From: Candidatus Bathyarchaeota archaeon
GTDB taxonomy: Archaea; Thermoproteota; Bathyarchaeia; Hecatellales; Hecatellaceae
Assembly (NCBI GenBank): GCA_052246995.1
Contig: JBQPWD010000001.1
Coordinates: 245,574-309,573 of the forward strand
Direction of reading: 5' to 3'
Length of the DNA stretch: 64,000 bases
The translations under genes were made by a program, and so were the position numbers. Shown piece by piece: positions 1 to 64,000 of the stretch. The notes under the pieces were generated by a model. That model was not told where the DNA came from. It saw only the letters and a list, made by a program, of their open reading frames with translations, and did no database searches. Within the stretch, counting starts at the first letter, position 1, and each line of letters begins with the position of its first letter.

Positions 1-990
1 ACTAATTACTTCTAATGCACACCAGCATGGGTCATCAGGCTTAACCCTTGAAGCTTGACATATATCCGCCAAAACTCCTAGCGGAATTCCTCCGGGTTCG
101 TTTTGGCTTCTTATTCTACGCCAAGGCATTGGAGTTCCCATCTGGATTACTTCTGCATGTTTTGCTGCAAATGCAAATTCACCAACAGCAGCCTCACCAG
201 CCATTAAGCGGTAGGCATTTATCATGGACATGGATATCTGCATTGCAGCCCAACGGAACATTGTGCCACCGTCACACGTCATTGCAACCAACGTTGGCAT
301 CCTTAAAACTTGATATATTCTTTTACCAATTGCAGCCTTCAACTGTGCAGCTTGGTCTGCTGGAAACTCTTTGTTAATGTCTATCAAAAACCTTTTATCA
401 ATTTTATCAGCTAACTCGTCGTCACCAGTAAACACTTTCACGTATGAGTCACTTACAAGTCCAGGGTGAGTTTCAACCATATGCTCCTGAACAACAGCAG
501 CACCTGGTAAAGCATGGTTTAAAACTTCAAGATAATGATTTATGGTTTCTGGTGTAACTTCTTTTCCAAGCCTTCTTGTAAGAATCATATGGGCTGCATC
601 CAAACCAACTACAACAGTTCTTCTAATATCATGCCACATTTGATGCATTGCAGCATTATTAATAAAGTGTAAATCGTCAGGTTCACAGAAAATGTCTGTT
701 CCTGAAAGTTGATAGGGCATAAGAACTCTTTGACCAGGACCCTTACCTAAGTGAAGCTCCGGATTGTACATTGGTATTCCACGTTCCTTAACGACTTTTT
801 CACTATATTCATAAAACTCTCTTTTTCTCTTTGATTGCCTCCAACCACCGTAAATGTAGAATTTTGTTTTCTTCTCCTCTGGTGGCTCCTTAAACTTCTT
901 TGTTAATGCGTAATAGAACATTCTATCCTTTTCTATGGGTGTTGGGTATTCCTTTTTAGCTTTGGCTGGTTCTTTTTCTGGTTTTGCCAT
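1..990 (-). CDS. mcrA: Methyl-coenzyme M reductase alpha subunit, 5' part (truncated by the window edge; not in the ORF track)
   Basis: Manual translation from ATG at 990: MAKPEKEP...[11 protein letters not shown]...[33 protein letters not shown]...FTGDDELAD...AAKHA...NEPGGIP. Frame open to position 1. SD-like GGGGTGA upstream. Confidence 0.98.
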
Positions 991-1042
991 AACTTTCACC
1001 CCTTTTCTTATTATAAATTATTTTTTTAATTTTAAATAAATT

Positions 1043-1825
1043 TTAAATTCCTTTAACCGCTTCAGGATTTGCTCCTGCAAGCGTTCTTAACCAATGAATC
1101 CTGTGGACAAGACCCATTACTTCGCTGTCAGTCTTCATTGAAACACCGTCAGCACGGAATTGTACAGTCATTTCTCTCAGCATACTTTCTGGAAGCGGCT
1201 TACCAATGGGTATAGGTTTATCTAATGGATTTCCAACCTGTGACTTCACATAAACCACGTTACCTGTTGCTTCATCGTATATGTAACGTCTTTGCATATC
1301 AAACATTAAGCCGTGTTCATCAAGTCTTAATGCATGTCCGTGAACAGTAGCTCCTCTCACACCGACTCTAGCAGGGTCGAAGAATTCGGTTTCAATAAGG
1401 TCTTTGCTAATTAGCTCAACGTCACGTTCCCTACCTTCTAATGGTGTTCGCCCTGATAAGGAACCTGGGTCTACTCCGCGGTAACGTGAATGATATATCC
1501 AACACCTTATAACTGGTGCTAAGGGGGCAAAGTATACAGAATCAGTAAACTGAATATATCTGATTCTATCCCCAGCTTTGGCACCTGGTGTTGGCTTAAC
1601 AATCTTCCTTACTGGGCATGGGGGTTCACCCATTTCATCAAGCGGTGGATGAACAGTTTTATAGGCTTCACCTGGAGCACGATGGTCTAACAGTCTAATA
1701 AGGTCTTCGTCGCTTATTGAACGAAGCTTTCTTAAGCTGTAGTTTGGATCTAGGTATTTACGTCTATTTTGTGCTGGCTTGCTTAAACCTGGATAATACT
1801 GGGGTTTGTATTCTGGTTTTGCCAT
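1043..1825 (-). CDS. mcrG: Methyl-coenzyme M reductase gamma subunit
   Basis: Motifs PQYYPG, HRAPGEAYKTVHPPLDEM, GAKAGDRIRYIQFTDS, LSGR, RGATVHGHALRLDE. Confidence 0.98.
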   Translation of the reverse strand: MAKPEYKPQYYPGLSKPAQNRRKYLDPNYSLRKLRSISDEDLIRLLDHRAPGEAYKTVHPPLDEMGEPPCPVRKIVKPTPGAKAGDRIRYIQFTDSVYFAPLAPVIRCWIYHSRYRGVDPGSLSGRTPLEGRERDVELISKDLIETEFFDPARVGVRGATVHGHALRLDEHGLMFDMQRRYIYDEATGNVVYVKSQVGNPLDKPIPIGKPLPESMLREMTVQFRADGVSMKTDSEVMGLVHRIHWLRTLAGANPEAVKGI

Positions 1826-3160
1826 TTAAACCACCCCCTTAATTTTACTTGCAGCTTCAGCAACATATTTTATTGGTTCCCTCAACTCAGGAATTTCGCT
1901 AAGAACTTCACCAACCACACCACTAGCTCTTACCGGGTCGTAGTACACGGTTCCGGCATCCAAAGCTACAGCTGCTGCAACACAAGGTATGCAAAAGCCT
2001 TTGCTGTGCCTAGTAACTATATGGTTTCCATGGAAAACTCCAGGATTGCCTCCACCATAGATTGAGTGGCTGAAGAATGACATTTCAATACCTGTACCTT
2101 CTACCTTTCCAAAATCCACACCTGGAAGTCCAGTTTCATGTTCGATCAAATCGTTAAAGTATACAAGAACGGATGTAACATGTTGCATAGCTCTTGCGGC
2201 ACCACAAGTTACCATGGTGCCTGCTAGTAAACCTGAAGCCGCGTACGCATTCCACTTTGGAAGGTCATCGGTTGTGTAAAGAATGAAACCTGAAGGTAGC
2301 TTAGAGAGGGCTCTAATTACCCCATCCTCGTAAGCCTTTTTAGCCGTAGACCTTACCACATCACCTAGTGTTCCATTTTCACCATTTTCTTTGACAAGTG
2401 TGTATGTAAGGTTGTTTGCGTTTAAACCTTGATAGGCAAGACCTAATAGGTGAAGTCTCTCAAATGGTCCTATTGCGTCACCCATTTCGTACATGGCTGT
2501 TTGCTCAAGGATTGCGGCTAGTGCAGCTGCGTTCATAGCATTTTTTCTTGTTATTATGGCTATATGGTAGCAGGGGATGTTTCGTAAGGCATACCCCATA
2601 CCCTCATTTTGCTGGGGTACTGCCAAAAGTGATGCTATATAGCTACCCATCGGATCCATCGTCTGGGGATATCTTCCCCATACCGCTGCATGAATCATGT
2701 CGTAATTCCATATGTCCACATTAAAAGTTTCGATAAGGGTCCAGCATAAAGCAGAAGCAACACTGGTGAAACCAGTGGTATATTCCACACCAGCATCAAT
2801 TCTGGCAGTAGGTGCCATTACAAGCAGATATTCACCATTTCTGAGAATTTTAACTTCAGTATCATCATCTGGCTTAACACGAAGATATTTTGTCAACTTG
2901 TCGGCAATAGCGTTTGCATTTTTAACAATATCAAGTTTTAATTCTCGTCCACGAATGATACAACCCTCACCACCAACAGCCCCTCGCGCTAAACCTCTTT
3001 CAAGACCTGCTAGGTTTACTGCAACTGCACGTTTAAGCGTAGAAACTATTTTTTTAATAGCGGGATTGAATATCGGACTGACAGCCTCTACAGGAATGTT
3101 CTTATCAACAAGCTTTCCAGAATCGTCGTAGAGATCTATCTTATCTGGATACTTGGGCAT
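1826..3160 (-). CDS. mcrB: Methyl-coenzyme M reductase beta subunit
   Basis: Motifs [62 protein letters not shown]. Confidence 0.98.
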   Translation of the reverse strand: [444 protein letters not shown]

Positions 3161-3213
3161 GCTCCCACCCGTTTACAAGCTTAGTTTACGTCAAGTATTT
3201 TTTTATGGATTTT

Positions 3214-3230
3214 ACTTTTATATTTTTCCA
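3214..3230 (-). promoter_or_regulatory. Putative BRE-TATA promoter of mcrBGA
   Basis: Minus strand reads GGAAAAATATAAAAGT about 55 nt upstream of the mcrB ATG; SD-like GGGTGGGAG directly before the ATG. Confidence 0.45.
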
Positions 3231-3446
3231 TTTTTTGAGTAGCTTAACTTGGGTAGAACTTAATTTTTTCTATATTTTTAGAGGAGAATACTAAACCATG
3301 AAATCACGATTAAAAATCTGATTTTTAAAATAAAAACGGAAACGTAAACACCAAAACTTCTTTCCGGATCCTAAAAATTAAAAAACATTTTAGCAATAAG
3401 TAGTACTCCCTAGCCAGTAAGGTCTCCATTTACAACTTACCTACGT

Positions 3447-3944
3447 TTACCATGTCTCTTCTATTTTCATGATTAACCGTTCTAATGCTTTTTCTAATGC
3501 TTCTTTTTCAGGTTTTATGATTACCACTGGAATATCCACTATCTTACCAAGTAAAGGTGCTAGAATAGGAGCACATATAATACCTGCAGCACCACTTTTT
3601 TCAGCTTTAACGGCGGAAGTAATACATTCATCTATAGAATCGCAGGGGTACTCTCTCACCTTATAAGTTTTTCCTTTAATCTTCACCTCTTTAATGCCTA
3701 ACTCATCAAGTAAAAACTTAGCTGCAATAATTGCAATAAAAGAGCGATCTTCAAACTCTAAAGCCTTTAATATTTTTCCAACAGTGGAAATTTGAGGGTC
3801 TCTTTTTCCAGATAAAACCTTGTAAAGGGTGGAAAGTGGTATTTTTGCTTTTTCTGACAACTCCCTAACACTCATCCCCCTACGTTCAAGCTCCTCTTTT
3901 ACCGCTTTTTCCAAACCTAATTTAAATATTTTTTCGGCTAACAT
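3447..3944 (-). CDS. XRE/Cro-type HTH transcriptional regulator with a methanogen-type C-terminal domain
   Basis: N-terminal HTH (SVRELSEKAKIPLSTLYKVLSGKRDP); C-terminal AVKAEKSGAAGIICAPI. Confidence 0.8.
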   Translation of the reverse strand: MLAEKIFKLGLEKAVKEELERRGMSVRELSEKAKIPLSTLYKVLSGKRDPQISTVGKILKALEFEDRSFIAIIAAKFLLDELGIKEVKIKGKTYKVREYPCDSIDECITSAVKAEKSGAAGIICAPILAPLLGKIVDIPVVIIKPEKEALEKALERLIMKIEETW

Positions 3945-4073
3945 TAATGGTACTATTGTGCAATTTATGTTATAAATATTTTCCTTTAGAGGTAAACCAA
4001 GATAACTTAAAAGGAAAACTTTTATTCCAGGACCCTAAATATTCCTTAACCTGCACATTAAGGGGAAGCTGGC

Positions 4074-5117
4074 ATGAAAAGGTTACTAGGTTTGGTTGTT
4101 ATCATAGTGATCGTAGTGGTTCTAGCTGCAGGAGTTTATACGTACATGTTTTCACCATCAAAGCCTGAACTTAGCGTTCTAAGAATAGGCTACCAACCAA
4201 GTTGGCATCATACCTCCGAATTTGTAATGGTGGAGAAGGGATGGTTTGAAAAGGTAACAGGGCTAAAACTTGAAGAAAAATGTTTTCCCACAGGTCCACC
4301 GGAAATGGAAGCCTTCATAGCTGGAGAGCTAGACATTGCTTATGTAGGTGCAACACCACCGCTTACCGCCTTGGCTAAAGGTTTGAAGGCAAAAATAGTC
4401 GCTATAGCTAATACTGAGGGTTCTGCTCTGGTTGTTAGACCGGACTTTAGCTATACAGGGCCTACATCACTTAAGGGTGCAAAGATAGGATGTTATCCTC
4501 CAGGTTCTATCCAAGACACCATACTTAAACACTGGTTGGAGAAGCATAATATAAACCCTGGTGATGTTAAAATAATCGCGATGGGCCCTACAGAACAGCT
4601 TGAAGCGTTGAGGGCCGGAGCTCTTGATGGAATTTTTGCTCCCGACCCCACACCCTACATGGCTGTTGTTGGAGGTTATGGTAAGATAGTTGCATATTCT
4701 TCCGAGATGTGGCCTCACCATCCATGCTGTGTTCTTTTAATGTCTGAGAACCTAATTAACAATCATCGAGAAACAGCTGTAAAATTTCTGGCTATTCACA
4801 TCATAACCCAAGAATACATTTCAAATCCGGAAAACAAGGCTGATGTAGTTAAAATTATCATAAAAAGGCTTGACATACCTAAAGAGGTGGCTGAAATGTT
4901 TCCTGGTGCTACAAAGTTTGAGGTAGATCCATTCAATCCACAGTGGTTGGAGGGTATTGATGCTATGTGCAAAGTTCAGTATGACTTGGAATACACAAAA
5001 ACCGCTGAAGGAAAACTTGTACTGCTGAAGTCCTCCGATATAGTCTACACAGAACTTTATACTGAAGCTTTAAAACTGGTTCCGGAGCTAAAGAAAGAGT
5101 TGGGGTTGAGTACTTAA
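4074..5117 (+). CDS. NitT/TauT/SsuA-family ABC transporter substrate-binding protein
   Basis: N-terminal TM anchor; LRIGYQPSWHH, FPTGPPEMEAFIAGELDIAYVG, PPGSIQD, HPCC. Confidence 0.9.
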   Translation: MKRLLGLVVIIVIVVVLAAGVYTYMFSPSKPELSVLRIGYQPSWHHTSEFVMVEKGWFEKVTGLKLEEKCFPTGPPEMEAFIAGELDIAYVGATPPLTALAKGLKAKIVAIANTEGSALVVRPDFSYTGPTSLKGAKIGCYPPGSIQDTILKHWLEKHNINPGDVKIIAMGPTEQLEALRAGALDGIFAPDPTPYMAVVGGYGKIVAYSSEMWPHHPCCVLLMSENLINNHRETAVKFLAIHIITQEYISNPENKADVVKIIIKRLDIPKEVAEMFPGATKFEVDPFNPQWLEGIDAMCKVQYDLEYTKTAEGKLVLLKSSDIVYTELYTEALKLVPELKKELGLST

Positions 5118-5119
5118 CC

Positions 5120-5899
5120 ATGAAGAGGGACACTGTGTATACAATACTTTCCATACCTATTTTTTTACTTGCTTGGGAACTTTTTTATCATATATTTATA
5201 CGTAGCCCCCTTTTACTAGCCCCTCCCTCCAAAGTTTTACCCACCTTGCTTGACCTTCTTGCAGGTCATAATCTTCGCTTTTATATGCCACTGGACTTGG
5301 CTTACAGCCTCTTTCATTATGCTTACGGTTTTGGCATAGCCTTTCTTGCAGGCTTTAGTTTGGGTATAATTATAGGTTGGTTTAGGTCTGTTGATAGATT
5401 TCTTTACCCAGTTATTGAACTAATTAGACCTATTCCTCCTATAGCTTGGATACCCATAACCATTTTACTTTTAAAGCTAACACACACTGCGGCAGCATAC
5501 ATAATCTTCATAGGCTCATTTTTCCCTGTTTTGCTCAACACCCAGCATGGTGTTAGGTCTGTGGAGAGAGGTTATATTGAAGCCGCCATGACGCTTGGCG
5601 CTACGGATACCCTCACTCTTATGCGTAAGGTTATCATTCCTTCGGCAATGGGGTCCATACTTACTGGTGTAAGAGTAGGGTCAGGAGTGGCATGGATGTG
5701 TGTTGTAGCGGCTGAACTTTTTGGAGTTGCTCCTTATGGACTTGGCTATCAAATAGAAATGGCAAGACTTTACCATACACCTGAAGTAGTTATTGCTTAT
5801 ATGTTAATTATTGGAATACTTGGGTTATTATTAGACCGTGGATATAAACTTGTTGAGAAAAGAATGTTAGTCTGGAGGTCGGGATTTGTCGCTGTTTAA
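5120..5899 (+). CDS. NitT/TauT-family ABC transporter permease
   Basis: Multi-TM; [13 protein letters not shown] loop (IEAAMTLGA), VVAAE. Confidence 0.92.
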
Positions 5900-6653
5900 C
5901 AGACCGTTGCTAGAAATAAGAAACTTAAGAAAAGAGTTTGATGGAAAACCCCCGGTAGAGGTCATAAACAGAATAAACTTAACTATTTATGAAGGAGAAA
6001 TCCTATGCATTCTAGGTCCAAGTGGATGTGGTAAAACTACGTTACTACGCATTATCGCAGGACTGGAAAAACCCACTTCTGGTGAGGTTTTACTTGATGG
6101 GGAAGTTGTAACAAAACCAGGTTCAGACAGGGTTATGGTGTTTCAAGAGTATGCTCTTTTTCCTTGGAGAACTGCTTTAGGAAATGTGTGCTTTAGTTTA
6201 GAACTAAAAAAGCTTCCTAAAGAAGAAGTGCTGGAAAAGGGACGAAAATATTTAAAGCTTGTTGGATTAGACGGTTTTGAAAACAGGTACCCTCATCAAC
6301 TTTCAGGTGGGATGAGGCAAAGAGTTGCTATTGCAAGAGCTTTAGCCTGTGAACCTAAAATATTGCTTATGGATGAGCCCTTTGGATCTCTTGACGCCCA
6401 AACTAGAAACTTAATGCAAGATGAACTTTTAAGAATCTGGGAAAAAACGGGTAAAACAATTATTTTTGTAACGCATAATGTTGAAGAGGCTGTTTATCTA
6501 GGGGATAGAATAACCATTCTAACTTCAAGACCAGCCAAAATCAAGAGTATGATTGAAGTACCCTTTAAAAAGCCTAGGGATAGGCTCAACTTCGAATTTG
6601 TAAAGCTGAGAGGGGAAATCTTAAAACTTTTAAGAGAAGAAATAATATTGTAA
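5886..6653 (+). CDS. NitT/TauT-family ABC transporter ATPase
   Basis: [34 protein letters not shown]. Confidence 0.95.
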
Positions 6654-7108
6654 AGTCTTCAACATCAACCAAACAGGTTTTTAACAGTTTTCTTGTTTCT
6701 ATCTCCTACAAACCGTTGTTGAATGGTTGACCTTTTATTGTTATCATCCTGTTTTTTCCTTAAAAGTTTTACATTCTCAAGCTGTTAGCCACGGTTATTT
6801 TAAGACCTTAGTTCTTTAAGTCTGGAGATATAACAAAAACCTATAAAAGACTACTTAAAAAGAGTTGGTTGCAAAATAAAAATCCCGTAAAAATGGAATT
6901 GAAGGTTTAAAACTCGAAAACTTAGTGGAAATCTGGAAAATTGGAAATTTGGGAATAAATGACTATCACTTCTGAAGAAAAGCCTAAAACACCACAATTT
7001 TAACACTCTAGGACTTAACAGAACCTCCCTGAAACTGTTATCCCCAACAAAACTTAAGCAAAAGGTAACTAAACCACAAAGCTTAAAAAGTTTTCAACTT
7101 TTGTAAAG

Positions 7109-7984
7109 TTGATTTATATGAAAAAAGAAACTTGGGATAAAGTTGGAAGTAAATTTGCACATTTAACCTCAATCCATCCATGCTACAGTCATGAAGCACA
7201 CTTTAAATATGCAAGAATCCATTTGCCAGTAGCCCCAAAATGTAATATTCAGTGTGGTTACTGTGTAAGGAAAATAGATAAGTGCGAGTATCGTCCTGGA
7301 GTTTCGGGATGTATAGTTAACGCGGAAGAAGCTTTAAAACGTGTTGAAGAAGCCAGAAAAAACTATCCATTAAAGGTTGTTGGGATTGCAGGTCCAGGCG
7401 AAGTTCTTGCAAATGAAGAATCTTTTAAAACTTTGAATCTTGTTCGTCAAAAATACCCTGAACTTACACTTTGTATTGCAACCAATGGACTTCTTCTTAC
7501 AGATTACATGGAAGAGTTAAGGAGGTTGAAGGTTAAAGCTGTAACAGTAACAGTAAATGCAATAAATCCTGAAGTTGGAGCAAAAATATATGAGTGGATT
7601 GAGTATAACGGTAAAAGGTTAAGTGGTGTTGAAGGTGCGGATTTTCTAATCAAAAAGCAGCTTGAGGGTGTTAAGGTTTCAGCCGATGCAGGTATTGCTG
7701 TCAAAATAAATACTGTTCTCATACCTGGTATAAATGAGGATGAGGTAGAAAAAATCGCATTTGAAGCAAAAAAAAGAGGGGCTTTTATAATGAATATCAT
7801 GCCACTTATACCACTTTACAGGTTTAAGGATTGGAGAAGACCATCTTGTGATGAACTTAACAACGCTAGGCAAAAAGCTTCAAAACATATCAGAATTTTT
7901 ACACTTTGTAGGCAGTGTAGAGCAGATGCTGTTGGAATACCTGGAAAGGAAAAATTAGTAGATACTACATACTTCCACGGTTAG
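7109..7984 (+). CDS. nifB: Stand-alone (archaeal-type) NifB radical SAM protein
   Basis: HPC motif, RIHLPVAPKCNIQCGYC, GIAGPGE, ATNG, C-terminal CRQCRADAVG; no NifX domain. Confidence 0.88.
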   Translation: MIYMKKETWDKVGSKFAHLTSIHPCYSHEAHFKYARIHLPVAPKCNIQCGYCVRKIDKCEYRPGVSGCIVNAEEALKRVEEARKNYPLKVVGIAGPGEVLANEESFKTLNLVRQKYPELTLCIATNGLLLTDYMEELRRLKVKAVTVTVNAINPEVGAKIYEWIEYNGKRLSGVEGADFLIKKQLEGVKVSADAGIAVKINTVLIPGINEDEVEKIAFEAKKRGAFIMNIMPLIPLYRFKDWRRPSCDELNNARQKASKHIRIFTLCRQCRADAVGIPGKEKLVDTTYFHG

Positions 7985-8095
7985 GACTTACATAGCTAAA
8001 GTCTGAAAGCTTTTGTTTTTGCAAATTTTTTTGTGAATATCGAGCTATTAAAATTTGTGGGCAGACCTAAAATTTTTCTAAAGTATTCAAATATT

Positions 8096-8638
8096 TTAAT
8101 AGGAAATTTTCTGAACATCTACAGACTCTATGGTTACATCTATAAGGTAGTTAAATCCTATTTTGGTAGTCCATCCAGCTTTATCAAGAACACCCATAAA
8201 TGAAAAACCAACAATTGATGTATCTTTTTCAGCTATTTCTGAGATTAGCCTTTTTACGTCTTCAACACTAACAGGAGAACCTGGCATTGCAAGACCGCCA
8301 AGAACAACTATAACTTTAACCCTTCCTATGCTTACTTTCTCAGAAATTTGAAAACCATACCCATCAACAAACTTTAACTTTACCGCTGTCTCCTTCAAAC
8401 AATTGGGTATAAAGTATAATTCTAAGTTTAAATCTCTCACAGCATATGCTAAAAGTTCAGCAAACGGAAGACATGTACCTGGTGAACCAGTAAAAGCAAT
8501 CTTACTTCCAGAGGAAATGTTCAACTCTTCAGTTAAAATTTTCTTAAAACTTCTATTTAACCCAACAACACCCTTACCCTGAAATATTGAAAGTCTTTTA
8601 AAAGAGCTTGTGCTATGCTGTTGACTCATATGCCTCAT
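8096..8638 (-). CDS. DUF2124 family protein (methanogen-associated)
   Basis: GSPGTCLPFAELLAYAVR and LGGLAMP motifs. Confidence 0.8.
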   Translation of the reverse strand: MRHMSQQHSTSSFKRLSIFQGKGVVGLNRSFKKILTEELNISSGSKIAFTGSPGTCLPFAELLAYAVRDLNLELYFIPNCLKETAVKLKFVDGYGFQISEKVSIGRVKVIVVLGGLAMPGSPVSVEDVKRLISEIAEKDTSIVGFSFMGVLDKAGWTTKIGFNYLIDVTIESVDVQKISY

Positions 8639-9086
8639 AGTAATGCTTACAAAACCATGCTTAAAAAATTTTAGTAAAAACTAGGTTACAAGATTACAAG
8701 CATACAAATTTCCTAATTTCTTAACCATCCTAGCCAAAGTGCACCTAACTTATCGCTTTAAAATATCTCCTAGTAGCCGAAACAGAATATAACAAGGTAG
8801 ATGAATTAACTTGGTTTTTTGCTTTCTGGACGATTTTTACAACTACAATCCCATTTTACTGAATTTTTCTGCAACGAACGAAACAAATGTTTTTCAAAAT
8901 CAAAGATGAGGTTTCAATGTAGACTGTGCTTTTACCCTCTCAGCCATGTTATCCAAGAAACCCTTCCAACGTTCAACTTTTGAAAGATTATCAGAGTTAA
9001 GCTTGGAAAACTTGTGGAAAAAGATAAAATACAAAAGATAAAATACTGTAAAAGGACAACTATTAGCAAGTTTAGGGTGTGAACTG

Positions 9087-10169
9087 ATGCGTGTTGCTGT
9101 AGTATTTCACATGCCAGAAATATTTGATACTGGTTGGGCTGATAAAATCCTTAAGGCTTTAAAGGATAAAAATTTTGAAGTTTTAGCCCTAACTTACGGT
9201 ACTATGGGTAGAACTGCTTTAATTGATAACTTTATGGAGGATAAGGTTAAGTACGAGGAAAGAAAGCCAGTTGAATTTTTACCTGAAGTTTCAAGTAAGG
9301 TTGACGTAGTAATTATTGCTACTCATACATTCTCACTTAAAAAAAGTCATGCAAATTGTTGGCATTTAATTAAAAACTCAAATCTGGAAAACGTTGTTGA
9401 AGTGGAAACAAATAGTGGTGTCGTGGCAAGCTGGAGTTCTAAGCTTGATAAGTTAGCTAAGATACTTTCAGAAAGCTTAGGCTTAAAGCTTGTTGAACCC
9501 CCAAAATTTCCCTCTCAAACAATTTGGAGCAAAAACGGAAAAAAATTTCGCCGTGTTTTAGGGGTTGACGTTGGAGATTATGTGATGGTTAACAAGATTG
9601 TAGTTGGTGAAGCAGTATCAGAAGATGTTGTAATTGTTGAGGAAAATGGTTTTATTACGGATGTTTTAGGTGTGAAACTTAAAAAAAATAGCCTTAGTAA
9701 GCTGAATAAGCTTGGAAAGATGGACGTTGAGAAGGTAAGTGTTGATACTAGAAGAAATCTAAGATTTACCTATAAAACTCCCCGACTTATTAATACGCGG
9801 GAAAAAAGAAAAGGAGTTTTCTTTTTAAACCATAATGCTTACAAAATTTACAATTTTGTACACGGAGTGGAAGGCGTGGTTGTTGTTGGTGATGACACAA
9901 CAATGATTGCCATGGACATCCTATACAGATTTCAAATACCTGCTTTAGGGATTGTTGACGCAGACCCTGATAAACTTTTAGAGAACATTTTAATACCAAA
10001 AAATTCTGCAATAATTACAGTTAAAGATGATGACACCGCTGGTGAAAAAATTTTTGAAGAGATATTTGGTGGAAAAGATACAATCTTAAAAAGCTTTAAC
10101 CACGTAAAAGACGAAATCATTAAAAAACTGTCTAGCCTTAACCTACTTTTAAGCGTTAAAGAATTTTAG
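9087..10169 (+). CDS. DUF2117 family protein (methanogen-associated)
   Basis: H-x-PEIFD-x-G, GTMGRTALID, VGDDT, GIVDAD motifs. Confidence 0.8.
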   Translation: MRVAVVFHMPEIFDTGWADKILKALKDKNFEVLALTYGTMGRTALIDNFMEDKVKYEERKPVEFLPEVSSKVDVVIIATHTFSLKKSHANCWHLIKNSNLENVVEVETNSGVVASWSSKLDKLAKILSESLGLKLVEPPKFPSQTIWSKNGKKFRRVLGVDVGDYVMVNKIVVGEAVSEDVVIVEENGFITDVLGVKLKKNSLSKLNKLGKMDVEKVSVDTRRNLRFTYKTPRLINTREKRKGVFFLNHNAYKIYNFVHGVEGVVVVGDDTTMIAMDILYRFQIPALGIVDADPDKLLENILIPKNSAIITVKDDDTAGEKIFEEIFGGKDTILKSFNHVKDEIIKKLSSLNLLLSVKEF

Positions 10170-10329
10170 GTTTATTAAATTAAATTCTCCTCTTATTGGC
10201 TTATTCTAGGTACCATTTTTTGTTTCTACTTCTTTTTACTCACTATACTGCACAAAAAAATTGTTTAAACGTTTTTAAGATACCTTTTACCACAAAATTC
10301 TACAAAATCGCTTTGAACTTGAAACAGGT

Positions 10330-11283
10330 TTAAGCTTTTTTTACTCCAAAAATGGATTCTTCTTCAAGATTTAAAAAAACCTCTTCATCTTCTCCACACG
10401 TTAATACCACTTTTCTTTCTTTTGTAACTTTTCCTACAACACTAACCGTGTAACCTACCTTCCTAAGAACCTCAGAACATTTTTCCGGATTTTTTGTTGA
10501 AAAAATAAAGCTAAACGACGGATAGATGGTAAGCCATGTATTTAACCCAACATCTTTGGGTTTAGGTATCCTGGAAACATCAAGTTTTACCCCGACCATG
10601 CTTGATTCACAAAGCATGGCTATACTGCCGACAATTCCTGGAGAACTTATGTCCCTTGACGCGCTTACAATAGATTTTTCTGTAAGGCTGATTACACCTT
10701 TAATAAGTTTTTGAATTTTTTCTGAAGACTTGTTTGTTACAGAATCAAAACATTTAACCCAACCTTTTTCTACGTAGGCTCCATCAAGGTCAACAGCCAA
10801 AACAAGGCTATCTCCTGGCTTAGCAGCACTACTTGGTATAACCTTTTTTGCTAAACCAACAACAGCAGCATCAACAGAATCATAATTAGAATCGGGGTGT
10901 GTATGAATTTTTAAGATTTTTAACCTATATTTTTCGAGAGCATCCCTAATACCTTCAACTATTCTTCTACGTATTTCTGGGGATTTTGATGAAATTACAC
11001 CTAAATAACCCACAGGTTTTGCACCCTTCGCGATAATATCATTAACATTAACAAGGACGGAGAAAAAACCTGCAATCCACGAGTCGGCTTTTGTAAGTTC
11101 TTCGGTTATTCCATCTACTGATGCAACAACTTTATACTTGCCAACATTAAACCATCCTGCATCGTCAAAACTACATTTAATATTAAATATTTTAACAAGC
11201 TCACCTATACATGCTTTCCTTGTAAATCCCCTGTAAAGCTTTGCGGTACTGGTAATTTCTTTTAAAAAGTTTTTTTCAGTCAA
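10330..11283 (-). CDS. AIR-synthase (PurM/ThiL-fold) related protein, methanogenesis marker 2 / sll0787-like
   Basis: G-x-TRK, DDA, DGI, AGFFSVLVNVNDIIAKGAKP, HTHPD, RDISSPGIVGS. Confidence 0.82.
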   Translation of the reverse strand: MTEKNFLKEITSTAKLYRGFTRKACIGELVKIFNIKCSFDDAGWFNVGKYKVVASVDGITEELTKADSWIAGFFSVLVNVNDIIAKGAKPVGYLGVISSKSPEIRRRIVEGIRDALEKYRLKILKIHTHPDSNYDSVDAAVVGLAKKVIPSSAAKPGDSLVLAVDLDGAYVEKGWVKCFDSVTNKSSEKIQKLIKGVISLTEKSIVSASRDISSPGIVGSIAMLCESSMVGVKLDVSRIPKPKDVGLNTWLTIYPSFSFIFSTKNPEKCSEVLRKVGYTVSVVGKVTKERKVVLTCGEDEEVFLNLEEESIFGVKKA

Positions 11284-11498
11284 AGTTACCCACCAATCGC
11301 CTAGAAATTCTTTAATAGCCTTAATACTACTTGCATGTTTTAAATTTAAAAAATTTCACCTATTGCTAACTCCGAAAAAATGGAATTTTCCAACAAATTT
11401 ATTTCACACTTGTCTCCAGAATTTAAGTAGAGAAAGTAAACACGCTTTAAATTCATTTTTTTTAACGAAATGAAAAATCTATGGTGAGGGTTTAACAC

Positions 11499-11969
11499 TT
11501 GAAAACCTTCAAGATTGAGGAGTTAACAGAAAAAGATGCTGAAGAAATTGAGCTTTTGTTTAAGGAGGTTTGGCCTAACGCGCTGGAGTATCCTCAAGAG
11601 TGGAGGAAAAAAAGGTGTTTAACAAAATCTGAAATTATTAATGAAATGCGTAAAGGGTACCATTATTTTGGAGTGAAAATTAATGGTAAAATTGTTGGAC
11701 TGTATAAGTTGAGTATTGAAGGGGATACATGTTTTGGAGAGCACCAAACAGTTCATCCATCCTACCGTGGAGCAGGGTTAGCTTCAGCAATGTATGAACA
11801 TTTTATCGATTATGCTAAGAAAAATGGCTATAAGAAGGTGCGTGTTAACATTCTCTTAGCAAACATCCCAAGCATTAAGTGTGTTGAAAAATTTGGTTTT
11901 CATAAAAAGGGTGCTCCATATGAACAGTCTAAGGGTATGTTGGTGCAAATGTATGAAAAAGAGGTTTAA
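11499..11969 (+). CDS. GNAT family N-acetyltransferase
   Basis: Acetyl-CoA motif VHPSYRGAGLA; N-x-x-S...EKFGF. Confidence 0.88.
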   Translation: MKTFKIEELTEKDAEEIELLFKEVWPNALEYPQEWRKKRCLTKSEIINEMRKGYHYFGVKINGKIVGLYKLSIEGDTCFGEHQTVHPSYRGAGLASAMYEHFIDYAKKNGYKKVRVNILLANIPSIKCVEKFGFHKKGAPYEQSKGMLVQMYEKEV

Positions 11970-12024
11970 TCAGGGAAATTCTTCTCTACTGAAAAATTTT
12001 ATAAATTAAATTTTTTGTGATAAT

Positions 12025-13161
12025 TTACAAACCATACTTTAAAGCTTCTTTTAGCGGAGAGCAGGCACTACAACGAACACAGCCAGCCTTATTTAGCTCT
12101 AATCTTAAACCATACCGTCTTATAGCCGAAGAAGTGTTTTCCAAGATTTTTAAAACATAGTTAGGATTGGGTGGAGGATGCTTCTCCATTTTTGTTGCTG
12201 GTAGGGGTCTAAATGGAACTATAAGTGGAATTACTCCTAAACTACAAACCTTGTCAAGCATACTGGAAAAAGCTTTTTCATCCTCACCTAAACCTGCTAA
12301 AATCATGCTATCAACTTGATTTTCTCCAAAAACTTCTAAAGCTTTTTTCCAAGCTTTAAAATATTCTTCCACGCTTACAGAAGCTTTACCAGGACAAACA
12401 GCTTTTCTGACATTTTCATCCAAGCTTTCAACATGAATACCAATAGTGTCAGCACCTGCCTCGTAAAGCTTTTCAATGTCTGAGAGATTTTTTGGAGGTT
12501 CAATCTGAATATGAACTGGTATGCCAGTAGCCTTTTTTATTTCCCTTAAAAATGGGATGTAAAGTTTGCACCCTCTGTCGGGAGTATTAATCGAACCTGA
12601 AGTTAAAGTTACATGTTTACAGAAGTTGTTTCTTTCCGCCTCTAAAATGGCTTCAACAATATGTTTGGGGTTTTTTACTGACAAAATTTTTTCCCCGTGT
12701 TTCTTAATATTTTGCTGAATTGCACAAAAACCACATTCCTTTCCATCAAACCAGTAAAAACAGTACTTGTTTATTGTTGTTGCAACAACATCAAATCCGT
12801 GAATTGCGATAATTTTCCAAAAAGGTATGCCGTCAGAAGTTTTATCATCAAGAAATTTTAACCTTTCAATCATGAAGATTTTTGTTAAAGGTTTATTGTC
12901 CGTATAAAGCATGTATTCCCCAAAAGGATAAACATCTTTAATTTTCTTGACATGGTAAGGTGAAAATGAAGTAAAAAAACCTTGAAACGGTGTATTTACA
13001 ATGACATTTCTACCATACCCTGGAAAAAACACGTATCTTCCACCACTAGGCCCAGCACCACCAACTCTACCTAAATCTATCCCATCCTCAGCTTTAACCC
13101 CTCTACATAAAAGTTCAACCTTTAATCTTGTTATACCTTTAACCTGTAAATTCGAATACAA
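12025..13161 (-). CDS. Radical SAM protein, MSMEG_0568 (NitD-like) family
   Basis: GGAGPSGG, IAIHG, CX8CX2C (CFYWFDGKECGFC), GIHVES, C-terminal AGCVRCSACS. Confidence 0.8.
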   Translation of the reverse strand: MYSNLQVKGITRLKVELLCRGVKAEDGIDLGRVGGAGPSGGRYVFFPGYGRNVIVNTPFQGFFTSFSPYHVKKIKDVYPFGEYMLYTDNKPLTKIFMIERLKFLDDKTSDGIPFWKIIAIHGFDVVATTINKYCFYWFDGKECGFCAIQQNIKKHGEKILSVKNPKHIVEAILEAERNNFCKHVTLTSGSINTPDRGCKLYIPFLREIKKATGIPVHIQIEPPKNLSDIEKLYEAGADTIGIHVESLDENVRKAVCPGKASVSVEEYFKAWKKALEVFGENQVDSMILAGLGEDEKAFSSMLDKVCSLGVIPLIVPFRPLPATKMEKHPPPNPNYVLKILENTSSAIRRYGLRLELNKAGCVRCSACSPLKEALKYGL

Positions 13162-13365
13162 CTTCTATTCATGATAACTTTACACTTTCCACCATAAAAA
13201 GAATTGGTTGTTTGAAAAGTTACACACATTACGCTTACACGTAAGCAGGGATAGAATTTTTTACATTAGACAAAATTTAACAATAAAAGTGGTATGTCAC
13301 AAAATCTTTAACAAAACAATATTTTTAACAGACGTGACCTCCTACTTTAATTGTGGGTGTAGAAG

Positions 13366-14946
13366 ATGGATGAGGAAAAAGAAGCATACATTCCGGTAGC
13401 TGTAGATGACATAGAGTACAAGGTATGTAAAGGTGCAAATTTAGGTGAATTGCTTAAAAAGGCAGGCATACCATACGTTAATCAACTAATTGTTGCAGTT
13501 TTAACAAGCAAGGAAAAAGAAGTTAAGGTGATAAAAAGCTATAAAATAAAAACAAGTAAAGGGGAATTAATTGTAAGAATAAACGATGAAGTAGACCCTC
13601 AAATATGGATGGATGTTATCTCTAACTGTGAAAAATCAAGAGTTAGTTGGATTACCCCTAAAGCTGTTGCTTTTGGCTCGTTTAAAACAAGCTTAAAGGC
13701 GGTAGACAACTTTATCTCCTATGAAAAATGGGATGTAGGTTTAAGTTTAGCAGGAAAAGACTCATCGCATACACACATTATAATCGCCAAAAAAAAGCAT
13801 GAAGCCTCCTATATCCCACCTAAACAATATCCAATCCTTGGAAAAGTTGTTGCTGGGAGACATGTAATTGATAGTTTAGCTTTAAACGACGTTATAGAAA
13901 AAGTTGAACCGCTACCAACACGTGAAGAAACAGTTGACTCCCAGCTTATTGAAAGAATACCCTCCACGGATTGGAGAATTCTTGAGCCTGTGAAAATTTA
14001 TACTCACCTAAAAATTAAGGTTTACGAGGAAGCTGCAAGTAGTATTGAACATTTCTATTCAACATTTCAAGATGAAGGTATATTAGAAGTTAGTGATGTT
14101 GCATCAAGCTATGTTTGCTGTGAAAAAAACGTTGTCAAGCTTACACAAGAAAATACGGTTAGAAGGGCTTTAGGTACGGTTACCGTTAGGAATACTGGGG
14201 AAAAAAATGGTGCAATTTTTATCTATAAAAGGGATAGACCCCCCAGCAACTCACATAATGTTGTAGGGTTTGTTGAAAAAGGGTTTGAACTGCTTAGTGT
14301 CTCCAAGAAGGGTGATAAAATTATGGTTAAAGTTGAACCTAAAAGTGCGGATGTTTTAGGTTTAACTCAAAGTGAAGCTGAAAAAAAGCTTTTAAGTCTC
14401 TCACTGAAACAGGAAAGATGCTGGGATGTTGATGATAAGGCAGTTGTTGTCGAGCAAGAACCACTACTTACGGTTGAGGCGTATAAGAAAAAGGTTGTTA
14501 AAACCTATGGGGTTAACCCGAAGGAAATAGTTAAAATAAGAGTTTATGATGAGGCAACGAGAACTGCAAAATACTTAAGGATTGCAAGCGGTCTATTATA
14601 TCGTAAGATAGGCAGGTTAAAGGTATTTTTTGCAATGTCCGGTACAGAATTTATTTTACTTCGCGAGAATCCATATCCTTTCCAAATTTTTGAAAGAATA
14701 GAACTTGAAAAGCTTCTTCTTCCAGAAAAAACCCCCAAAGATTTTGTTGATAATTTTGAGGTAGGCGTAACAAACAATGTAAGGAAAAATGTTGGGTTAA
14801 TCGGTGTAAGACTTAAATCAAGCAACCAGTTTGGACCTACAGGAGAAAAGTTTAGCGGAACAAACCTAGTTGGGAGGGTTGTCGAGGGATTCGAGGTTTT
14901 AAGTAAACTTAAGGAGAGGGATAGGGTGTATTTTATGGAGGTTTAG
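13366..14946 (+). CDS. mmp3: Methanogenesis marker protein 3 (cyclophilin-like)
   Basis: IKTSKG, VTVRNTG..G..FIYK, HNVVG, GVTN...GLIGVRL...FGPTGE.F.GTNLVG. Confidence 0.9.
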   Translation: MDEEKEAYIPVAVDDIEYKVCKGANLGELLKKAGIPYVNQLIVAVLTSKEKEVKVIKSYKIKTSKGELIVRINDEVDPQIWMDVISNCEKSRVSWITPKAVAFGSFKTSLKAVDNFISYEKWDVGLSLAGKDSSHTHIIIAKKKHEASYIPPKQYPILGKVVAGRHVIDSLALNDVIEKVEPLPTREETVDSQLIERIPSTDWRILEPVKIYTHLKIKVYEEAASSIEHFYSTFQDEGILEVSDVASSYVCCEKNVVKLTQENTVRRALGTVTVRNTGEKNGAIFIYKRDRPPSNSHNVVGFVEKGFELLSVSKKGDKIMVKVEPKSADVLGLTQSEAEKKLLSLSLKQERCWDVDDKAVVVEQEPLLTVEAYKKKVVKTYGVNPKEIVKIRVYDEATRTAKYLRIASGLLYRKIGRLKVFFAMSGTEFILLRENPYPFQIFERIELEKLLLPEKTPKDFVDNFEVGVTNNVRKNVGLIGVRLKSSNQFGPTGEKFSGTNLVGRVVEGFEVLSKLKERDRVYFMEV

Positions 14947-14995
14947 TTGTTATTTTTCCAAATAAACAGCTTAATTAATAAGGTGCGAAGTTCTT

Positions 14996-15427
14996 ATGAA
15001 AAAGATAGATGAAGTAACTTACGTGGTTGTTTTATCATCAAACTCAACGTTAACTCCAAAGCATCTTATTCATAAGGTTGCAGTTTTAGCGTTACCTGTA
15101 ACTGTTAAAGAAACATGTTACGGTATACTAATTGAAGGTAAAAAAGATGACGTTGAAAGTGTTGTTAATGAGGTTAGAAAGCTTGACCCGGAAAAAATCT
15201 TTGTTAAACTTAGAGGTTTTCCTAGTGGAGACCGGAGAATTTGTAGGTCTAGTAGGGGTGGTGGAAGTAGACTAGGTTTTCAACAGTTAGAGGCAGAGTC
15301 TAAATTATTACCGTTAATTTCCAAAGGTCTTAAAAATATGTCCTCACATCATGAGGAAGTATTGGAAAAGGAAGAAAAATTTCTTCCAGTTGCCAAACTA
15401 AAAAAAATAATTGAAAAGGAAGCTTAA
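14996..15427 (+). CDS. mmp6: Methanogenesis marker protein 6 (DUF2102)
   Basis: VKETCYG, IFVKLRGFPSGDRRICR...GGSRLGFQQLEAE. Confidence 0.9.
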   Translation: MKKIDEVTYVVVLSSNSTLTPKHLIHKVAVLALPVTVKETCYGILIEGKKDDVESVVNEVRKLDPEKIFVKLRGFPSGDRRICRSSRGGGSRLGFQQLEAESKLLPLISKGLKNMSSHHEEVLEKEEKFLPVAKLKKIIEKEA

Positions 15428-15474
15428 AAATTGTGTTTAAACATTTACCTCAATTTTTTAAAAAAGAATTTTAG

Positions 15475-16032
15475 GTGAACTGGATGAAAATAACGGTTAA
15501 ATGCGAAGACGTGGTTGGAGCAAAACTATATGAAGAAATTATAAAAGAGAATATCCGGATGTATAGAATACCATTTAAAAAAATTTACGTGTATATAGAT
15601 GCTAAAACACCACTATCTATTAGCTGTGTTTCTTGGTCGGAAAAACCAAAGTTAACTTTAAGTGAAATGGCTGAAATCGAAGCTTGCTCTGAGGGGGCCA
15701 AGGTAGTGTTAAAAGAAGATTTTAAGAACTATTTAGATGAAATATGCGGGTTTTTGAAGAGAGCCTATGGTGAAGAAAATATTGAGATAAGAGACAACTC
15801 AATGATAGTTAAGGATGTTAAAACTCAAGATCTAGAAAGCTTCTTTATACCAAGTTCCTCCACTGAGGATGTTAATGTTATCATAAATTTTTTAAGAAGA
15901 ATTTTGCCTGAAGGTTTTAGAATTTGTAGGATTCTACAGAAAAATAATAAACTAGCATTAATTGCCTCTGAAGATACTATAAAAGATGAGTGGATTAAAA
16001 AAGCTGACCAAATGTTATCTGGTGAAGATTAG
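15475..16032 (+). CDS. mmp17: Methanogenesis marker protein 17 (DUF2113)
   Basis: VKCED..GA..YE.I; RILPEGFR; ASE; position between mmp6 and mmp7. Confidence 0.82.
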   Translation: MNWMKITVKCEDVVGAKLYEEIIKENIRMYRIPFKKIYVYIDAKTPLSISCVSWSEKPKLTLSEMAEIEACSEGAKVVLKEDFKNYLDEICGFLKRAYGEENIEIRDNSMIVKDVKTQDLESFFIPSSSTEDVNVIINFLRRILPEGFRICRILQKNNKLALIASEDTIKDEWIKKADQMLSGED

Positions 16033-16959
16033 TTGCCTGAAACCTTTAAATACATGATTTTTGAGGGAGGGTTGCATAAACAAAACATTCTCCTTGATTT
16101 TATTGAAGATGTTGGAGGGGTAATTTTACAAAAAAGTGTTATAGGTTTAGATCTTGTTGTATTTTTTGCAATCTCCTCAGAAGAAATAGAACGTGTAGAG
16201 GAAATAGCCTCACTTCTAGGTGGAAAGGTGAGAGAAGCCCCCTTAGTTGGATGTGAAATAGCGCTCGTGTCACCAAGTATATCTCGGCATCACCTTCCAC
16301 ATCCAGTTTGCGACATATCAGAGTATTTAAGAAGATATGGTGCAAAAGTAGACGTGGTTGGTTTAGCTCAGGGCGTTGGGCAGAGAATAGCTAGGTTAAA
16401 CAAGGATGAAAAAGAGATTATAGAAGAACACGAGTTAGCAATATTTGTTCTAGGAAACTTTGAATACTGCTTACTTAACAAGAAGTATAATTTATACAAA
16501 GACTTAGACATACCTGTAATTGTTACAGGTGCACCTTTTCTTCCAAGCGTTCCTTATGCCTACGCCTATGTTGGCGGCCTTGGACGTATACCCCGTAGGT
16601 TGAAGTCATCAGAAACTGTAGCAAGACTTGAAGATGTTGTAAAGGTTGCATCAAGTTGCTTAGAAAATCTACGTAGAGAAATATCTTTAGATCCATTACC
16701 AGTTCATCCTGTTCTCGTTAAACAAGAGATTGAAAGACAAATGAGTGATTTTTTTAGTGATTCATCACTTTCACCTGTTACATTAAAGGTTGATGGTGTC
16801 CGTGTAGAACTAGACTACAAAAAGTTTGTTAACAAGATTGGAAACATCGATATTGGGAATAGAAAGCTTAGGGAGATAGCGGAAATTAAGGCTTCAGTTA
16901 TGAGAAGACATATTCTTGTTAAAATTCTTCCAGAATCTGTCGTTGGAACAGTATTTTGA
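16033..16959 (+). CDS. mmp7: Methanogenesis marker protein 7 (McrC-related domain)
   Basis: FEGGLHK...IEDVGG, APLVG.EIALVSP, HHLPHPVCDISEYLRRYGAK. Confidence 0.9.
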   Translation: MPETFKYMIFEGGLHKQNILLDFIEDVGGVILQKSVIGLDLVVFFAISSEEIERVEEIASLLGGKVREAPLVGCEIALVSPSISRHHLPHPVCDISEYLRRYGAKVDVVGLAQGVGQRIARLNKDEKEIIEEHELAIFVLGNFEYCLLNKKYNLYKDLDIPVIVTGAPFLPSVPYAYAYVGGLGRIPRRLKSSETVARLEDVVKVASSCLENLRREISLDPLPVHPVLVKQEIERQMSDFFSDSSLSPVTLKVDGVRVELDYKKFVNKIGNIDIGNRKLREIAEIKASVMRRHILVKILPESVVGTVF

Positions 16960-17028
16960 AAACCTTAATTATAAGATACAAAATTAATTCTATCATCCTA
17001 TTTATGAGTTAAAAATGAAGCTAACCTA

Positions 17029-18267
17029 CTAACGCGTAGACATTTCTTTTACGCTTGAAGCTAAAACAGCTGCACCAACGGCTCCAGCATAGTGTGAATA
17101 ATTTGGAACTATTACTTTCACCTTAAGAATGTCTTCAAAAGCTTTTGTTAACCCTTCAATCAGCGAGGTTCCGCCAACTTGAATTACTGGTTCCCTTATA
17201 TCAACCTCCTGTAGCTGCTGTTCAAAAAACTGCTTAGCCACACTATAGCAAGCTGCAGCAGCAACATCTTCTCTTCGGGCACCTGCAGCTAAAGCTGATG
17301 CTAAATCTTGTATACCAAAGACTATGCAGTAGGCGTTCATGGAAATCTTGTAAAAATCTCCATCTAATGCAAGCTTACCCAGTGTTTCAACGTTAACCCC
17401 TAACCTAGAGGCAACTACCTCAAGAAATTTGCCGGACGCACCTGCACATATCCCGCCAACGCTAAATCCATCAGGAATACCGTCAAACGTGGTAATAGCC
17501 TTATTGTCAGTTCCACCAAGGTCTATTGTTAAAGCTTCACCTTCCTGCCTACCAGCAAGGTAGGTGGAGCCTTTAGCACATACTGTAACTTCTTCTAAAG
17601 CTATGTCAGCATTAAAAGCTTTTTTAAGTAAAAATCTTCCATAACCAGTTACTCCAATAGAGTCAACTTTACTTAGATTTATACCTGCTTTTTTGAACAA
17701 CTCGTCTAAAACTTTTTCACTACTTTTTAAAATATCCGTTGTTGGAAGCCAATAATGTGTTACTATTTCACCATCATTCATTATTACCCCCTTAGTCATG
17801 GTCGACCCGGAATCTACTCCCACAGTTAACCCTTTATGTTTTTTTCTTGCTAAAATCGTGCGATACCTTATCATATTTGACAGGGCTTCCATCCTTAAAA
17901 ATAGTGTTCCAGATTTTGTTCTTTCGGTGAAAGAATAGGAAAGGATAGGTATTCTCAGATTTTGCTGTAAACTTTTTCTTATAATACTTCTAATAATGCT
18001 CCCCTCAGCGCAGCGAAAGCAAGTTAAAACGATTACACCGTCAATGTTGTAATTACCCTCAATAAGGGATTTTGTCCGGGCTAAAGCAACCTTTAAACCG
18101 TTACTTGACGGGGAAAAACCGAAGTAGGATTCTACCTTTAAAACATCATCTAATGATATATCAGGTATGATAAGTTGCATATCAACAAGTTTAGCAGCTT
18201 CCTCAATCTCTTTTTGTATGCCACTATACTCGGTTCCACAAGAAATTTGAGCCACGCGGACACTCAT
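17029..18267 (-). CDS. mmp15: Methanogenesis marker protein 15 (ASKHA activase-type ATPase)
   Basis: SCGTEYSGIQ, TCFRCAEG, YSFTERT, GVDSGSTMTK, DLGGTDNK, GGICAGASG, YCIVFG. Confidence 0.93.
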   Translation of the reverse strand: MSVRVAQISCGTEYSGIQKEIEEAAKLVDMQLIIPDISLDDVLKVESYFGFSPSSNGLKVALARTKSLIEGNYNIDGVIVLTCFRCAEGSIIRSIIRKSLQQNLRIPILSYSFTERTKSGTLFLRMEALSNMIRYRTILARKKHKGLTVGVDSGSTMTKGVIMNDGEIVTHYWLPTTDILKSSEKVLDELFKKAGINLSKVDSIGVTGYGRFLLKKAFNADIALEEVTVCAKGSTYLAGRQEGEALTIDLGGTDNKAITTFDGIPDGFSVGGICAGASGKFLEVVASRLGVNVETLGKLALDGDFYKISMNAYCIVFGIQDLASALAAGARREDVAAAACYSVAKQFFEQQLQEVDIREPVIQVGGTSLIEGLTKAFEDILKVKVIVPNYSHYAGAVGAAVLASSVKEMSTR

Positions 18268-18281
18268 GATTTTTAACCTTT

Positions 18282-18719
18282 TTAATCAAGACCTTTTAAG
18301 AAGTTAAATATCTTTTTAACAAAAGATGCAGCTTCAACTTCATTTGCCGGGTATTTTAAAACTAGTTTTGGTATCTTTCTTTCATGAATCAGATGCATTA
18401 TGGCCTCATTTGTCCTTGCACAGCCTGAACATCCAAAAGCAAGGTCAACATCATTTACTATTATTGCAGCATCAGCCTTCTCTATAAGGGGACCTATAAG
18501 TGCAAGTCTACCTCTAACCCCCGATGGAGCCTCAACTGTACAGTATTTTAAGCCTTTAATAGGCTCCTCTGGAGTTATGTTGTACGGTGGTGAATCTATC
18601 TCAGGATCTCTAACTCTTTCATGGATTTCACTCATCATGGCAAGCGGTTCATGTCCAAACCTTTTTACTAGGTCGTAAAGTATGAGGCTGTTAACAGGAA
18701 AGATGAAAACCCTCTTCAT
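18282..18719 (-). CDS. mmp5: Methanogenesis marker protein 5 (DUF2112)
   Basis: NSLIL.DLV.RFGHEPL, DSPP.NIT, EAPSGVRGR, FGCSGCARTNE. Confidence 0.93.
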   Translation of the reverse strand: MKRVFIFPVNSLILYDLVKRFGHEPLAMMSEIHERVRDPEIDSPPYNITPEEPIKGLKYCTVEAPSGVRGRLALIGPLIEKADAAIIVNDVDLAFGCSGCARTNEAIMHLIHERKIPKLVLKYPANEVEAASFVKKIFNFLKGLD

Positions 18720-18769
18720 GTTAGATTACCATGCAAATAACCCTGCTTATTGCTAACGGTAATTAGATG

Positions 18770-19186
18770 TTACTGCTTAACTTTAAGTTTTATTTCATCA
18801 CAAATACATTCCTTTCCAGTTATAAGTTCAGCATCTCCGCCGCATTTAGGACATGTTAATGTGACAACAAGCGTGTTGTCACATTGAACACAAGTTAAAC
18901 TTGAAAGATGCATTAAACCTGGACTTTCCGTAACCTTAGTTGGAGAATACTCGTACCAGCATTTTTTACACTTACATGTTGCCTTAACTTCTTGAATTGT
19001 TATTTTCATGTTTTCAGCTTTTGAACCCTTACATAACGTTGTAAGAGCAAATTTTAGATGGTCAATGTTAATTAAAGTTAATTCCCCTACTTTCAGCTTA
19101 ACCTCTACAACAGCCGAAGCATTATTTTTTTCAGCTATGTCCATCACCAAGTTAAAAATGGATAGGGCTAGTGAAAGCTCATGCAA
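18770..19186 (-). CDS. hypA: Nickel metallochaperone HypA
   Basis: Start re-placed at TTG 19186 to give the N-terminal MHE Ni motif; VGELT; CxxC pairs; TGKE. Confidence 0.9.
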   Translation of the reverse strand: MHELSLALSIFNLVMDIAEKNNASAVVEVKLKVGELTLINIDHLKFALTTLCKGSKAENMKITIQEVKATCKCKKCWYEYSPTKVTESPGLMHLSSLTCVQCDNTLVVTLTCPKCGGDAELITGKECICDEIKLKVKQ

Positions 19187-19190
19187 ACCA

Positions 19191-20225
19191 TTAAACCTCG
19201 CTAATTTTTGGGAAATGTTTAGCAGGTTCTGGCTTAACCACCTTAACACCCTCAGACCTAAAAAATAGGTTTACTGAAGCACTTAAAGCGCACAGTGAAC
19301 CTATTCCTCTACCTAAAACTTTATTGTTATCTTTTAAAGTTAGGGTAAGATAATCTTCATAACTTAAAAACGCGTTTAAACCCAATTCAGTGTATCTTTT
19401 TAAAAAAATGTTTCCCATACTTCCCATTGACTTTCCAAACCATACATGTTTAACAGGACACTGGTCACAATAAGCTTTAAGAAGTTTACCCATTTTTGAA
19501 CCAGCCAATCCGGCAGAGACCTCCGCTCTAACAATTGCGTAGGCAACACAGCAACCCCAATCTTTACCTATAGTTTTCCCTGAAATAGTTAAGGTTGCGT
19601 TAACTCTAAAATCCTTCCAGCTAACCTCGTTTTCCACTTTTTTATCGTATTTCAATTTTCCAGTATTCGTCTCGTTCTTAAGCTTCTCCCTGACATAATC
19701 CGCTAAACTTTCACATCTTGCTGTAGCTATTACAGCAGCACATGCAGGACAAAAAACGTTTGAAGCTGAACTAATTTTATCCCCATTTTTATTAAAAAAT
19801 GAAACTGTTACACCAACACCTTCCCTGTAAACTTTAACAACACCGCCATCTTCCATAAGCTTTGAAATAGCTACTGCTGCTGGTCTAACTATACGTCCAT
19901 AACCAAAAATTTTTTTTACAATTTCCAAATCTTCAGTTTTTGTTAAAACATTTTTTAATTCATCTAAATACTTCTCAGGAAGAAATCCCCCGTTTATCAT
20001 AGCTTTTAATATTGCAGGTGACCATGTTATATCAACTCCTTCACCAACAACTTCACCATTATTATCCAATATTTTTGAATAAGCTCCTTCAGGAACCTCG
20101 TATAAAACAACCTTACCATTTAACCAACTTACGGCAGATAGAATGGTATGAAGCATTCCACAAGCTCCTTCACTTCTCCTCAGAAGATTTTGAACGTATG
20201 AACGTAATGTTTGCGTAAAATCCAA
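19191..20225 (-). CDS. Uncharacterised Cys-rich protein with internal repeats
   Basis: 344 aa ORF, TTG start, 4 nt gap to hypA; motifs GACG, CPAC, CC, CDQCPVKH. Confidence 0.75.
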   Translation of the reverse strand: MDFTQTLRSYVQNLLRRSEGACGMLHTILSAVSWLNGKVVLYEVPEGAYSKILDNNGEVVGEGVDITWSPAILKAMINGGFLPEKYLDELKNVLTKTEDLEIVKKIFGYGRIVRPAAVAISKLMEDGGVVKVYREGVGVTVSFFNKNGDKISSASNVFCPACAAVIATARCESLADYVREKLKNETNTGKLKYDKKVENEVSWKDFRVNATLTISGKTIGKDWGCCVAYAIVRAEVSAGLAGSKMGKLLKAYCDQCPVKHVWFGKSMGSMGNIFLKRYTELGLNAFLSYEDYLTLTLKDNNKVLGRGIGSLCALSASVNLFFRSEGVKVVKPEPAKHFPKISEV

Positions 20226-20324
20226 TAAAACAACCCCTATAAATCATTATAATATGAACTTGCTACCTATTATTAATGAGTATTATACCAATTATACTAG
20301 GGTAGCGAGTTAAAACAAAACCTT

Positions 20325-21827
20325 CTATTTGAGAGAATTTTGTGCGCGGTATGCAAGACCTTGTTTAAGCCCTAAAACACATCCCATACCACTGTTTCCA
20401 CCTAAAGGGTCTTTAGGGGTGCCTAAACCAAACATACATCTAGCCATTACACTTGCACCTAAAGCTAAACCATCTTCAACAAAAACAACCTTTTCCTCAA
20501 CTTTTTCACCTTCATACAGCCCCAGCTTATCAATATATTCCATAAATAACTCAGGTTTTCTTCCAGTTATTCCCGCACGTCCAGTTATTCCAATCGAAGT
20601 TTTTTTACTTATTAACCCCTTCTCCATAATGAGGGATACAATTCTACACGCTATTAGGGCTGAAACGTAGTCTAGGGTTGCATAAAGCTGGAAAATGCCG
20701 TAGTCCTTGTAAATTTCTAAGCCAAGTTTTCTTAGATAGGGAAAATTACTACCATTTACACCACAATCACAACCAACAAGCAGAATGTCTTTTTCCTCGG
20801 CAAATCTGGGATTTACAGGAACTGTTCCATACCTAGTAACATTGGAGCTTATCTTCTCAATCCTAATATAGTTATGAGCTTCTTCAGCAAGCTTTTCAGC
20901 ATAAGTCCAGTCAACCTCTTTTTCAGTTTTTTTCTCCTTTTGTGGTTGTGTAAAGTTAAACGTTAAAGCGGATGAGGATTTTTCTATTCCTTGAACCATA
21001 GCATCACAAATTGCTCCAGCTAAACCACATATGCTTCCGATTGTGTGGGCATAAGGGATGGAGTCGTCGGTTACTCTACCTTTAAGCGTTGTACCAAAAT
21101 CTAAGCTTAAAACCGGATTTCTAAAATCTAAGTTAACCCATTTTGCGCCAAGCTTAATTCCAGCTGTGGAAAGCTCAGCCTCCATTTCATTACCCATAAT
21201 TTCACCCATAACACGTGGAGGAAGAATTCCTGCTACTGCACCAGTAAATGGAACGTTGCCAAGTTTAGAGTACGGTTTAAGTTTCTCTGGTACGTGAAAA
21301 ATTGTTAACGGTGCAACCATTTTTGATGGCTTTATTCCAGCTTTAAGGCAACCTTCTGCTAAAGCCTTAATCATGACACCAACCTCCTCAGGTTTTGCAA
21401 AACCTGCTGTTACACCTGTCGACCTTACCACAAAATTTAGGTCTTCATCTTTATCCACCTTAGCATTAGCTAAGCAATTGGAAAGTAATTCATGTAAAAA
21501 ATCTACAATAGCTTCTTTACTTAAAGGCTTACCCCACAAAGTTTTTCCAAAAACAACTTCAAAAGGTTTCGGCGGCCTTATCCACTCTGTAAGGTATACT
21601 TCCTTATTGATGAGGTAGACCTTATTGTTTTCTAGGTTTGTTGCTGTTATAATACATTTTGTTGTCGTGTTTCCAAGCTCAACCGATGCTACAACAAACA
21701 GTGGTGGTGAAGGATTAACACCCAACGCGTAGCTGGCTTCTTGCTTAACTCTGATTTTGTTTAACTCAGTATAAACACTTTTAGCAAACCTAGGTTTGTG
21801 TCCACGTTTAAACTTTAATTTTTTCAT
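20325..21827 (-). CDS. mmp14: Methanogenesis marker protein 14 (DUF2114)
   Basis: SVELGNTTTKCI, FVVRSTGV, NEMEAEL, DFRNP..SLDFGTTL, GITGRAGITG, DGLALGASVMARC; directly after mtrH. Confidence 0.93.
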   Translation of the reverse strand: MKKLKFKRGHKPRFAKSVYTELNKIRVKQEASYALGVNPSPPLFVVASVELGNTTTKCIITATNLENNKVYLINKEVYLTEWIRPPKPFEVVFGKTLWGKPLSKEAIVDFLHELLSNCLANAKVDKDEDLNFVVRSTGVTAGFAKPEEVGVMIKALAEGCLKAGIKPSKMVAPLTIFHVPEKLKPYSKLGNVPFTGAVAGILPPRVMGEIMGNEMEAELSTAGIKLGAKWVNLDFRNPVLSLDFGTTLKGRVTDDSIPYAHTIGSICGLAGAICDAMVQGIEKSSSALTFNFTQPQKEKKTEKEVDWTYAEKLAEEAHNYIRIEKISSNVTRYGTVPVNPRFAEEKDILLVGCDCGVNGSNFPYLRKLGLEIYKDYGIFQLYATLDYVSALIACRIVSLIMEKGLISKKTSIGITGRAGITGRKPELFMEYIDKLGLYEGEKVEEKVVFVEDGLALGASVMARCMFGLGTPKDPLGGNSGMGCVLGLKQGLAYRAQNSLK

Positions 21828-21855
21828 AAAAAAATTATTTTTAATATTTTAAGCT

Positions 21856-22803
21856 TCAACCTATAAGCTTCTTAAACGGATGTCCTTCGCATGGAGTTAT
21901 TTTAAGTTCAAGGTTTGCTGCCTCAGCTATGAAAACATCGGCCATCGCTGCGATTGCAAAAACCCCTTCAGCATTTTCTATTGGGCCGTAAAGAACAAAG
22001 TTTCCGCCACTCATTATTTGAAGTAGGTTGCTTGAAATGTCACAGAACTTAAACATATCTTTCCCAAATGGAAGCGACTTCTTAACTTTTTTAAGCCAAG
22101 TCCATGCTGAAACTGCATTATGAATTCCGCTTCCAACCGGAAGGCCAAACTTAGATTTTATGACGTAGGTTGACATGAGAGCGGAACCTGCACCTGACCC
22201 TAGTGGCACTATTGCTACATCTATAAGCTTACCCACAACACCACACTCATCAGCTAACTCTAAAAGACCTTTGGGTGTAAGTCCTGCACCATTTAGTAGA
22301 AGTTCAACCCTACCCTTAACAGAAGGATCCTTAACGTTGAAAGCCAGTATGATGGAATTTGATATTCTCAAACTTTTAAGTGCATCTAGTTCTTTTTGGT
22401 CTATTGAAGGGTTTATAGAGTTGTATATGGCTCTACCTACAAGCCCTGTTTCTTTAACGAATTTGGCGCCGGCAATTCTAACTTTTGCATCTGTTGAGTC
22501 TATTAGAAACGGAGCATCTGTAGTGTTGGCTACAAAATCAATATATTTGGTAATTGCTTCCTCACTTTCAGAGAAAACTTGAACCATACAAGGATTTCCA
22601 GTTAAGTCCGACATTTCTTCCTGTTTCTTTAACAACTCCTCAGCTTTTTTCTTGTCAAAAACCCCTTTAGCAGGGTCTTCAACTATTTTATGTCCACCAT
22701 AGAAAATTGTTCCAGCGAGAACTACAGGATTTTCTCCAGGTTGACCTCCTACTTTAACCTTGCCTATTTGTACAACTTGTTGTTCTTTCGCAAACTTAAA
22801 CAT
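21856..22803 (-). CDS. mtrH: Tetrahydromethanopterin S-methyltransferase subunit H
   Basis: MFKF.KEQ, GGQPGE, GTIFY..HKIV, FLIDST, IYNSIN, GSGIHNA.SAW, LYGPIENA. Confidence 0.96.
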   Translation of the reverse strand: MFKFAKEQQVVQIGKVKVGGQPGENPVVLAGTIFYGGHKIVEDPAKGVFDKKKAEELLKKQEEMSDLTGNPCMVQVFSESEEAITKYIDFVANTTDAPFLIDSTDAKVRIAGAKFVKETGLVGRAIYNSINPSIDQKELDALKSLRISNSIILAFNVKDPSVKGRVELLLNGAGLTPKGLLELADECGVVGKLIDVAIVPLGSGAGSALMSTYVIKSKFGLPVGSGIHNAVSAWTWLKKVKKSLPFGKDMFKFCDISSNLLQIMSGGNFVLYGPIENAEGVFAIAAMADVFIAEAANLELKITPCEGHPFKKLIG

Positions 22804-22837
22804 GTTTCTCCCCCAACTTTACCATTTTAAAACCTAC

Positions 22838-23095
22838 CTATAGTAAGTGGAGAACAAATTTTAATATTATGCAGGCAATTGTACCAATAATAAATCCCCA
22901 TAGGAAGCCAATGTTACTACCTATTTTTACTCCTTCTTTTTGAGCCAACTCTCCTAACACAAATTCTACGCGTTCATCAACTTCATCAAGTTTTTTGTAC
23001 AATTCGAATATTTCTGGAGGGGTAATTATAAGTGGTACTGCAATTTCCGGATTTACAGATTTTTCTACATTTTCTTCTTTTAACATGGGCATCAC
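22838..23095 (-). CDS. mtrG: Tetrahydromethanopterin S-methyltransferase subunit G
   Basis: KLDEVDERVEFVLGELAQKEGVKIGSNIGFLWG plus TM helix. Confidence 0.9.
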   Translation of the reverse strand: MMPMLKEENVEKSVNPEIAVPLIITPPEIFELYKKLDEVDERVEFVLGELAQKEGVKIGSNIGFLWGFIIGTIACIILKFVLHLL

Positions 23096-23299
23096 CTAAT
23101 GAATAAAGTAGGTAAAAACAACTCCAAAAAGTATCAGCGAGAGTGCAAAACCAAGTATGAATCCTTTTACTAGGCCAACTGTGAAGCCTGCAGCAAACTT
23201 ATTTTCTCTCCCAATCATCTGGATACGTGTTTTTATATCGTTAATTCGTGCCTCCAATAATGCTACTTCACTTGTATATCCTGTCTTTTTTTCTGACAT
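23096..23299 (-). CDS. Small Mtr membrane subunit in the mtrF position, but resembling the C-terminal anchor of MtrA
   Basis: ALLEARINDIKTRIQMIG..NKFAAG...G..KGFILG plus TM helix; located between mtrA and mtrG. Confidence 0.75.
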   Translation of the reverse strand: MSEKKTGYTSEVALLEARINDIKTRIQMIGRENKFAAGFTVGLVKGFILGFALSLILFGVVFTYFIH

Positions 23300-24061
23300 T
23301 TAAACCACCAACCCGGTTGTAAGCAAAATTAGGAGGAAGATGAGTGATAATATTAGACCTAAAACTAATCCTTTACCTCTCTCATTTGAGACGGCTGTTG
23401 TAATTCTACGTTCCCTACCTATAAGCTGAACCTTATATTTGATATCATCAACCAGTGAGGATAGTGACGTCATAGCTGGAGATATAAATGGTGCAAGCGG
23501 TATTTCAACACGAGCTGCAACTTCTTCAACTTTTTCTTCAGCAATCTTCAAGATGTACGGAGCCTCTGGATATGCTCCAGGATCTTGTTTAACAAGTTCT
23601 TCAACCTTAGCCTTAATCTTACCTACATCCTCAACACCTATCATGTCTATAATGGTAATTTGCTTCTTAAAACGTTCAACAACTTCTTCTGAAAGATGTT
23701 CAACGTATGGTATTGCTCCAGGTGCATCACGTACCTTTTTGCTTGACGGGTCAATGCCTTTTTCCGATAAACACTTTAGGGTTCCTCCAGTAACATGTCC
23801 TGTAACCTCCGCTCCACAGATAATCAGAAAACGTATGTTTGGATTTGATAACGTGTTTGCTACAACCTTTTCTATGCCAATGTTTTCAGTTTTACATGGA
23901 CCTGATATTGCAACACCAGAAAAATTGGCTACATCCCGGTACAAGGTTTCTGAGGCTAATGTACAAATAGCTATACATCCTTTAGGGTTCCCTACCACGT
24001 AGTCTCCTGACAGTATCGGCCAACCTTCGGCTGGTTCACATTTTTTTACTTCTCCACTCAT
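23300..24061 (-). CDS. mtrA: Tetrahydromethanopterin S-methyltransferase subunit A (corrinoid domain) with an MtrF-like C-terminal anchor
   Basis: GWP...GDY..G, GPCKTENIGIEKVVAN..SNPNIRF, GAEVTGH (Co-ligand His), GAIPYVE. Confidence 0.95.
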   Translation of the reverse strand: MSGEVKKCEPAEGWPILSGDYVVGNPKGCIAICTLASETLYRDVANFSGVAISGPCKTENIGIEKVVANTLSNPNIRFLIICGAEVTGHVTGGTLKCLSEKGIDPSSKKVRDAPGAIPYVEHLSEEVVERFKKQITIIDMIGVEDVGKIKAKVEELVKQDPGAYPEAPYILKIAEEKVEEVAARVEIPLAPFISPAMTSLSSLVDDIKYKVQLIGRERRITTAVSNERGKGLVLGLILSLIFLLILLTTGLVV

Positions 24062-24067
24062 ACTGTT

Positions 24068-24409
24068 TTAACCTCCAAAAATTATTTTGAAGATTTCTGG
24101 TTTAGTTAAAGCGAGATATGTTAACATAAACAAAGCAAAAACAACATTTCCAATTACAAAACCAATGACAACATTTGTTAACCTTCCAGCCATCTTATAG
24201 ACTTCGCTTCTCCGTGGTCTGGAGGATATTAGCGGTTGGGTTGACGGGTCTAAGGATGAAAGAAGTTCAAGCGACAAAAGGTCTAACTCCTCAACTTTTC
24301 TTGTTAACGGTTCTATGTCGAGTATTGCTATATCCCTTCTTGCTTCACCAATTAGCATATAATTTTCATCTAAAATTATGTTATAATCTTGGGAAATAAT
24401 AGCGGGCAT
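24068..24409 (-). CDS. mtrB: Tetrahydromethanopterin S-methyltransferase subunit B
   Basis: SLDPST...S.PRR.EVY..AG.LTN..IGF plus TM helix; operon position. Confidence 0.88.
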   Translation of the reverse strand: MPAIISQDYNIILDENYMLIGEARRDIAILDIEPLTRKVEELDLLSLELLSSLDPSTQPLISSRPRRSEVYKMAGRLTNVVIGFVIGNVVFALFMLTYLALTKPEIFKIIFGG

Positions 24410-24419
24410 TTTACATCAC

Positions 24420-25220
24420 CTACTTTCTTTTTACTTTTGGGGGTATGCCTGTCCAAACGGTTGATGCTGCTTCTCTCATACAAACGTGTAGAAAGTTGTA
24501 TAAACCGTAAATCCATACAACAACACCCGCAACAATAACTGGTATTGCTTGTAGCGGAGTTGTAATAGCTAGGGCTATGATGCCAACTAAAGTTATGTTT
24601 AGACCGGTAACTACCACACCTATCCTTAAAGTCCTTGCCTGTCTTTCTCCTCCGCCAAGTCCAGCGTTGAAGGGATGAAAAACAGTAAAGCTTGAACCCC
24701 AAAATATCACGATTATAAAGCCTGTGTACAATAGGTTTGGCATTACCTTTTCGTTAAAAAATTCTGCGGTAAAAGTATAACCTCCAACTGCCGCGCATAA
24801 TAGACACATAAGTATTAAGCTTGAGCCTAAAGCTAGCTCAAGAATATACTTTGTAAAGTTTGGTATCTCAAGAATCTTAAACCTACTAATCAAGATACCG
24901 TAGACTAATCCCGCTATGCCTGCAATCACAACACCGTAGATAGGTTGAAATTTAAGTCCAACTAGGGCTGCAAGAATACCCATAGACGTTACAAGGTTTC
25001 CTATTGATGGTACACCTGTACCTAAACCATAGCTCGCAATCCTTCTTACAGCATCAGCTCCCCACAGTGCGGGGGGTATAACTAAGACCGCCGCAATGAC
25101 AGGGTGAATACTGCTTCCATAAACGCCTATAATACCTGAGATTAAACCTATAATTGCAAGATGTTTTGGTGGAACCGAAACTCTTTTAAGCGTTTCAGTT
25201 GTTGTGTGTGCATGAGACAA
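24420..25220 (-). CDS. mtrC: Tetrahydromethanopterin S-methyltransferase subunit C
   Basis: WGADAVRRIASYGLGTGVPSIG; HPFNAGLG..E.Q.RTL. Confidence 0.95.
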   Translation of the reverse strand: MSHAHTTTETLKRVSVPPKHLAIIGLISGIIGVYGSSIHPVIAAVLVIPPALWGADAVRRIASYGLGTGVPSIGNLVTSMGILAALVGLKFQPIYGVVIAGIAGLVYGILISRFKILEIPNFTKYILELALGSSLILMCLLCAAVGGYTFTAEFFNEKVMPNLLYTGFIIVIFWGSSFTVFHPFNAGLGGGERQARTLRIGVVVTGLNITLVGIIALAITTPLQAIPVIVAGVVVWIYGLYNFLHVCMREAASTVWTGIPPKVKRK

Positions 25221-25223
25221 TAT

Positions 25224-25976
25224 CTACACCCCCACAACTAAAATTGCAAGTAACCCAAAAACTAGTGAAGCAATAAAGCATACAGGGCCAGCCTTTGGTA
25301 AGTACTTTTTAAACTTTGGATCCCACCAACCTTCAATAACTCCTCTTATACCGTAGGCTGCGATGTTGGCATTTATGAAGTATATGCCTAGAGCAGTAAT
25401 ACATGCTAAAGCCATGAGTGTTGGGTTTAAAGTTAAGTTTTCGGCAACTCCTAAGATCTCACCTAGACCTGTTAAACCTAAAGAGACTCTGTAGATTACC
25501 GTGGCTGTTAAAGCTCCACCAACTCCACCAAGGAAACCACCAATCACTCCGCTTATGAAGCATGCTGTTGGAACACCGTGGCCAACAGTTCCAGGGGTAA
25601 TATATTTTTTAACATGTTCCTTAGTTACAGGGTCTCTTTCTGCGGTTGCTAAAGCTGGAACAATCCCACGACCAAAGATGAGTAGAAGGTTACATATAAC
25701 AAATGTTACACATAACATTAAAGCTGAACTTATTCCACCGTTTAACACTATCAACCATCCGGGTATTCCAGGTTGAATATGTAAGGCTGCTGTCATAAGC
25801 AAACCTGTTATACCAGATCCGGCAGCCAACATTTCACATCCAGTTGCAAGACCAGTAGCAGTAGCCATGGCTGCTGGCGCACCGCCAACAGGAATAAAGA
25901 AAACACCTATACAAATTAAAGTTCCACCAATTGCTACCAGTATTAAAATTGTTATTAATGTTGCTATGTCAATCAT
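25224..25976 (-). CDS. mtrD: Tetrahydromethanopterin S-methyltransferase subunit D
   Basis: FIPVGGAPAAMATATG, DPVT, YITPGTVGHGVPT, IEG..DPKFK. Confidence 0.95.
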   Translation of the reverse strand: MIDIATLITILILVAIGGTLICIGVFFIPVGGAPAAMATATGLATGCEMLAAGSGITGLLMTAALHIQPGIPGWLIVLNGGISSALMLCVTFVICNLLLIFGRGIVPALATAERDPVTKEHVKKYITPGTVGHGVPTACFISGVIGGFLGGVGGALTATVIYRVSLGLTGLGEILGVAENLTLNPTLMALACITALGIYFINANIAAYGIRGVIEGWWDPKFKKYLPKAGPVCFIASLVFGLLAILVVGV

Positions 25977-25982
25977 TTTTAC

Positions 25983-26888
25983 TCACTCCTCATATGTCCC
26001 AAATTTTCTTCTTGCAAAAACTTCAACCCTCCTGTTTATGAAGAGAAGTACAACTATTATAGTCAAACCAACAGCAATGTTTACTGCTGGGAAAAATAGG
26101 TTTCCAAGGATCAATCTAAAGTTGTCTAGGAGAAATATTAGCCCGTAGCAAAGGCCTGCCATAGGCCCACCATATTTTGCACAAAAATATACTATGTCAT
26201 TGCTTGTTCTATACCCAAGTTCGGACTTAACTGTTATATTTCCATGATGAGCCATAGCTATACCTTCCCCAAAAGTTGTATGCTGAAACTCACGTTCAGC
26301 ACCATAATGGGTATCTCCTGTTGATGAACCTACTGAACCTGCAATCAATCCAAGCATAAAAGATATAATCGGTATGGCAACAGGATATCCGAGATAAATG
26401 CCTAAAGCAGAGAAAGCTGTTGAATAAAATATGTAGGCCATTGTTGTATAGAGTGTTGTACATACAAATCCATAAGCCGCTATGAGTGGAAGTTGCCCTA
26501 CTAGAACATCCAAGTATAATGGTTGTCCAAATATGTTGTGACTTGTAGTTCTTCCAACATGGGCTGTTGTAGCTAAGCTCATGTGTACTAATGCGGTTAA
26601 CCCGCATGCAATGGGTAGTGAAACTATAACTGGCCACTTAAAAAACTGTAGAAATATGGCAAAAAGCGTTCCAGCAATGGCCCCATAAAATCCGTGGGAG
26701 GCAGGTTCCCCAGAGATTGCCTTGTTAAAGATTCTGTGAGGATTGCCAACTTGTGGTGCAAGCTGAACTTGAGAGTTTGGGTTGCTTTGGGAACCAACAT
26801 CTGATTCTAGGTCTTCAAACCAGCCAACTAATGTTGCTAAAGCAACCATAACACCAAATATTCCCAGCAATATAAACAGAAACTCCAA
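25983..26888 (-). CDS. mtrE: Tetrahydromethanopterin S-methyltransferase subunit E (Na+-translocating)
   Basis: EDLESDVGSQSNPNSQVQLAPQ, HRIFNKAISGEP, GSSTGDTHYGAERE. Confidence 0.97.
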   Translation of the reverse strand: MEFLFILLGIFGVMVALATLVGWFEDLESDVGSQSNPNSQVQLAPQVGNPHRIFNKAISGEPASHGFYGAIAGTLFAIFLQFFKWPVIVSLPIACGLTALVHMSLATTAHVGRTTSHNIFGQPLYLDVLVGQLPLIAAYGFVCTTLYTTMAYIFYSTAFSALGIYLGYPVAIPIISFMLGLIAGSVGSSTGDTHYGAEREFQHTTFGEGIAMAHHGNITVKSELGYRTSNDIVYFCAKYGGPMAGLCYGLIFLLDNFRLILGNLFFPAVNIAVGLTIIVVLLFINRRVEVFARRKFGTYEE

Positions 26889-27170
26889 TCTTCCATTCCT
26901 CCCAGAACCTCTTCCTTAAAAATTTTGGTTTTGGTATTAGTATGCTTAAAAGGATATTTAACATTTTTTACCTAGTGATTTAGCTGCATTAACAAAACTG
27001 CACAAAATCAAAAAATTCTAGGTTACTTCAAAAATTTTATTACAGCCTCTGGGATTTGCTAAACCCTAAAATAAAAAACCCGCAAAAAAGGAAATAAATC
27101 GTCACCAATTACCCTAACATTTCCCCTTACGGAAAAATTTACTTCTGCAAGCTTACCTTACTACTTTAAT

Positions 27171-27506
27171 TTACTTGTTTTCGTTTTTAGCAAGTCTGCT
27201 ATAAGAAGCTAATTCTCTTACCCTTTCCTCCAACCTTTTACGGATGAATTCTTTAGCCTTAGAAAGGTTGGCTTTAGAACCTTTAAGCACTAATGTCCTA
27301 GGCAACAAGTATGCATCATCCGGTAATGGTATGTTAAGCTCTACTTCACTTACTACAAGGTTGAACTTTTTTGCAGCTTCAATCATAATAGTAAGTGGTG
27401 TCCCAGGAGGAACTGGAAGAATAAGCTCTTTATTAACTTCTTCACCTTTTGTTGGTGTCTTATTTTTTCCTTCTGAAACATTTTTTATCCTTCTTTTTTT
27501 ATTCAT
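27171..27506 (-). CDS. Small hypothetical protein, translationally coupled to mcrD
   Basis: 111 aa ORF overlapping the mcrD stop (ATGA); VPPGTP..I..EAAKKF motif. Confidence 0.7.
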   Translation of the reverse strand: MNKKRRIKNVSEGKNKTPTKGEEVNKELILPVPPGTPLTIMIEAAKKFNLVVSEVELNIPLPDDAYLLPRTLVLKGSKANLSKAKEFIRKRLEERVRELASYSRLAKNENK

Positions 27507-27844
27507 GTCTTTTCAACTTTATTATCTGTAGCAATTCTTCCTTTCAAATAATCAGAAACTGTTGGACGGGGCTTTGTAAACCTTCCAACTCTAATATGGT
27601 AACCGATAGGAAGAAGCTTTTTTAAAACCTTATCAATCTTGTCAACAATACTAGGGTCATCAACTTGGATGATTAAACGTTTAACCGGACCATCTTCCCC
27701 ATCTTCGTATTGAAGAGCATCAAAAAGCACATTAGTAACTCCCTTAATACTCCACAATTTTTTAGCAACTTTTTCAGCGTTTTTTTGACTTATCAACCTT
27801 AAGGGAAAAACCTCAACCTCTAAGCATACATCTCCACCAATCAT
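27503..27844 (-). CDS. mcrD: Methyl-coenzyme M reductase operon protein D (short form)
   Basis: EVFPLRLI...AEK, KGV.NV, LPIGY...VGRFTKPRPTVSDYLK. Confidence 0.85.
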   Translation of the reverse strand: MIGGDVCLEVEVFPLRLISQKNAEKVAKKLWSIKGVTNVLFDALQYEDGEDGPVKRLIIQVDDPSIVDKIDKVLKKLLPIGYHIRVGRFTKPRPTVSDYLKGRIATDNKVEKT

Positions 27845-27937
27845 GTTAAAACACTCTGTCTACTGGCTACAATATTTGTTGAGTTTTAAACTTATAAAAA
27901 TCTTTCACTTATTTAAACCTAAAGTTTAAGGCTAAAC

Positions 27938-29668
27938 GTGACTAGGATGTCGAAGGTTGTTGAAGTTTCAAAGTTAACAAAAATATTCAAGCTTGATGCA
28001 GGGTATTCTATAAAGGCTCTAGATAGTGTAGACATGTATGTGGCAAGGGGAGAAGTGCTTGGCATTGTCGGTAAAAGTGGCTCAGGAAAAACAACCCTTC
28101 TTAGAATAATTCGTGGTGTTGAAACTTTTGATGAGGGGATAGTAAAAGTTGACGATGTAACTTTAACACCAAACTCAACAAAAGAAGACTTTTACAAAGT
28201 CAACCTAAAAACAGCAATACATCTACAAAGGTCTTTCGGTTTATGGCCAGATACGGTTCTAAAAAACGTGATATATGCTTTATATTATGCAAAGCATGGT
28301 ATAGAAGATTTACCTCCTGAAGGTTCTTACGAGTTTAAGGAACTTTCTGAACAAGCCTTAGAAATACTTAGGATGGTTGAACTTGATCATAGAGCCAACT
28401 TATGGGCTGAAGTGTTAAGTGGTGGAGAGAAACAAAGGTTAATTTTAGCTAGACAAATAGCTAGAAAGCCAGCCGTAGTTCTGCTCGATGAACCTGCAAC
28501 AATGACCTGCCTAAAAACTAGAGAGGGTGTGCTTAAAGCCATTAAAATGGTTAATGAAAGTTTAGGCATAGCTTTCATAGTGGCTTCTCATATGCCTGAA
28601 GTTCATGAGAAAGTTTCTCAGAGACTTGTTATGCTAAATAACGGGAAGGTGGAAGACGAGGGTGATGTAGATAAAATTTTGAAGAAGTTTACATCGCTCA
28701 TTCCCTCTCAAGAAAAAAAGAGGAAAATAATAGGAAAACAGCATGTTATATACTTAAAAAATGTTACAAAAAAATTTACTCTAATTCCCTATGGAGAAGT
28801 ATTTACGCTAAAAAAGTTAACATTTAACATACATAAGAGTGAGGTAGTAGGTATCATAGGACCATCAGGCTCAGGAAAAACTGTTTTATTAAGACTTATG
28901 TCTGGTTTAATGGTTCCTGACGAAGGTGGAGTGTTTATAAAAACTGGTAGAAAGTGGGTTGACATCACAAAGCTTGGTAAGGAAAGTATGAAAGCACGGC
29001 AAAAACTGGGAATCTTACATCAGGAGTTTAGCCTTCCATACTGGACTAAAATCTCAGACTTTTTAGCCTCCAAACTTGGCTTAAAAAGCTGGGAAAGTTT
29101 AAGTAGGATTTTAAAACGCGCAAGCAAGCTTGGTGTTAGCGATAAAACCGTTGACCTTATCAGCAGAATAGCTGAACTACCGGAAAATGAGATGAAGGAA
29201 AAACTTGAAAGTTTAGGATTAAGCCCAAACGTTATCCAAGAAATTTTTAAAGCTATGCCAATAAACATCCTTAAAAAAAGAATTAAACGAATTCTTGAAG
29301 AGCTTGAACTTCCAAAGGATGTACTTTCAAGAAGAGCATACGAACTTTCAGCTGGTGAACAGATACGTGTTGCAATAGCATCTTTGCTTATCTCAAAACC
29401 TAAACTCATCCTACTGGATGAACCTTTTGGCGACTTAGACCCAATAACAATGAGAAAAGTCTCAAATCTCATCAAAAGAGTTAACAAAAAACTTGGAGTC
29501 ACTGTTGCTCTTGTGGACCACCAGCTAGGACCTGTTGAGGAAACAGTAAATAGAGTAGCTTTAATTAAAGACGGGGTACTTGTATTCGATGGAGAACCTG
29601 AAAATTTAGTAGAAAAGTTTAATTCTCTTTTACAAGACCAAGATTTTGAGCTTTCTAAACCAGCTTAA
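27938..29668 (+). CDS. AtwA/component A2-like dual ABC ATPase lacking the zinc-binding insert
   Basis: Two NBDs (GKSGSGKT and GPSGSGKT); AIHLQRSFGLW; DEPATM; ILHQEF; DEPFGDLDPIT. Confidence 0.85.
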   Translation: MTRMSKVVEVSKLTKIFKLDAGYSIKALDSVDMYVARGEVLGIVGKSGSGKTTLLRIIRGVETFDEGIVKVDDVTLTPNSTKEDFYKVNLKTAIHLQRSFGLWPDTVLKNVIYALYYAKHGIEDLPPEGSYEFKELSEQALEILRMVELDHRANLWAEVLSGGEKQRLILARQIARKPAVVLLDEPATMTCLKTREGVLKAIKMVNESLGIAFIVASHMPEVHEKVSQRLVMLNNGKVEDEGDVDKILKKFTSLIPSQEKKRKIIGKQHVIYLKNVTKKFTLIPYGEVFTLKKLTFNIHKSEVVGIIGPSGSGKTVLLRLMSGLMVPDEGGVFIKTGRKWVDITKLGKESMKARQKLGILHQEFSLPYWTKISDFLASKLGLKSWESLSRILKRASKLGVSDKTVDLISRIAELPENEMKEKLESLGLSPNVIQEIFKAMPINILKKRIKRILEELELPKDVLSRRAYELSAGEQIRVAIASLLISKPKLILLDEPFGDLDPITMRKVSNLIKRVNKKLGVTVALVDHQLGPVEETVNRVALIKDGVLVFDGEPENLVEKFNSLLQDQDFELSKPA

Positions 29669-29758
29669 CATATTTGTTGGTTTTGGTAAAAGATATAAAT
29701 GTAGAGTTATTATTTAGGTTCGGAATGGCTTTACAACGGTTGTGCGAGGAATAAAGAG

Positions 29759-31360
29759 TTGTCTTCTTATGTTGTAAAAGTTGAAAACGTTTCGAAGAGT
29801 TTTGGGGGTAGAGTTGTTTTAAAAAACATTAACTTCTCGTTAAGAGAGGGTGAGGTCTTAGGTATTCTAGGTAAGAGTGGTGCTGGAAAATCTGTTTTAA
29901 TGCATATGTTAAGGGGTATGGAGGGTTATGACCCAACTCAAGGTAAAGTTATTTATAACATATCTTTATGTTCAAAATGCCTCTGGGTTGACCTACCCAG
30001 CAATGCAAGTTCTCAATGTCCACTTTGTGGGTCTGAGTTGATTTTTAAATCGATTGACTTTTGGCACGAATCTGAAGAGTTAAGGGAAGCAATTAAGAAA
30101 AGAATAGGAATAATGTTTCAAAGAACATTTGCATTATATGGCTACCTTTCTCCAATTGAAAACATCATGGAGGCCTTGAGAAGAGCGAGATATCCTGAAA
30201 AGGATGTTTTAAAAAAAGCTTTAGAGTACGCTGAGAAAGTTAAATTGCTACATAGGTTAAGGCATCCTGCTGAAATTCTTAGTGGCGGAGAAAAACAAAG
30301 GGTTATTTTGGCAAGACAGCTTGCAATAAACCCTATAGTTTTACTGGCTGACGAACCTACTGGAACATTAGACCCTGCAACAACAAAAATTATTTGTGAA
30401 CTGCTAGTTTCTGAGGTAAAAAAGAAAAACAAGACCATGATTGTAGCTTCTCACCTCCCAGAAGTAGTTAAAATGCTTAGTGATAGAGTTGTCTGGCTTG
30501 ACAAGGGAAAGGTTATGGCAAACGGCCCAACCGAGCATGTTATGGCAGAGTTTTTAGGCACAATTCCCCAACCAGCATTTGAAACCAGGACTTTTGATGA
30601 GAAAATCCTTAGGGTAATTTCCGTCAAAAAATACTATTATTCAGTGGATAGGGGGCTGGTTAAAGCCCTTGATGGTGTATCCTTTGATGTAAAAAGGCAG
30701 GAAATTTTTGGCATTATAGGTCCAAGCGGAGCGGGTAAAACAACCTTAACAAGGATTTTAACAGGATACTTAGAACCATCAGAAGGTGATGTAAAAGTTA
30801 AGGTTGGAGATAAGTACGTTTCCGTCAAAAAGCTTTACACCGTTGGAGTGGTAAGGTCAGACTACATAGGCCTTCTCCACCAAGAGTATTCACTATATCC
30901 CTATAGAACCGTGTATGAAAACCTAACAGATGCTATAGGATTAGAACTCCCAGCAGAACTTGGACTTATGAAAGCTACCTACGTGTTAAAAGGTTTAGGG
31001 TTTGATGATGATGAAGTTAAGGAAGTGCTAAAAAAGTATCCTGATGAGCTAAGTGAAGGAGAACGTCATAGGGTTATGTTGTCTCAAGTGTTAATCAGGG
31101 AACCTAGAATAATTATACTTGATGAACCATCTGGAACAATGGATCCTCTTACAAAGATTGAGGTTGCACGTTCAATTAGAAATGCAAGAAATGAGCTAGA
31201 GGAAACATTTATAATAGTGTCTCATGACATGGATTTTGCCAGTTTGGTTTGTGATAGTGGCATATTTATTCAAGATGGAAAAATAGTGAAAACTTGTGAA
31301 AAAAGCTTTAAAGACTTTATTCACCAGTTGCAGGAATATTCTTTGGATGCTATCTCATGA
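29759..31360 (+). CDS. atwA: Methyl-coenzyme M reductase system component A2
   Basis: [23 protein letters not shown]...CPLC zinc insert, [31 protein letters not shown]. Confidence 0.93.
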
Positions 31361-32559
31361 GAAAACTTAGGTTAAAACCAACACCTAAAAGATACACATA
31401 TGATGCCTTCAGAACAATACCGCCAAAAGAAACCTTAGCTATTGTACGTCCCAAATCTCGATTAGCAGGCATAGTAAATGTTGAAGAGATAACAAATAAA
31501 GATAGATTAAACTTACCAATTTTTATGTGTAGGCATCAAGGTGGAAAATGTTACACTGGCAAAGGTTTCACGAAATATCAAGCTGAAGCCTCAGCTTTAA
31601 TGGAAGCTATTGAAAGGACTTCAGCCGAACCGAGAAACATTAAAAAGCTTATTTTTAAAAGCTTTGACGAAATGGATAATGCGTTGGACCCGTCTAAGCT
31701 TATCCTACCAGTAAAATCCTCCTACGCTCAAAAGGTAAAGCTTAGATGGGTTGAGGGTTTAAACCTGTCCTCAAACACGCCAATTTACGTTCCAGCATGC
31801 TCAGTTTATTTCACGTACAATCCGGGAGACGAAACGCTAATACTTAAACCTAATACTAACGGTCTTGCATCAGGAAACACGTATGAAGAAGCTATCCTCC
31901 ACGGGTTAATGGAGGTTATTGAAAGAGATGCATGGAGCATTGTTGAGTTTAAAAAAACAAGGGCGCCCACCATCAATGTGGAAAGTGTTAAAAATAAGGT
32001 TGTGGAAGAAATTTTAAGATGTTTCAAAAGAGCAAACGTGAAAGTAGTTTTAAAGGATATAACGTCTGACATAGGCGTTCCAACAGTTGCTGCTGTATCA
32101 GAAGACCCTTTATTAAAAGACCCTGGTCTGCTGATTATAGGTTTTGGCACCCATTTAAATCCTGAGTATGCAATTGTGAGAGCTTTACTTGAAGTTGCCC
32201 AAAACAGAATAATTCATATTTGTGGTTTAAGGAGGGATGCTGTTATACGCGCCGACTTTATAAAGTATGCAGACTATGAGCGGATTAAACGTATTAACAG
32301 ACATTGGTTTGATGAGACAGAAAAAGTTGTGGATGTTAATGATATGCCGCTACTAGACACTGCAGACATTTTAGAAGACATACATGTCACATTAAAACTT
32401 TTAAGTGCAAAAAATCTTGAAGATGTAATTGTTGTAGATTTAACAGATAAAAGAATTCGTATACCTGTTGTAAGAGTTATTGTTCCTGGACTAGAAAATT
32501 ATGTAATAGAACCTGAAAGAGTGGGGGAAAGAGTAGTTAAAGGTGGTTTAAAGGGTTAA
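31357..32559 (+). CDS. ycaO: YcaO-family McrA-glycine thioamidation protein (marker 1)
   Basis: DRL, GKG, SALMEAIER, TNGLASGNT.EEAILHGLMEVIERDA, GFGTHL, EVAQ.R, VVRVIVPGLE. Confidence 0.92.
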   Translation: MRKLRLKPTPKRYTYDAFRTIPPKETLAIVRPKSRLAGIVNVEEITNKDRLNLPIFMCRHQGGKCYTGKGFTKYQAEASALMEAIERTSAEPRNIKKLIFKSFDEMDNALDPSKLILPVKSSYAQKVKLRWVEGLNLSSNTPIYVPACSVYFTYNPGDETLILKPNTNGLASGNTYEEAILHGLMEVIERDAWSIVEFKKTRAPTINVESVKNKVVEEILRCFKRANVKVVLKDITSDIGVPTVAAVSEDPLLKDPGLLIIGFGTHLNPEYAIVRALLEVAQNRIIHICGLRRDAVIRADFIKYADYERIKRINRHWFDETEKVVDVNDMPLLDTADILEDIHVTLKLLSAKNLEDVIVVDLTDKRIRIPVVRVIVPGLENYVIEPERVGERVVKGGLKG

Positions 32560-32695
32560 AGTTTTTAACGGTTTTAAAAGTTTCGAAAAAATATTTCAAA
32601 GAATAGAAACCATTAAAAGTTTAGCTTTAGAAGTAGAGCAATCAAAACTTGAAGGTTACATTAAAAAAAGATTTAAAAAGTTTAGTACTGTAGCC

Positions 32696-33154
32696 TTGAG
32701 TATTGCTGAAGCAACAAGATCAGCACGTATCTTAGATTTGAACAGTCGGCTGAAGCTTGAATACGAAATCGTTAAAAAGTACAATCCGCCAGTAAGACCT
32801 GCATTAGACCCAGAATTTGCGTTAACAATCCAGCTATATTCCCTTAACCCTTATGATGTGGGTAGCTTTTTAGGATACCCCTATTGTTGCGTAAAAAGTT
32901 TTGTAGAAGAATGTAGACAATTTTTTGATAAAAAGCATTTTGAAGAGCTTAAACATCTTAAACGTAAACAAGTTAGCGTTATATTAACAGCCGGGTTTGT
33001 GCCATGTAGCCTAAATTGTATTAATGCTATGAACGCGGCTTTAATAAGTCATTTAACGGACACCTCGTTGATTAAGAAGATGGATGAAGAGCTTAAGGTG
33101 TATTTACCCCATCATCATCCAGCCTATCAAAGTTTTTTTGAAGAACTAGCTTAA
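32696..33154 (+). CDS. DUF483 family protein (true start probably further upstream)
   Basis: YNPPVRPALDP, GSFLGYPYCCV.SF, FVPCSLNC; frame open without stops back to 32552. Confidence 0.75.
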   Translation: MSIAEATRSARILDLNSRLKLEYEIVKKYNPPVRPALDPEFALTIQLYSLNPYDVGSFLGYPYCCVKSFVEECRQFFDKKHFEELKHLKRKQVSVILTAGFVPCSLNCINAMNAALISHLTDTSLIKKMDEELKVYLPHHHPAYQSFFEELA

Positions 33155-33371
33155 AAGTAACTCGTTTACCACAAACAACTAATAACACCATTAAAAGTAC
33201 ATTTATCCAGAAAATCTAGGATAAGAGGTAGCATACCACACCTTACAAGTTTTTATCATTCTCATCTAAAAACTATAAACCGCAAACAAAAAATTTAAAT
33301 TAAGTCTCAAAGCTTAAACAATAATCAAAACTAGAAGTAGCTTCTGTGAGGCATTAAAAAGGTCGAGAATT

Positions 33372-33908
33372 TTGAGGCTGTTACATAAAGTTCTCAAGGC
33401 TGGATTTTGTGAAGAAGTAATTAATAGAGGGTCAAACTTTTTCTCAAAGGAAAATATTCAAACTCTTAGGGCTTGCATGCAGTGTGGAACATGCGTAGGA
33501 GGTTGCCCATCTGGCAGACGAACAGCATGGCGTATTAGAGAAATATTTGGAAAGGTTTTAGCCGGATTTGAAGATGAAGCCTTAAAAGACGAAAATTTAT
33601 GGCAGTGCACAACCTGTTATACTTGTCAAGAACGTTGTCCAAGAAAAGTTATGACCACAGATATTGTAAGGGTTTTAAGAAATATTGCTGTGGAGAAGGG
33701 CTACATGAATAAAAACCATCTCAGGGTTTGTGAACTTCTTTTTAAACATGGACATGCTGTTCCAATAGATGAAAAAACAAAAGAAGTAAGAAAAAAGCTA
33801 GGCTTAGATGAAACTCCTCCAACGGTTCATAAATATCCTGAAGCTTTAAATGAAGTTATACTTCTTGTTAACGAAACAGGATTTAAACTGAAGGTTAAGA
33901 GGGATTAA
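33372..33908 (+). CDS. hdrC: Heterodisulfide reductase subunit C
   Basis: CMQCGTCVGGCPSGRRT and CTTCYTCQERCPR; GHAVPI. Confidence 0.95.
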   Translation: MRLLHKVLKAGFCEEVINRGSNFFSKENIQTLRACMQCGTCVGGCPSGRRTAWRIREIFGKVLAGFEDEALKDENLWQCTTCYTCQERCPRKVMTTDIVRVLRNIAVEKGYMNKNHLRVCELLFKHGHAVPIDEKTKEVRKKLGLDETPPTVHKYPEALNEVILLVNETGFKLKVKRD

Positions 33909-33909
33909 A

Positions 33910-34791
33910 ATGAAAGCTTACGCGTATTTTCTTGGATGTATAACTCCAAACAGGTATCCTGGAATAGAGTATTCAGCAATAGAGGTTCTTAAAAATTTTG
34001 AAGTTGAATTAAAACCTATGCATGGCACCTCCTGCTGTCCAGCTCCAGGTGTTTTTGGGTCTTTTGATTTATGGAATTGGCTTGTTTTAGCCGCTAGAAA
34101 TATAAGTATAGCTGAAGATATGGGACTAGATATAGCGGTTACGTGTAACGGTTGTTATGGAACGCTTCAAGAAGCAAACCATATACTTCAGCATAATTCT
34201 GAGCTAAAAGGGAAAGTTAACAATCTTCTCGGGAAGGTGAACAAAGTTTACAGGGGAACTGTTAAGGTTATTCATGTTATAGAAATTCTGTATAAAGTTA
34301 TTGGGTTAAAAGCAATAGAAAGTAGGGTTGTAAAACCTTTAAAAAATGTTAAAGTTGCAGTCCACTATGGATGCCACTTCCTTAAACCAAGCGAGATGAG
34401 AGGTCAAGGTTCCCCTGAAAAACCAACAATGCTTGATGAGCTTGTGGAAGCTTTAGGTGCTCAGAGCGTGGATTATAAAGATAAGCTCATGTGTTGTGGT
34501 GCTGGTGGTGGTGTCCGGGCGGGGAATATTGAAACAGCTTTGGATATGACTAAAGATAAGATTAAAGCTATGCTTGATGCTGGTGCTGACTGTGTTGTAA
34601 CACCATGTGCTTTCTGCCACCTACAATTTGATAGAGGCCAGGTAGAGTTGGCAGCCAAAATAAAACGTGAATACGGTTTACCTGTTGTTTTCATAACTCA
34701 GCTTGTAGGTTTAGCTTTGGGTATAACTCCTGAAAAACTGGGCTTGCTGGATAATGCAATTAGTGTGGAGAAACTTTTAAAGAAACTATAA
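33910..34791 (+). CDS. hdrB: Heterodisulfide reductase subunit B
   Basis: FLGCI.PNRYPGIE, SCCPAPG, CNGC, HYGCH, CCGAGGG, CAFCHLQFD. Confidence 0.96.
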   Translation: MKAYAYFLGCITPNRYPGIEYSAIEVLKNFEVELKPMHGTSCCPAPGVFGSFDLWNWLVLAARNISIAEDMGLDIAVTCNGCYGTLQEANHILQHNSELKGKVNNLLGKVNKVYRGTVKVIHVIEILYKVIGLKAIESRVVKPLKNVKVAVHYGCHFLKPSEMRGQGSPEKPTMLDELVEALGAQSVDYKDKLMCCGAGGGVRAGNIETALDMTKDKIKAMLDAGADCVVTPCAFCHLQFDRGQVELAAKIKREYGLPVVFITQLVGLALGITPEKLGLLDNAISVEKLLKKL

Positions 34792-34847
34792 AAAGCCCTC
34801 ACATAAAACATGAAAACTTCCTTAGAAAGTAACAAAAACAAGCAGTT

Positions 34848-35156
34848 TTATGGAAGCGAATTTCGTACTTCGTAAAGAAGCCATCTTTTAATGGATGGAG
34901 TGTTTTCCGAAGCTTGTGGTAGAAGTTTACAAGGGTAATTTTTACACTCATAACAAAACTTTAGACCATTTTTCTTTACACAACATAAGTATATTTCACA
35001 GTTAACTTTTATGCCATTTTTAGTTCTACAACCAAAACATTTATCTTCACCTATAACTCCCAACCATTCCAAGTCGCCTTTAATTCTAGTGTTTTTAACG
35101 GTTGATAGGTAAACCGGACATAACGTGCAATTTAAACCGCAAGGGGCAACATCCAA
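34848..35156 (-). CDS. DUF3795 family Cys-rich protein
   Basis: APCGLNCTLCP...CFGC...C.IY.CC.....FCYEC..YPC. Confidence 0.85.
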   Translation of the reverse strand: MDVAPCGLNCTLCPVYLSTVKNTRIKGDLEWLGVIGEDKCFGCRTKNGIKVNCEIYLCCVKKNGLKFCYECKNYPCKLLPQASENTPSIKRWLLYEVRNSLP

Positions 35157-35258
35157 TGTGCATCCCCCGTTTTAGCTTAATCATGCCAGTATTTAAATTA
35201 AAACTGGATAGTTAAAATGATTACTATGTCAAGTTTCTCTCATTATTGTTTAAAAAGC

Positions 35259-35672
35259 TTAAATTAACCTTTTTCCTGCTTCAGGTCCAGGTTTAACAGT
35301 GTAAACTTCCTCAACCTTTATTAGCACACCTGCTTTAGTTTTTAATTTAGGCATTTTAGATTTAACCCACATCACAACATCCTCATACTCCTTCCCAGAG
35401 GTGAATATCTTTGCAGAACCCTTAACTTGGTAACCATCTCTTGTTTCAGGATCCCAGAATGTTACTGACACATGAGGATTTTCCTCCAAATTTTTTCTTG
35501 TTTTTTGGAAGAAGTTATCCGCTACAAGCAAATGCTCATCATCATAAAGCTTTACGAATATTATTGGCACCGCGTTAGGTATTCCTGTCTTACTTGACGT
35601 TGCAATGGTTACACAAGCCTTCCCAATAGCCTTCTCCAAGACTGCTTTAACTTCATTAGGAAGCTTAACCAT
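35259..35672 (-). CDS. Pyridoxamine 5'-phosphate oxidase-family FMN-binding protein
   Basis: ATSS..GIPNAVP, ADNFF.KT..NL.ENP, GYQVKG, PGP.AG. Confidence 0.88.
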   Translation of the reverse strand: MVKLPNEVKAVLEKAIGKACVTIATSSKTGIPNAVPIIFVKLYDDEHLLVADNFFQKTRKNLEENPHVSVTFWDPETRDGYQVKGSAKIFTSGKEYEDVVMWVKSKMPKLKTKAGVLIKVEEVYTVKPGPEAGKRLI

Positions 35673-36070
35673 GGTAGCATCACTTCAAAATTAACAGATA
35701 ACTGCTTACAATTTTATTGTAAACCTGAACGTTTATAATAAAGTTTTCCAAACTTGTTGGCTCTCTTCAAAAGTTTTACGTCATAGTTAGCAGTTTCAGG
35801 ATGGATAGGTGGTACAAATTTAAACGGACATTAAATTTTGTGGTTGTCTCAAGAACGTGTAATAAATGTAGGAGCTTGGATTTTCCCAGAAAAAGGATAG
35901 AAAGGGCAAACGCTTACGTGTATATGCAAAGGAAAATTCATGAACAACTTACATTAGCCGCCTAAAAATTGTGGCAGAATGTTACCGTAAATCTTAATAA
36001 AACCCTAGCGACATAATTTGGATAAAGAACAAAAACCATGTAAAAAATACGTTAAAAACTCAATATTTAA

Positions 36071-36157
36071 GGGCCGGTCGTCTAGATGGTTAGGATCTCC
36101 GCCTGACAAATTTTCAGGAAGCGCGGAGGGTCGCAGGTTCGAGCCCTGCCCGGCCCA
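36071..36157 (+). tRNA. tRNA-Val(GAC) with a 13-nt anticodon-loop intron
   Basis: Acceptor stem GGGCCGG/CCGGCCC; anticodon stem TCCGC/GCGGA; GAC at 36105-36107; T arm GCAGG-TTCGAGC-CCTGC; intron about 36108/9-36120/1 pairing CCTGA with TCAGG. Confidence 0.92.
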
Positions 36158-36513
36158 CCTAAACTTTTTACGTTAAATTCCTAAAGTTATAAAGAAAAGC
36201 TACTTGGAAGAAAATCTAACAAGATGATAAGCTAGAGCTTTATGAGAAGGAGCTGAAAAACTAGAAGAAAGAAAATAAACCAGAATGCAAAAAATGAAGG
36301 GTATTTCACCAACGAATAGTGTTACAAACACTTTATCATTGAAAATTGATAACGGTTAGGAAGTTTTAAGTTTCTTCTTCAAAGAACATCACGTGTAGAA
36401 TAAATTCACTTCTTGCTAAACTGCTAAACTATTTTTGGAAAATTTTAAAGCAAAGATTTTGTTATATCTTTTTTTTAGCGTGAATTTTAGGCGTTGGTGG
36501 AGGTGAGAGTAAG

Positions 36514-36894
36514 ATAGGCTACATAGGTAGACATTTAATCGTTGAATTTTTTAATTGTGATTTTGACATTATTAACGATGAAAAATTTTTAGAAAGTGTT
36601 TTGGTCAGAGGTTTAAGCGAAGCTGGAGGAAGAATAATATGGAAGTTTTTTTACAAATTTCGCCCTCATGGAGTTACGGGGGTTATCTTAATTGCTGAAT
36701 CTCACTTATCACTTCATACATGGCCTGAAAAAGGCTATGTTGCAATTGATATTTTTACTTGCGGATCTAGGATGGATCCGTGGAAAGCCTATAAAAGAAT
36801 TGTTGAGGAAATTAAGCCTAAAAGGGTTAGAGTTTTAGAGCTGAAGAGAGGGGTTCTTCATAAACCAAAAATTGTTGAGGAGAGTCTTGGTTGA
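36514..36894 (+). CDS. speD: S-adenosylmethionine decarboxylase proenzyme (start extended to ATA 36514)
   Basis: In-frame GRHLIVE lies upstream of the ORF-track start; GVTGVILIAESHLSLHTWPE, DIFTCG. Confidence 0.92.
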   Translation: MGYIGRHLIVEFFNCDFDIINDEKFLESVLVRGLSEAGGRIIWKFFYKFRPHGVTGVILIAESHLSLHTWPEKGYVAIDIFTCGSRMDPWKAYKRIVEEIKPKRVRVLELKRGVLHKPKIVEESLG

Positions 36895-37805
36895 GGAGTG
36901 GTGGTGTCTGGTATTCTGAAAATTTAACAGAGACGGCTTTTATTCAATGTAAAGTAAGAAGGTTAATTTTTTCAGGTGAAACTCTATACCAAAAAGTTGA
37001 GGTTATTGATACGTACGATTACGGTAAATGCTTAATTCTTGATGGTAAACTCCAATCTTCGCTTAGAGATGAATGGGTTTACCATGAAGCTATTACACAT
37101 CCTGCTCTTTTAACCCATCCTAACCCATCTAACATACTTATTATTGGTGGTGGTGAGGGAGGGGTCTTAAGGGAAGTTTTAAAGCATAATACTGTTTCCT
37201 CGGTGGTAATGGTTGATCTTGATAGAGACGTGGTGGAAATCGCAAAAAAATACTTAAGAGAAATATGTGGAGATTCATTTGAGGATAAAAGAGTTAAGCT
37301 TCTCTTTGAGGATGGTAGAAACTTTCTTACAGGTCAACCTAACAACATCTACGATGTAATCATCATTGATGTAACAGACCCATTAGAGGAAGGGCCATCT
37401 TACCTCCTTTACACGAAGGAGTTTTACACCATAGTTTATGAGAAGCTAAACAGTGAAGGTTTAATGGTTACCCAAGCAACTTCTATTTTTCACAGTTTAA
37501 ACTGCTTTTCAAGAATATATCGGACTGTCAGCCTAATCTTCCCATTAACTAAGGCATATAGAGCTGAGGTTGCATCCTATTCGTCTCCTTGGGGATTCAT
37601 TTTGGGTTCAAAAAAATTTGACCCTGAAGCTTTAACAGTAGATGAGGTTGACAAAAGGCTTAAGTTAAGAGGTATTGAAGACCTAAAGTTTTATGATGGA
37701 AAAACACATCAATCTATTTTTAACCTACCTAAACATTTAAGAAAAAAGCTTGGTGAAGAAAAAGAAGTAGTTACTGACGAAAACCCAGCTTTCATGGTTA
37801 AGTAA
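36891..37805 (+). CDS. speE: Polyamine aminopropyltransferase (spermidine synthase)
   Basis: LILDGKLQS, YHEAITHP, IIGGGEGG, DVIIIDVTDP. Confidence 0.95.
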   Translation: MRSGGVWYSENLTETAFIQCKVRRLIFSGETLYQKVEVIDTYDYGKCLILDGKLQSSLRDEWVYHEAITHPALLTHPNPSNILIIGGGEGGVLREVLKHNTVSSVVMVDLDRDVVEIAKKYLREICGDSFEDKRVKLLFEDGRNFLTGQPNNIYDVIIIDVTDPLEEGPSYLLYTKEFYTIVYEKLNSEGLMVTQATSIFHSLNCFSRIYRTVSLIFPLTKAYRAEVASYSSPWGFILGSKKFDPEALTVDEVDKRLKLRGIEDLKFYDGKTHQSIFNLPKHLRKKLGEEKEVVTDENPAFMVK

Positions 37806-37840
37806 GACGCAACTTCTTTTTCTAGAACAAGAATAGTAAA

Positions 37841-37964
37841 GGGCTCACAGCACCACCGCTTCCCACCCCCTTTCGGAGAGTAGTACAACGAGCGGCGTCT
37901 TCAGGATTCACTTCCGGGTTCTGATGGGACCGGGTCTTACCCCGAAGACTGTGGCCGTGAGCCC
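37841..37964 (-). rRNA. rrf: 5S rRNA (unlinked from 16S/23S)
   Basis: Minus strand reads GGGCTCACGGCCACAG...ACCCGGTCCCATCAGAACCCGGAAGT...GTACT...GGGAAG...TGCTGTGAGCCC; terminal helix GGGCTCAC/GTGAGCCC; about 124 nt. Confidence 0.93.
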
Positions 37965-38087
37965 ATAGTTGTTAAGTTAAATGGGTTAAAATAAGTTTTT
38001 CCCCATTTTAAACAAATATAAAGCTTTATTTACTTGATTTCTTTTTTGTTGTTTGTGTAGTAAGCGTTTATGTGGTGTTAGTTAAAG

Positions 38088-39215
38088 ATGCCCCCCCTTT
38101 CAGAGCTGTTTGGTGAGCAGCCAAGCATAATTAACTGGGTTATTCAAGCGGTATTTTTGGCTTTCATATTTGTATACATTTTTTATGGTCAAAGATTGCA
38201 AATGGCTTTATGGGCCAGAGATGTTGAAAGGTCTCTTTACAAAATTAAAGCTCTTAGAGATAAAGCTAGGGAGATTTCAATATCAACCGTTAAAGAACTT
38301 GGCAAACCTGAAATCGACCCCACCCAAAGAATAGACCAATTTTTAGAAAGGTTCTTTATTGAGCCTGTAAGCTTAGACCCTGCTGGAATTGTTTGGAAAC
38401 TTGACCACCTGCTAAATGTACGTGACTTAAGCATGAAAGATGAAGTTCGCAGACTTGCTCCCAATGCTGATGAATCGACAATAAATAGCTTGGAAAACTT
38501 GCTTGAGGCAGCTGTGGATTTAAACTTTGTTTACCGCTATGTTAGACACTACTACCTTTTAAGTAAACGTACAAAATCCTACTTCCTACTAGCTCAACTT
38601 CAAATGATTATGCCTATAATTTTAGAGCAAGCTCTAGCTTTTGAGGGGGCTATTCAAGCTTTTTCTAAGGGTCAACCTATAGGTGACGGTGCTGGTGCTT
38701 TGGTTGCAAATAAGCTAGCTCGTGGTGTGGAATGGAAAAAGATTGAAAAGGATATGATTTTTGCTGAAACAAGCATTGATGGCAGAAAAGTTTACGCATT
38801 AAAAGCTGAGGGTCCAGGTGGAAATGTAGGTAAACCTGGTGATGCCATTGCAGCTTTGATAGAAAATGCTATAGCGTCAGGTTTAGGTAAACCTTCACTT
38901 ATCATAATGGTTGATGCCGCATTAAAATTTGAGGGTGAAAAAACTGGTGATGTTGCTGAAGGAATTGGAGCTGCTATTGGCGGTATTGGTGTTGAAAAGT
39001 TTAAGATTGAGGAAGTTGCAAACAAATATAAAATTCCATTGTTTGCTGTTGTTATAAAGGAATCTTTAAAAGAGGCTATTTCTCCTATGAGAAAGGATAT
39101 TTATGAAGGTGTTGAAAAGGCTTTAGAAAGGATAAAGCGTATAATTAATGAAAATACCAAGGAAGGAGATACTGTAATAGTTGCAGGGATAGGGAATACT
39201 ATAGGTATAGCGTAA
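38088..39215 (+). CDS. DUF1512 family protein
   Basis: EPVSLDPAGIV, PIGDGAG, KAEGPGG.VG.PG, VDAALKFEGE, GIGAAIGG, GIGNTIGI. Confidence 0.88.
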   Translation: MPPLSELFGEQPSIINWVIQAVFLAFIFVYIFYGQRLQMALWARDVERSLYKIKALRDKAREISISTVKELGKPEIDPTQRIDQFLERFFIEPVSLDPAGIVWKLDHLLNVRDLSMKDEVRRLAPNADESTINSLENLLEAAVDLNFVYRYVRHYYLLSKRTKSYFLLAQLQMIMPIILEQALAFEGAIQAFSKGQPIGDGAGALVANKLARGVEWKKIEKDMIFAETSIDGRKVYALKAEGPGGNVGKPGDAIAALIENAIASGLGKPSLIIMVDAALKFEGEKTGDVAEGIGAAIGGIGVEKFKIEEVANKYKIPLFAVVIKESLKEAISPMRKDIYEGVEKALERIKRIINENTKEGDTVIVAGIGNTIGIA

Positions 39216-39230
39216 GCAAATGGTGAGAAA

Positions 39231-39629
39231 TTGAGTGAAAAAAATAAGAATCCTCTAAAGAAGTTTTTCCAAGTTTTCATAGTAATGGTCTTTATAGTCT
39301 TTTTATACATCTTTTTTCTGGAATTTTTTTCTATTCCTGTAAACCAGAATGAGTATATTCTAACTTTGCTAAGCATTTTTCTATTGTTAATACTCTTTAC
39401 ATTGCTTACAAGAAGCTTAACAAAAGCTCAACCTAAACCTCCGCAAAAGATTTTAACTCTTATTCAATGCACAAAATGCGCCTTTAAAAGTGTTAGAGAC
39501 TTTCAAATTGGAGATTATATACCTAAAGTTATAGGTTCTTGTCCAAACTGTGGAAGCACGTTCCAGATTGAGGCGATATATGTAGAAGAACCTGTTAAAA
39601 AAGAATCAAAAGAGCCTTTAACATTTTAA
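39231..39629 (+). CDS. Membrane-anchored zinc-ribbon protein
   Basis: Two TM helices, then CTKC...GDYI...CPNC...IEAIY. Confidence 0.75.
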   Translation: MSEKNKNPLKKFFQVFIVMVFIVFLYIFFLEFFSIPVNQNEYILTLLSIFLLLILFTLLTRSLTKAQPKPPQKILTLIQCTKCAFKSVRDFQIGDYIPKVIGSCPNCGSTFQIEAIYVEEPVKKESKEPLTF

Positions 39630-39632
39630 CCT

Positions 39633-40535
39633 TCAAATTGTTATAACCTCAACCTTACCCTTATAAATTATGATGGTGTGCTCTGATTGAGCTACTGGCT
39701 GCCTTTTTTTTTCAATTAATGTTGGGTAAGCATAGATATACTTTGACTGGATGAGGTTGTTGAATGTTACGTGGAAGCTCTTAGCAGGAGAAGCTTTTAA
39801 AGCCCAGCGCAAGGCAAATGGTAAGCTATGAAATCTTTTTCTTAAAATGTTAAAAAGAATTTTTTCCTCTTCCTCCTTTGGAGGTTTATCTTTTAAAATC
39901 CTATAGATGTATCCGTTTGGCCCATTTTCAACTTCACCATAACCTTCCATGGTTGTTGAGAATGGTTCAATAGCATAAATTTTTCCTTCCTCCATTTTAT
40001 TGCTGCTCATTAAACAAACATTTGGTATTTGAGTTCCGGCATGAACAGCATATCTTGACATTTCATGTCCTGTCAAATTTCTGATGGGTTGAACTCCATA
40101 TCTTTTAATTGTTTCCTCAATAACCTTACCTACACTAGAAACCCTAACCCCCTCATTAACGATCTTTAAAGCTTCTTCTAAAGCATGAATTGTGGCTTCT
40201 CTTAAGCTTAAGTACTCAGCGTTAAAGCATATGGTGGTAGCTGTATCAGCTATATATCCATCGATATGAACTCCAATGTCAACTTTAACCACGGATGCCG
40301 TAGGAATAACTTTTAAGTTACTGGGTGGTGAAGTGTAGTGTGCTGCAACCTCATTAACACCAACATTACATGGAAAAGCTGGCTTTCCACCTAAACTTAA
40401 AATTTTAGACTCAACCGCCTCACAAATATCAATAATCTTCATTCCTTCTTTAACAAAACTCTCAACCCAACCTCTAACCTTTGAAGCTATCTCTCCTGCT
40501 TTTCTAAGTTTCTCAACCTCATCCTCCGTAAGCAT
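39633..40535 (-). CDS. map: Methionine aminopeptidase type II
   Basis: AFPCN, AAHYT, DIGVHIDGYIADTA, NLTGH, AIEPF, QSEHT. Confidence 0.96.
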   Translation of the reverse strand: MLTEDEVEKLRKAGEIASKVRGWVESFVKEGMKIIDICEAVESKILSLGGKPAFPCNVGVNEVAAHYTSPPSNLKVIPTASVVKVDIGVHIDGYIADTATTICFNAEYLSLREATIHALEEALKIVNEGVRVSSVGKVIEETIKRYGVQPIRNLTGHEMSRYAVHAGTQIPNVCLMSSNKMEEGKIYAIEPFSTTMEGYGEVENGPNGYIYRILKDKPPKEEEEKILFNILRKRFHSLPFALRWALKASPAKSFHVTFNNLIQSKYIYAYPTLIEKKRQPVAQSEHTIIIYKGKVEVITI

Positions 40536-40628
40536 AACCTAAACCATCCAAAATTTAAACAAAAATTCTAGTTTAAACTTAGAAAGTTTAACCATTTAAG
40601 GTTATAACTCTGTTTAACATAAAATTAG

Positions 40629-41120
40629 GTGGTAGTTACTATGGTTGAAGGTAAATTTAAGTTTAAGAAGCTTGCTCTTGGCGGAACATTTGACATTATA
40701 CATAAAGGGCATGAAAAAACTCTTCTAGAAGCTTTTAAATTGAGCGAGAAGGTTTTGATAGGGCTTTCAACAGATTCTCTTGTAAAATCTCTAAAGAAGC
40801 ATGAAGTAAATCCTTATATGGATAGGAGAAAGTCTCTAGAAGGATTTTTATCTAGGAAAGGTTTTCTTGGTAGATTTCAAATAATTCCCATAGATAACAG
40901 GTTAGGAGTAGCACACATCATTGAAGACTTAGATGCAATAATGGTTAGCAATGAAACTTTTCATATAGCTGAAGAGATCAATAAAATCAGAAAGGCAAAG
41001 GGTTTAAAGCAACTTGAAATAATATTGATAGAAAAAGTTAAGGCTGAAGATGGAAAGCCAATATCCTCGACAAGAATTCGTGCCAAAGAGATAGATCGAG
41101 AAGGTAGGTTAATAGGTTAA
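40629..41120 (+). CDS. coaD: Phosphopantetheine adenylyltransferase
   Basis: GGTFDIIHKGH, VSNET, ISSTRIR..EID. Confidence 0.92.
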   Translation: MVVTMVEGKFKFKKLALGGTFDIIHKGHEKTLLEAFKLSEKVLIGLSTDSLVKSLKKHEVNPYMDRRKSLEGFLSRKGFLGRFQIIPIDNRLGVAHIIEDLDAIMVSNETFHIAEEINKIRKAKGLKQLEIILIEKVKAEDGKPISSTRIRAKEIDREGRLIG

Positions 41121-41147
41121 GTTTTTTTAAATCTGTGCAAAGAAATA

Positions 41148-41735
41148 TTGTTAAGCATGATAGCTTACATTACAGGTTGTCCTGGAACAGGTAAAACAAC
41201 CATAGCCTTCGAAACCTCAAAAATTGTTAATTGGAAAGTTATAAATTTAGGTGAACTCTCAATAGAGAAAGGTTTTATTCTGGGTTTTGATGAGGAGTTA
41301 AGTTCGTACATTGTGGATGTTAACTCTCTCTCAAAACACTTAGAAAAATTTTTAATGGAATCTCAGGAAAAAAACTTCATTTTTGACTCACATTTTATTG
41401 TTAAAATTCCAGAAAGATTTAATCCTTTAATCTTTATTTTACGGTGTGAACCGTTTGAGCTTATCAAAAGACTTGCAGCTAAGGGTTTTTCAAAGAAAAA
41501 GGTTTATGAAAATGTGCTAGCTGAAATCTTAGATTTTTCTCTACACGAGGTCTTAGATGTTTATGAAGCCAGTAAAGTTCATGAAGTTGATACTACAAGT
41601 AAAAGTATTAACGATGTGGTTAACGAGATTTTGGCTGTTATTAGTGGAGAGAAGAAACCTAAACTTGGTATGTTTAATTGGATTGCCAAACTTGAAAGTG
41701 AAGGAAAACTTGAAGAGGTGTTAAAGTACGTCTGA
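41148..41735 (+). CDS. Adenylate kinase, AK6/Fap7 family
   Basis: ITGCPGTGKTT, DSH, LRC.P..L..RL..KG, EN..AE. Confidence 0.88.
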   Translation: MLSMIAYITGCPGTGKTTIAFETSKIVNWKVINLGELSIEKGFILGFDEELSSYIVDVNSLSKHLEKFLMESQEKNFIFDSHFIVKIPERFNPLIFILRCEPFELIKRLAAKGFSKKKVYENVLAEILDFSLHEVLDVYEASKVHEVDTTSKSINDVVNEILAVISGEKKPKLGMFNWIAKLESEGKLEEVLKYV

Positions 41736-41748
41736 GCGTAGAGGTTAC

Positions 41749-41910
41749 ATGATGTTTAAATGTTCTTCGTGCGGAAAGGTAAATATGGCTAAAGCTGGAC
41801 AAAAAAGCAAATACTGTGTTTTCTGCGGTTTAAGAAATAACCTAGCTAAAGTTAGAGTCTTAGCCTTAGCTTCAACATTAGATGAAGCTAAAAAAAAATT
41901 AAAAGTTTAA
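41749..41910 (+). CDS. Small zinc-ribbon protein (DUF1922-like); not in the ORF track
   Basis: Manual translation MMFKCSSCGKVNMAKAGQKSKYCVFCGLRNNLAKVRVLA... Confidence 0.65.
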   Translation: MMFKCSSCGKVNMAKAGQKSKYCVFCGLRNNLAKVRVLALASTLDEAKKKLKV

Positions 41911-41991
41911 AATCTGGTGAAGTGTAATCCACTCTTGCTAAAAACATAAGGTTAATTATCCTTAAACTAACATTATTGGATGGTGAAATAA

Positions 41992-42417
41992 TTGTCAAAC
42001 ATTGCTGCAAGAAGATTCTTTGAGGAAATCTCAACAGCATTGGATAAGCATGTTGTAATAGTAACAACTTCAAACAAAAAGTACGATGGCGTACTTGTAG
42101 GTTTTGAGCCTACAACATTAAGCTTGTGTTTAGCTAATGTAAAAAGCGAGGATGGAGAAGAGATTCCAAAAATGTTTATAAACGGGAGAGTAGTTGCACA
42201 ATTCTTTGTAACAGAAAAACCATTTAATCTTAAAGGTCTTGCAGAGAGGCTTGAAAAAGTATTTCCCAAGCTTGTAAAAGTTTACGAGGATGCAGGGGTT
42301 ATCCTTGTAATGGATAAAATTAGAGTTACGAAGGATGGTGTGGTTGAAGGTTCAGGTCCAGCTGTAGAAAGAGTTAAAAAGGTTTACGAAGAGTTTATAA
42401 AAGAAGTATCAGGCTAG
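41992..42417 (+). CDS. Lsm/Sm-like RNA-binding protein with C-terminal extension (SmAP3 type)
   Basis: Sm fold followed by KPFNL..LA..L...FP..VK......VI.V.DKI.V...GV.EGSGP. Confidence 0.88.
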   Translation: MSNIAARRFFEEISTALDKHVVIVTTSNKKYDGVLVGFEPTTLSLCLANVKSEDGEEIPKMFINGRVVAQFFVTEKPFNLKGLAERLEKVFPKLVKVYEDAGVILVMDKIRVTKDGVVEGSGPAVERVKKVYEEFIKEVSG

Positions 42418-42515
42418 TTCTAAGTAAACTTTAACAACTTAAAGGTTTTAAGGTAAAAAGCCTACTATATACCTTATATCTAGTAATTTTTTGGTTTTTC
42501 TCTAAGGGTTGGCTG

Positions 42516-44141
42516 ATGTGTTTTGAAGTTAAAAGCAAGGACTTACTTGGAAGAATAGGAAAAATTAAAACTAAAAGCGGGATTATTGAAACCCCGCTTT
42601 TACTTCCAGTTGTTAATCCTAAAAAAATCGAAATTCATCCTAAAGAGTTTTTTGAAGAATTTAAATTTAAGGCTTTAATGACAAATGCTTACATTTTAAA
42701 AAAATATTTTGAAAAAGATGTCGTAAAAAGAGGTGTTCACAATTTTCTAGAATTTAACGGTGTTGTAATGACCGATTCTGGAGGATATCAAATTTTAAGA
42801 TATGGACATGTAGATGTTAAACCGTTGGAAATTTTCGACTTTCAAGAAAAGATAGGCTCAGATATAGGTGTAATTCTCGATGTTCCAACAGGATGGAACG
42901 TTTCAAGAAATTATGCTGAATGGACAGTAAACGAAACACTAAAAAGGGCTAAGGAAGTTCAAAATTATCTTAAAAATCAACATACCACCCTCTGGGTTGG
43001 TCCTGTTCAAGGTGGAAGCTACCTAGACCTTATCTCGCTTTCTGCAAGTGAACTAAGCAAAATTCCGTTTGACATCTACGCCATTGGAAGCCCCACAGAA
43101 GTTATGGAAAGATATCTTTTTGACTTTCTTGTAAAAATGATCTTAACTGCAAAGCTAAATCTTCCATCAAATAAACCTTTACACCTTTTTGGGGCTGGCC
43201 ATCCCCTTATATTCTCTTTTATTGTTGCTCTTGGTTGTGACATGTTTGATTCAGCATCTTATGCTCTTTATGCTAGAGATGGAAGATATCTTACGGAAAC
43301 AGGTACAATAAGACTTAAAAACTTAGAATATTTTTTTTGTGATTGCCCCGTTTGTAGAAGTTTAACTCCAAAAGACTTAAAAGAAAAGGAAGAAAGTGAA
43401 AGAAGATACCTTCTAATGAGGCATAATCTTTATGTTTGCTGGCGTGAAATTCAACGTATTAAACAGCACATAAGCGAGGGCAAACTCTGGGAACTTTTAG
43501 AGTTAAGAGCAAGAGCTCATCCAAGCTTATTCAAGGCATTTAACTTAATTGCTAACTTATCTAAGCTTTTTCTAAATGACACCCCTTTATTTAAAGAGCG
43601 TGGAATGTTTATTTTTGATGAAATTAGCGCTAAAAGACCTGAAATTATCTCCTACAAGGAGAGGTTAATAGAAAATTATGGTAAACCCGAGGACGCAAAA
43701 ATTCTTCTCCTTTTACCGCCACCTTCCATGAAGCCGTTTCACAAGTCTAAGGAATTCAATCTTCTCTCCAAATCTTTAGAGGATGGCGACTTTAATTTCA
43801 AAAACCTTCATATATGTTTTTACACGCCACCTTTTGGAGTGGTTCCAATAGAAATTGATGATGTTTATCCCCTGTCCCAATTTGAAGCTGGAGAATTGTT
43901 TAAAGGTGAAGTAAAAACCGAGATCGCCAAAAACATTGCTAGGTATTTCAAGAGTAAATTTTATAAACTAATGGTGGTTTATAGGGAACCTAAACTTCTG
44001 CCTGATAAGTTACTTAACAGGATTATTGGTGACAAGGTGGGCTTGGTTAACGTCATTGACGCTGTTAAGGATCCTTATTCTCAAGACTCGCTTGATCACT
44101 TTATTAAGTGCTTAAAAAACATTGTTGAAAAGTTTACATAG
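42516..44141 (+). CDS. tgtA: Archaeosine tRNA-guanine transglycosylase
   Basis: ETP..LPVVNP, MTDSGGYQ, LDVPT, VQGG, HLFGAGHP, DMFDSASY, CDCPVC, HNL. Confidence 0.94.
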   Translation: MCFEVKSKDLLGRIGKIKTKSGIIETPLLLPVVNPKKIEIHPKEFFEEFKFKALMTNAYILKKYFEKDVVKRGVHNFLEFNGVVMTDSGGYQILRYGHVDVKPLEIFDFQEKIGSDIGVILDVPTGWNVSRNYAEWTVNETLKRAKEVQNYLKNQHTTLWVGPVQGGSYLDLISLSASELSKIPFDIYAIGSPTEVMERYLFDFLVKMILTAKLNLPSNKPLHLFGAGHPLIFSFIVALGCDMFDSASYALYARDGRYLTETGTIRLKNLEYFFCDCPVCRSLTPKDLKEKEESERRYLLMRHNLYVCWREIQRIKQHISEGKLWELLELRARAHPSLFKAFNLIANLSKLFLNDTPLFKERGMFIFDEISAKRPEIISYKERLIENYGKPEDAKILLLLPPPSMKPFHKSKEFNLLSKSLEDGDFNFKNLHICFYTPPFGVVPIEIDDVYPLSQFEAGELFKGEVKTEIAKNIARYFKSKFYKLMVVYREPKLLPDKLLNRIIGDKVGLVNVIDAVKDPYSQDSLDHFIKCLKNIVEKFT

Positions 44142-44292
44142 CCTTAATATGCTTAACCACTGGTGATCTCTTCTTTTTAAGGATTCTATACCCGCATTTT
44201 GGACATTTAAGCTCAGGCATTATGTTCAACTCATCATAAGTAAACACTTTATTACATCGCACACACTGGTACTCAACTTTAATCTCAGCCAA
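44134..44292 (-). CDS. rpoP: DNA-directed RNA polymerase subunit P (Rpo12); not in the ORF track
   Basis: Manual translation MAEIKVEYQCVRCNKVFTYDELNIMPELKCPKCGYRILKKKRSPVVKHIKAM. Confidence 0.92.
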   Translation of the reverse strand: MAEIKVEYQCVRCNKVFTYDELNIMPELKCPKCGYRILKKKRSPVVKHIKAM

Positions 44293-44395
44293 TACTCGCA
44301 CCGTTAAAGTTGAATACTACATGAAATTTAAACATTTCTGGCTGAAAAAGATAAATAAAGGTAGAATTTTCTTAGTTAAGAAGAAAACCTAGAGG

Positions 44396-44686
44396 GTGGT
44401 GCGGAGGATAAATTTCCCAAAAAGTGTAAGAACTTACTGTCCAAGATGTAAAACACATACCATCCATATGGTTAGTCTCTACAGGAAGGGTAAGGATAGG
44501 GCTCTCGCAGCCGGAGCAAGGCATCATGAATGGGATAAACATGGGTATGGTGGCCAAAAATATCCTGAACTTAAAAGAACCGCTAAAACAACAAAAAAAG
44601 CTACAATGAAGCTTAAGTGTAAAGAATGTGGTTGTACTTTTCATAAAAATGGAATTAGGCTTAGAAAGGCTACGGTGAAGTCTTAA
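44396..44686 (+). CDS. rpl44e: 50S ribosomal protein L44e
   Basis: [29 protein letters not shown]. Confidence 0.96.
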
Positions 44687-44703
44687 AAGCGGGGTTTAGC
44701 ATT

Positions 44704-44904
44704 ATGGTTAGCCGGTTGAAGGAGCTAATTCCCAGACCGAGAAGTAAATTTTTAAGGGTAAAATGTTCTGAGTGTGGAAATGAACAGTTGATATTTAGCA
44801 TGGCAAGTATGTGTATTCCATGTAGGGTTTGTGGAGGAATTCTAGCTGAACCTACTGGTGGAAAAGCGATAATTAAAGGAGAAGTTGTAGAGGAGTTAAC
44901 CTAG
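44704..44904 (+). CDS. rps27e: 30S ribosomal protein S27e
   Basis: [17 protein letters not shown]...[14 protein letters not shown]. Confidence 0.96.
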
Positions 44905-44920
44905 TTCTGAATTTTTATAA

Positions 44921-45739
44921 TTGTTTATACCGTACAGGGGTGTTGCTGTGGAGAGTTCATCATCTGAGAACTTTCCAGAGGTTGGTGAGCTTGTTGTTGC
45001 AACGGTTTCAAACATTACTGATTATGGTGTATATGTAAAACTGGACGAGTATCGTAATATTGAAGGATTACTTCACATTTCGGAGATATCTTCAGGATGG
45101 GTAAAAAATATTTATGATTATGTTAGGGAAGGTCAAAAACTTGTCTTAAAGGTTTTAAGAGTTGATAAAGAGAAAGTGCATGTAGATTTATCCCTTAGAA
45201 GAGTTAGCAAAAGAGAAAAACAGGAAAAAATGGCTGAGTGGAAACGAAGAAAAAGAGCTTTATCAATTCTTGAAGCTGCAGCTCAGAAGGTTAACCTTGA
45301 CCCCGGAAAATTTGTTAATGAAGTTGTACCCATTTTTGAAGATAAACTTGGAGGTTTATACGAGGGGCTTGAAGAGCTGGTTGAAAAGGGTGAAGAACTT
45401 GCTGAAAAACTTAAATTGCCAAGTGAATGGGTTAAGGTAATTTACGATGTTGCAAAGCAAAAAATTAAACCTCAAACTGTAAGTATTAAAGGTATCTTAA
45501 AACTAACAACAACTGCTCCTAATGGTGTTGAAATTATAAAAAAAATTTTGATGGAAAGTAAGTCTGTTAGAAGATTTAGAAAGGCAAGGGTTGACATATA
45601 CACTATTGGTGCACCTCGATATGTTGTTGAGGTTACGGCAAAAAATTATAAGGATGCTGAAAAAGTTTTAAATGAAGTTGTTTCTTACGCCTTAAAGGAA
45701 ATTAAAAGTGTTGGTGGCGAAGGCGAGTTTAAAAGATAG
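44921..45739 (+). CDS. eif2a: Translation initiation factor 2 alpha subunit
   Basis: S1 domain PEVGELV, LDEY, HISEIS, DLSLRRV; IGAPRY. Confidence 0.95.
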   Translation: MFIPYRGVAVESSSSENFPEVGELVVATVSNITDYGVYVKLDEYRNIEGLLHISEISSGWVKNIYDYVREGQKLVLKVLRVDKEKVHVDLSLRRVSKREKQEKMAEWKRRKRALSILEAAAQKVNLDPGKFVNEVVPIFEDKLGGLYEGLEELVEKGEELAEKLKLPSEWVKVIYDVAKQKIKPQTVSIKGILKLTTTAPNGVEIIKKILMESKSVRRFRKARVDIYTIGAPRYVVEVTAKNYKDAEKVLNEVVSYALKEIKSVGGEGEFKR

Positions 45740-45763
45740 CCTTTTTTAGCTGGTTGAGGATCT

Positions 45764-45946
45764 TTGTCACCAGTTTTGCTAAGAAGATGTAAAAAATGTG
45801 GCGAGTACACTCTAAATAAAATTTCCTGTCCAAAATGTGGTGGCGAAGTTTACACTCCAGCACCCCCAAAATTTTCTCCTGATGATAAGTATGCTAAATA
45901 CAGGAGAATGATGAAGGAATTTGCAAAAATGGAATGTAAAAATTAA
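45764..45946 (+). CDS. nop10: H/ACA RNP protein Nop10
   Basis: CKKCGEYTL...CPKCG...PPKFSPDDKYAKYR. Confidence 0.95.
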   Translation: MSPVLLRRCKKCGEYTLNKISCPKCGGEVYTPAPPKFSPDDKYAKYRRMMKEFAKMECKN

Positions 45947-47931
45947 TCTATACCTTTAACTATTATAACTTGGGTTGTAATTTTAGGCTCGTTACTTATA
46001 ACGTATTGGTGAGATGGAGAAACGTATACCACCTCAAACTTTTCGAAAATAACGTTGATACCGCATGCATAAAGAATAAGTTTCCCAAGCAACGTATCCC
46101 AGTCTGGGAGACCATTTTCGTCCTTATCAACATTTTCAATGCTAATTTCAGGGTGAACCTTATTGGCTATTCTTGCCATCCAACCCCACTTACCCTCATC
46201 CCCAAAACCAAGAGGTTGATGAAAACCTGACCATTTAGCTGTTGTTATAAACACTAGTATGTAGGTTGAGTTAAAATATTTTTTTGAAAGGTTTAATGCT
46301 CCAGTTTCATTTGAAAGTAGGATTTGCCCAATATGAGCTATCTGGGTTGTGTTTAATGTTGCATTATCAGCAACACTTGTGCTATTCCCGTAAATTGAAA
46401 CCCAATAACCATAATCCCACCAACATATCACTGGTGTTCCCTTAGGGACGTTTTTATCAATCCACTTTAACGCGTCAAACCAATCTTCACGGTATTCTCT
46501 AATGGGGACTGAGGCTGAGGCTATTGTAACAGGTGTATAGGCATACTCAACAGTTCTATAAAACGTAGGTATTAAAGTTGCAGTAAAAATGATAATGGTA
46601 AGTATTAAAACTTTTAAGCTTATGGTGGCTAAAACCTTCTTTTTAGCTGAAACTTTTCTAAGCTTAACTTTTTCAACAACAGATTTTAATGTCTCACTAA
46701 CACCATAAGCTGCAATCAAGCAGAGTGCTGGTGCAAAAATTAGGTTAAGCCTAATAAACGACGATGCAAAGTAAAGTGAGGTTAAACCAAACAGTATTAG
46801 ATATAAAGCCTTATAATCTCCACGCTTAAATGCAAAATATAAGCCTAAAGGTAGAAGAAAAAGAAGAGCACCAAAACTGTTGTAAAACGTGGCCCAAGTG
46901 CTCATCTGGTGTTCTGCAACTGACTCAATAATGGGTGATTCACTCCTAATTTGTGGGTTAACAACGGCTAAAAACTTTCCTGTGATTGGTGCTACAACTC
47001 CTGAAAAGTATACTACCGCTACTGAGATTACAATAGCAAAGATGATGGTAAGGTTTCTGGATAAAGGTTGCATGTTAACACGTTTTAATGCTTCATGTGC
47101 CGTTAAAACAGCAAACCCACTAAGAACAGGAATAACTCCAAAAGTTGTTACGGTTGCCCAACCAGGTCTTGGAAACGGCAACGATATTGTTATACCAATT
47201 ATCATAGTTAAAAGGTAAGCAAGTGTTAACCTAGAAGACTCTCTTCTAACAAGAACTGCTGTTATAAGGTAGAGTGGGATTAAGCCAAACATGTAGTAGA
47301 AGGCTCCCCATGAAATTGTTAAATAAGCTAAGAATATACCTGAAAACGTTGAATAAAGTATACACTTTTTTGACGTGTTGTTTGGGTTAGCTGCTTTTAC
47401 AAAGAAAAGAGAGCACAAAACTATTGCAAAAACTCCTATACTTTCATGTTTAAAAAAACCTAGACTTGTCCTACTAATATAGGCTGAGTTGAGGGCTAGA
47501 AAAAGAGCTGTAAGAAGGCCAACCTCCTCCTTACCAAATTCTTTACCAAAGAAATACAAGGCTAAAACTGTAAGCGTAGCCATAAAGGGTGGAAAATAAA
47601 TTGTAATATCCATCAATGAAACATTAAAGCCTAAACTTTGAACAAAGATGTAAAATGCTGCTGCTGTAAGTGGTAAGCCTATAGGTGTTGTTGAAGATAC
47701 TGGCCTACCCCAAGGAAACCACGTTTTATCATCAATCCAGCTGTTACTAAAGATCCAACTAACTCCATTTTTAACGATGTAATCTGCAACATACCAATGC
47801 CAGAAGGAGTCGAATTCGCTTAGGTATGCACCCCATTCTAGTGGTAAGATTCTTACAGTAAACGCTATAAAGCATATTATGGTCAAACATGTTAGAGTTA
47901 AAACATTTTTCAGGCTTAGCTTTTTAAGCAT
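45943..47931 (-). CDS. aglB: Oligosaccharyltransferase AglB/STT3
   Basis: EFDS, SRTSLGF, SVAEH, WWDYG, ADNAT, DEGKWGWM. Confidence 0.93.
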   Translation of the reverse strand: MLKKLSLKNVLTLTCLTIICFIAFTVRILPLEWGAYLSEFDSFWHWYVADYIVKNGVSWIFSNSWIDDKTWFPWGRPVSSTTPIGLPLTAAAFYIFVQSLGFNVSLMDITIYFPPFMATLTVLALYFFGKEFGKEEVGLLTALFLALNSAYISRTSLGFFKHESIGVFAIVLCSLFFVKAANPNNTSKKCILYSTFSGIFLAYLTISWGAFYYMFGLIPLYLITAVLVRRESSRLTLAYLLTMIIGITISLPFPRPGWATVTTFGVIPVLSGFAVLTAHEALKRVNMQPLSRNLTIIFAIVISVAVVYFSGVVAPITGKFLAVVNPQIRSESPIIESVAEHQMSTWATFYNSFGALLFLLPLGLYFAFKRGDYKALYLILFGLTSLYFASSFIRLNLIFAPALCLIAAYGVSETLKSVVEKVKLRKVSAKKKVLATISLKVLILTIIIFTATLIPTFYRTVEYAYTPVTIASASVPIREYREDWFDALKWIDKNVPKGTPVICWWDYGYWVSIYGNSTSVADNATLNTTQIAHIGQILLSNETGALNLSKKYFNSTYILVFITTAKWSGFHQPLGFGDEGKWGWMARIANKVHPEISIENVDKDENGLPDWDTLLGKLILYACGINVIFEKFEVVYVSPSHQYVISNEPKITTQVIIVKGID

Positions 47932-48040
47932 TTCTAAACTTTAACCTCCAAGTTTTCAGCAAAAACTTATATATGTTTAGCCAGTATTTTTGTCTTTCCA
48001 AGACAATACTCCATAAAAAAGCCTAACCTAGCTGGTTGTC

Positions 48041-48385
48041 ATGGTTAAATTTTACAGAAAACGTTACCTACTTTTTAAACTAATCTCGGAAGAAGGTAAT
48101 GTTGAGGAAGATGCAGCTAAGAGGGCTATAGTGAACTCTTTTCAGTTTCTTTTTGGTTTAACAGGAATAAGTGAAGCAGGCTTGATGTTTTTATGTTACG
48201 ACAAACAAACATCGACTGGAATAATCAGATGCAATCATAAATTTGTGAACCACTTAAGAGCATCCCTAACGTTTATTAGAGAAATTAACGGTAAAAAGAC
48301 GCTAGTTTACACGGTAAGAGTTTCAGGAACATTGAAAACATTAAAAGAATTTAAAAGAAGAACCTTAGAAAAAGAATGCAGCTAG
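48041..48385 (+). CDS. rnp2: RNase P protein Pop5/Rpp14
   Basis: RKRYL, LFGLTG, GIIRC, VSGTLK. Confidence 0.9.
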   Translation: MVKFYRKRYLLFKLISEEGNVEEDAAKRAIVNSFQFLFGLTGISEAGLMFLCYDKQTSTGIIRCNHKFVNHLRASLTFIREINGKKTLVYTVRVSGTLKTLKEFKRRTLEKECS

Positions 48386-48415
48386 TGTCGAAAAGTTAGG
48401 AGAAAACTTTATTTA

Positions 48416-48480
48416 AAGTTCAGCTCGTCGCGTGGTCTTCATTTCATCTAGGATCAGGCTGGGACGACTTCATCATGCAA
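48416..48480 (-). ncRNA. Box C/D methylation guide sRNA
   Basis: Minus strand: C box ATGATGA (48476-48470), 12-nt guide, D' CTGA, C' ATGAAGA, 12-nt guide, D CTGA (48423-48420). Confidence 0.85.
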
Positions 48481-48912
48481 TAATTATGAAGTTTCAGAAC
48501 TATTTATCCATTTAGATTCGTTAACTATGTCCAGTCAGATCTGATTTTTTAAAATAGGAAAAAGAAAAGGTTAAGTTTTAGGTAAAACTTTTAGCCTGTA
48601 ATTTACCAAGACCTTGTTGGAAAATGAGGATTGTTCCACTAGACTTACATGGTAATTCAATGATGGCTTAACAATGTTATCTTCATGAAGTATTTAAACT
48701 AAAGTTCTTCCCAAGAACAAGCCACTCAAAGAGTGAAAATTTCAAATGAGAGTGTTTGGAGATGTTTAGAAAATGCTATAAGAAAAAAGTTGTGGCAATA
48801 CTTGTTGAAAATGGCTTTTTGGTTGCCACTTCTTAATAGAAGAACTTTTAGCATAAATTATAAAGGCTTCTCTGAATATTTTAAACAGCGGTAAGAGCGG
48901 GGTTGTGCCAGT

Positions 48913-51900
48913 TTGAGGGAGATAAAAGAGTCCTATGAACCTCTAAAAGTTGAAGAGGAGATTCGAAAGTTCTGGTTAGAGAACAAAATTTTGGATAAGG
49001 TTTACAATTTAAGGAAAGGACATCCCTTTTTTAGGTTTTTAGAGGGTCCTCCAACAGCTAATGGCTTTATGCATATTGGACATGCTAGAGGCAGAACAAT
49101 GAAAGATATTGTTTTAAGGTTTAAGTCCATGTGTGGTTTTAACGTTTGGCGTAAAGCTGGGTGGGACTGTCAAGGTCTGCCTGTTGAAATTGAAGTTGAG
49201 AAGAAGCTTAAGCTAAAATCTAAACGTGATATTGAAAGTGTCGGTTTGGATGTTTTTGTTGAAGAATGCAAAACACTTGTTGAATACTATATAAATCATT
49301 GGAGAGGGACATCTGAACGGCTTGCTATTTGGCTTGATTATGACCATGCATATAAAACCATGGATGATGAGTATATAGAGTTTGTTTGGTGGTTTATTAA
49401 AAAATCGTACGAGAAGGGATTACTTAAAGAGGATTTAAAAGTTGTTCCAACATGCCCGAGATGTGAAACTTCTCTTTCAAGTCATGAGGTAAGTTTAGGT
49501 TACACAGTTGTTTCAGACCCTTCAATATATGTAAAATTCCAGCTTAAGGAAAAGCAGGATGAGTATATATTAGTCTGGACAACAACTCCTTGGACTTTGC
49601 CAGGAAACGAGGCTGTAACTGTTCATCCTGATGCAGATTATGCTAAAGTTTTAGTTGGTAGCGAAAAGTGGATTTTAGCTAAAAATCTTGTTGAAAAAGT
49701 TATGCGTGAACTTAAGATTGAGAACTTCAAAGTCGTTGAAACTATTAAAGGAGTGGGGCTTAAAGGTTTAAAGTATATTCATCCCTTACTAGACGAGGTT
49801 CCAGAGCATAAAACACACTCCGGACTTTTTGACCATACAATACTGTGTGGTTTGCATGTAAGCTTAGAGGAAGGTACAGGTTGTGTTCATACAGCTCCAG
49901 CCCATGGACCTGAAGATTTTGAAGTAGGCTTGGAGTATGGTATTCAAATTTTCTGCCCAGTAGACCAGTCTGGATATTTTACGGATAGTGGTGGTAAGTA
50001 TGCTGGTTTTTACTTCAAGGATGCGGATAATAAAATCATTGAAGATTTAAGGGTCAAAGGTTTACTTGTTTACGAAGGTAAAATTGAGCATGAATATCCT
50101 CTATGCTGGAGATGCGAAACCCCCCTACTTTACAGGGTTGATAAACAATGGTTTCTTAAGGTTTCAAACTTAAAACAAAAACTTTTAGAGGAAAACAAGA
50201 AGGTTTTATGGATTCCACGCTGGGCTGGAGAAAACAGGTTTGGTGAATGGTTGGCTAATGCTGAAGATTGGTGTATTTCTAGGGCAAGAATTTGGGGCAG
50301 TCCGTTAAACGTTTGGAGATGCAAAAATTGTGGGGCATTAACTATTCCTGGTACAATCAACGAGCTTAAAAGTTTAGCCAAAAAACTTCCAAGTCGTTTA
50401 GAGCTACACCGTCCATGGATTGACGAAGTTACTCTTCTATGTAGTAGATGCGGAGGAGATATGTTTCGTGAGCCTTTTGTTGTTGACTGCTGGCTTGACT
50501 CGGGGGTTGCTCATAGTGCAAGTATAAATGCTTTAAAGGATGAAGAATTACTTAAAAAACTTTACCCATACGATTTCATAACCGAAGCTGTAGACCAAAC
50601 AAGAGGATGGTTTTACTCATTACTTTCTACAGCAATAATTCTTTATGGTAAGACTCCCTATCTTAAAGTTTTATGTCAAGGACATGTTGTTGACAAGTAT
50701 GGACAAAAAATGTCTAAGTCACGTGGAAATGTTGTATGGGTGGAGAATGTACTGCATGTTTACGGTGCAGATGTTTTAAGAGCATATTTAATATGGAAAG
50801 CATCTCCAGAAGCAACCTTAGCTTTTGACCATGAAGAGTTAAACCAAATAAAGCGTATGCTAAGCATAATTTGGAACATTTTTGCATTCGCAACAACTTA
50901 CATGTTACTTGATAATTTCAAACCTTCAGAGTGGCCTATGGAAAAAGTTGTAAAAGATTTTAAAGCTGAAGATAAGTGGCTTTTTTCACGTTTCCAAAAC
51001 GTCATAAAGAACGTTACTGTCTATCTTGAAACTTTAGAGTTAAATAAAGCCTTAAGGGAACTTTTGGATTTTCTGATTGACGATGTAAGTAGATTTTATA
51101 TTAGGGTAATTAGACGAAGAACATGGGTGGAATCTAAAGAAATCGATAAATTTGCAGCTTATGTTACTCTTTACAATGTTTTAATGGATAGTTTAAAGCT
51201 TTTAAGCCCATTTACCCCATATATTGCGGAGGCCCTTTATAGATTTTTAGCTGAGGATGGCTTAGAAAGCATTCATATGTACGATTGGCCTAAGTTTAAT
51301 GAAGCATTTTTAGATGAAAAGCTCGAAGAAGACTTTAAAATCTGTAGGGAAGTTATTAAAGCAACTTCAACTGCAAGACAAAGGAAAAAGTTTAAGCTTA
51401 GATGGCCTGTAAACGAGGTCATTATTTCTCCTGTGAATAGTGATGTAATGGAATCTTTACTTAGACATACGGAGATTCTTCTAAACCAGGTTAATGCAAA
51501 AAAGGTTACAATATTAATGGCTGGAGAAAGACCGAAGTTCTTACGGTTTGAGATCAAACCGAAACCCAGTTTAGGCGCAAAATTTAAGGAATTAACCCCA
51601 ACAATTCTTAGAAGAGTTAACGAAATAAGTAGGGATGAGTTAATAAGAACGGTTTTAGAGAAAGGCTTTCTTGAAATTAAGATTGACAATAAAAACATTA
51701 TCCTTACTAGAGAAGACTTTGAAATTTTAGAAGTTCTTCCTGACCACATATCTAAAGAAAACTTCACATACGGTTCCGTCTTTGTAGATGTAACAAGAAC
51801 CCCTGAAATTATTGCTGAGGCTTTTGCTAGGGATGTTGTTAGAAGGGCTCAATTAATGAGGAAGGAGATGGGTTTGAATGTTGAAGACTACGTTAATGCT

Positions 51901-52089
51901 TTGATAGGATGTGAAAGCGCTGAATCAATAGAGCTTCTAAAATCTATGGAAAATTACATCAAAGCAGAACTTAGAGTTAAACAATTAGATATTGTGAAGA
52001 TAGAGGATGTTAGGCAAGAAGAAAATGCTTACATCAAAGATTGGGATGTTGAAGATGAAAAAGTAAAAATTTTGCTGGAAAAAGCTTAA
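48913..52089 (+). CDS. ileS: Isoleucine--tRNA ligase
   Basis: EGPPTANG..HIGH, GWDCQGLP, WTTTPWTLP, DQTRGWF, KMSKS. Confidence 0.97.
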   Translation: MREIKESYEPLKVEEEIRKFWLENKILDKVYNLRKGHPFFRFLEGPPTANGFMHIGHARGRTMKDIVLRFKSMCGFNVWRKAGWDCQGLPVEIEVEKKLKLKSKRDIESVGLDVFVEECKTLVEYYINHWRGTSERLAIWLDYDHAYKTMDDEYIEFVWWFIKKSYEKGLLKEDLKVVPTCPRCETSLSSHEVSLGYTVVSDPSIYVKFQLKEKQDEYILVWTTTPWTLPGNEAVTVHPDADYAKVLVGSEKWILAKNLVEKVMRELKIENFKVVETIKGVGLKGLKYIHPLLDEVPEHKTHSGLFDHTILCGLHVSLEEGTGCVHTAPAHGPEDFEVGLEYGIQIFCPVDQSGYFTDSGGKYAGFYFKDADNKIIEDLRVKGLLVYEGKIEHEYPLCWRCETPLLYRVDKQWFLKVSNLKQKLLEENKKVLWIPRWAGENRFGEWLANAEDWCISRARIWGSPLNVWRCKNCGALTIPGTINELKSLAKKLPSRLELHRPWIDEVTLLCSRCGGDMFREPFVVDCWLDSGVAHSASINALKDEELLKKLYPYDFITEAVDQTRGWFYSLLSTAIILYGKTPYLKVLCQGHVVDKYGQKMSKSRGNVVWVENVLHVYGADVLRAYLIWKASPEATLAFDHEELNQIKRMLSIIWNIFAFATTYMLLDNFKPSEWPMEKVVKDFKAEDKWLFSRFQNVIKNVTVYLETLELNKALRELLDFLIDDVSRFYIRVIRRRTWVESKEIDKFAAYVTLYNVLMDSLKLLSPFTPYIAEALYRFLAEDGLESIHMYDWPKFNEAFLDEKLEEDFKICREVIKATSTARQRKKFKLRWPVNEVIISPVNSDVMESLLRHTEILLNQVNAKKVTILMAGERPKFLRFEIKPKPSLGAKFKELTPTILRRVNEISRDELIRTVLEKGFLEIKIDNKNIILTREDFEILEVLPDHISKENFTYGSVFVDVTRTPEIIAEAFARDVVRRAQLMRKEMGLNVEDYVNALIGCESAESIELLKSMENYIKAELRVKQLDIVKIEDVRQEENAYIKDWDVEDEKVKILLEKA

Positions 52090-52091
52090 CT

Positions 52092-52259
52092 TTACTTTTC
52101 TACTGGAAAAATTTCCACATCTTCGATTCTAAATAAAAGTTTTTTGCCGCATTTTGGGCAAACTCCCCCATTACGCTCAATTATTTCCTCCGGAGATTTA
52201 AGCTCTAGACCCCTGTAAAACTCATGTCCACATCCTTTACAAATTATTACTTGAGGCAT
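52092..52259 (-). CDS. Small zinc-finger protein; not in the ORF track
   Basis: Manual translation MPQVIICKGCGHEFYRGLELKSPEEIIERNGGVCPKCGKKLLFRIEDVEIFPVEK; SD-like GTGGGGG upstream. Confidence 0.8.
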   Translation of the reverse strand: MPQVIICKGCGHEFYRGLELKSPEEIIERNGGVCPKCGKKLLFRIEDVEIFPVEK

Positions 52260-52439
52260 AAGCAACCCCCACTTTCTTCTTTTTTGTTTTGTGGTATTAA
52301 TGCTTTAAATCATTTAAAACTTTACTATCTTTTAGACACTTTTTTAGAGGAATTTTCAAATAAACTTTTTAAATTTGGCGGCCTACCTTTACAAAGTTAT
52401 CTTTAACTTATCTTTGCGGCGAAAAAAGACTAAAAATGG

Positions 52440-54563
52440 TTGTTGTTAGGTGAATCGAGAATATTGAAATCTTCAAGAGAATATACGCTGATTGTTGCTG
52501 AAAAACCAGATGCTGCTGAACGTATTGCCAAAGCTTTAAGTCCAAATTTTAAAAAAATGGTTAAGTTTAAAATTCCATATTTTGAGCTTAAAGTTGATGG
52601 GAAAAAAATCATTGTAGCTCCAACCTTAGGGCATGTTTACACTGTTACCCAGATGAGGGGTGGAAGAGACTATTATCCTGTTTTCACGTTTAAATGGGCT
52701 CCAAGATATTTAAGTGAGAGGGGTGCTAAAAGAACAAGAAGAATCATCGAACTTTTTAAAAGTTTAAGTGAAAATGCTGTAGAGTTTATTAATGCGACAG
52801 ATTATGATATTGAAGGTAGTTTAATAGGTTATATGATTTTAAAGTATGCTTGCAACGGCAAAGAAAAAGAAGCTAAAAGAATGAAGTTCTCAACTTTAAC
52901 TAGTGAGGAGTTAAGTAACGCTTACAGGAATCTTCTTAATAACCTAGATTTTGAGCTTGTTGAAGCTGGTAGAACTAGGCATGAGATAGATTGGCTTTAT
53001 GGTGTAAATCTTTCACGAGTATTAACCTTGTCTGCAAACAAGCAGAATGATAAATATAACGTTCTGAGCATTGGTAGAGTCCAAGGTCCAACATTAAAGT
53101 TTATTATTGATAGAGAAGTTGAAATCAGAAGTTTTGTACCAAAACCGTACTGGGAGATCAAGGCTTATGCAAAAATTGGTGATAAAAGTTGCGAATTAAA
53201 GTTTTCTGAGGAAAAGGTGGAGTGTAAAGATGATGCTATAAAGATTGTTAAAAATTGTTTAGGAAAAACAGGTAAAATTGTAAGGATAGAAGAAAAAACC
53301 GTTAAAAGAAACCCCCCCGAGCCATTTGACTTGGGAGCGCTTCAAAGAGAAGCTTATAGATTTTTTGGTTATAGCCCAAGTAAAACGTTAAGCATTGCTG
53401 AAAGGTTATACCTTGATGCGTTAATTTCTTATCCTCGAACATCAAGCCAAAAGCTGCCTCCAACAATAAATTACAGGGAAATTTTAAGTGAATTGTGTAA
53501 AAATAGTGAGTATAAAGAACTAGTTTCTCAACTTATAAGTGAAGAAGAGTTAAAACCAAGGGAAGGTAGAAAGGCGGATCCTGCGCATCCAGCTATTTAT
53601 CCAACAGGTAGCATCCCGGAAAAAGAACTTAAAGGTGATGAAGCAAAAATTTATGATCTGATTGTGAGACGTTTTCTTGCAACATTCGGTAAACCTGCTA
53701 TTAGATTAAGCACCAAAGTTTTAATAAGTTGTGGTGGATATAATTTCTACCTTTATGGTGGAAGGATTGTTTACGATGGATGGATTAAATTTTATGAACC
53801 TTATGTTGAATTTGAGGAGACAATTCTTCCACCTTTAAAAGTTGGAGACAGTATTTTCTTAGAGAATGTTGAATATATTACAAAATACACCGAACCTCCT
53901 CCTCGCTATAACCCTGCAAGTTTGCTAAAGGTTATGGAGGAAAATAACATTGGAACTAAAACAACTAGGGCGGAGGTTATCGAAACTCTTTATGGAAGAG
54001 GATATGTTATAGGTGAGAGAATGGTTGCAACAGAGCTTGGCTTCTCAATTATTGAAACCCTAAGCCAGTATTGTCCAGAGATTATTTCCGTTGATTTAAC
54101 CAGAAGATTAGAAGAAAAAATGGAAAAAATTGAGAAAGGGTTAGAGAAAAGGAAAAACGTTTTAATTGACGCCGTTAAACAATTAAGACCTATTCTTGCT
54201 AGGCTAAAATCTGCTGAGGATGAGGTGGGAATTAAGCTTTCAGAGGCAATAAGAGAGGAGTTTTTAAGAAAAAGGCTTGTAGGTAAGTGTCCAAAATGTG
54301 AGGATGGAAAACTCATAATTTTAAGGTCTAGAAAGACGTTTAAAAAGTTTATAGGATGCTCAAACTTCTTTGCTAAAAAGTGTAATATGGCTTTACCTCT
54401 TCCTCAAAGGGCTAATGTCCAAACGACAGAAAAAACCTGTGACGTGTGTGGTTGGCCTGTAATTATTGTTAAACCGCTGGGAAGCCGGGCGTTTAACACT
54501 TGTGTTAATCCTGGCTGTCCCTCAAGGTCTAATACAAACCTAAATCAAACTAATTCTACCTAA
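52440..54563 (+). CDS. topA: DNA topoisomerase I (type IA) with C-terminal zinc ribbons
   Basis: AEKP, DYDIEG, SIGRVQGPTL, ISYPRT (catalytic Tyr), HPAIYPT, IGTKTTR. Confidence 0.96.
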   Translation: MLLGESRILKSSREYTLIVAEKPDAAERIAKALSPNFKKMVKFKIPYFELKVDGKKIIVAPTLGHVYTVTQMRGGRDYYPVFTFKWAPRYLSERGAKRTRRIIELFKSLSENAVEFINATDYDIEGSLIGYMILKYACNGKEKEAKRMKFSTLTSEELSNAYRNLLNNLDFELVEAGRTRHEIDWLYGVNLSRVLTLSANKQNDKYNVLSIGRVQGPTLKFIIDREVEIRSFVPKPYWEIKAYAKIGDKSCELKFSEEKVECKDDAIKIVKNCLGKTGKIVRIEEKTVKRNPPEPFDLGALQREAYRFFGYSPSKTLSIAERLYLDALISYPRTSSQKLPPTINYREILSELCKNSEYKELVSQLISEEELKPREGRKADPAHPAIYPTGSIPEKELKGDEAKIYDLIVRRFLATFGKPAIRLSTKVLISCGGYNFYLYGGRIVYDGWIKFYEPYVEFEETILPPLKVGDSIFLENVEYITKYTEPPPRYNPASLLKVMEENNIGTKTTRAEVIETLYGRGYVIGERMVATELGFSIIETLSQYCPEIISVDLTRRLEEKMEKIEKGLEKRKNVLIDAVKQLRPILARLKSAEDEVGIKLSEAIREEFLRKRLVGKCPKCEDGKLIILRSRKTFKKFIGCSNFFAKKCNMALPLPQRANVQTTEKTCDVCGWPVIIVKPLGSRAFNTCVNPGCPSRSNTNLNQTNST

Positions 54564-54582
54564 TCTTGGTTGGTGTAAAATT

Positions 54583-54807
54583 ATGGGGGAATGTGTCATT
54601 TGTGGTAGGGAATCTTCTGAAGATTTTTGCTATAGACATATGCTTTCCTACCAAAATCTAAGGAAAACTTTTAACTATTGGAGGAGTGCTATGAAAATAG
54701 AGTGGAAAGAATTTCTTGATGAATTAAGAAAAAACCCTAATACGGGAGTTTGGGTTAAGGAGGTTGTGGACTATCTTCTTAAAAAAGAAGAGGGAAGAAA
54801 AATTTAG
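54583..54807 (+). CDS. Small Cys/His zinc-binding hypothetical protein
   Basis: CVIC...FC..H; W.......W..FL.......TG.W. Confidence 0.7.
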   Translation: MGECVICGRESSEDFCYRHMLSYQNLRKTFNYWRSAMKIEWKEFLDELRKNPNTGVWVKEVVDYLLKKEEGRKI

Positions 54808-55183
54808 AAAAAAGTTTGGTAAGCCTGTTTCTGAAAAAAGTTATCCTGAAAAATTGTCGTTCATCTTTCTTATCCTTATAACCGGGTTAGCAATATTTTT
54901 TGCTAGTGGAGGAATATATGATTTTTTCCGTAACCCCCCGCCTGTTATAGTTTTGGGTGAAAGCAGGCTATTGTTTTTTATTCCAGGTGACTTAAGTGTT
55001 CAAACAATGGTTGAAAGCATCTTTTCAATGATTATTCTTCTACTAGGTTTTTTAGGCTTTCTTATGCTTAATAGGGCCAGTAAATCGTATTCCACAAGAC
55101 AGACAACGTTACTTTTCGCAGTTGGATTAATATTGATTGTTGTCGGGGTTTCATTAATGGAGTTACTCTTACTTTTAAAATAA
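54764..55183 (+). CDS. Three-TM protein resembling the OST3/OST6 C-terminal (DC2/OSTC-like) domain
   Basis: TM-SGGIYDFFRNPPP...F.PG.LS.QT.VES-TM-TM; start position uncertain. Confidence 0.55.
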   Translation: MWTIFLKKKREEKFRKKFGKPVSEKSYPEKLSFIFLILITGLAIFFASGGIYDFFRNPPPVIVLGESRLLFFIPGDLSVQTMVESIFSMIILLLGFLGFLMLNRASKSYSTRQTTLLFAVGLILIVVGVSLMELLLLLK

Positions 55184-55214
55184 AAAGAATTTTAACCTTA
55201 AGTGGTTAAGTTTC

Positions 55215-55745
55215 ATGGTTAAAAGCTACACTATTCACAAAAGACTTTCCCCCAAAAGGTTAAGCTTTGTAGTCATTACTGTTAGTACTTCAAAATATTT
55301 GCTTAAATCCAGTGGGAAGGAAGTCAAAGATTTGTCAGGAGACCTTGCTGTTCAACTTTTAGAGAAGGCTGGACACAAAATTTTAGATAGACAGCTTATA
55401 CCTGACAATCCTAAAATAATTAGGAAAACAGTTCTCAAGCATTTAAGGCGTAGGGATGTTGAAGTTCTCCTTCTTACAGGCGGAACTGGTATTACAAAAA
55501 GTGACGTATCTGTTGAAGTTGTTGAAAAACTTTTGCAAAAGAAGCTTCCAGGGTTTGGGGAGCTTCTAAGAAAGCTTAGCTATGAAAAAATAGGTTCAGC
55601 TGCAATTTTAACAAGGGCCACAGCTGGCGTTGTAGATGATAAGGTTATCTTCTGTCTACCAGGTTCACCTGATGCTGTTAAGTTAGCGGTTAAAAAACTT
55701 ATAATTCCTGAAGCTCCACATATAGTAAAACATGCTAAAGAGTAG
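55215..55745 (+). CDS. moaB: Molybdopterin adenylyltransferase, MoaB/Mog family
   Basis: ITVSTS, DLSG, TGGTG, PGFGE, RATAG, LPGS. Confidence 0.92.
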   Translation: MVKSYTIHKRLSPKRLSFVVITVSTSKYLLKSSGKEVKDLSGDLAVQLLEKAGHKILDRQLIPDNPKIIRKTVLKHLRRRDVEVLLLTGGTGITKSDVSVEVVEKLLQKKLPGFGELLRKLSYEKIGSAAILTRATAGVVDDKVIFCLPGSPDAVKLAVKKLIIPEAPHIVKHAKE

Positions 55746-55747
55746 CA

Positions 55748-56539
55748 ATGAAGCGTTACGCTGTAAAGGTATACTACGATGGTTCAAATTTTTATGGTTT
55801 TCAGCTTCAAAAGGACAAAAGAACTGTTGCAGGAGAGCTTATTTCTGCCTTATTAAAATCCCGACTTGTTGACGATTTGAAAGTAGCCTCTTTTCAGGCT
55901 GCTTCAAGAACTGATAGAGGGGTTAGCGCGTTAGGACAGGTAGTAGCTTTTAATACTGATAAATTTTTTACTCTTAGAAGGATTAACACCTTCCTGCCTT
56001 GGGAAGTGTATGTCTGGGCTTGGGCTGAAGTAAACTTAAGTTTTAACCCTAGAAGGGATGCCAAAGAAAGGATATATGCTTACGTTTTAAGATGTAACGG
56101 TGTAAAGCTTGAAGACATACTGACATTGGCTAAAATTCTTGAAAGTAAAGTCTCTTTTGGAGGTGGATGTGTTGGCAGGTATGGTAATGTTTCACATAAA
56201 AAGTTAAAAAGTATTACTGTTAAAGTTAAAGATGACTTTCTTTTTCTAATATTTACATCTAAAAGTTTCGCTAGAAGTCTAATACGCCGACTTGTAACTC
56301 TAATTTTAATGGGTAGCAGAGGTGAGCTAAGCTTAAGTGATATCGATAGCTACTTAGATAACAATATCGGTGTTAAGTCCACAATCCCACCAGCACCATC
56401 TGAAAATTTAATTTTACTCGACGTAAAGTACGACTTTAAGTTTAATGTTGATGAAGATTCGTTAAGGTTTCTTAAAGATAGACTTTTGCTGTACATTTAT
56501 AAAGGTGAGATGTTTAAATTTGCCTTAGAAAATCTTTAA
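55748..56539 (+). CDS. truA: tRNA pseudouridine(38-40) synthase
   Basis: YDGSNFYGFQLQ, ASRTDRGVSA, FNPR, PPAP...L.L. Confidence 0.9.
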   Translation: MKRYAVKVYYDGSNFYGFQLQKDKRTVAGELISALLKSRLVDDLKVASFQAASRTDRGVSALGQVVAFNTDKFFTLRRINTFLPWEVYVWAWAEVNLSFNPRRDAKERIYAYVLRCNGVKLEDILTLAKILESKVSFGGGCVGRYGNVSHKKLKSITVKVKDDFLFLIFTSKSFARSLIRRLVTLILMGSRGELSLSDIDSYLDNNIGVKSTIPPAPSENLILLDVKYDFKFNVDEDSLRFLKDRLLLYIYKGEMFKFALENL

Positions 56540-56682
56540 ATTTCTAGGTTTTAAGCATCGTGTATTACAGCTTCATGTTGACACGAACACAAGCTTTACA
56601 TTAATAATTAACTAAACCTTTAAAAAAGACTTAACTTACATCATCAATCTAATCATGATGCAACTATGGTGAAAAACCAGTA

Positions 56683-58641
56683 ATGAAAGTAAAAAAAGAC
56701 GAATACTACTTAGAGGAAGTTTCTAAAAAACCTTTGCTAAAGGAGGTTATATTAGAAAACTTTATGAGTTATGAGTATGCACGTATCCCCCTTAAGCCAG
56801 GGTTAAACATAATATGCGGTCCCAACGGTTCAGGTAAATCTTCACTTCTCGTAGCCCTATCCGTAGTTCTAGGTCAGACATATACTGAAAGATCCAAGAA
56901 GTTAAGCGACTTAGTACGTTGGGGCGAGAAACAGGCAAGGATAACCCTCGTTTTTGATAATTCTAAGGTTAATGGTAGACGACCAATAAAAGGAAGCAAC
57001 TCGGATTTATTCCTAGTTTCAAAGATTCTTAGAACAGACGGCTTTTACTGGTACGAGGTTGACTATCATGAGGTAAATAAGGCTGAGATTGTAAAAACCT
57101 TCTCAAGTTTAGGAATAAATCCAAGTAACATGCTTATAATTATGCACCAAAATATGATTGAAGAATTTAGCTTTACACCTCCAAATAAAAAGCTTGTAAT
57201 GGTTGAAGAAGCTGTAGGTTTTCAAATGTATCGGCAAAGAGTTCTGGAAGCTCATGAAAGACTTAACAAGATTCTTAGTGAAGAATCTGAGGTTTTAAGG
57301 CTTTTATCAAACGCTGAGCAAACCCTAAAATATTGGAAAGAACAATATAGTCTTCTTATCAAGAAGAGAGAGCTTCTCGAAAGAAAAAACTATCTGAATG
57401 CTGAGGTTGTATGGTCTTATGTTTTTAAGGTTCAAAATGAACTTCAAAGATTAAATAATTCTCTTAAAGACAAGAAAGATGAAGTAGAAAAAATTGAAAA
57501 TAGTATTAAGGAAGTTAAAGACAAAATTGAAGAGAAAATTGTCAATATAGCTAAGCTTAAAGATGAAAGAAAAAATCTTTTCTATAAAATCCTTGGGTTA
57601 GAGAAAAAGGAAGGTCGAATAGAAGCTTACTTAAAGTTTAAAGAATTCTTAAACAGGCTTGGAGACGTAAATTCGGGATTTCTTCCAAAATTTCAAAAAT
57701 TTCTTTTAGAATTTGAAGATGAATACAAAAGAATCACTGGTGAATTTGATGATGTTAAAAAAATTAAGGATAACCTGCTTCAGAAGATTAGTAAATTAGA
57801 TGAAGAAATGGATATTCGTCAGAGAGAAATTTTACACAACAAAATTAAGGAAGCCACTTTAGATTTCCAAAAAAATATTTTAGAGAAAGAAATTAAAAAA
57901 TTGAGTTTGGACATTTCTCAGCTTGAAAAAGAGTTTCAGCAATACTTTATTAAAGCTGATAGTTTAGGGTTGAAGGTTGAAACAAAGCGTACTCCGCAGG
58001 AAGTAAGTGAAGATTTAAAAATTGTAAATTTGCAGCTTGAACCTTTAAAGGACATCCCTGATGAAGCTGAATTAATGTTTGAAAAATATTTTAAGGTTTT
58101 TGAAGAACTTAAAGAGAAATCTGTAATTGTTGCTGAAAATAAGCGTAGAATGTTAGCTGAGGTTGAAGTTAGAAAGCAAACATGGAAAACCGTTATAATT
58201 CGATTTCTTGAAGATTTAAATAAAAGCTTTAACGTAACTCTTCAAAGTATAGGTGCTACTGGCAGTATAAAGCTTGTGGAGGATGAAGATATAGAGTCCG
58301 CAGGGCTAGAGATAAGTGTAGGCTTCTCTGGTGCCTCTCCAAAGGTTTTAGATGCGTATACTCAAAGTGGTGGAGAGAGAAGTACTATTGTTATGGCGTT
58401 TCTTCTTTCACTTCAAAAATATGTTAAATCTCCTATTAGGGCGGTTGATGAATTTGAAGTTCACATGGACCCGCGAAATCGTGAAGTAGTTTCCAAGCTT
58501 ATAGCTTCAACAGTAAAATCTCAGAAAAATATGCAGTATATTGTAATAACGCCAGGACTTTTACCGATTTTTGATGAAGATGTAAACATAATTGTTGTTC
58601 AAAATGTTGGTGGAAAATCAAACATTAAACTTCTAGTTTGA
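56683..58641 (+). CDS. Short SMC-family ATPase (Smc5/6- or coalescin-like)
   Basis: LENFMSY, GPNGSGKSS, coiled coils, QSGGERS, PIRAVDEFEVHMDP.N. Confidence 0.88.
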   Translation: MKVKKDEYYLEEVSKKPLLKEVILENFMSYEYARIPLKPGLNIICGPNGSGKSSLLVALSVVLGQTYTERSKKLSDLVRWGEKQARITLVFDNSKVNGRRPIKGSNSDLFLVSKILRTDGFYWYEVDYHEVNKAEIVKTFSSLGINPSNMLIIMHQNMIEEFSFTPPNKKLVMVEEAVGFQMYRQRVLEAHERLNKILSEESEVLRLLSNAEQTLKYWKEQYSLLIKKRELLERKNYLNAEVVWSYVFKVQNELQRLNNSLKDKKDEVEKIENSIKEVKDKIEEKIVNIAKLKDERKNLFYKILGLEKKEGRIEAYLKFKEFLNRLGDVNSGFLPKFQKFLLEFEDEYKRITGEFDDVKKIKDNLLQKISKLDEEMDIRQREILHNKIKEATLDFQKNILEKEIKKLSLDISQLEKEFQQYFIKADSLGLKVETKRTPQEVSEDLKIVNLQLEPLKDIPDEAELMFEKYFKVFEELKEKSVIVAENKRRMLAEVEVRKQTWKTVIIRFLEDLNKSFNVTLQSIGATGSIKLVEDEDIESAGLEISVGFSGASPKVLDAYTQSGGERSTIVMAFLLSLQKYVKSPIRAVDEFEVHMDPRNREVVSKLIASTVKSQKNMQYIVITPGLLPIFDEDVNIIVVQNVGGKSNIKLLV

Positions 58642-58650
58642 GGTTAAAAA

Positions 58651-59442
58651 ATGAGTAAAAAAAGCGAAAACAGTAGAGAACTTCTTTTAAGAGTTATTAA
58701 CTTATGTAAAACAGTTAATGAGAAAACTCTAGATCCATTTGAGGTTGAAGTTTGTGAAATATTGGAAACTCTTAGAAGTTTGCTTGACAAGTACAAATCT
58801 TTTGAAGATTATTGTTTAGATGCTGAAGCAATAAACGACTTATCAAAAGTTGTTAAGCTTCAAGAAGAATGGTTAAAGCATAAATCTAAGCCTCACCTGG
58901 ACATTGAAACCGTTAAATCAAAAATACGTAGTATTGAAACAAAAAGATTAGCCGAAATTTTTCTAGAATCTTGGAATCCTATTGTTACTATTAAAATTCT
59001 TCCCACCAAAAAATTAGAAGAAGCTTTAAAATACTGGAAAAATCTCATACCTCGAAAACTTGAGATGAAAAAGCTTGATCTTCAAACTCCAGCTCAAGTG
59101 GAAGTTATACCGTGGGGTGAAGTTGAAAATCAAAAACTTATACTTAAGAGAGAGTTTGAAAAAATTTTAAATGATTTATGGCAGCTTCTTAAGAGTAAAG
59201 TTAAGAATGGTAAAGTTTCCTACTGGGACTTTGTATATTCAAATACTTATGATGAATTTATCATGAAGGCGTATTTAACAAGCTTTCTCATCAGCTATGG
59301 TTATGCTGACCTTAGTGTAGATCCGCTAAAAAATGAAATTTTTTTGTTTCCAAAAAATGAGCCTAAAAAAAGTGGTAATGTTTACTCGTTTATAATACCT
59401 ATAAGTTACGAAAAATGGATAGCTTTAAAGAAGGTTATTTAA
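58651..59442 (+). CDS. Putative kleisin (ScpA-like) partner of the SMC
   Basis: N-terminal LDPFEVEV..IL resembles the ScpA DPW.I.I motif; C-terminal winged-helix-like segment; directly downstream of the SMC. Confidence 0.55.
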   Translation: MSKKSENSRELLLRVINLCKTVNEKTLDPFEVEVCEILETLRSLLDKYKSFEDYCLDAEAINDLSKVVKLQEEWLKHKSKPHLDIETVKSKIRSIETKRLAEIFLESWNPIVTIKILPTKKLEEALKYWKNLIPRKLEMKKLDLQTPAQVEVIPWGEVENQKLILKREFEKILNDLWQLLKSKVKNGKVSYWDFVYSNTYDEFIMKAYLTSFLISYGYADLSVDPLKNEIFLFPKNEPKKSGNVYSFIIPISYEKWIALKKVI

Positions 59443-59443
59443 A

Positions 59444-59998
59444 TTGGGTAGAAGAATGGTTAAAGATTTTTACAAGTATAGCCTAAAAAAGCTTGTTAGA
59501 ATACTCTTACTTCAGAAGCATAAAATTCCTGGTGTTAAAGGTTCAGAGCTAAAAAGGATCTTTGGAAAAGATTACCCTAAACTTTTAATGGTCTTGGACG
59601 ACGAAGTTAAAAAGCTGGGATTGAAGGTTAAAGTTTTTTCTGGTGATGCTTTTAAAAAAAGTTTAAACGAAATTTCTGATGAGGATTGGGTTCTTCTAAC
59701 ACTAGAAGAAGGCGAATTCGAAGAGTGGCCCAATACATCTGGTTGGAGGGTTGATGATTTGGCAATTCTAGCTGCAACAATAGTTTATCTTAACTCAAAA
59801 GGTGGAGCGGCATCAAGAAGTGAGATTGAAAAATTTTTAGCTGAAAAATTTTCTGTTTGGAGAATAAGATTTAATTTAGAGAAGTTTATAAGGTTAGGTT
59901 ATCTTAGTGAAGATGAAAATAATGTGCTTAGAATTGGTTGGCGGACAAAAGCTGAAGTTGACGAAAAACATTTGATGAAGCTTTTAACCTCAAGTTAA
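59444..59998 (+). CDS. Putative kite (Nse1/ScpB-like tandem winged-helix) protein
   Basis: 184 aa; LEKFIRLGYL.....LRIGWRTKAEVD; third gene of the SMC operon. Confidence 0.5.
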   Translation: MGRRMVKDFYKYSLKKLVRILLLQKHKIPGVKGSELKRIFGKDYPKLLMVLDDEVKKLGLKVKVFSGDAFKKSLNEISDEDWVLLTLEEGEFEEWPNTSGWRVDDLAILAATIVYLNSKGGAASRSEIEKFLAEKFSVWRIRFNLEKFIRLGYLSEDENNVLRIGWRTKAEVDEKHLMKLLTSS

Positions 59999-60264
59999 CT
60001 TTTAGCTTTTCTCCATTCAAAGCAAACCTTAACAACTTGAATAGCCCAAACATCTTTATTCTCTTCTAAATTTAATCTAACTTCTGAAATTTTATCTTCA
60101 CTTTCAGCTTCAATTCTAGCTAGGATATCAAATGCCCCATAAACTTCGTAAACTTCTTTAACGTTTATTTCCTTGTAGCTCTTAAGTTTTCTTATCACCT
60201 CTTGGTCTGTTCCAGCCTTAACTGTTACAATAAAAAAAGCTTCTACCATTTTTACACCATTCAA
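59995..60264 (-). CDS. Stand-alone Lrp/AsnC ligand-binding (RAM) domain protein
   Basis: AFFIV.V..G, VYEVYGAFDILARIE. Confidence 0.85.
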   Translation of the reverse strand: MNGVKMVEAFFIVTVKAGTDQEVIRKLKSYKEINVKEVYEVYGAFDILARIEAESEDKISEVRLNLEENKDVWAIQVVKVCFEWRKAKS

Positions 60265-60506
60265 CTTGTAAGGTATTTCTCGATAACAATCATAGTTATT
60301 GAAGATCTTACATTTTCAAGTTTTCTTATTTTAAAATCTACTGTTTCTTTTATTTCTTCAAGTGAGCCTGTTTCAATTTTAACCATAATGTCATAGATGC
60401 CGTAAAGCCCGTAAACTTCTTTAACCTTATCGAAGGTTTTTAACTTTTCTATAACTTTTTCTTCGCTTCCAGGTTGAACATTTATTAATACAAATGCTAT
60501 GGTCAA
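60261..60506 (-). CDS. Stand-alone Lrp/AsnC ligand-binding (RAM) domain protein
   Basis: AFVLINV.PG.E, VYGLYGIYDIMVKIE, IRKLENVRSSITMIV. Confidence 0.9.
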   Translation of the reverse strand: MTIAFVLINVQPGSEEKVIEKLKTFDKVKEVYGLYGIYDIMVKIETGSLEEIKETVDFKIRKLENVRSSITMIVIEKYLTS

Positions 60507-60626
60507 CTTTTACTTCCTCTAACCAATTTAACTATATAACTTATAATTCGGTTTAGAACTATTTTAAAGTTATAGTTAAGCTTAAGCACTAGAAGTAGCT
60601 TAAAAACAACTTAAAGGGACAAATTT

Positions 60627-62918
60627 ATGTCAAAGAAGAAGGTAAGAGCAAGCGCAGAAATCTTCGATGCTGTTTCAGCACCAACGAGAATTCAAACTTT
60701 AAAGCTTATTGCTGCGAAAGGCCCTTTAACCTATAGCGAAATAATGGAGATGTTAAACTTTGAGCCTACAAGGGATGCTGGGAAATTCGTATATCATCTT
60801 AAAAACCTTATAAAGGCAGGTTTAATCACCTTTGAAAAACCTATTAAAAAGTACAAAATAACCGACCTAGGATTGATGGTTATCAGATTTTCAAAGGATC
60901 TTGAAGAGTATGCTCTTAAAAAGTCTGGTAAAATGCTTGTTAGGACTTCTAGATACACTATAGAGGAATTTGACAGAAATAAGATAGTCTCAGTTCTTGT
61001 TGAAGAAGCTGGTTTATCCCAAGATGTTGCTGAGAAAGTTTCTTTAGAAGTTGAAGAGAGACTTTTTAAATTGCCAGTAAAGTATCTTACAGCTCCATTA
61101 ATTAGGGAATTTGTAAACGCTATTCTCCTGGAAAGCGACCTTGAAGAGTATAGACATAGGTTAACAAGACTTGGTATGCCGCCTTATGATGTGAAAAGAA
61201 CAATTGAAGATACTTCCAAGAAGCTTTTAGGTGCAGATTTTGTGAGATTAAAAGCAGGCGATAGAGTTATAACCGAATACATGCTTCTTAACAGCTTACC
61301 GAGAAACGTGGCCGATGCTCATCTTTCAGGTCAAATTCATATATCAAATTCAAATTCATGGATTTTAACTCCTTTCACCGTTTACCATGATTTAAGGATA
61401 TTTTTGTCGGGAAAGTTTAGAGCCTTAGATTTCTTGAACCCATACAAACAGTTTCTACTTACTCAACCAAAAACACTTACTGAGGCAGTCAGCGTAACAA
61501 CCGAAATGTTAAGATTTTTTGAGTACGAAGTTTCGGGAGAACAAGGAATAGATTATTTTAATGTGTTTCTTTCACCTTATGCTGCCAAAAAATCAGTAGA
61601 GGATATCAAGAAAATTTTAAAAGTTTTACTTTTAGAGTTAAGCAATACTGGATTAAAATCTTTTAGCGGAGTAAGTTTAGGCCTAGAAGTGGCAATTCCA
61701 CGTCATCTTAAAAATTTACCAGCAATTGGTTTTGAAGGTTCTACACAACCTACTTATGGTGATTATGAGGATGAAGCACAAAAAATTTTAGACCTTCTTC
61801 TTGATGTTTTTCTTGAAATATGTGAAAAAAAGCCGCTATTTAATCCCCACCTTATCTTAAAAATTAGACCTAACTGTTTAGGGTCTAAATATGATGATGT
61901 TTTAGAAAAGGCTCATAAAATTGCTGCTAATTATGGCTTACTCCACATAGCTAATCTTGTTAGAGAACAAGACGAATTTTCAAGCTACCTTGCGGATGGT
62001 GAAAAAGTCAATGCAGATTGGAAAACAGATTGGGAAATTGACACTCTAAGAGTTTGCTGCCTTAACAGTATTTCAATAAATCTTCCACGGATAGCCTACG
62101 AGGCAAGAAGAGACGATGACGAGTTTTTCGACGGTATTGAAAAGGTTATTCAGCTTACAGGTGAAGTTTTAAGTGTTAAAATGAGGGAGATTACCAAAAG
62201 GTTTAGGGAGAATGCTCTTCCAAATTTCTCAAGTATGGTAGATGGCGAAACATATGGTAGGTTGGACAACTTCTTCGGCTCAATTAATATCGTAGGCTTA
62301 GCTGAAGCTGTCAAATTTCATCTTGGATACGATATATATGAAGACCTTATGCCCCAAAACTTTGCATTAGAACTAATGGAACATTTAGTTAGCAAAGTTA
62401 ATACAACATCTAAGAAGCTTAACTTAAGAATTTATGTTTCTCAAATCCCAGATGCTGAAGCATCTCAAAAAATGGCTGAACAGGATACCAAGCTTTACGG
62501 TTTCTCTGATGTTAATGTGCAAGGAGATTCTGAGAGTCCATATTATACATTTGATTCTATAATTCCTGACAATGTAAAAATCTCATTAGATGACAGGCTT
62601 AGGTTGGAAGAGAAATTTTATCCAATTTTTAATGGAGGACGCTTCATTAAAATCCCGCTTGTAGGCGAATGTTCAAGCGAAGAACTTCTTAAGAAGACTA
62701 AGGAAGTTTGTGGAGGATATAATATCGGATTTTACGTTTATGATAGTGTTATATCATATTGTGGATATTGTAAAAAAGCGTTTAAGGAGTTTAAACAGAA
62801 ATGTCCAGTTTGCGGCCTAACAGGTATCATCACTTATGCAAGGGAATCCACAGTACATCTTCCACTGGAGTGGTGGTCTCACAAAGGACGTAAAAACGCC
62901 ATAAAGAAGCTTGAATAA
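60627..62918 (+). CDS. ArsR-type HTH / ATP-cone / NrdD-like fusion, apparently catalytically inactive
   Basis: N-terminal HTH (SAPTRIQTL...GKFVYHL); VRTS...FDRNKI ATP cone; DAHLSGQIHI, SINLPRIAYE, CGYC...CPVC; no MGCR or R-x-TGY motif. Confidence 0.85.
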   Translation: MSKKKVRASAEIFDAVSAPTRIQTLKLIAAKGPLTYSEIMEMLNFEPTRDAGKFVYHLKNLIKAGLITFEKPIKKYKITDLGLMVIRFSKDLEEYALKKSGKMLVRTSRYTIEEFDRNKIVSVLVEEAGLSQDVAEKVSLEVEERLFKLPVKYLTAPLIREFVNAILLESDLEEYRHRLTRLGMPPYDVKRTIEDTSKKLLGADFVRLKAGDRVITEYMLLNSLPRNVADAHLSGQIHISNSNSWILTPFTVYHDLRIFLSGKFRALDFLNPYKQFLLTQPKTLTEAVSVTTEMLRFFEYEVSGEQGIDYFNVFLSPYAAKKSVEDIKKILKVLLLELSNTGLKSFSGVSLGLEVAIPRHLKNLPAIGFEGSTQPTYGDYEDEAQKILDLLLDVFLEICEKKPLFNPHLILKIRPNCLGSKYDDVLEKAHKIAANYGLLHIANLVREQDEFSSYLADGEKVNADWKTDWEIDTLRVCCLNSISINLPRIAYEARRDDDEFFDGIEKVIQLTGEVLSVKMREITKRFRENALPNFSSMVDGETYGRLDNFFGSINIVGLAEAVKFHLGYDIYEDLMPQNFALELMEHLVSKVNTTSKKLNLRIYVSQIPDAEASQKMAEQDTKLYGFSDVNVQGDSESPYYTFDSIIPDNVKISLDDRLRLEEKFYPIFNGGRFIKIPLVGECSSEELLKKTKEVCGGYNIGFYVYDSVISYCGYCKKAFKEFKQKCPVCGLTGIITYARESTVHLPLEWWSHKGRKNAIKKLE

Positions 62919-63074
62919 CTCGTTTTTATCTTAAATTTGAGGAGTTAAGAGGTCTTTAACTACATTTTTTTCTACATTTTTGTAGAAAAGATTAAATATT
63001 CCGTAGTAGCCTATTTTCTCACTTGCAAGAAACCACGCCGACAACCCAATCATCTAACTTCTAGGTTGATTAGA

Positions 63075-64000
63075 ATGAAAACTTTTCATCATTTGTTAAC
63101 GGAAAAAGTCAATCTAACTCCTAATGCTTTAAAAGTCTTGGAGAAAAGATATTTAAAAAAAGATGAGAATGGCCGCGTTGTTGAAACCCCTCAACAAATG
63201 TTTTTAAGGGTTGCTTTAACAGTAGCTTCAGCTGACAAATACTATGGAAAAACAAATGATGAAGTTGAGAAGACTATTGAAGATTTTTACAACCTTATGG
63301 TTAACCTTGAGTTTCTGCCTAACTCCCCAACATTGATGAATGCTGGGAGAGAGCTTGGACAACTTTCAGCATGCTTTGTTCTCCCAGTTGAAGACTCAAT
63401 TGAGAGCATTTTTGAAACTATTAAGCATGCGGCTTTGATTCATAAATCTGGTGGTGGTACCGGTTTCTCGTTTTCAAGGCTTAGACCTAAAGGAGATGTT
63501 GTAAAATCAACTAAGGGAGTTTCAAGTGGACCTGTATCTTTTATGATGGTTTATGATGCGGCAACGGAAGCTATTAAGCAGGGTGGAACAAGACGTGGCG
63601 CCAACATGGGTATTTTAAGTGTTTACCATCCAGACATTTTAGAGTTTATAACTTGTAAGCTTGATGGTAAACGGTTAAACAATTTTAACATTTCTGTTGC
63701 TGTTGACGACAAGTTTATGGAGGCTGTTGAGAAGGGTGAAGATTACCCACTAATCAATCCTAGAAACAATGAGCGTGTTGGTACGCTTAACGCAAGAAAA
63801 GTTTTTGACCTTATAGCTGAAACGGCATGGAAAATAGGTGATCCCGGTCTAATCTTTCTCGATAAAATTAACCAAGATAATCCCACACCTCACCTAGGAG
63901 CTATTGAAAGTACTAATCCTTGTGGTGAGCAGCCTTTACTTCCATATGAATCTTGTAACTTGGGTTCAATAAATCTTGCAAAAATGGTTGAAAATGGAGA
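63075..64000 (+). CDS. nrdJ: Class II (adenosylcobalamin-dependent) ribonucleotide reductase, 5' part (truncated by the window edge)
   Basis: Manual translation: [65 protein letters not shown]. Confidence 0.95.

Follow-up and report, generated by a model that had tools for sequence, protein, structure and literature searches.

P0001, encoded near the end of the window (the whole 64,000-nucleotide stretch analysed here), is probably a nucleotide-sensing transcription factor for ribonucleotide reductase (RNR) genes, a NrdR-like regulator derived from a duplicated class III RNR subunit. This assignment comes from sequence comparison. The protein joins a winged helix-turn-helix (wHTH) and an ATP-cone to an NrdD-type barrel stripped of its radical residues, and its gene lies upstream of nrdJ.

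Domain architecture of P0001

The gene and its parts are as follows.
60627..62918, + strand: P0001 gene, encoding wHTH, ATP-cone and dead NrdD (open reading frame, Pfam, AlphaFold/Foldseek)
60654..60887, + strand: ArsR-like winged helix-turn-helix, Pfam DUF7347, residues 10-87 (Pfam)
60933..61151, + strand: ATP-cone of a divergent 'VRTS' type, residues 103-175 (Pfam)
61245..62822, + strand: NrdD-type ten-stranded barrel, residues 207-732 (Pfam NRDD, alignments, Foldseek)
62760..62813, + strand: Zn(Cys)4 ribbon C712/C715/C726/C729, kept (alignment)
62832..62864, + strand: degenerate glycyl-radical loop 'TYARESTVHLP', with T742 for Gly (alignment)

The original prediction described an uninterrupted frame encoding an ArsR-type HTH, an ATP-cone and an NrdD barrel; the frame and the three domains are borne out, with a marginal match of the HTH to the ArsR type. 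The frame (763 aa) opens with ATG and contains no internal stop, and all three domains are found by Pfam, the ArsR-type model HTH_5 falling just short of its threshold (20.9 bits against a cut-off of 22). The wHTH is instead matched by DUF7347 (30.7 bits against 27.6), while NCBIfam NF033788 reaches 26.3 bits against a cut-off of 55. In a phmmer search of PDB sequences, '...GKFVYHLKNLIKAGLI' of P0001 aligns with '...GISFHLKNLQHAGLV' of an ArsR protein (E 0.054). Across 50 family members, wHTH positions G52, Y56, H57, Y76 and G82 are invariant; the first three show that the recognition helix is kept across the aligned Bathyarchaeia.

The ATP-cone (PF03477) scores barely above its cut-off (27.1 bits against 25.8). 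Its hairpin reads VRTSR rather than the canonical KR-DG, and the isolated segment matched no PDB sequence, RNR and NrdR sequences included. V105, R106, F115, I120, E127, I159 and R160 of the cone are nonetheless invariant in the family alignments. The barrel is matched by NRDD (PF13597) with E 9.9e-63. TIGR02487, the NrdD equivalog and the best of the NCBIfam NrdD models, gives 243.6 bits against a cut-off of 326.35, and P0001 falls far below the cut-offs of the remaining seven. The AlphaFold model has a pLDDT of 88, and its best Foldseek matches are NrdD structures (TM, normalised to the target, about 0.73).

Loss of the radical and substrate residues

Alignments indicate that P0001 has other residues in place of the beta-A Cys, the finger-loop thiyl Cys and the radical Gly, as had been read from the letters. 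The glycyl-radical loop 'ITYARESTVHLPLEW' aligns with 'DEYMRIVGYLVPVSA' of Thermotoga maritima NrdD and lacks the Gly, T742 of RESTVH standing in its position. The beta-A region reads 'TPFTVYHDLR', compared with 'RP.xC..HDLR' in genuine relatives, and no Cys is present anywhere in residues 247-257. The thiyl-radical Cys of NrdD sits at the finger loop's tip, in MGCR or MCCR, according to passages of PMC9669993. The loop of P0001, 'SSYLADGEKV', contains no Cys whichever alignment is used, so the predicted loss stands; the position does not. A first MAFFT alignment gave D457 as the thiyl Cys equivalent, whereas profile alignment against Streptococcus thermophilus NrdD places the family consensus 't-g-e-r' over 'M-G-C-R'. 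This motif corresponds to D457-G458-E459-K460 in P0001, with G458 conserved and E459 in place of the Cys.

The substrate-binding residues have also degenerated. Accessible text of PMC11226230 defines an HxHD motif and an NxN flap as the substrate triphosphate motif of NrdD. In P0001, HxHD is reduced to HISN (H238-I-S-N241). The NxN flap, for which six of seven genuine reference rows carry N at both alignment columns (253 and 255), is represented by a gap and a Lys (K198), and the substrate-bridging Glu of NrdD is Ala. The Zn site, predicted to be intact, has C712, C715, C726 and C729 all in place. Judged by its sequence, P0001 is incapable of glycyl-radical chemistry.

This pattern extends across the family. 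The best 120 matches to P0001 are 724-780 aa long, cover 93-100% of the query and mostly carry the same Pfam set. A family HMM called 399 HTH-bearing members, which were compared with 40 relatives lacking the HTH. All three radical residues occur together in none of the 399, compared with 26 of the 40. Among the HTH-bearing members, the Gly tail is absent altogether in 164, the R..G[YFWHM] pattern occurs in 4, a Cys lies within the beta-A window in 10 and at the finger-loop tip in 54, and all four Zn Cys are retained in 383. Within the loop, the thiyl-equivalent position varies most (I 82, V 64, C 54, L 39, F 28, E 26, others), and no invariant Cys beyond the four Zn ligands was found in 50 family members. 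The HTH-bearing proteins form a single clade, with weak stem support (0.40).

A 'trigger enzyme', still catalytic through residues moved elsewhere in the protein, a different source of the radical or chemistry without one, and using its HTH for autoregulation, is highly improbable on this evidence. P0001 does share the NLPR, GLxE, D620, Y640 and GG670-671 motifs with genuine NrdDs, and a minority of members keep the loop-tip Cys or a tail Gly. Such an enzyme would, however, have to work without the Cys, Cys and Gly combination in any of the 399 members, with no invariant non-Zn Cys, with a thiyl position freer to vary than the rest of its loop, without HxHD or NxN, in many members without a Gly tail, and without an activase scoring above cut-off in the genome.

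Purifying selection and distribution

The ratio dN/dS, calculated for the P0001 gene against its orthologue at the same-genus locus L017, is 0.096 for the whole gene and 0.057 for the wHTH; the ATP-cone, at 0.025, has the lowest value of all parts. With an open frame and a low dN/dS, the P0001 gene is not a pseudogene.

The family is represented in Bathyarchaeia and among aerobic ammonia oxidisers; Nitrosotenuis, Nitrososphaera and other ammonia oxidisers carry a short form. Sampling of 301 genomes of the phylum detected the family in 187, including all 43 genomes of one taxonomic family, which holds the ammonia-oxidiser-type matches. An oxygen-sensitive glycyl-radical RNR would be useless to aerobes. 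NCBI and JGI nevertheless name family members 'anaerobic ribonucleoside-triphosphate reductase', the very mislabelling that had been anticipated from automated pipelines. No published account of a family combining DUF7347, ATP-cone and NRDD was found in the literature outside subscription journals.

Genome content and gene neighbourhood

The 1.53-Mb genome, rated 100% complete, contains no further NrdD; a weak second NRDD match on contig C10 was rejected as a TackOD1 zinc-ribbon protein. No nrdG adjoins the P0001 gene, as predicted, and no NrdG activase scores above cut-off genome-wide. Twenty matches to NrdG profiles fall below it (the best, TIGR02495, at 68.7 bits against 131.15), and these are presumably other radical-SAM proteins. 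NrdR was likewise not found in the genome, and its only two ATP-cones are those of P0001 and of an RNR on contig C2.

The gene downstream of P0001 is as follows.
63066..64000, + strand: 5' part of nrdJ, a class II, B12-dependent RNR without ATP-cone (profile matches)

The likely start of nrdJ is ATG 63075, with 63066 as an alternative, and the NPCGEQ motif is present. The prediction of an intact class II RNR is upheld as to class; intactness lies beyond the window, which holds only the first 311 codons because contig C1 ends there. The L017 orthologue of nrdJ is an open gene of 752 aa. In one metatranscriptome run (X5), assembled contigs overlap portions of the regulator, of the intergenic region (62855-63103) and of nrdJ. 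Contigs from RNA libraries may include DNA and give no information on level, ends or strand, and gaps in the cover carry no meaning; the overlap is a weak hint only.

Adjacency to RNR genes recurs. The regulator lies upstream of nrdJ on the same strand at all 24 ammonia-oxidiser loci. Among 80 Bathyarchaeia loci, it is directly upstream of nrdD or nrdJ in 29. A second NrdD-family gene follows directly on the same strand in 25, of which 19 were verified as genuine by SR[VI][TV]GY, and in 14 of the 25 a small gene for a CxxC redoxin lies between the two. In four of the 80 the downstream gene is nrdJ, which is also the case in the window and at the G021/L122 locus. Synteny with nrdJ therefore holds for the window's lineage and for ammonia oxidisers, not for most Bathyarchaeia loci, where nrdD or no RNR gene is downstream. 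Across three lineages, working RNR genes from two classes lie downstream of a regulator.

These counts bear on the possibility that P0001 is a transcription factor with a regulon centred elsewhere, on pyrimidine or nucleotide metabolism, replication or the cell cycle, with adjacency to RNR genes a relic of tandem nrdD duplication. No RNR gene was found downstream in 51 of the 80 loci (12 of which have less than 1 kb of downstream sequence), pyrB lies just downstream in 37 and pyrI in 25, and a tandem duplicate would begin beside nrdD. We regard this as unlikely. Duplication of nrdD cannot account for adjacency to nrdJ, a different RNR class, at all 24 ammonia-oxidiser loci and in the lineage of the window. 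Further, pyrB is transcribed convergently and so has no promoter in common with the regulator, and a conserved element is located at the promoter of the RNR operon (see below).

Alternatively, P0001 could be a non-transcriptional pseudoenzyme that modulates a working RNR or buffers nucleotides, its wHTH serving as a module for protein interaction or unspecific nucleic-acid binding. Inactive enzyme paralogues commonly act as regulators of their active counterparts, conservation extends to the dimer-forming barrel, and 7 of the 25 regulators followed by a second NrdD-family gene keep the finger-loop Cys. Even so, this role appears quite improbable: P0001 is strongly constrained although the genome offers no NrdD partner, such a role would call for partners of class II as well as class III, and the wHTH has its recognition helix and wing among the best conserved positions.

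Candidate operators at the regulator and nrdJ promoters

The promoter features are as follows.
60557..60577, unstranded: inverted repeat AACTAT-N9-ATAGTT within the promoter region of the regulator itself (sequence; L017 counterpart)
60598..60607, + strand: TATA-like box GCTTAAAAAC, about 25 nt ahead of the regulator ATG (sequence; promoter role inferred)
62958..63000, unstranded: conserved nrdJ-promoter block, candidate operator (sequence, conservation in close relatives)

The 43-nt nrdJ-promoter block differs at one position in L017, while its flanks have diverged. It contains the boxes CTACA (62960-62964), CTACA (62972-62976) and inverted TGTAG (62981-62985). A 22-bp palindrome, TTTTCTACATTTTTGTAGAAAA (62968-62989), abuts the TATA-like TTAAATAT (62992-62999). 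The L018 and L019 counterparts keep ATACA..TATAC/G..TTTTTTGTCA and the TATA. At L122, from another genus and with a regulator 48.5% identical, TA(T/C)A boxes and T-runs are present and no CTACA boxes were found. Alternatively, the T-runs of the block could simply act as an archaeal-type terminator of the regulator gene.

Upstream of the regulator, the inverted repeat has a counterpart in L017 at the same place (AACTAC-N9-ACAGTT), and it is weakly suggested as a candidate autoregulatory site. ACTACA beside a T-rich, TATA-like run occurs upstream of the regulator at several Bathyarchaeia loci. A single palindrome common to both promoters was looked for and not found; the geometry differs (AACTAT-N9-ATAGTT at the regulator, CTACA-N4-TGTAG at nrdJ). 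The position of the TATA-like box, if it is the promoter, implies that the regulator mRNA would be leaderless or nearly so.

At nrdD-type loci, a conserved element, TTTATACAGAATTTTATAC(C/A)A, immediately precedes the downstream RNR operon's TATA-like box. A position weight matrix (PWM) of this element was trained on 12 nrdD-type loci, with 478 upstream regions as controls. It matches the independent nrdD-type loci L048, L059, L069, L070 and L072 with empirical p <= 0.004. Upstream of the regulator itself, only 11% of 80 regions exceed the controls' 95th percentile. In the window's lineage the cross-validated PWM falls short of significance, with p 0.13 for the window, 0.027 for L017, 0.31 for L018 and 0.079 for L019. 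The case for the CTACA boxes at the window is therefore one of conservation in close relatives only. A composite pattern has two matches in the 1.53-Mb genome, the nrdJ promoter and position 187598 of contig C4, the latter with a different sequence, while a loose direct-repeat pattern has 57, mostly intragenic. Genome-wide pattern searches found no second regulon target, including before the paralogous C2 RNR.

Proposed mechanism

We propose that the catalytic subunit of a class III RNR was duplicated and that, in one copy, the radical machinery and substrate-phosphate motifs decayed. This copy would have retained its fold along with the Zn ribbon and ATP-cone and gained an ArsR-like winged helix at the N-terminus. 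By analogy with solved NrdD dimers, P0001 would dimerise via its barrel. The winged helices may then bind repeated (C/A)TACA boxes abutting the BRE/TATA of RNR promoters, the predicted targets being the nrdJ block (62958-63000) and possibly the regulator's own promoter. ATP or dATP in the cone would change the conformation or oligomeric state of the protein and with it DNA binding, coupling RNR transcription to the dNTP/ATP pool. DNA binding, ligand, dimerisation and the sign of regulation are all inferred here. For the sign, our guess is repression, which is favoured because the palindrome stops 2 nt before the TATA-like box.

A broader role can be put forward only tentatively and is rather doubtful. 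The whole allosteric apparatus of the RNR, the ATP-cone a-site and the dimer-interface specificity site of the dead barrel together, might now be a transcriptional sensor that responds to the ATP/dATP ratio as well as to how the four dNTPs are balanced, making the family a master regulator of the dNTP supply in much of Thermoproteota, including the globally abundant ammonia-oxidising archaea. The appeal of the original prediction to RNR specificity sites finds no backing in the sequence alignments to P. copri NrdD, which do not extend over that site.

Archaeal control of RNR transcription is largely uncharted, and the family would fill this gap if the NrdR-like reading is true. A regulator originating from an RNR catalytic subunit stripped of its chemistry would represent a route not described before. 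The label 'anaerobic RNR' wrongly credits aerobes and the present genome with a class III RNR, and a family so mislabelled distorts inferences of oxygen tolerance from metagenomes. In cultured ammonia oxidisers, the hypothesis is directly testable.

Comparison with known systems

The homology of P0001 to class III NrdD takes in the barrel, the Zn ribbon and the ATP-cone at the N-terminus (Foldseek E about 1e-23 against the T. maritima, S. thermophilus, P. copri and T4 enzymes). The genuine NrdDs most closely related to it come from Bathyarchaeia and share its VRTS-type cone; the VRTS hairpin recurs in genuine NrdDs encoded beside regulators. P0001 differs from NrdD in lacking the Gly, the thiyl and beta-A Cys, HxHD, the NxN flap and an activase, and its wHTH occupies the place of the second ATP-cone of those closest relatives.

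With the ArsR-SmtB regulators (ArsR 6j05; Pyrococcus horikoshii PH1932, 1uly), P0001 shares the helix-turn-helix, the wing and the 'xHLKxLxxAGL' signature. The match is marginal, with HTH_5 below cut-off and a PDB E of 0.054. The proposed sensor of P0001, cone plus barrel, also sets it apart from these regulators.

Among regulators that bind DNA and derive from enzymes, BirA, PutA and NadR use the enzyme fold as the ligand-sensing part, and these examples are mostly still catalytically active. In P0001, by contrast, catalysis appears to have been lost.

The closest parallel to the proposed function is NrdR, the RNR-specific transcriptional repressor of bacteria, which consists of a Zn ribbon and an ATP-cone and is described as rare in archaea in part of PMC9110341. 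Both proteins combine a DNA-binding domain with an ATP-cone, both are encoded beside RNR genes of several classes, and both are associated with repeated boxes at RNR promoters, candidate boxes in the case of P0001. The DNA-binding domain of NrdR is a Zn ribbon; P0001 instead has an ArsR-like winged helix at its N-terminus, where no Zn ribbon is present. P0001 also carries an entire inactive RNR barrel, about 560 residues long. The candidate boxes are unrelated to NrdR boxes, and homology between the two proteins is limited to the cone.

Domain architecture and constraint

The regulator combines an N-terminal winged helix (wHTH), an ATP-cone and a barrel related to NrdD, the class III (glycyl-radical) ribonucleotide reductase (RNR):

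60627-62918 (+), regulator gene, 763 codons in one uninterrupted frame
residues 10-87, winged helix DUF7347 (Pfam 30.7 bits; cut-off 27.6)
residues 103-175, ATP-cone (Pfam 27.1 bits; cut-off 25.8)
residues 207-732, NRDD barrel (Pfam E 9.9e-63)

None of the eight NCBIfam NrdD models reaches its cut-off with the protein, the top one being TIGR02487 (243.6 bits vs 326.35), and the match to the ArsR-type HTH_5 lies slightly below the Pfam cut-off. When the N-terminal 100 residues are compared with ArsR, 'GKFVYHLKNLIKAGLI' falls on 'GISFHLKNLQHAGLV', the recognition-helix signature, with an E-value of merely 0.054. An AlphaFold2 model built from a family alignment of 50 sequences is confident (mean pLDDT 88.4, pTM 0.78). 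Compared with the PDB by Foldseek, it best matches NrdD structures from T. maritima, S. thermophilus, P. copri and phage T4 (target-normalised TM about 0.73, E about 1e-23 to 1e-15). The open frame, the Pfam matches and the modelled fold bear out the original observation of an uninterrupted gene joining an HTH, an ATP-cone and an NrdD-like barrel; the HTH is ArsR-like at marginal scores.

Against the 87% identical orthologue from the same genus (locus L017), dN/dS is 0.096 overall, with values of 0.057 for the wHTH, 0.025 for the ATP-cone, 0.107 for the barrel and 0.144 for the Zn ribbon and tail; the adjoining fragment of nrdJ, the class II RNR gene, gives 0.059. The regulator is a real gene under constraint, and the overall value confirms the purifying selection anticipated for it.

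Loss of radical chemistry

Residues were compared in an alignment of 102 full-length representatives of 50%-identity clusters. The seven genuine NrdDs among them have in common a beta-A Cys, '(G/C)CR' in the finger loop and 'SR(I/V)(T/C)GY'; at the same three places the regulator reads 'TPFTVYHDLR', which lacks the beta-A Cys, 'SSYLADGEKV' and 'YARESTVH'. At the Gly loop, 'ITYARESTVHLPLEW' aligns on 'DEYMRIVGYLVPVSA' of T. maritima NrdD, with T742 at the position of the radical Gly. A family profile set against S. thermophilus NrdD places the consensus 't-g-e-r', corresponding to D457-G458-E459-K460 of the regulator, on 'M-G-C-R', and the equivalent of the thiyl Cys is therefore E459. A MAFFT alignment had indicated D457, a register set aside on the strength of the family profile; the finger loop contains no thiyl Cys with either. 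The claim that the radical residues are missing is thus upheld at all three positions.

A study of P. copri NrdD (PMC11226230) describes a triphosphate motif, HxHD, and an NxN flap. The HxHD position of the regulator reads H238-I-S-N241, while at the flap (alignment columns 253 and 255), where six of the seven genuine rows have N at both, it has a gap and K198. A610 occupies the position of the substrate-bridging Glu. C712, C715, C726 and C729, the ligands of a Zn site rightly predicted to be intact, are retained and are the only invariant cysteines across the 50-sequence alignment. Judged from these alignments, the catalytic residues of the regulator are gone, and we consider it very improbable that the protein is a residual enzyme.

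A word-indexed database search with the regulator scored 7,999 candidates, of which 901 matched at E <= 1e-3. The best 120 of these 901 are 724-780 aa long with 93-100% query coverage, and the majority comprise DUF7347, ATP-cone and NRDD; where named, they are 'anaerobic ribonucleoside-triphosphate reductase' from Bathyarchaeia or Hecatellales MAGs, the mislabelling that had been foreseen. When 50%-identity representatives were searched exhaustively, 1,903 matched at E <= 1e-3 and 356 at <= 1e-30. Residues were counted in 439 proteins of 560-830 aa pooled from database searches and loci, 399 of them classed as HTH-bearing by a match to an HMM built from the family's N-terminal 95 residues; the set is redundant and its members related, so that the counts are descriptive and do not represent independent events.

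Residue counts among the 399 HTH-bearing proteins
Any Cys in beta-A window: 10
Cys at finger-loop tip: 54
R..G[YFWHM] in tail: 4
Gly tail wholly absent: 164
All four Zn Cys: 383
Three radical residues jointly present: 0

Loss of the full radical set is a family-wide pattern; among the 40 proteins lacking the HTH, 26 retain all three radical residues. No position in the finger loop varies more than its tip (I 82, V 64, C 54, L 39, F 28, E 26, T 26, others). The 54 members with Cys at the E459 equivalent keep 'ATGCR', though without the Gly and the beta-A Cys.

Distribution and phylogeny

A scan of species-representative genomes yielded 548 relatives, and nearly all of the best 80 loci belong to Bathyarchaeia. 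Nitrosotenuis, Nitrososphaera and other ammonia oxidisers carry a short form (P0191, 700 aa) that stops right behind the Zn ribbon and is annotated there as 'anaerobic RNR' or 'ArsR family transcriptional regulator'. Ammonia oxidisers are aerobes, to which a class III RNR, being sensitive to oxygen, would be useless. Matches at E <= 1e-30 occur in 187 of 301 sampled genomes of the phylum; one family, to which the ammonia-oxidiser-type matches belong, has it in 43/43 genomes, and other families of the sample have none (for example 0/20 and 0/13 genomes).

In a FastTree phylogeny of 112 sequences, 81 HTH-bearing proteins and one N-terminally short protein form one clade separate from genuine NrdDs, its stem weakly supported (0.40). 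The nearest genuine NrdDs have a second ATP-cone in place of the wHTH. Other genomes encode NrdD-like proteins that have no wHTH-family match (P0218, P0236, P0244, P0248, P0186, P0206, P0188, P0221, P0240 and P0242). All are without the finger-loop Cys, and most also without the Zn ribbon and the Gly tail; the four Zn Cys persist in P0188 and P0242, the latter also having a tail Gly. Pfam shows two ATP-cones in each of the four proteins compared with it (P0218, P0236, P0244, P0248). Since these groups nest among genuine NrdDs in the tree, NrdD chemistry apparently disappeared on more than one occasion.

RNR genes and gene neighbourhood

The regulator is the only NRDD-family gene of the host assembly (1.53 Mb, 17 contigs, completeness rating 100%); a second, weak NRDD match is a TackOD1 zinc-ribbon protein and not an NrdD. 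None of 20 genome-wide matches to the NrdD activase NrdG reaches the cut-off (best 68.7 bits vs 131.15), so the noted absence of nrdG beside the regulator extends, at this cut-off, to the whole genome. Only two ATP-cones were found, in the regulator and in an RNR on contig C2, and hence no NrdR, the bacterial RNR repressor with an ATP-cone. Two class II-type RNR genes are present:

window 63066-64000, nrdJ after the regulator, without ATP-cone, broken off at the end of contig C1
contig C2 1398-3971, nrdJ paralogue with ATP-cone, 75% identical to the copy beside the regulator

The copy adjoining the regulator is thus the cone-less one. Its 3' end is found where contig C5 ends and almost matches that of the C2 paralogue; a repeat probably broke the assembly here. 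The next gene had been described as an intact class II RNR. The class is confirmed; the window contains the first 311 codons, and the L017 orthologue is an open 752-aa gene.

In ammonia oxidisers, 24/24 loci have a same-strand class II RNR downstream, starting ~175-215 bp past the regulator in the four with ORFs listed. In 25 of the best 80 Bathyarchaeia loci the regulator is followed directly, on its own strand, by a second NrdD-family gene (19 full length with SR[VI][TV]GY, six broken off at the locus end), and in 14 of the 80 a small CxxC redoxin gene separates regulator and nrdD. The predicted synteny with nrdJ therefore holds in ammonia oxidisers but in Bathyarchaeia is confined to 4/80 loci (L017, L018, L019, L066), the window and G021/L122. 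No RNR gene was found downstream in 51/80 loci, 12 of which have <1 kb of downstream sequence. The regulator is linked to working RNR genes of two classes across three lineages, which makes tandem nrdD duplication insufficient as an explanation.

Several further features of these loci were recorded. The finger-loop Cys is present in 7 of the 25 regulators followed by a second NrdD-family gene. Downstream genuine NrdDs in L031, L045, L058, L062 and L067 have an unusual Cys-rich finger loop, 'GVSCYQCCAYCF', also seen in L077, L079, L083, L088 and L094, and a small CxxC redoxin gene (cluster 3) just precedes these NrdDs. Convergent pyrB lies immediately past the regulator or regulator-nrdD pair in 37/80 loci, with pyrI next in 25/80 (loci L021-L096), which looks like a nucleotide-metabolism neighbourhood. 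Upstream in the window lie:

56683-59998 (+), short SMC_N-family ATPase (652 aa, PF02463, E 9e-36), then two ORFs of 263 and 184 aa with no Pfam matches
59995-60264 (-), 89-aa ORF with only an Lrp/AsnC ligand-binding domain (RAM, PF01037)
60261-60506 (-), adjacent 81-aa RAM-only ORF

The RAM-only pair is divergent from the regulator. L017 and L018 have two small ORFs of similar size in this position and orientation, and L017 has ORFs with the lengths 652, 263 and 184 aa at the place of the ATPase and its neighbours.

Promoter elements

Gibbs sampling over 27 regions that precede the downstream RNR operon settled on TTTATACAGAATTTTATAC(C/A)A, immediately 5' of a TATA-like box. A PWM trained on 12 loci of one clade, with 478 upstream regions as controls, gave the following empirical p-values.

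Empirical p of test loci under the PWM, with type of downstream RNR gene
L048, L059, L069, L070, L072 (nrdD-type): <= 0.004
L021, L082, L089 (nrdD-type): 0.006
L017 (nrdJ-type): 0.027
L019 (nrdJ-type): 0.079
Window (nrdJ-type): 0.13
L018 (nrdJ-type): 0.31

With values of 0.027-0.31, the nrdJ-type lineage is not significant under this nrdD-trained PWM. The window has its own candidate elements:

62958-63000, candidate nrdJ promoter block, reading AACTACATTTTTTTCTACATTTTTGTAGAAAAGATTAAATATT
60557-60577, inverted repeat AACTAT-N9-ATAGTT in the regulator's own promoter

In the nrdJ block, CTACA stands twice in direct orientation, 12 bp apart, and TGTAG once as the inverted form; together these boxes form a perfect 9-4-9 palindrome ending 2 nt ahead of the TATA-like TTAAATAT. 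These 43 nt differ by one base in L017, where the flanks are divergent; L018 and L019 have a similar layout, and the CTACA boxes are not kept in L122. Genome-wide, the composite pattern has two matches, the block itself and C4 187598, with a different sequence. T-runs in the block could be terminator signals for the regulator gene. The repeat at the regulator's own promoter differs from the nrdJ palindrome, and autoregulation is only a possibility. One metatranscriptome run has contigs over parts of the regulator, nrdJ and the spacer, a weak hint of expression.

Proposed function

We consider it rather likely that the regulator is a nucleotide-sensing transcription factor for RNR genes. A transcription factor with another regulon is an unlikely reading, and a protein-level modulator of RNR an improbable one. 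In the proposed mechanism, RNR promoters would be recognised by the wHTH through boxes at their BRE/TATA, the ATP-cone would read ATP/dATP as its putative ligands, and the dead barrel would act as a scaffold for the dimer and as a relay; for the sign of regulation we lean towards repression. The analysis establishes the architecture, the loss of chemistry, the constraint and the context of the gene, while DNA binding, the ligand, the oligomeric state and the sign of regulation are inferred. The full-text literature covered, which includes RNR phylogeny, RNRdb, insertion-analysis and NrdD/NrdR papers and leaves subscription journals outside, holds no description of the family. The regulator is predicted to resemble NrdR in function, the cone being the only part in common. 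It descends from NrdD, yet fails every catalytic test of membership in that family.
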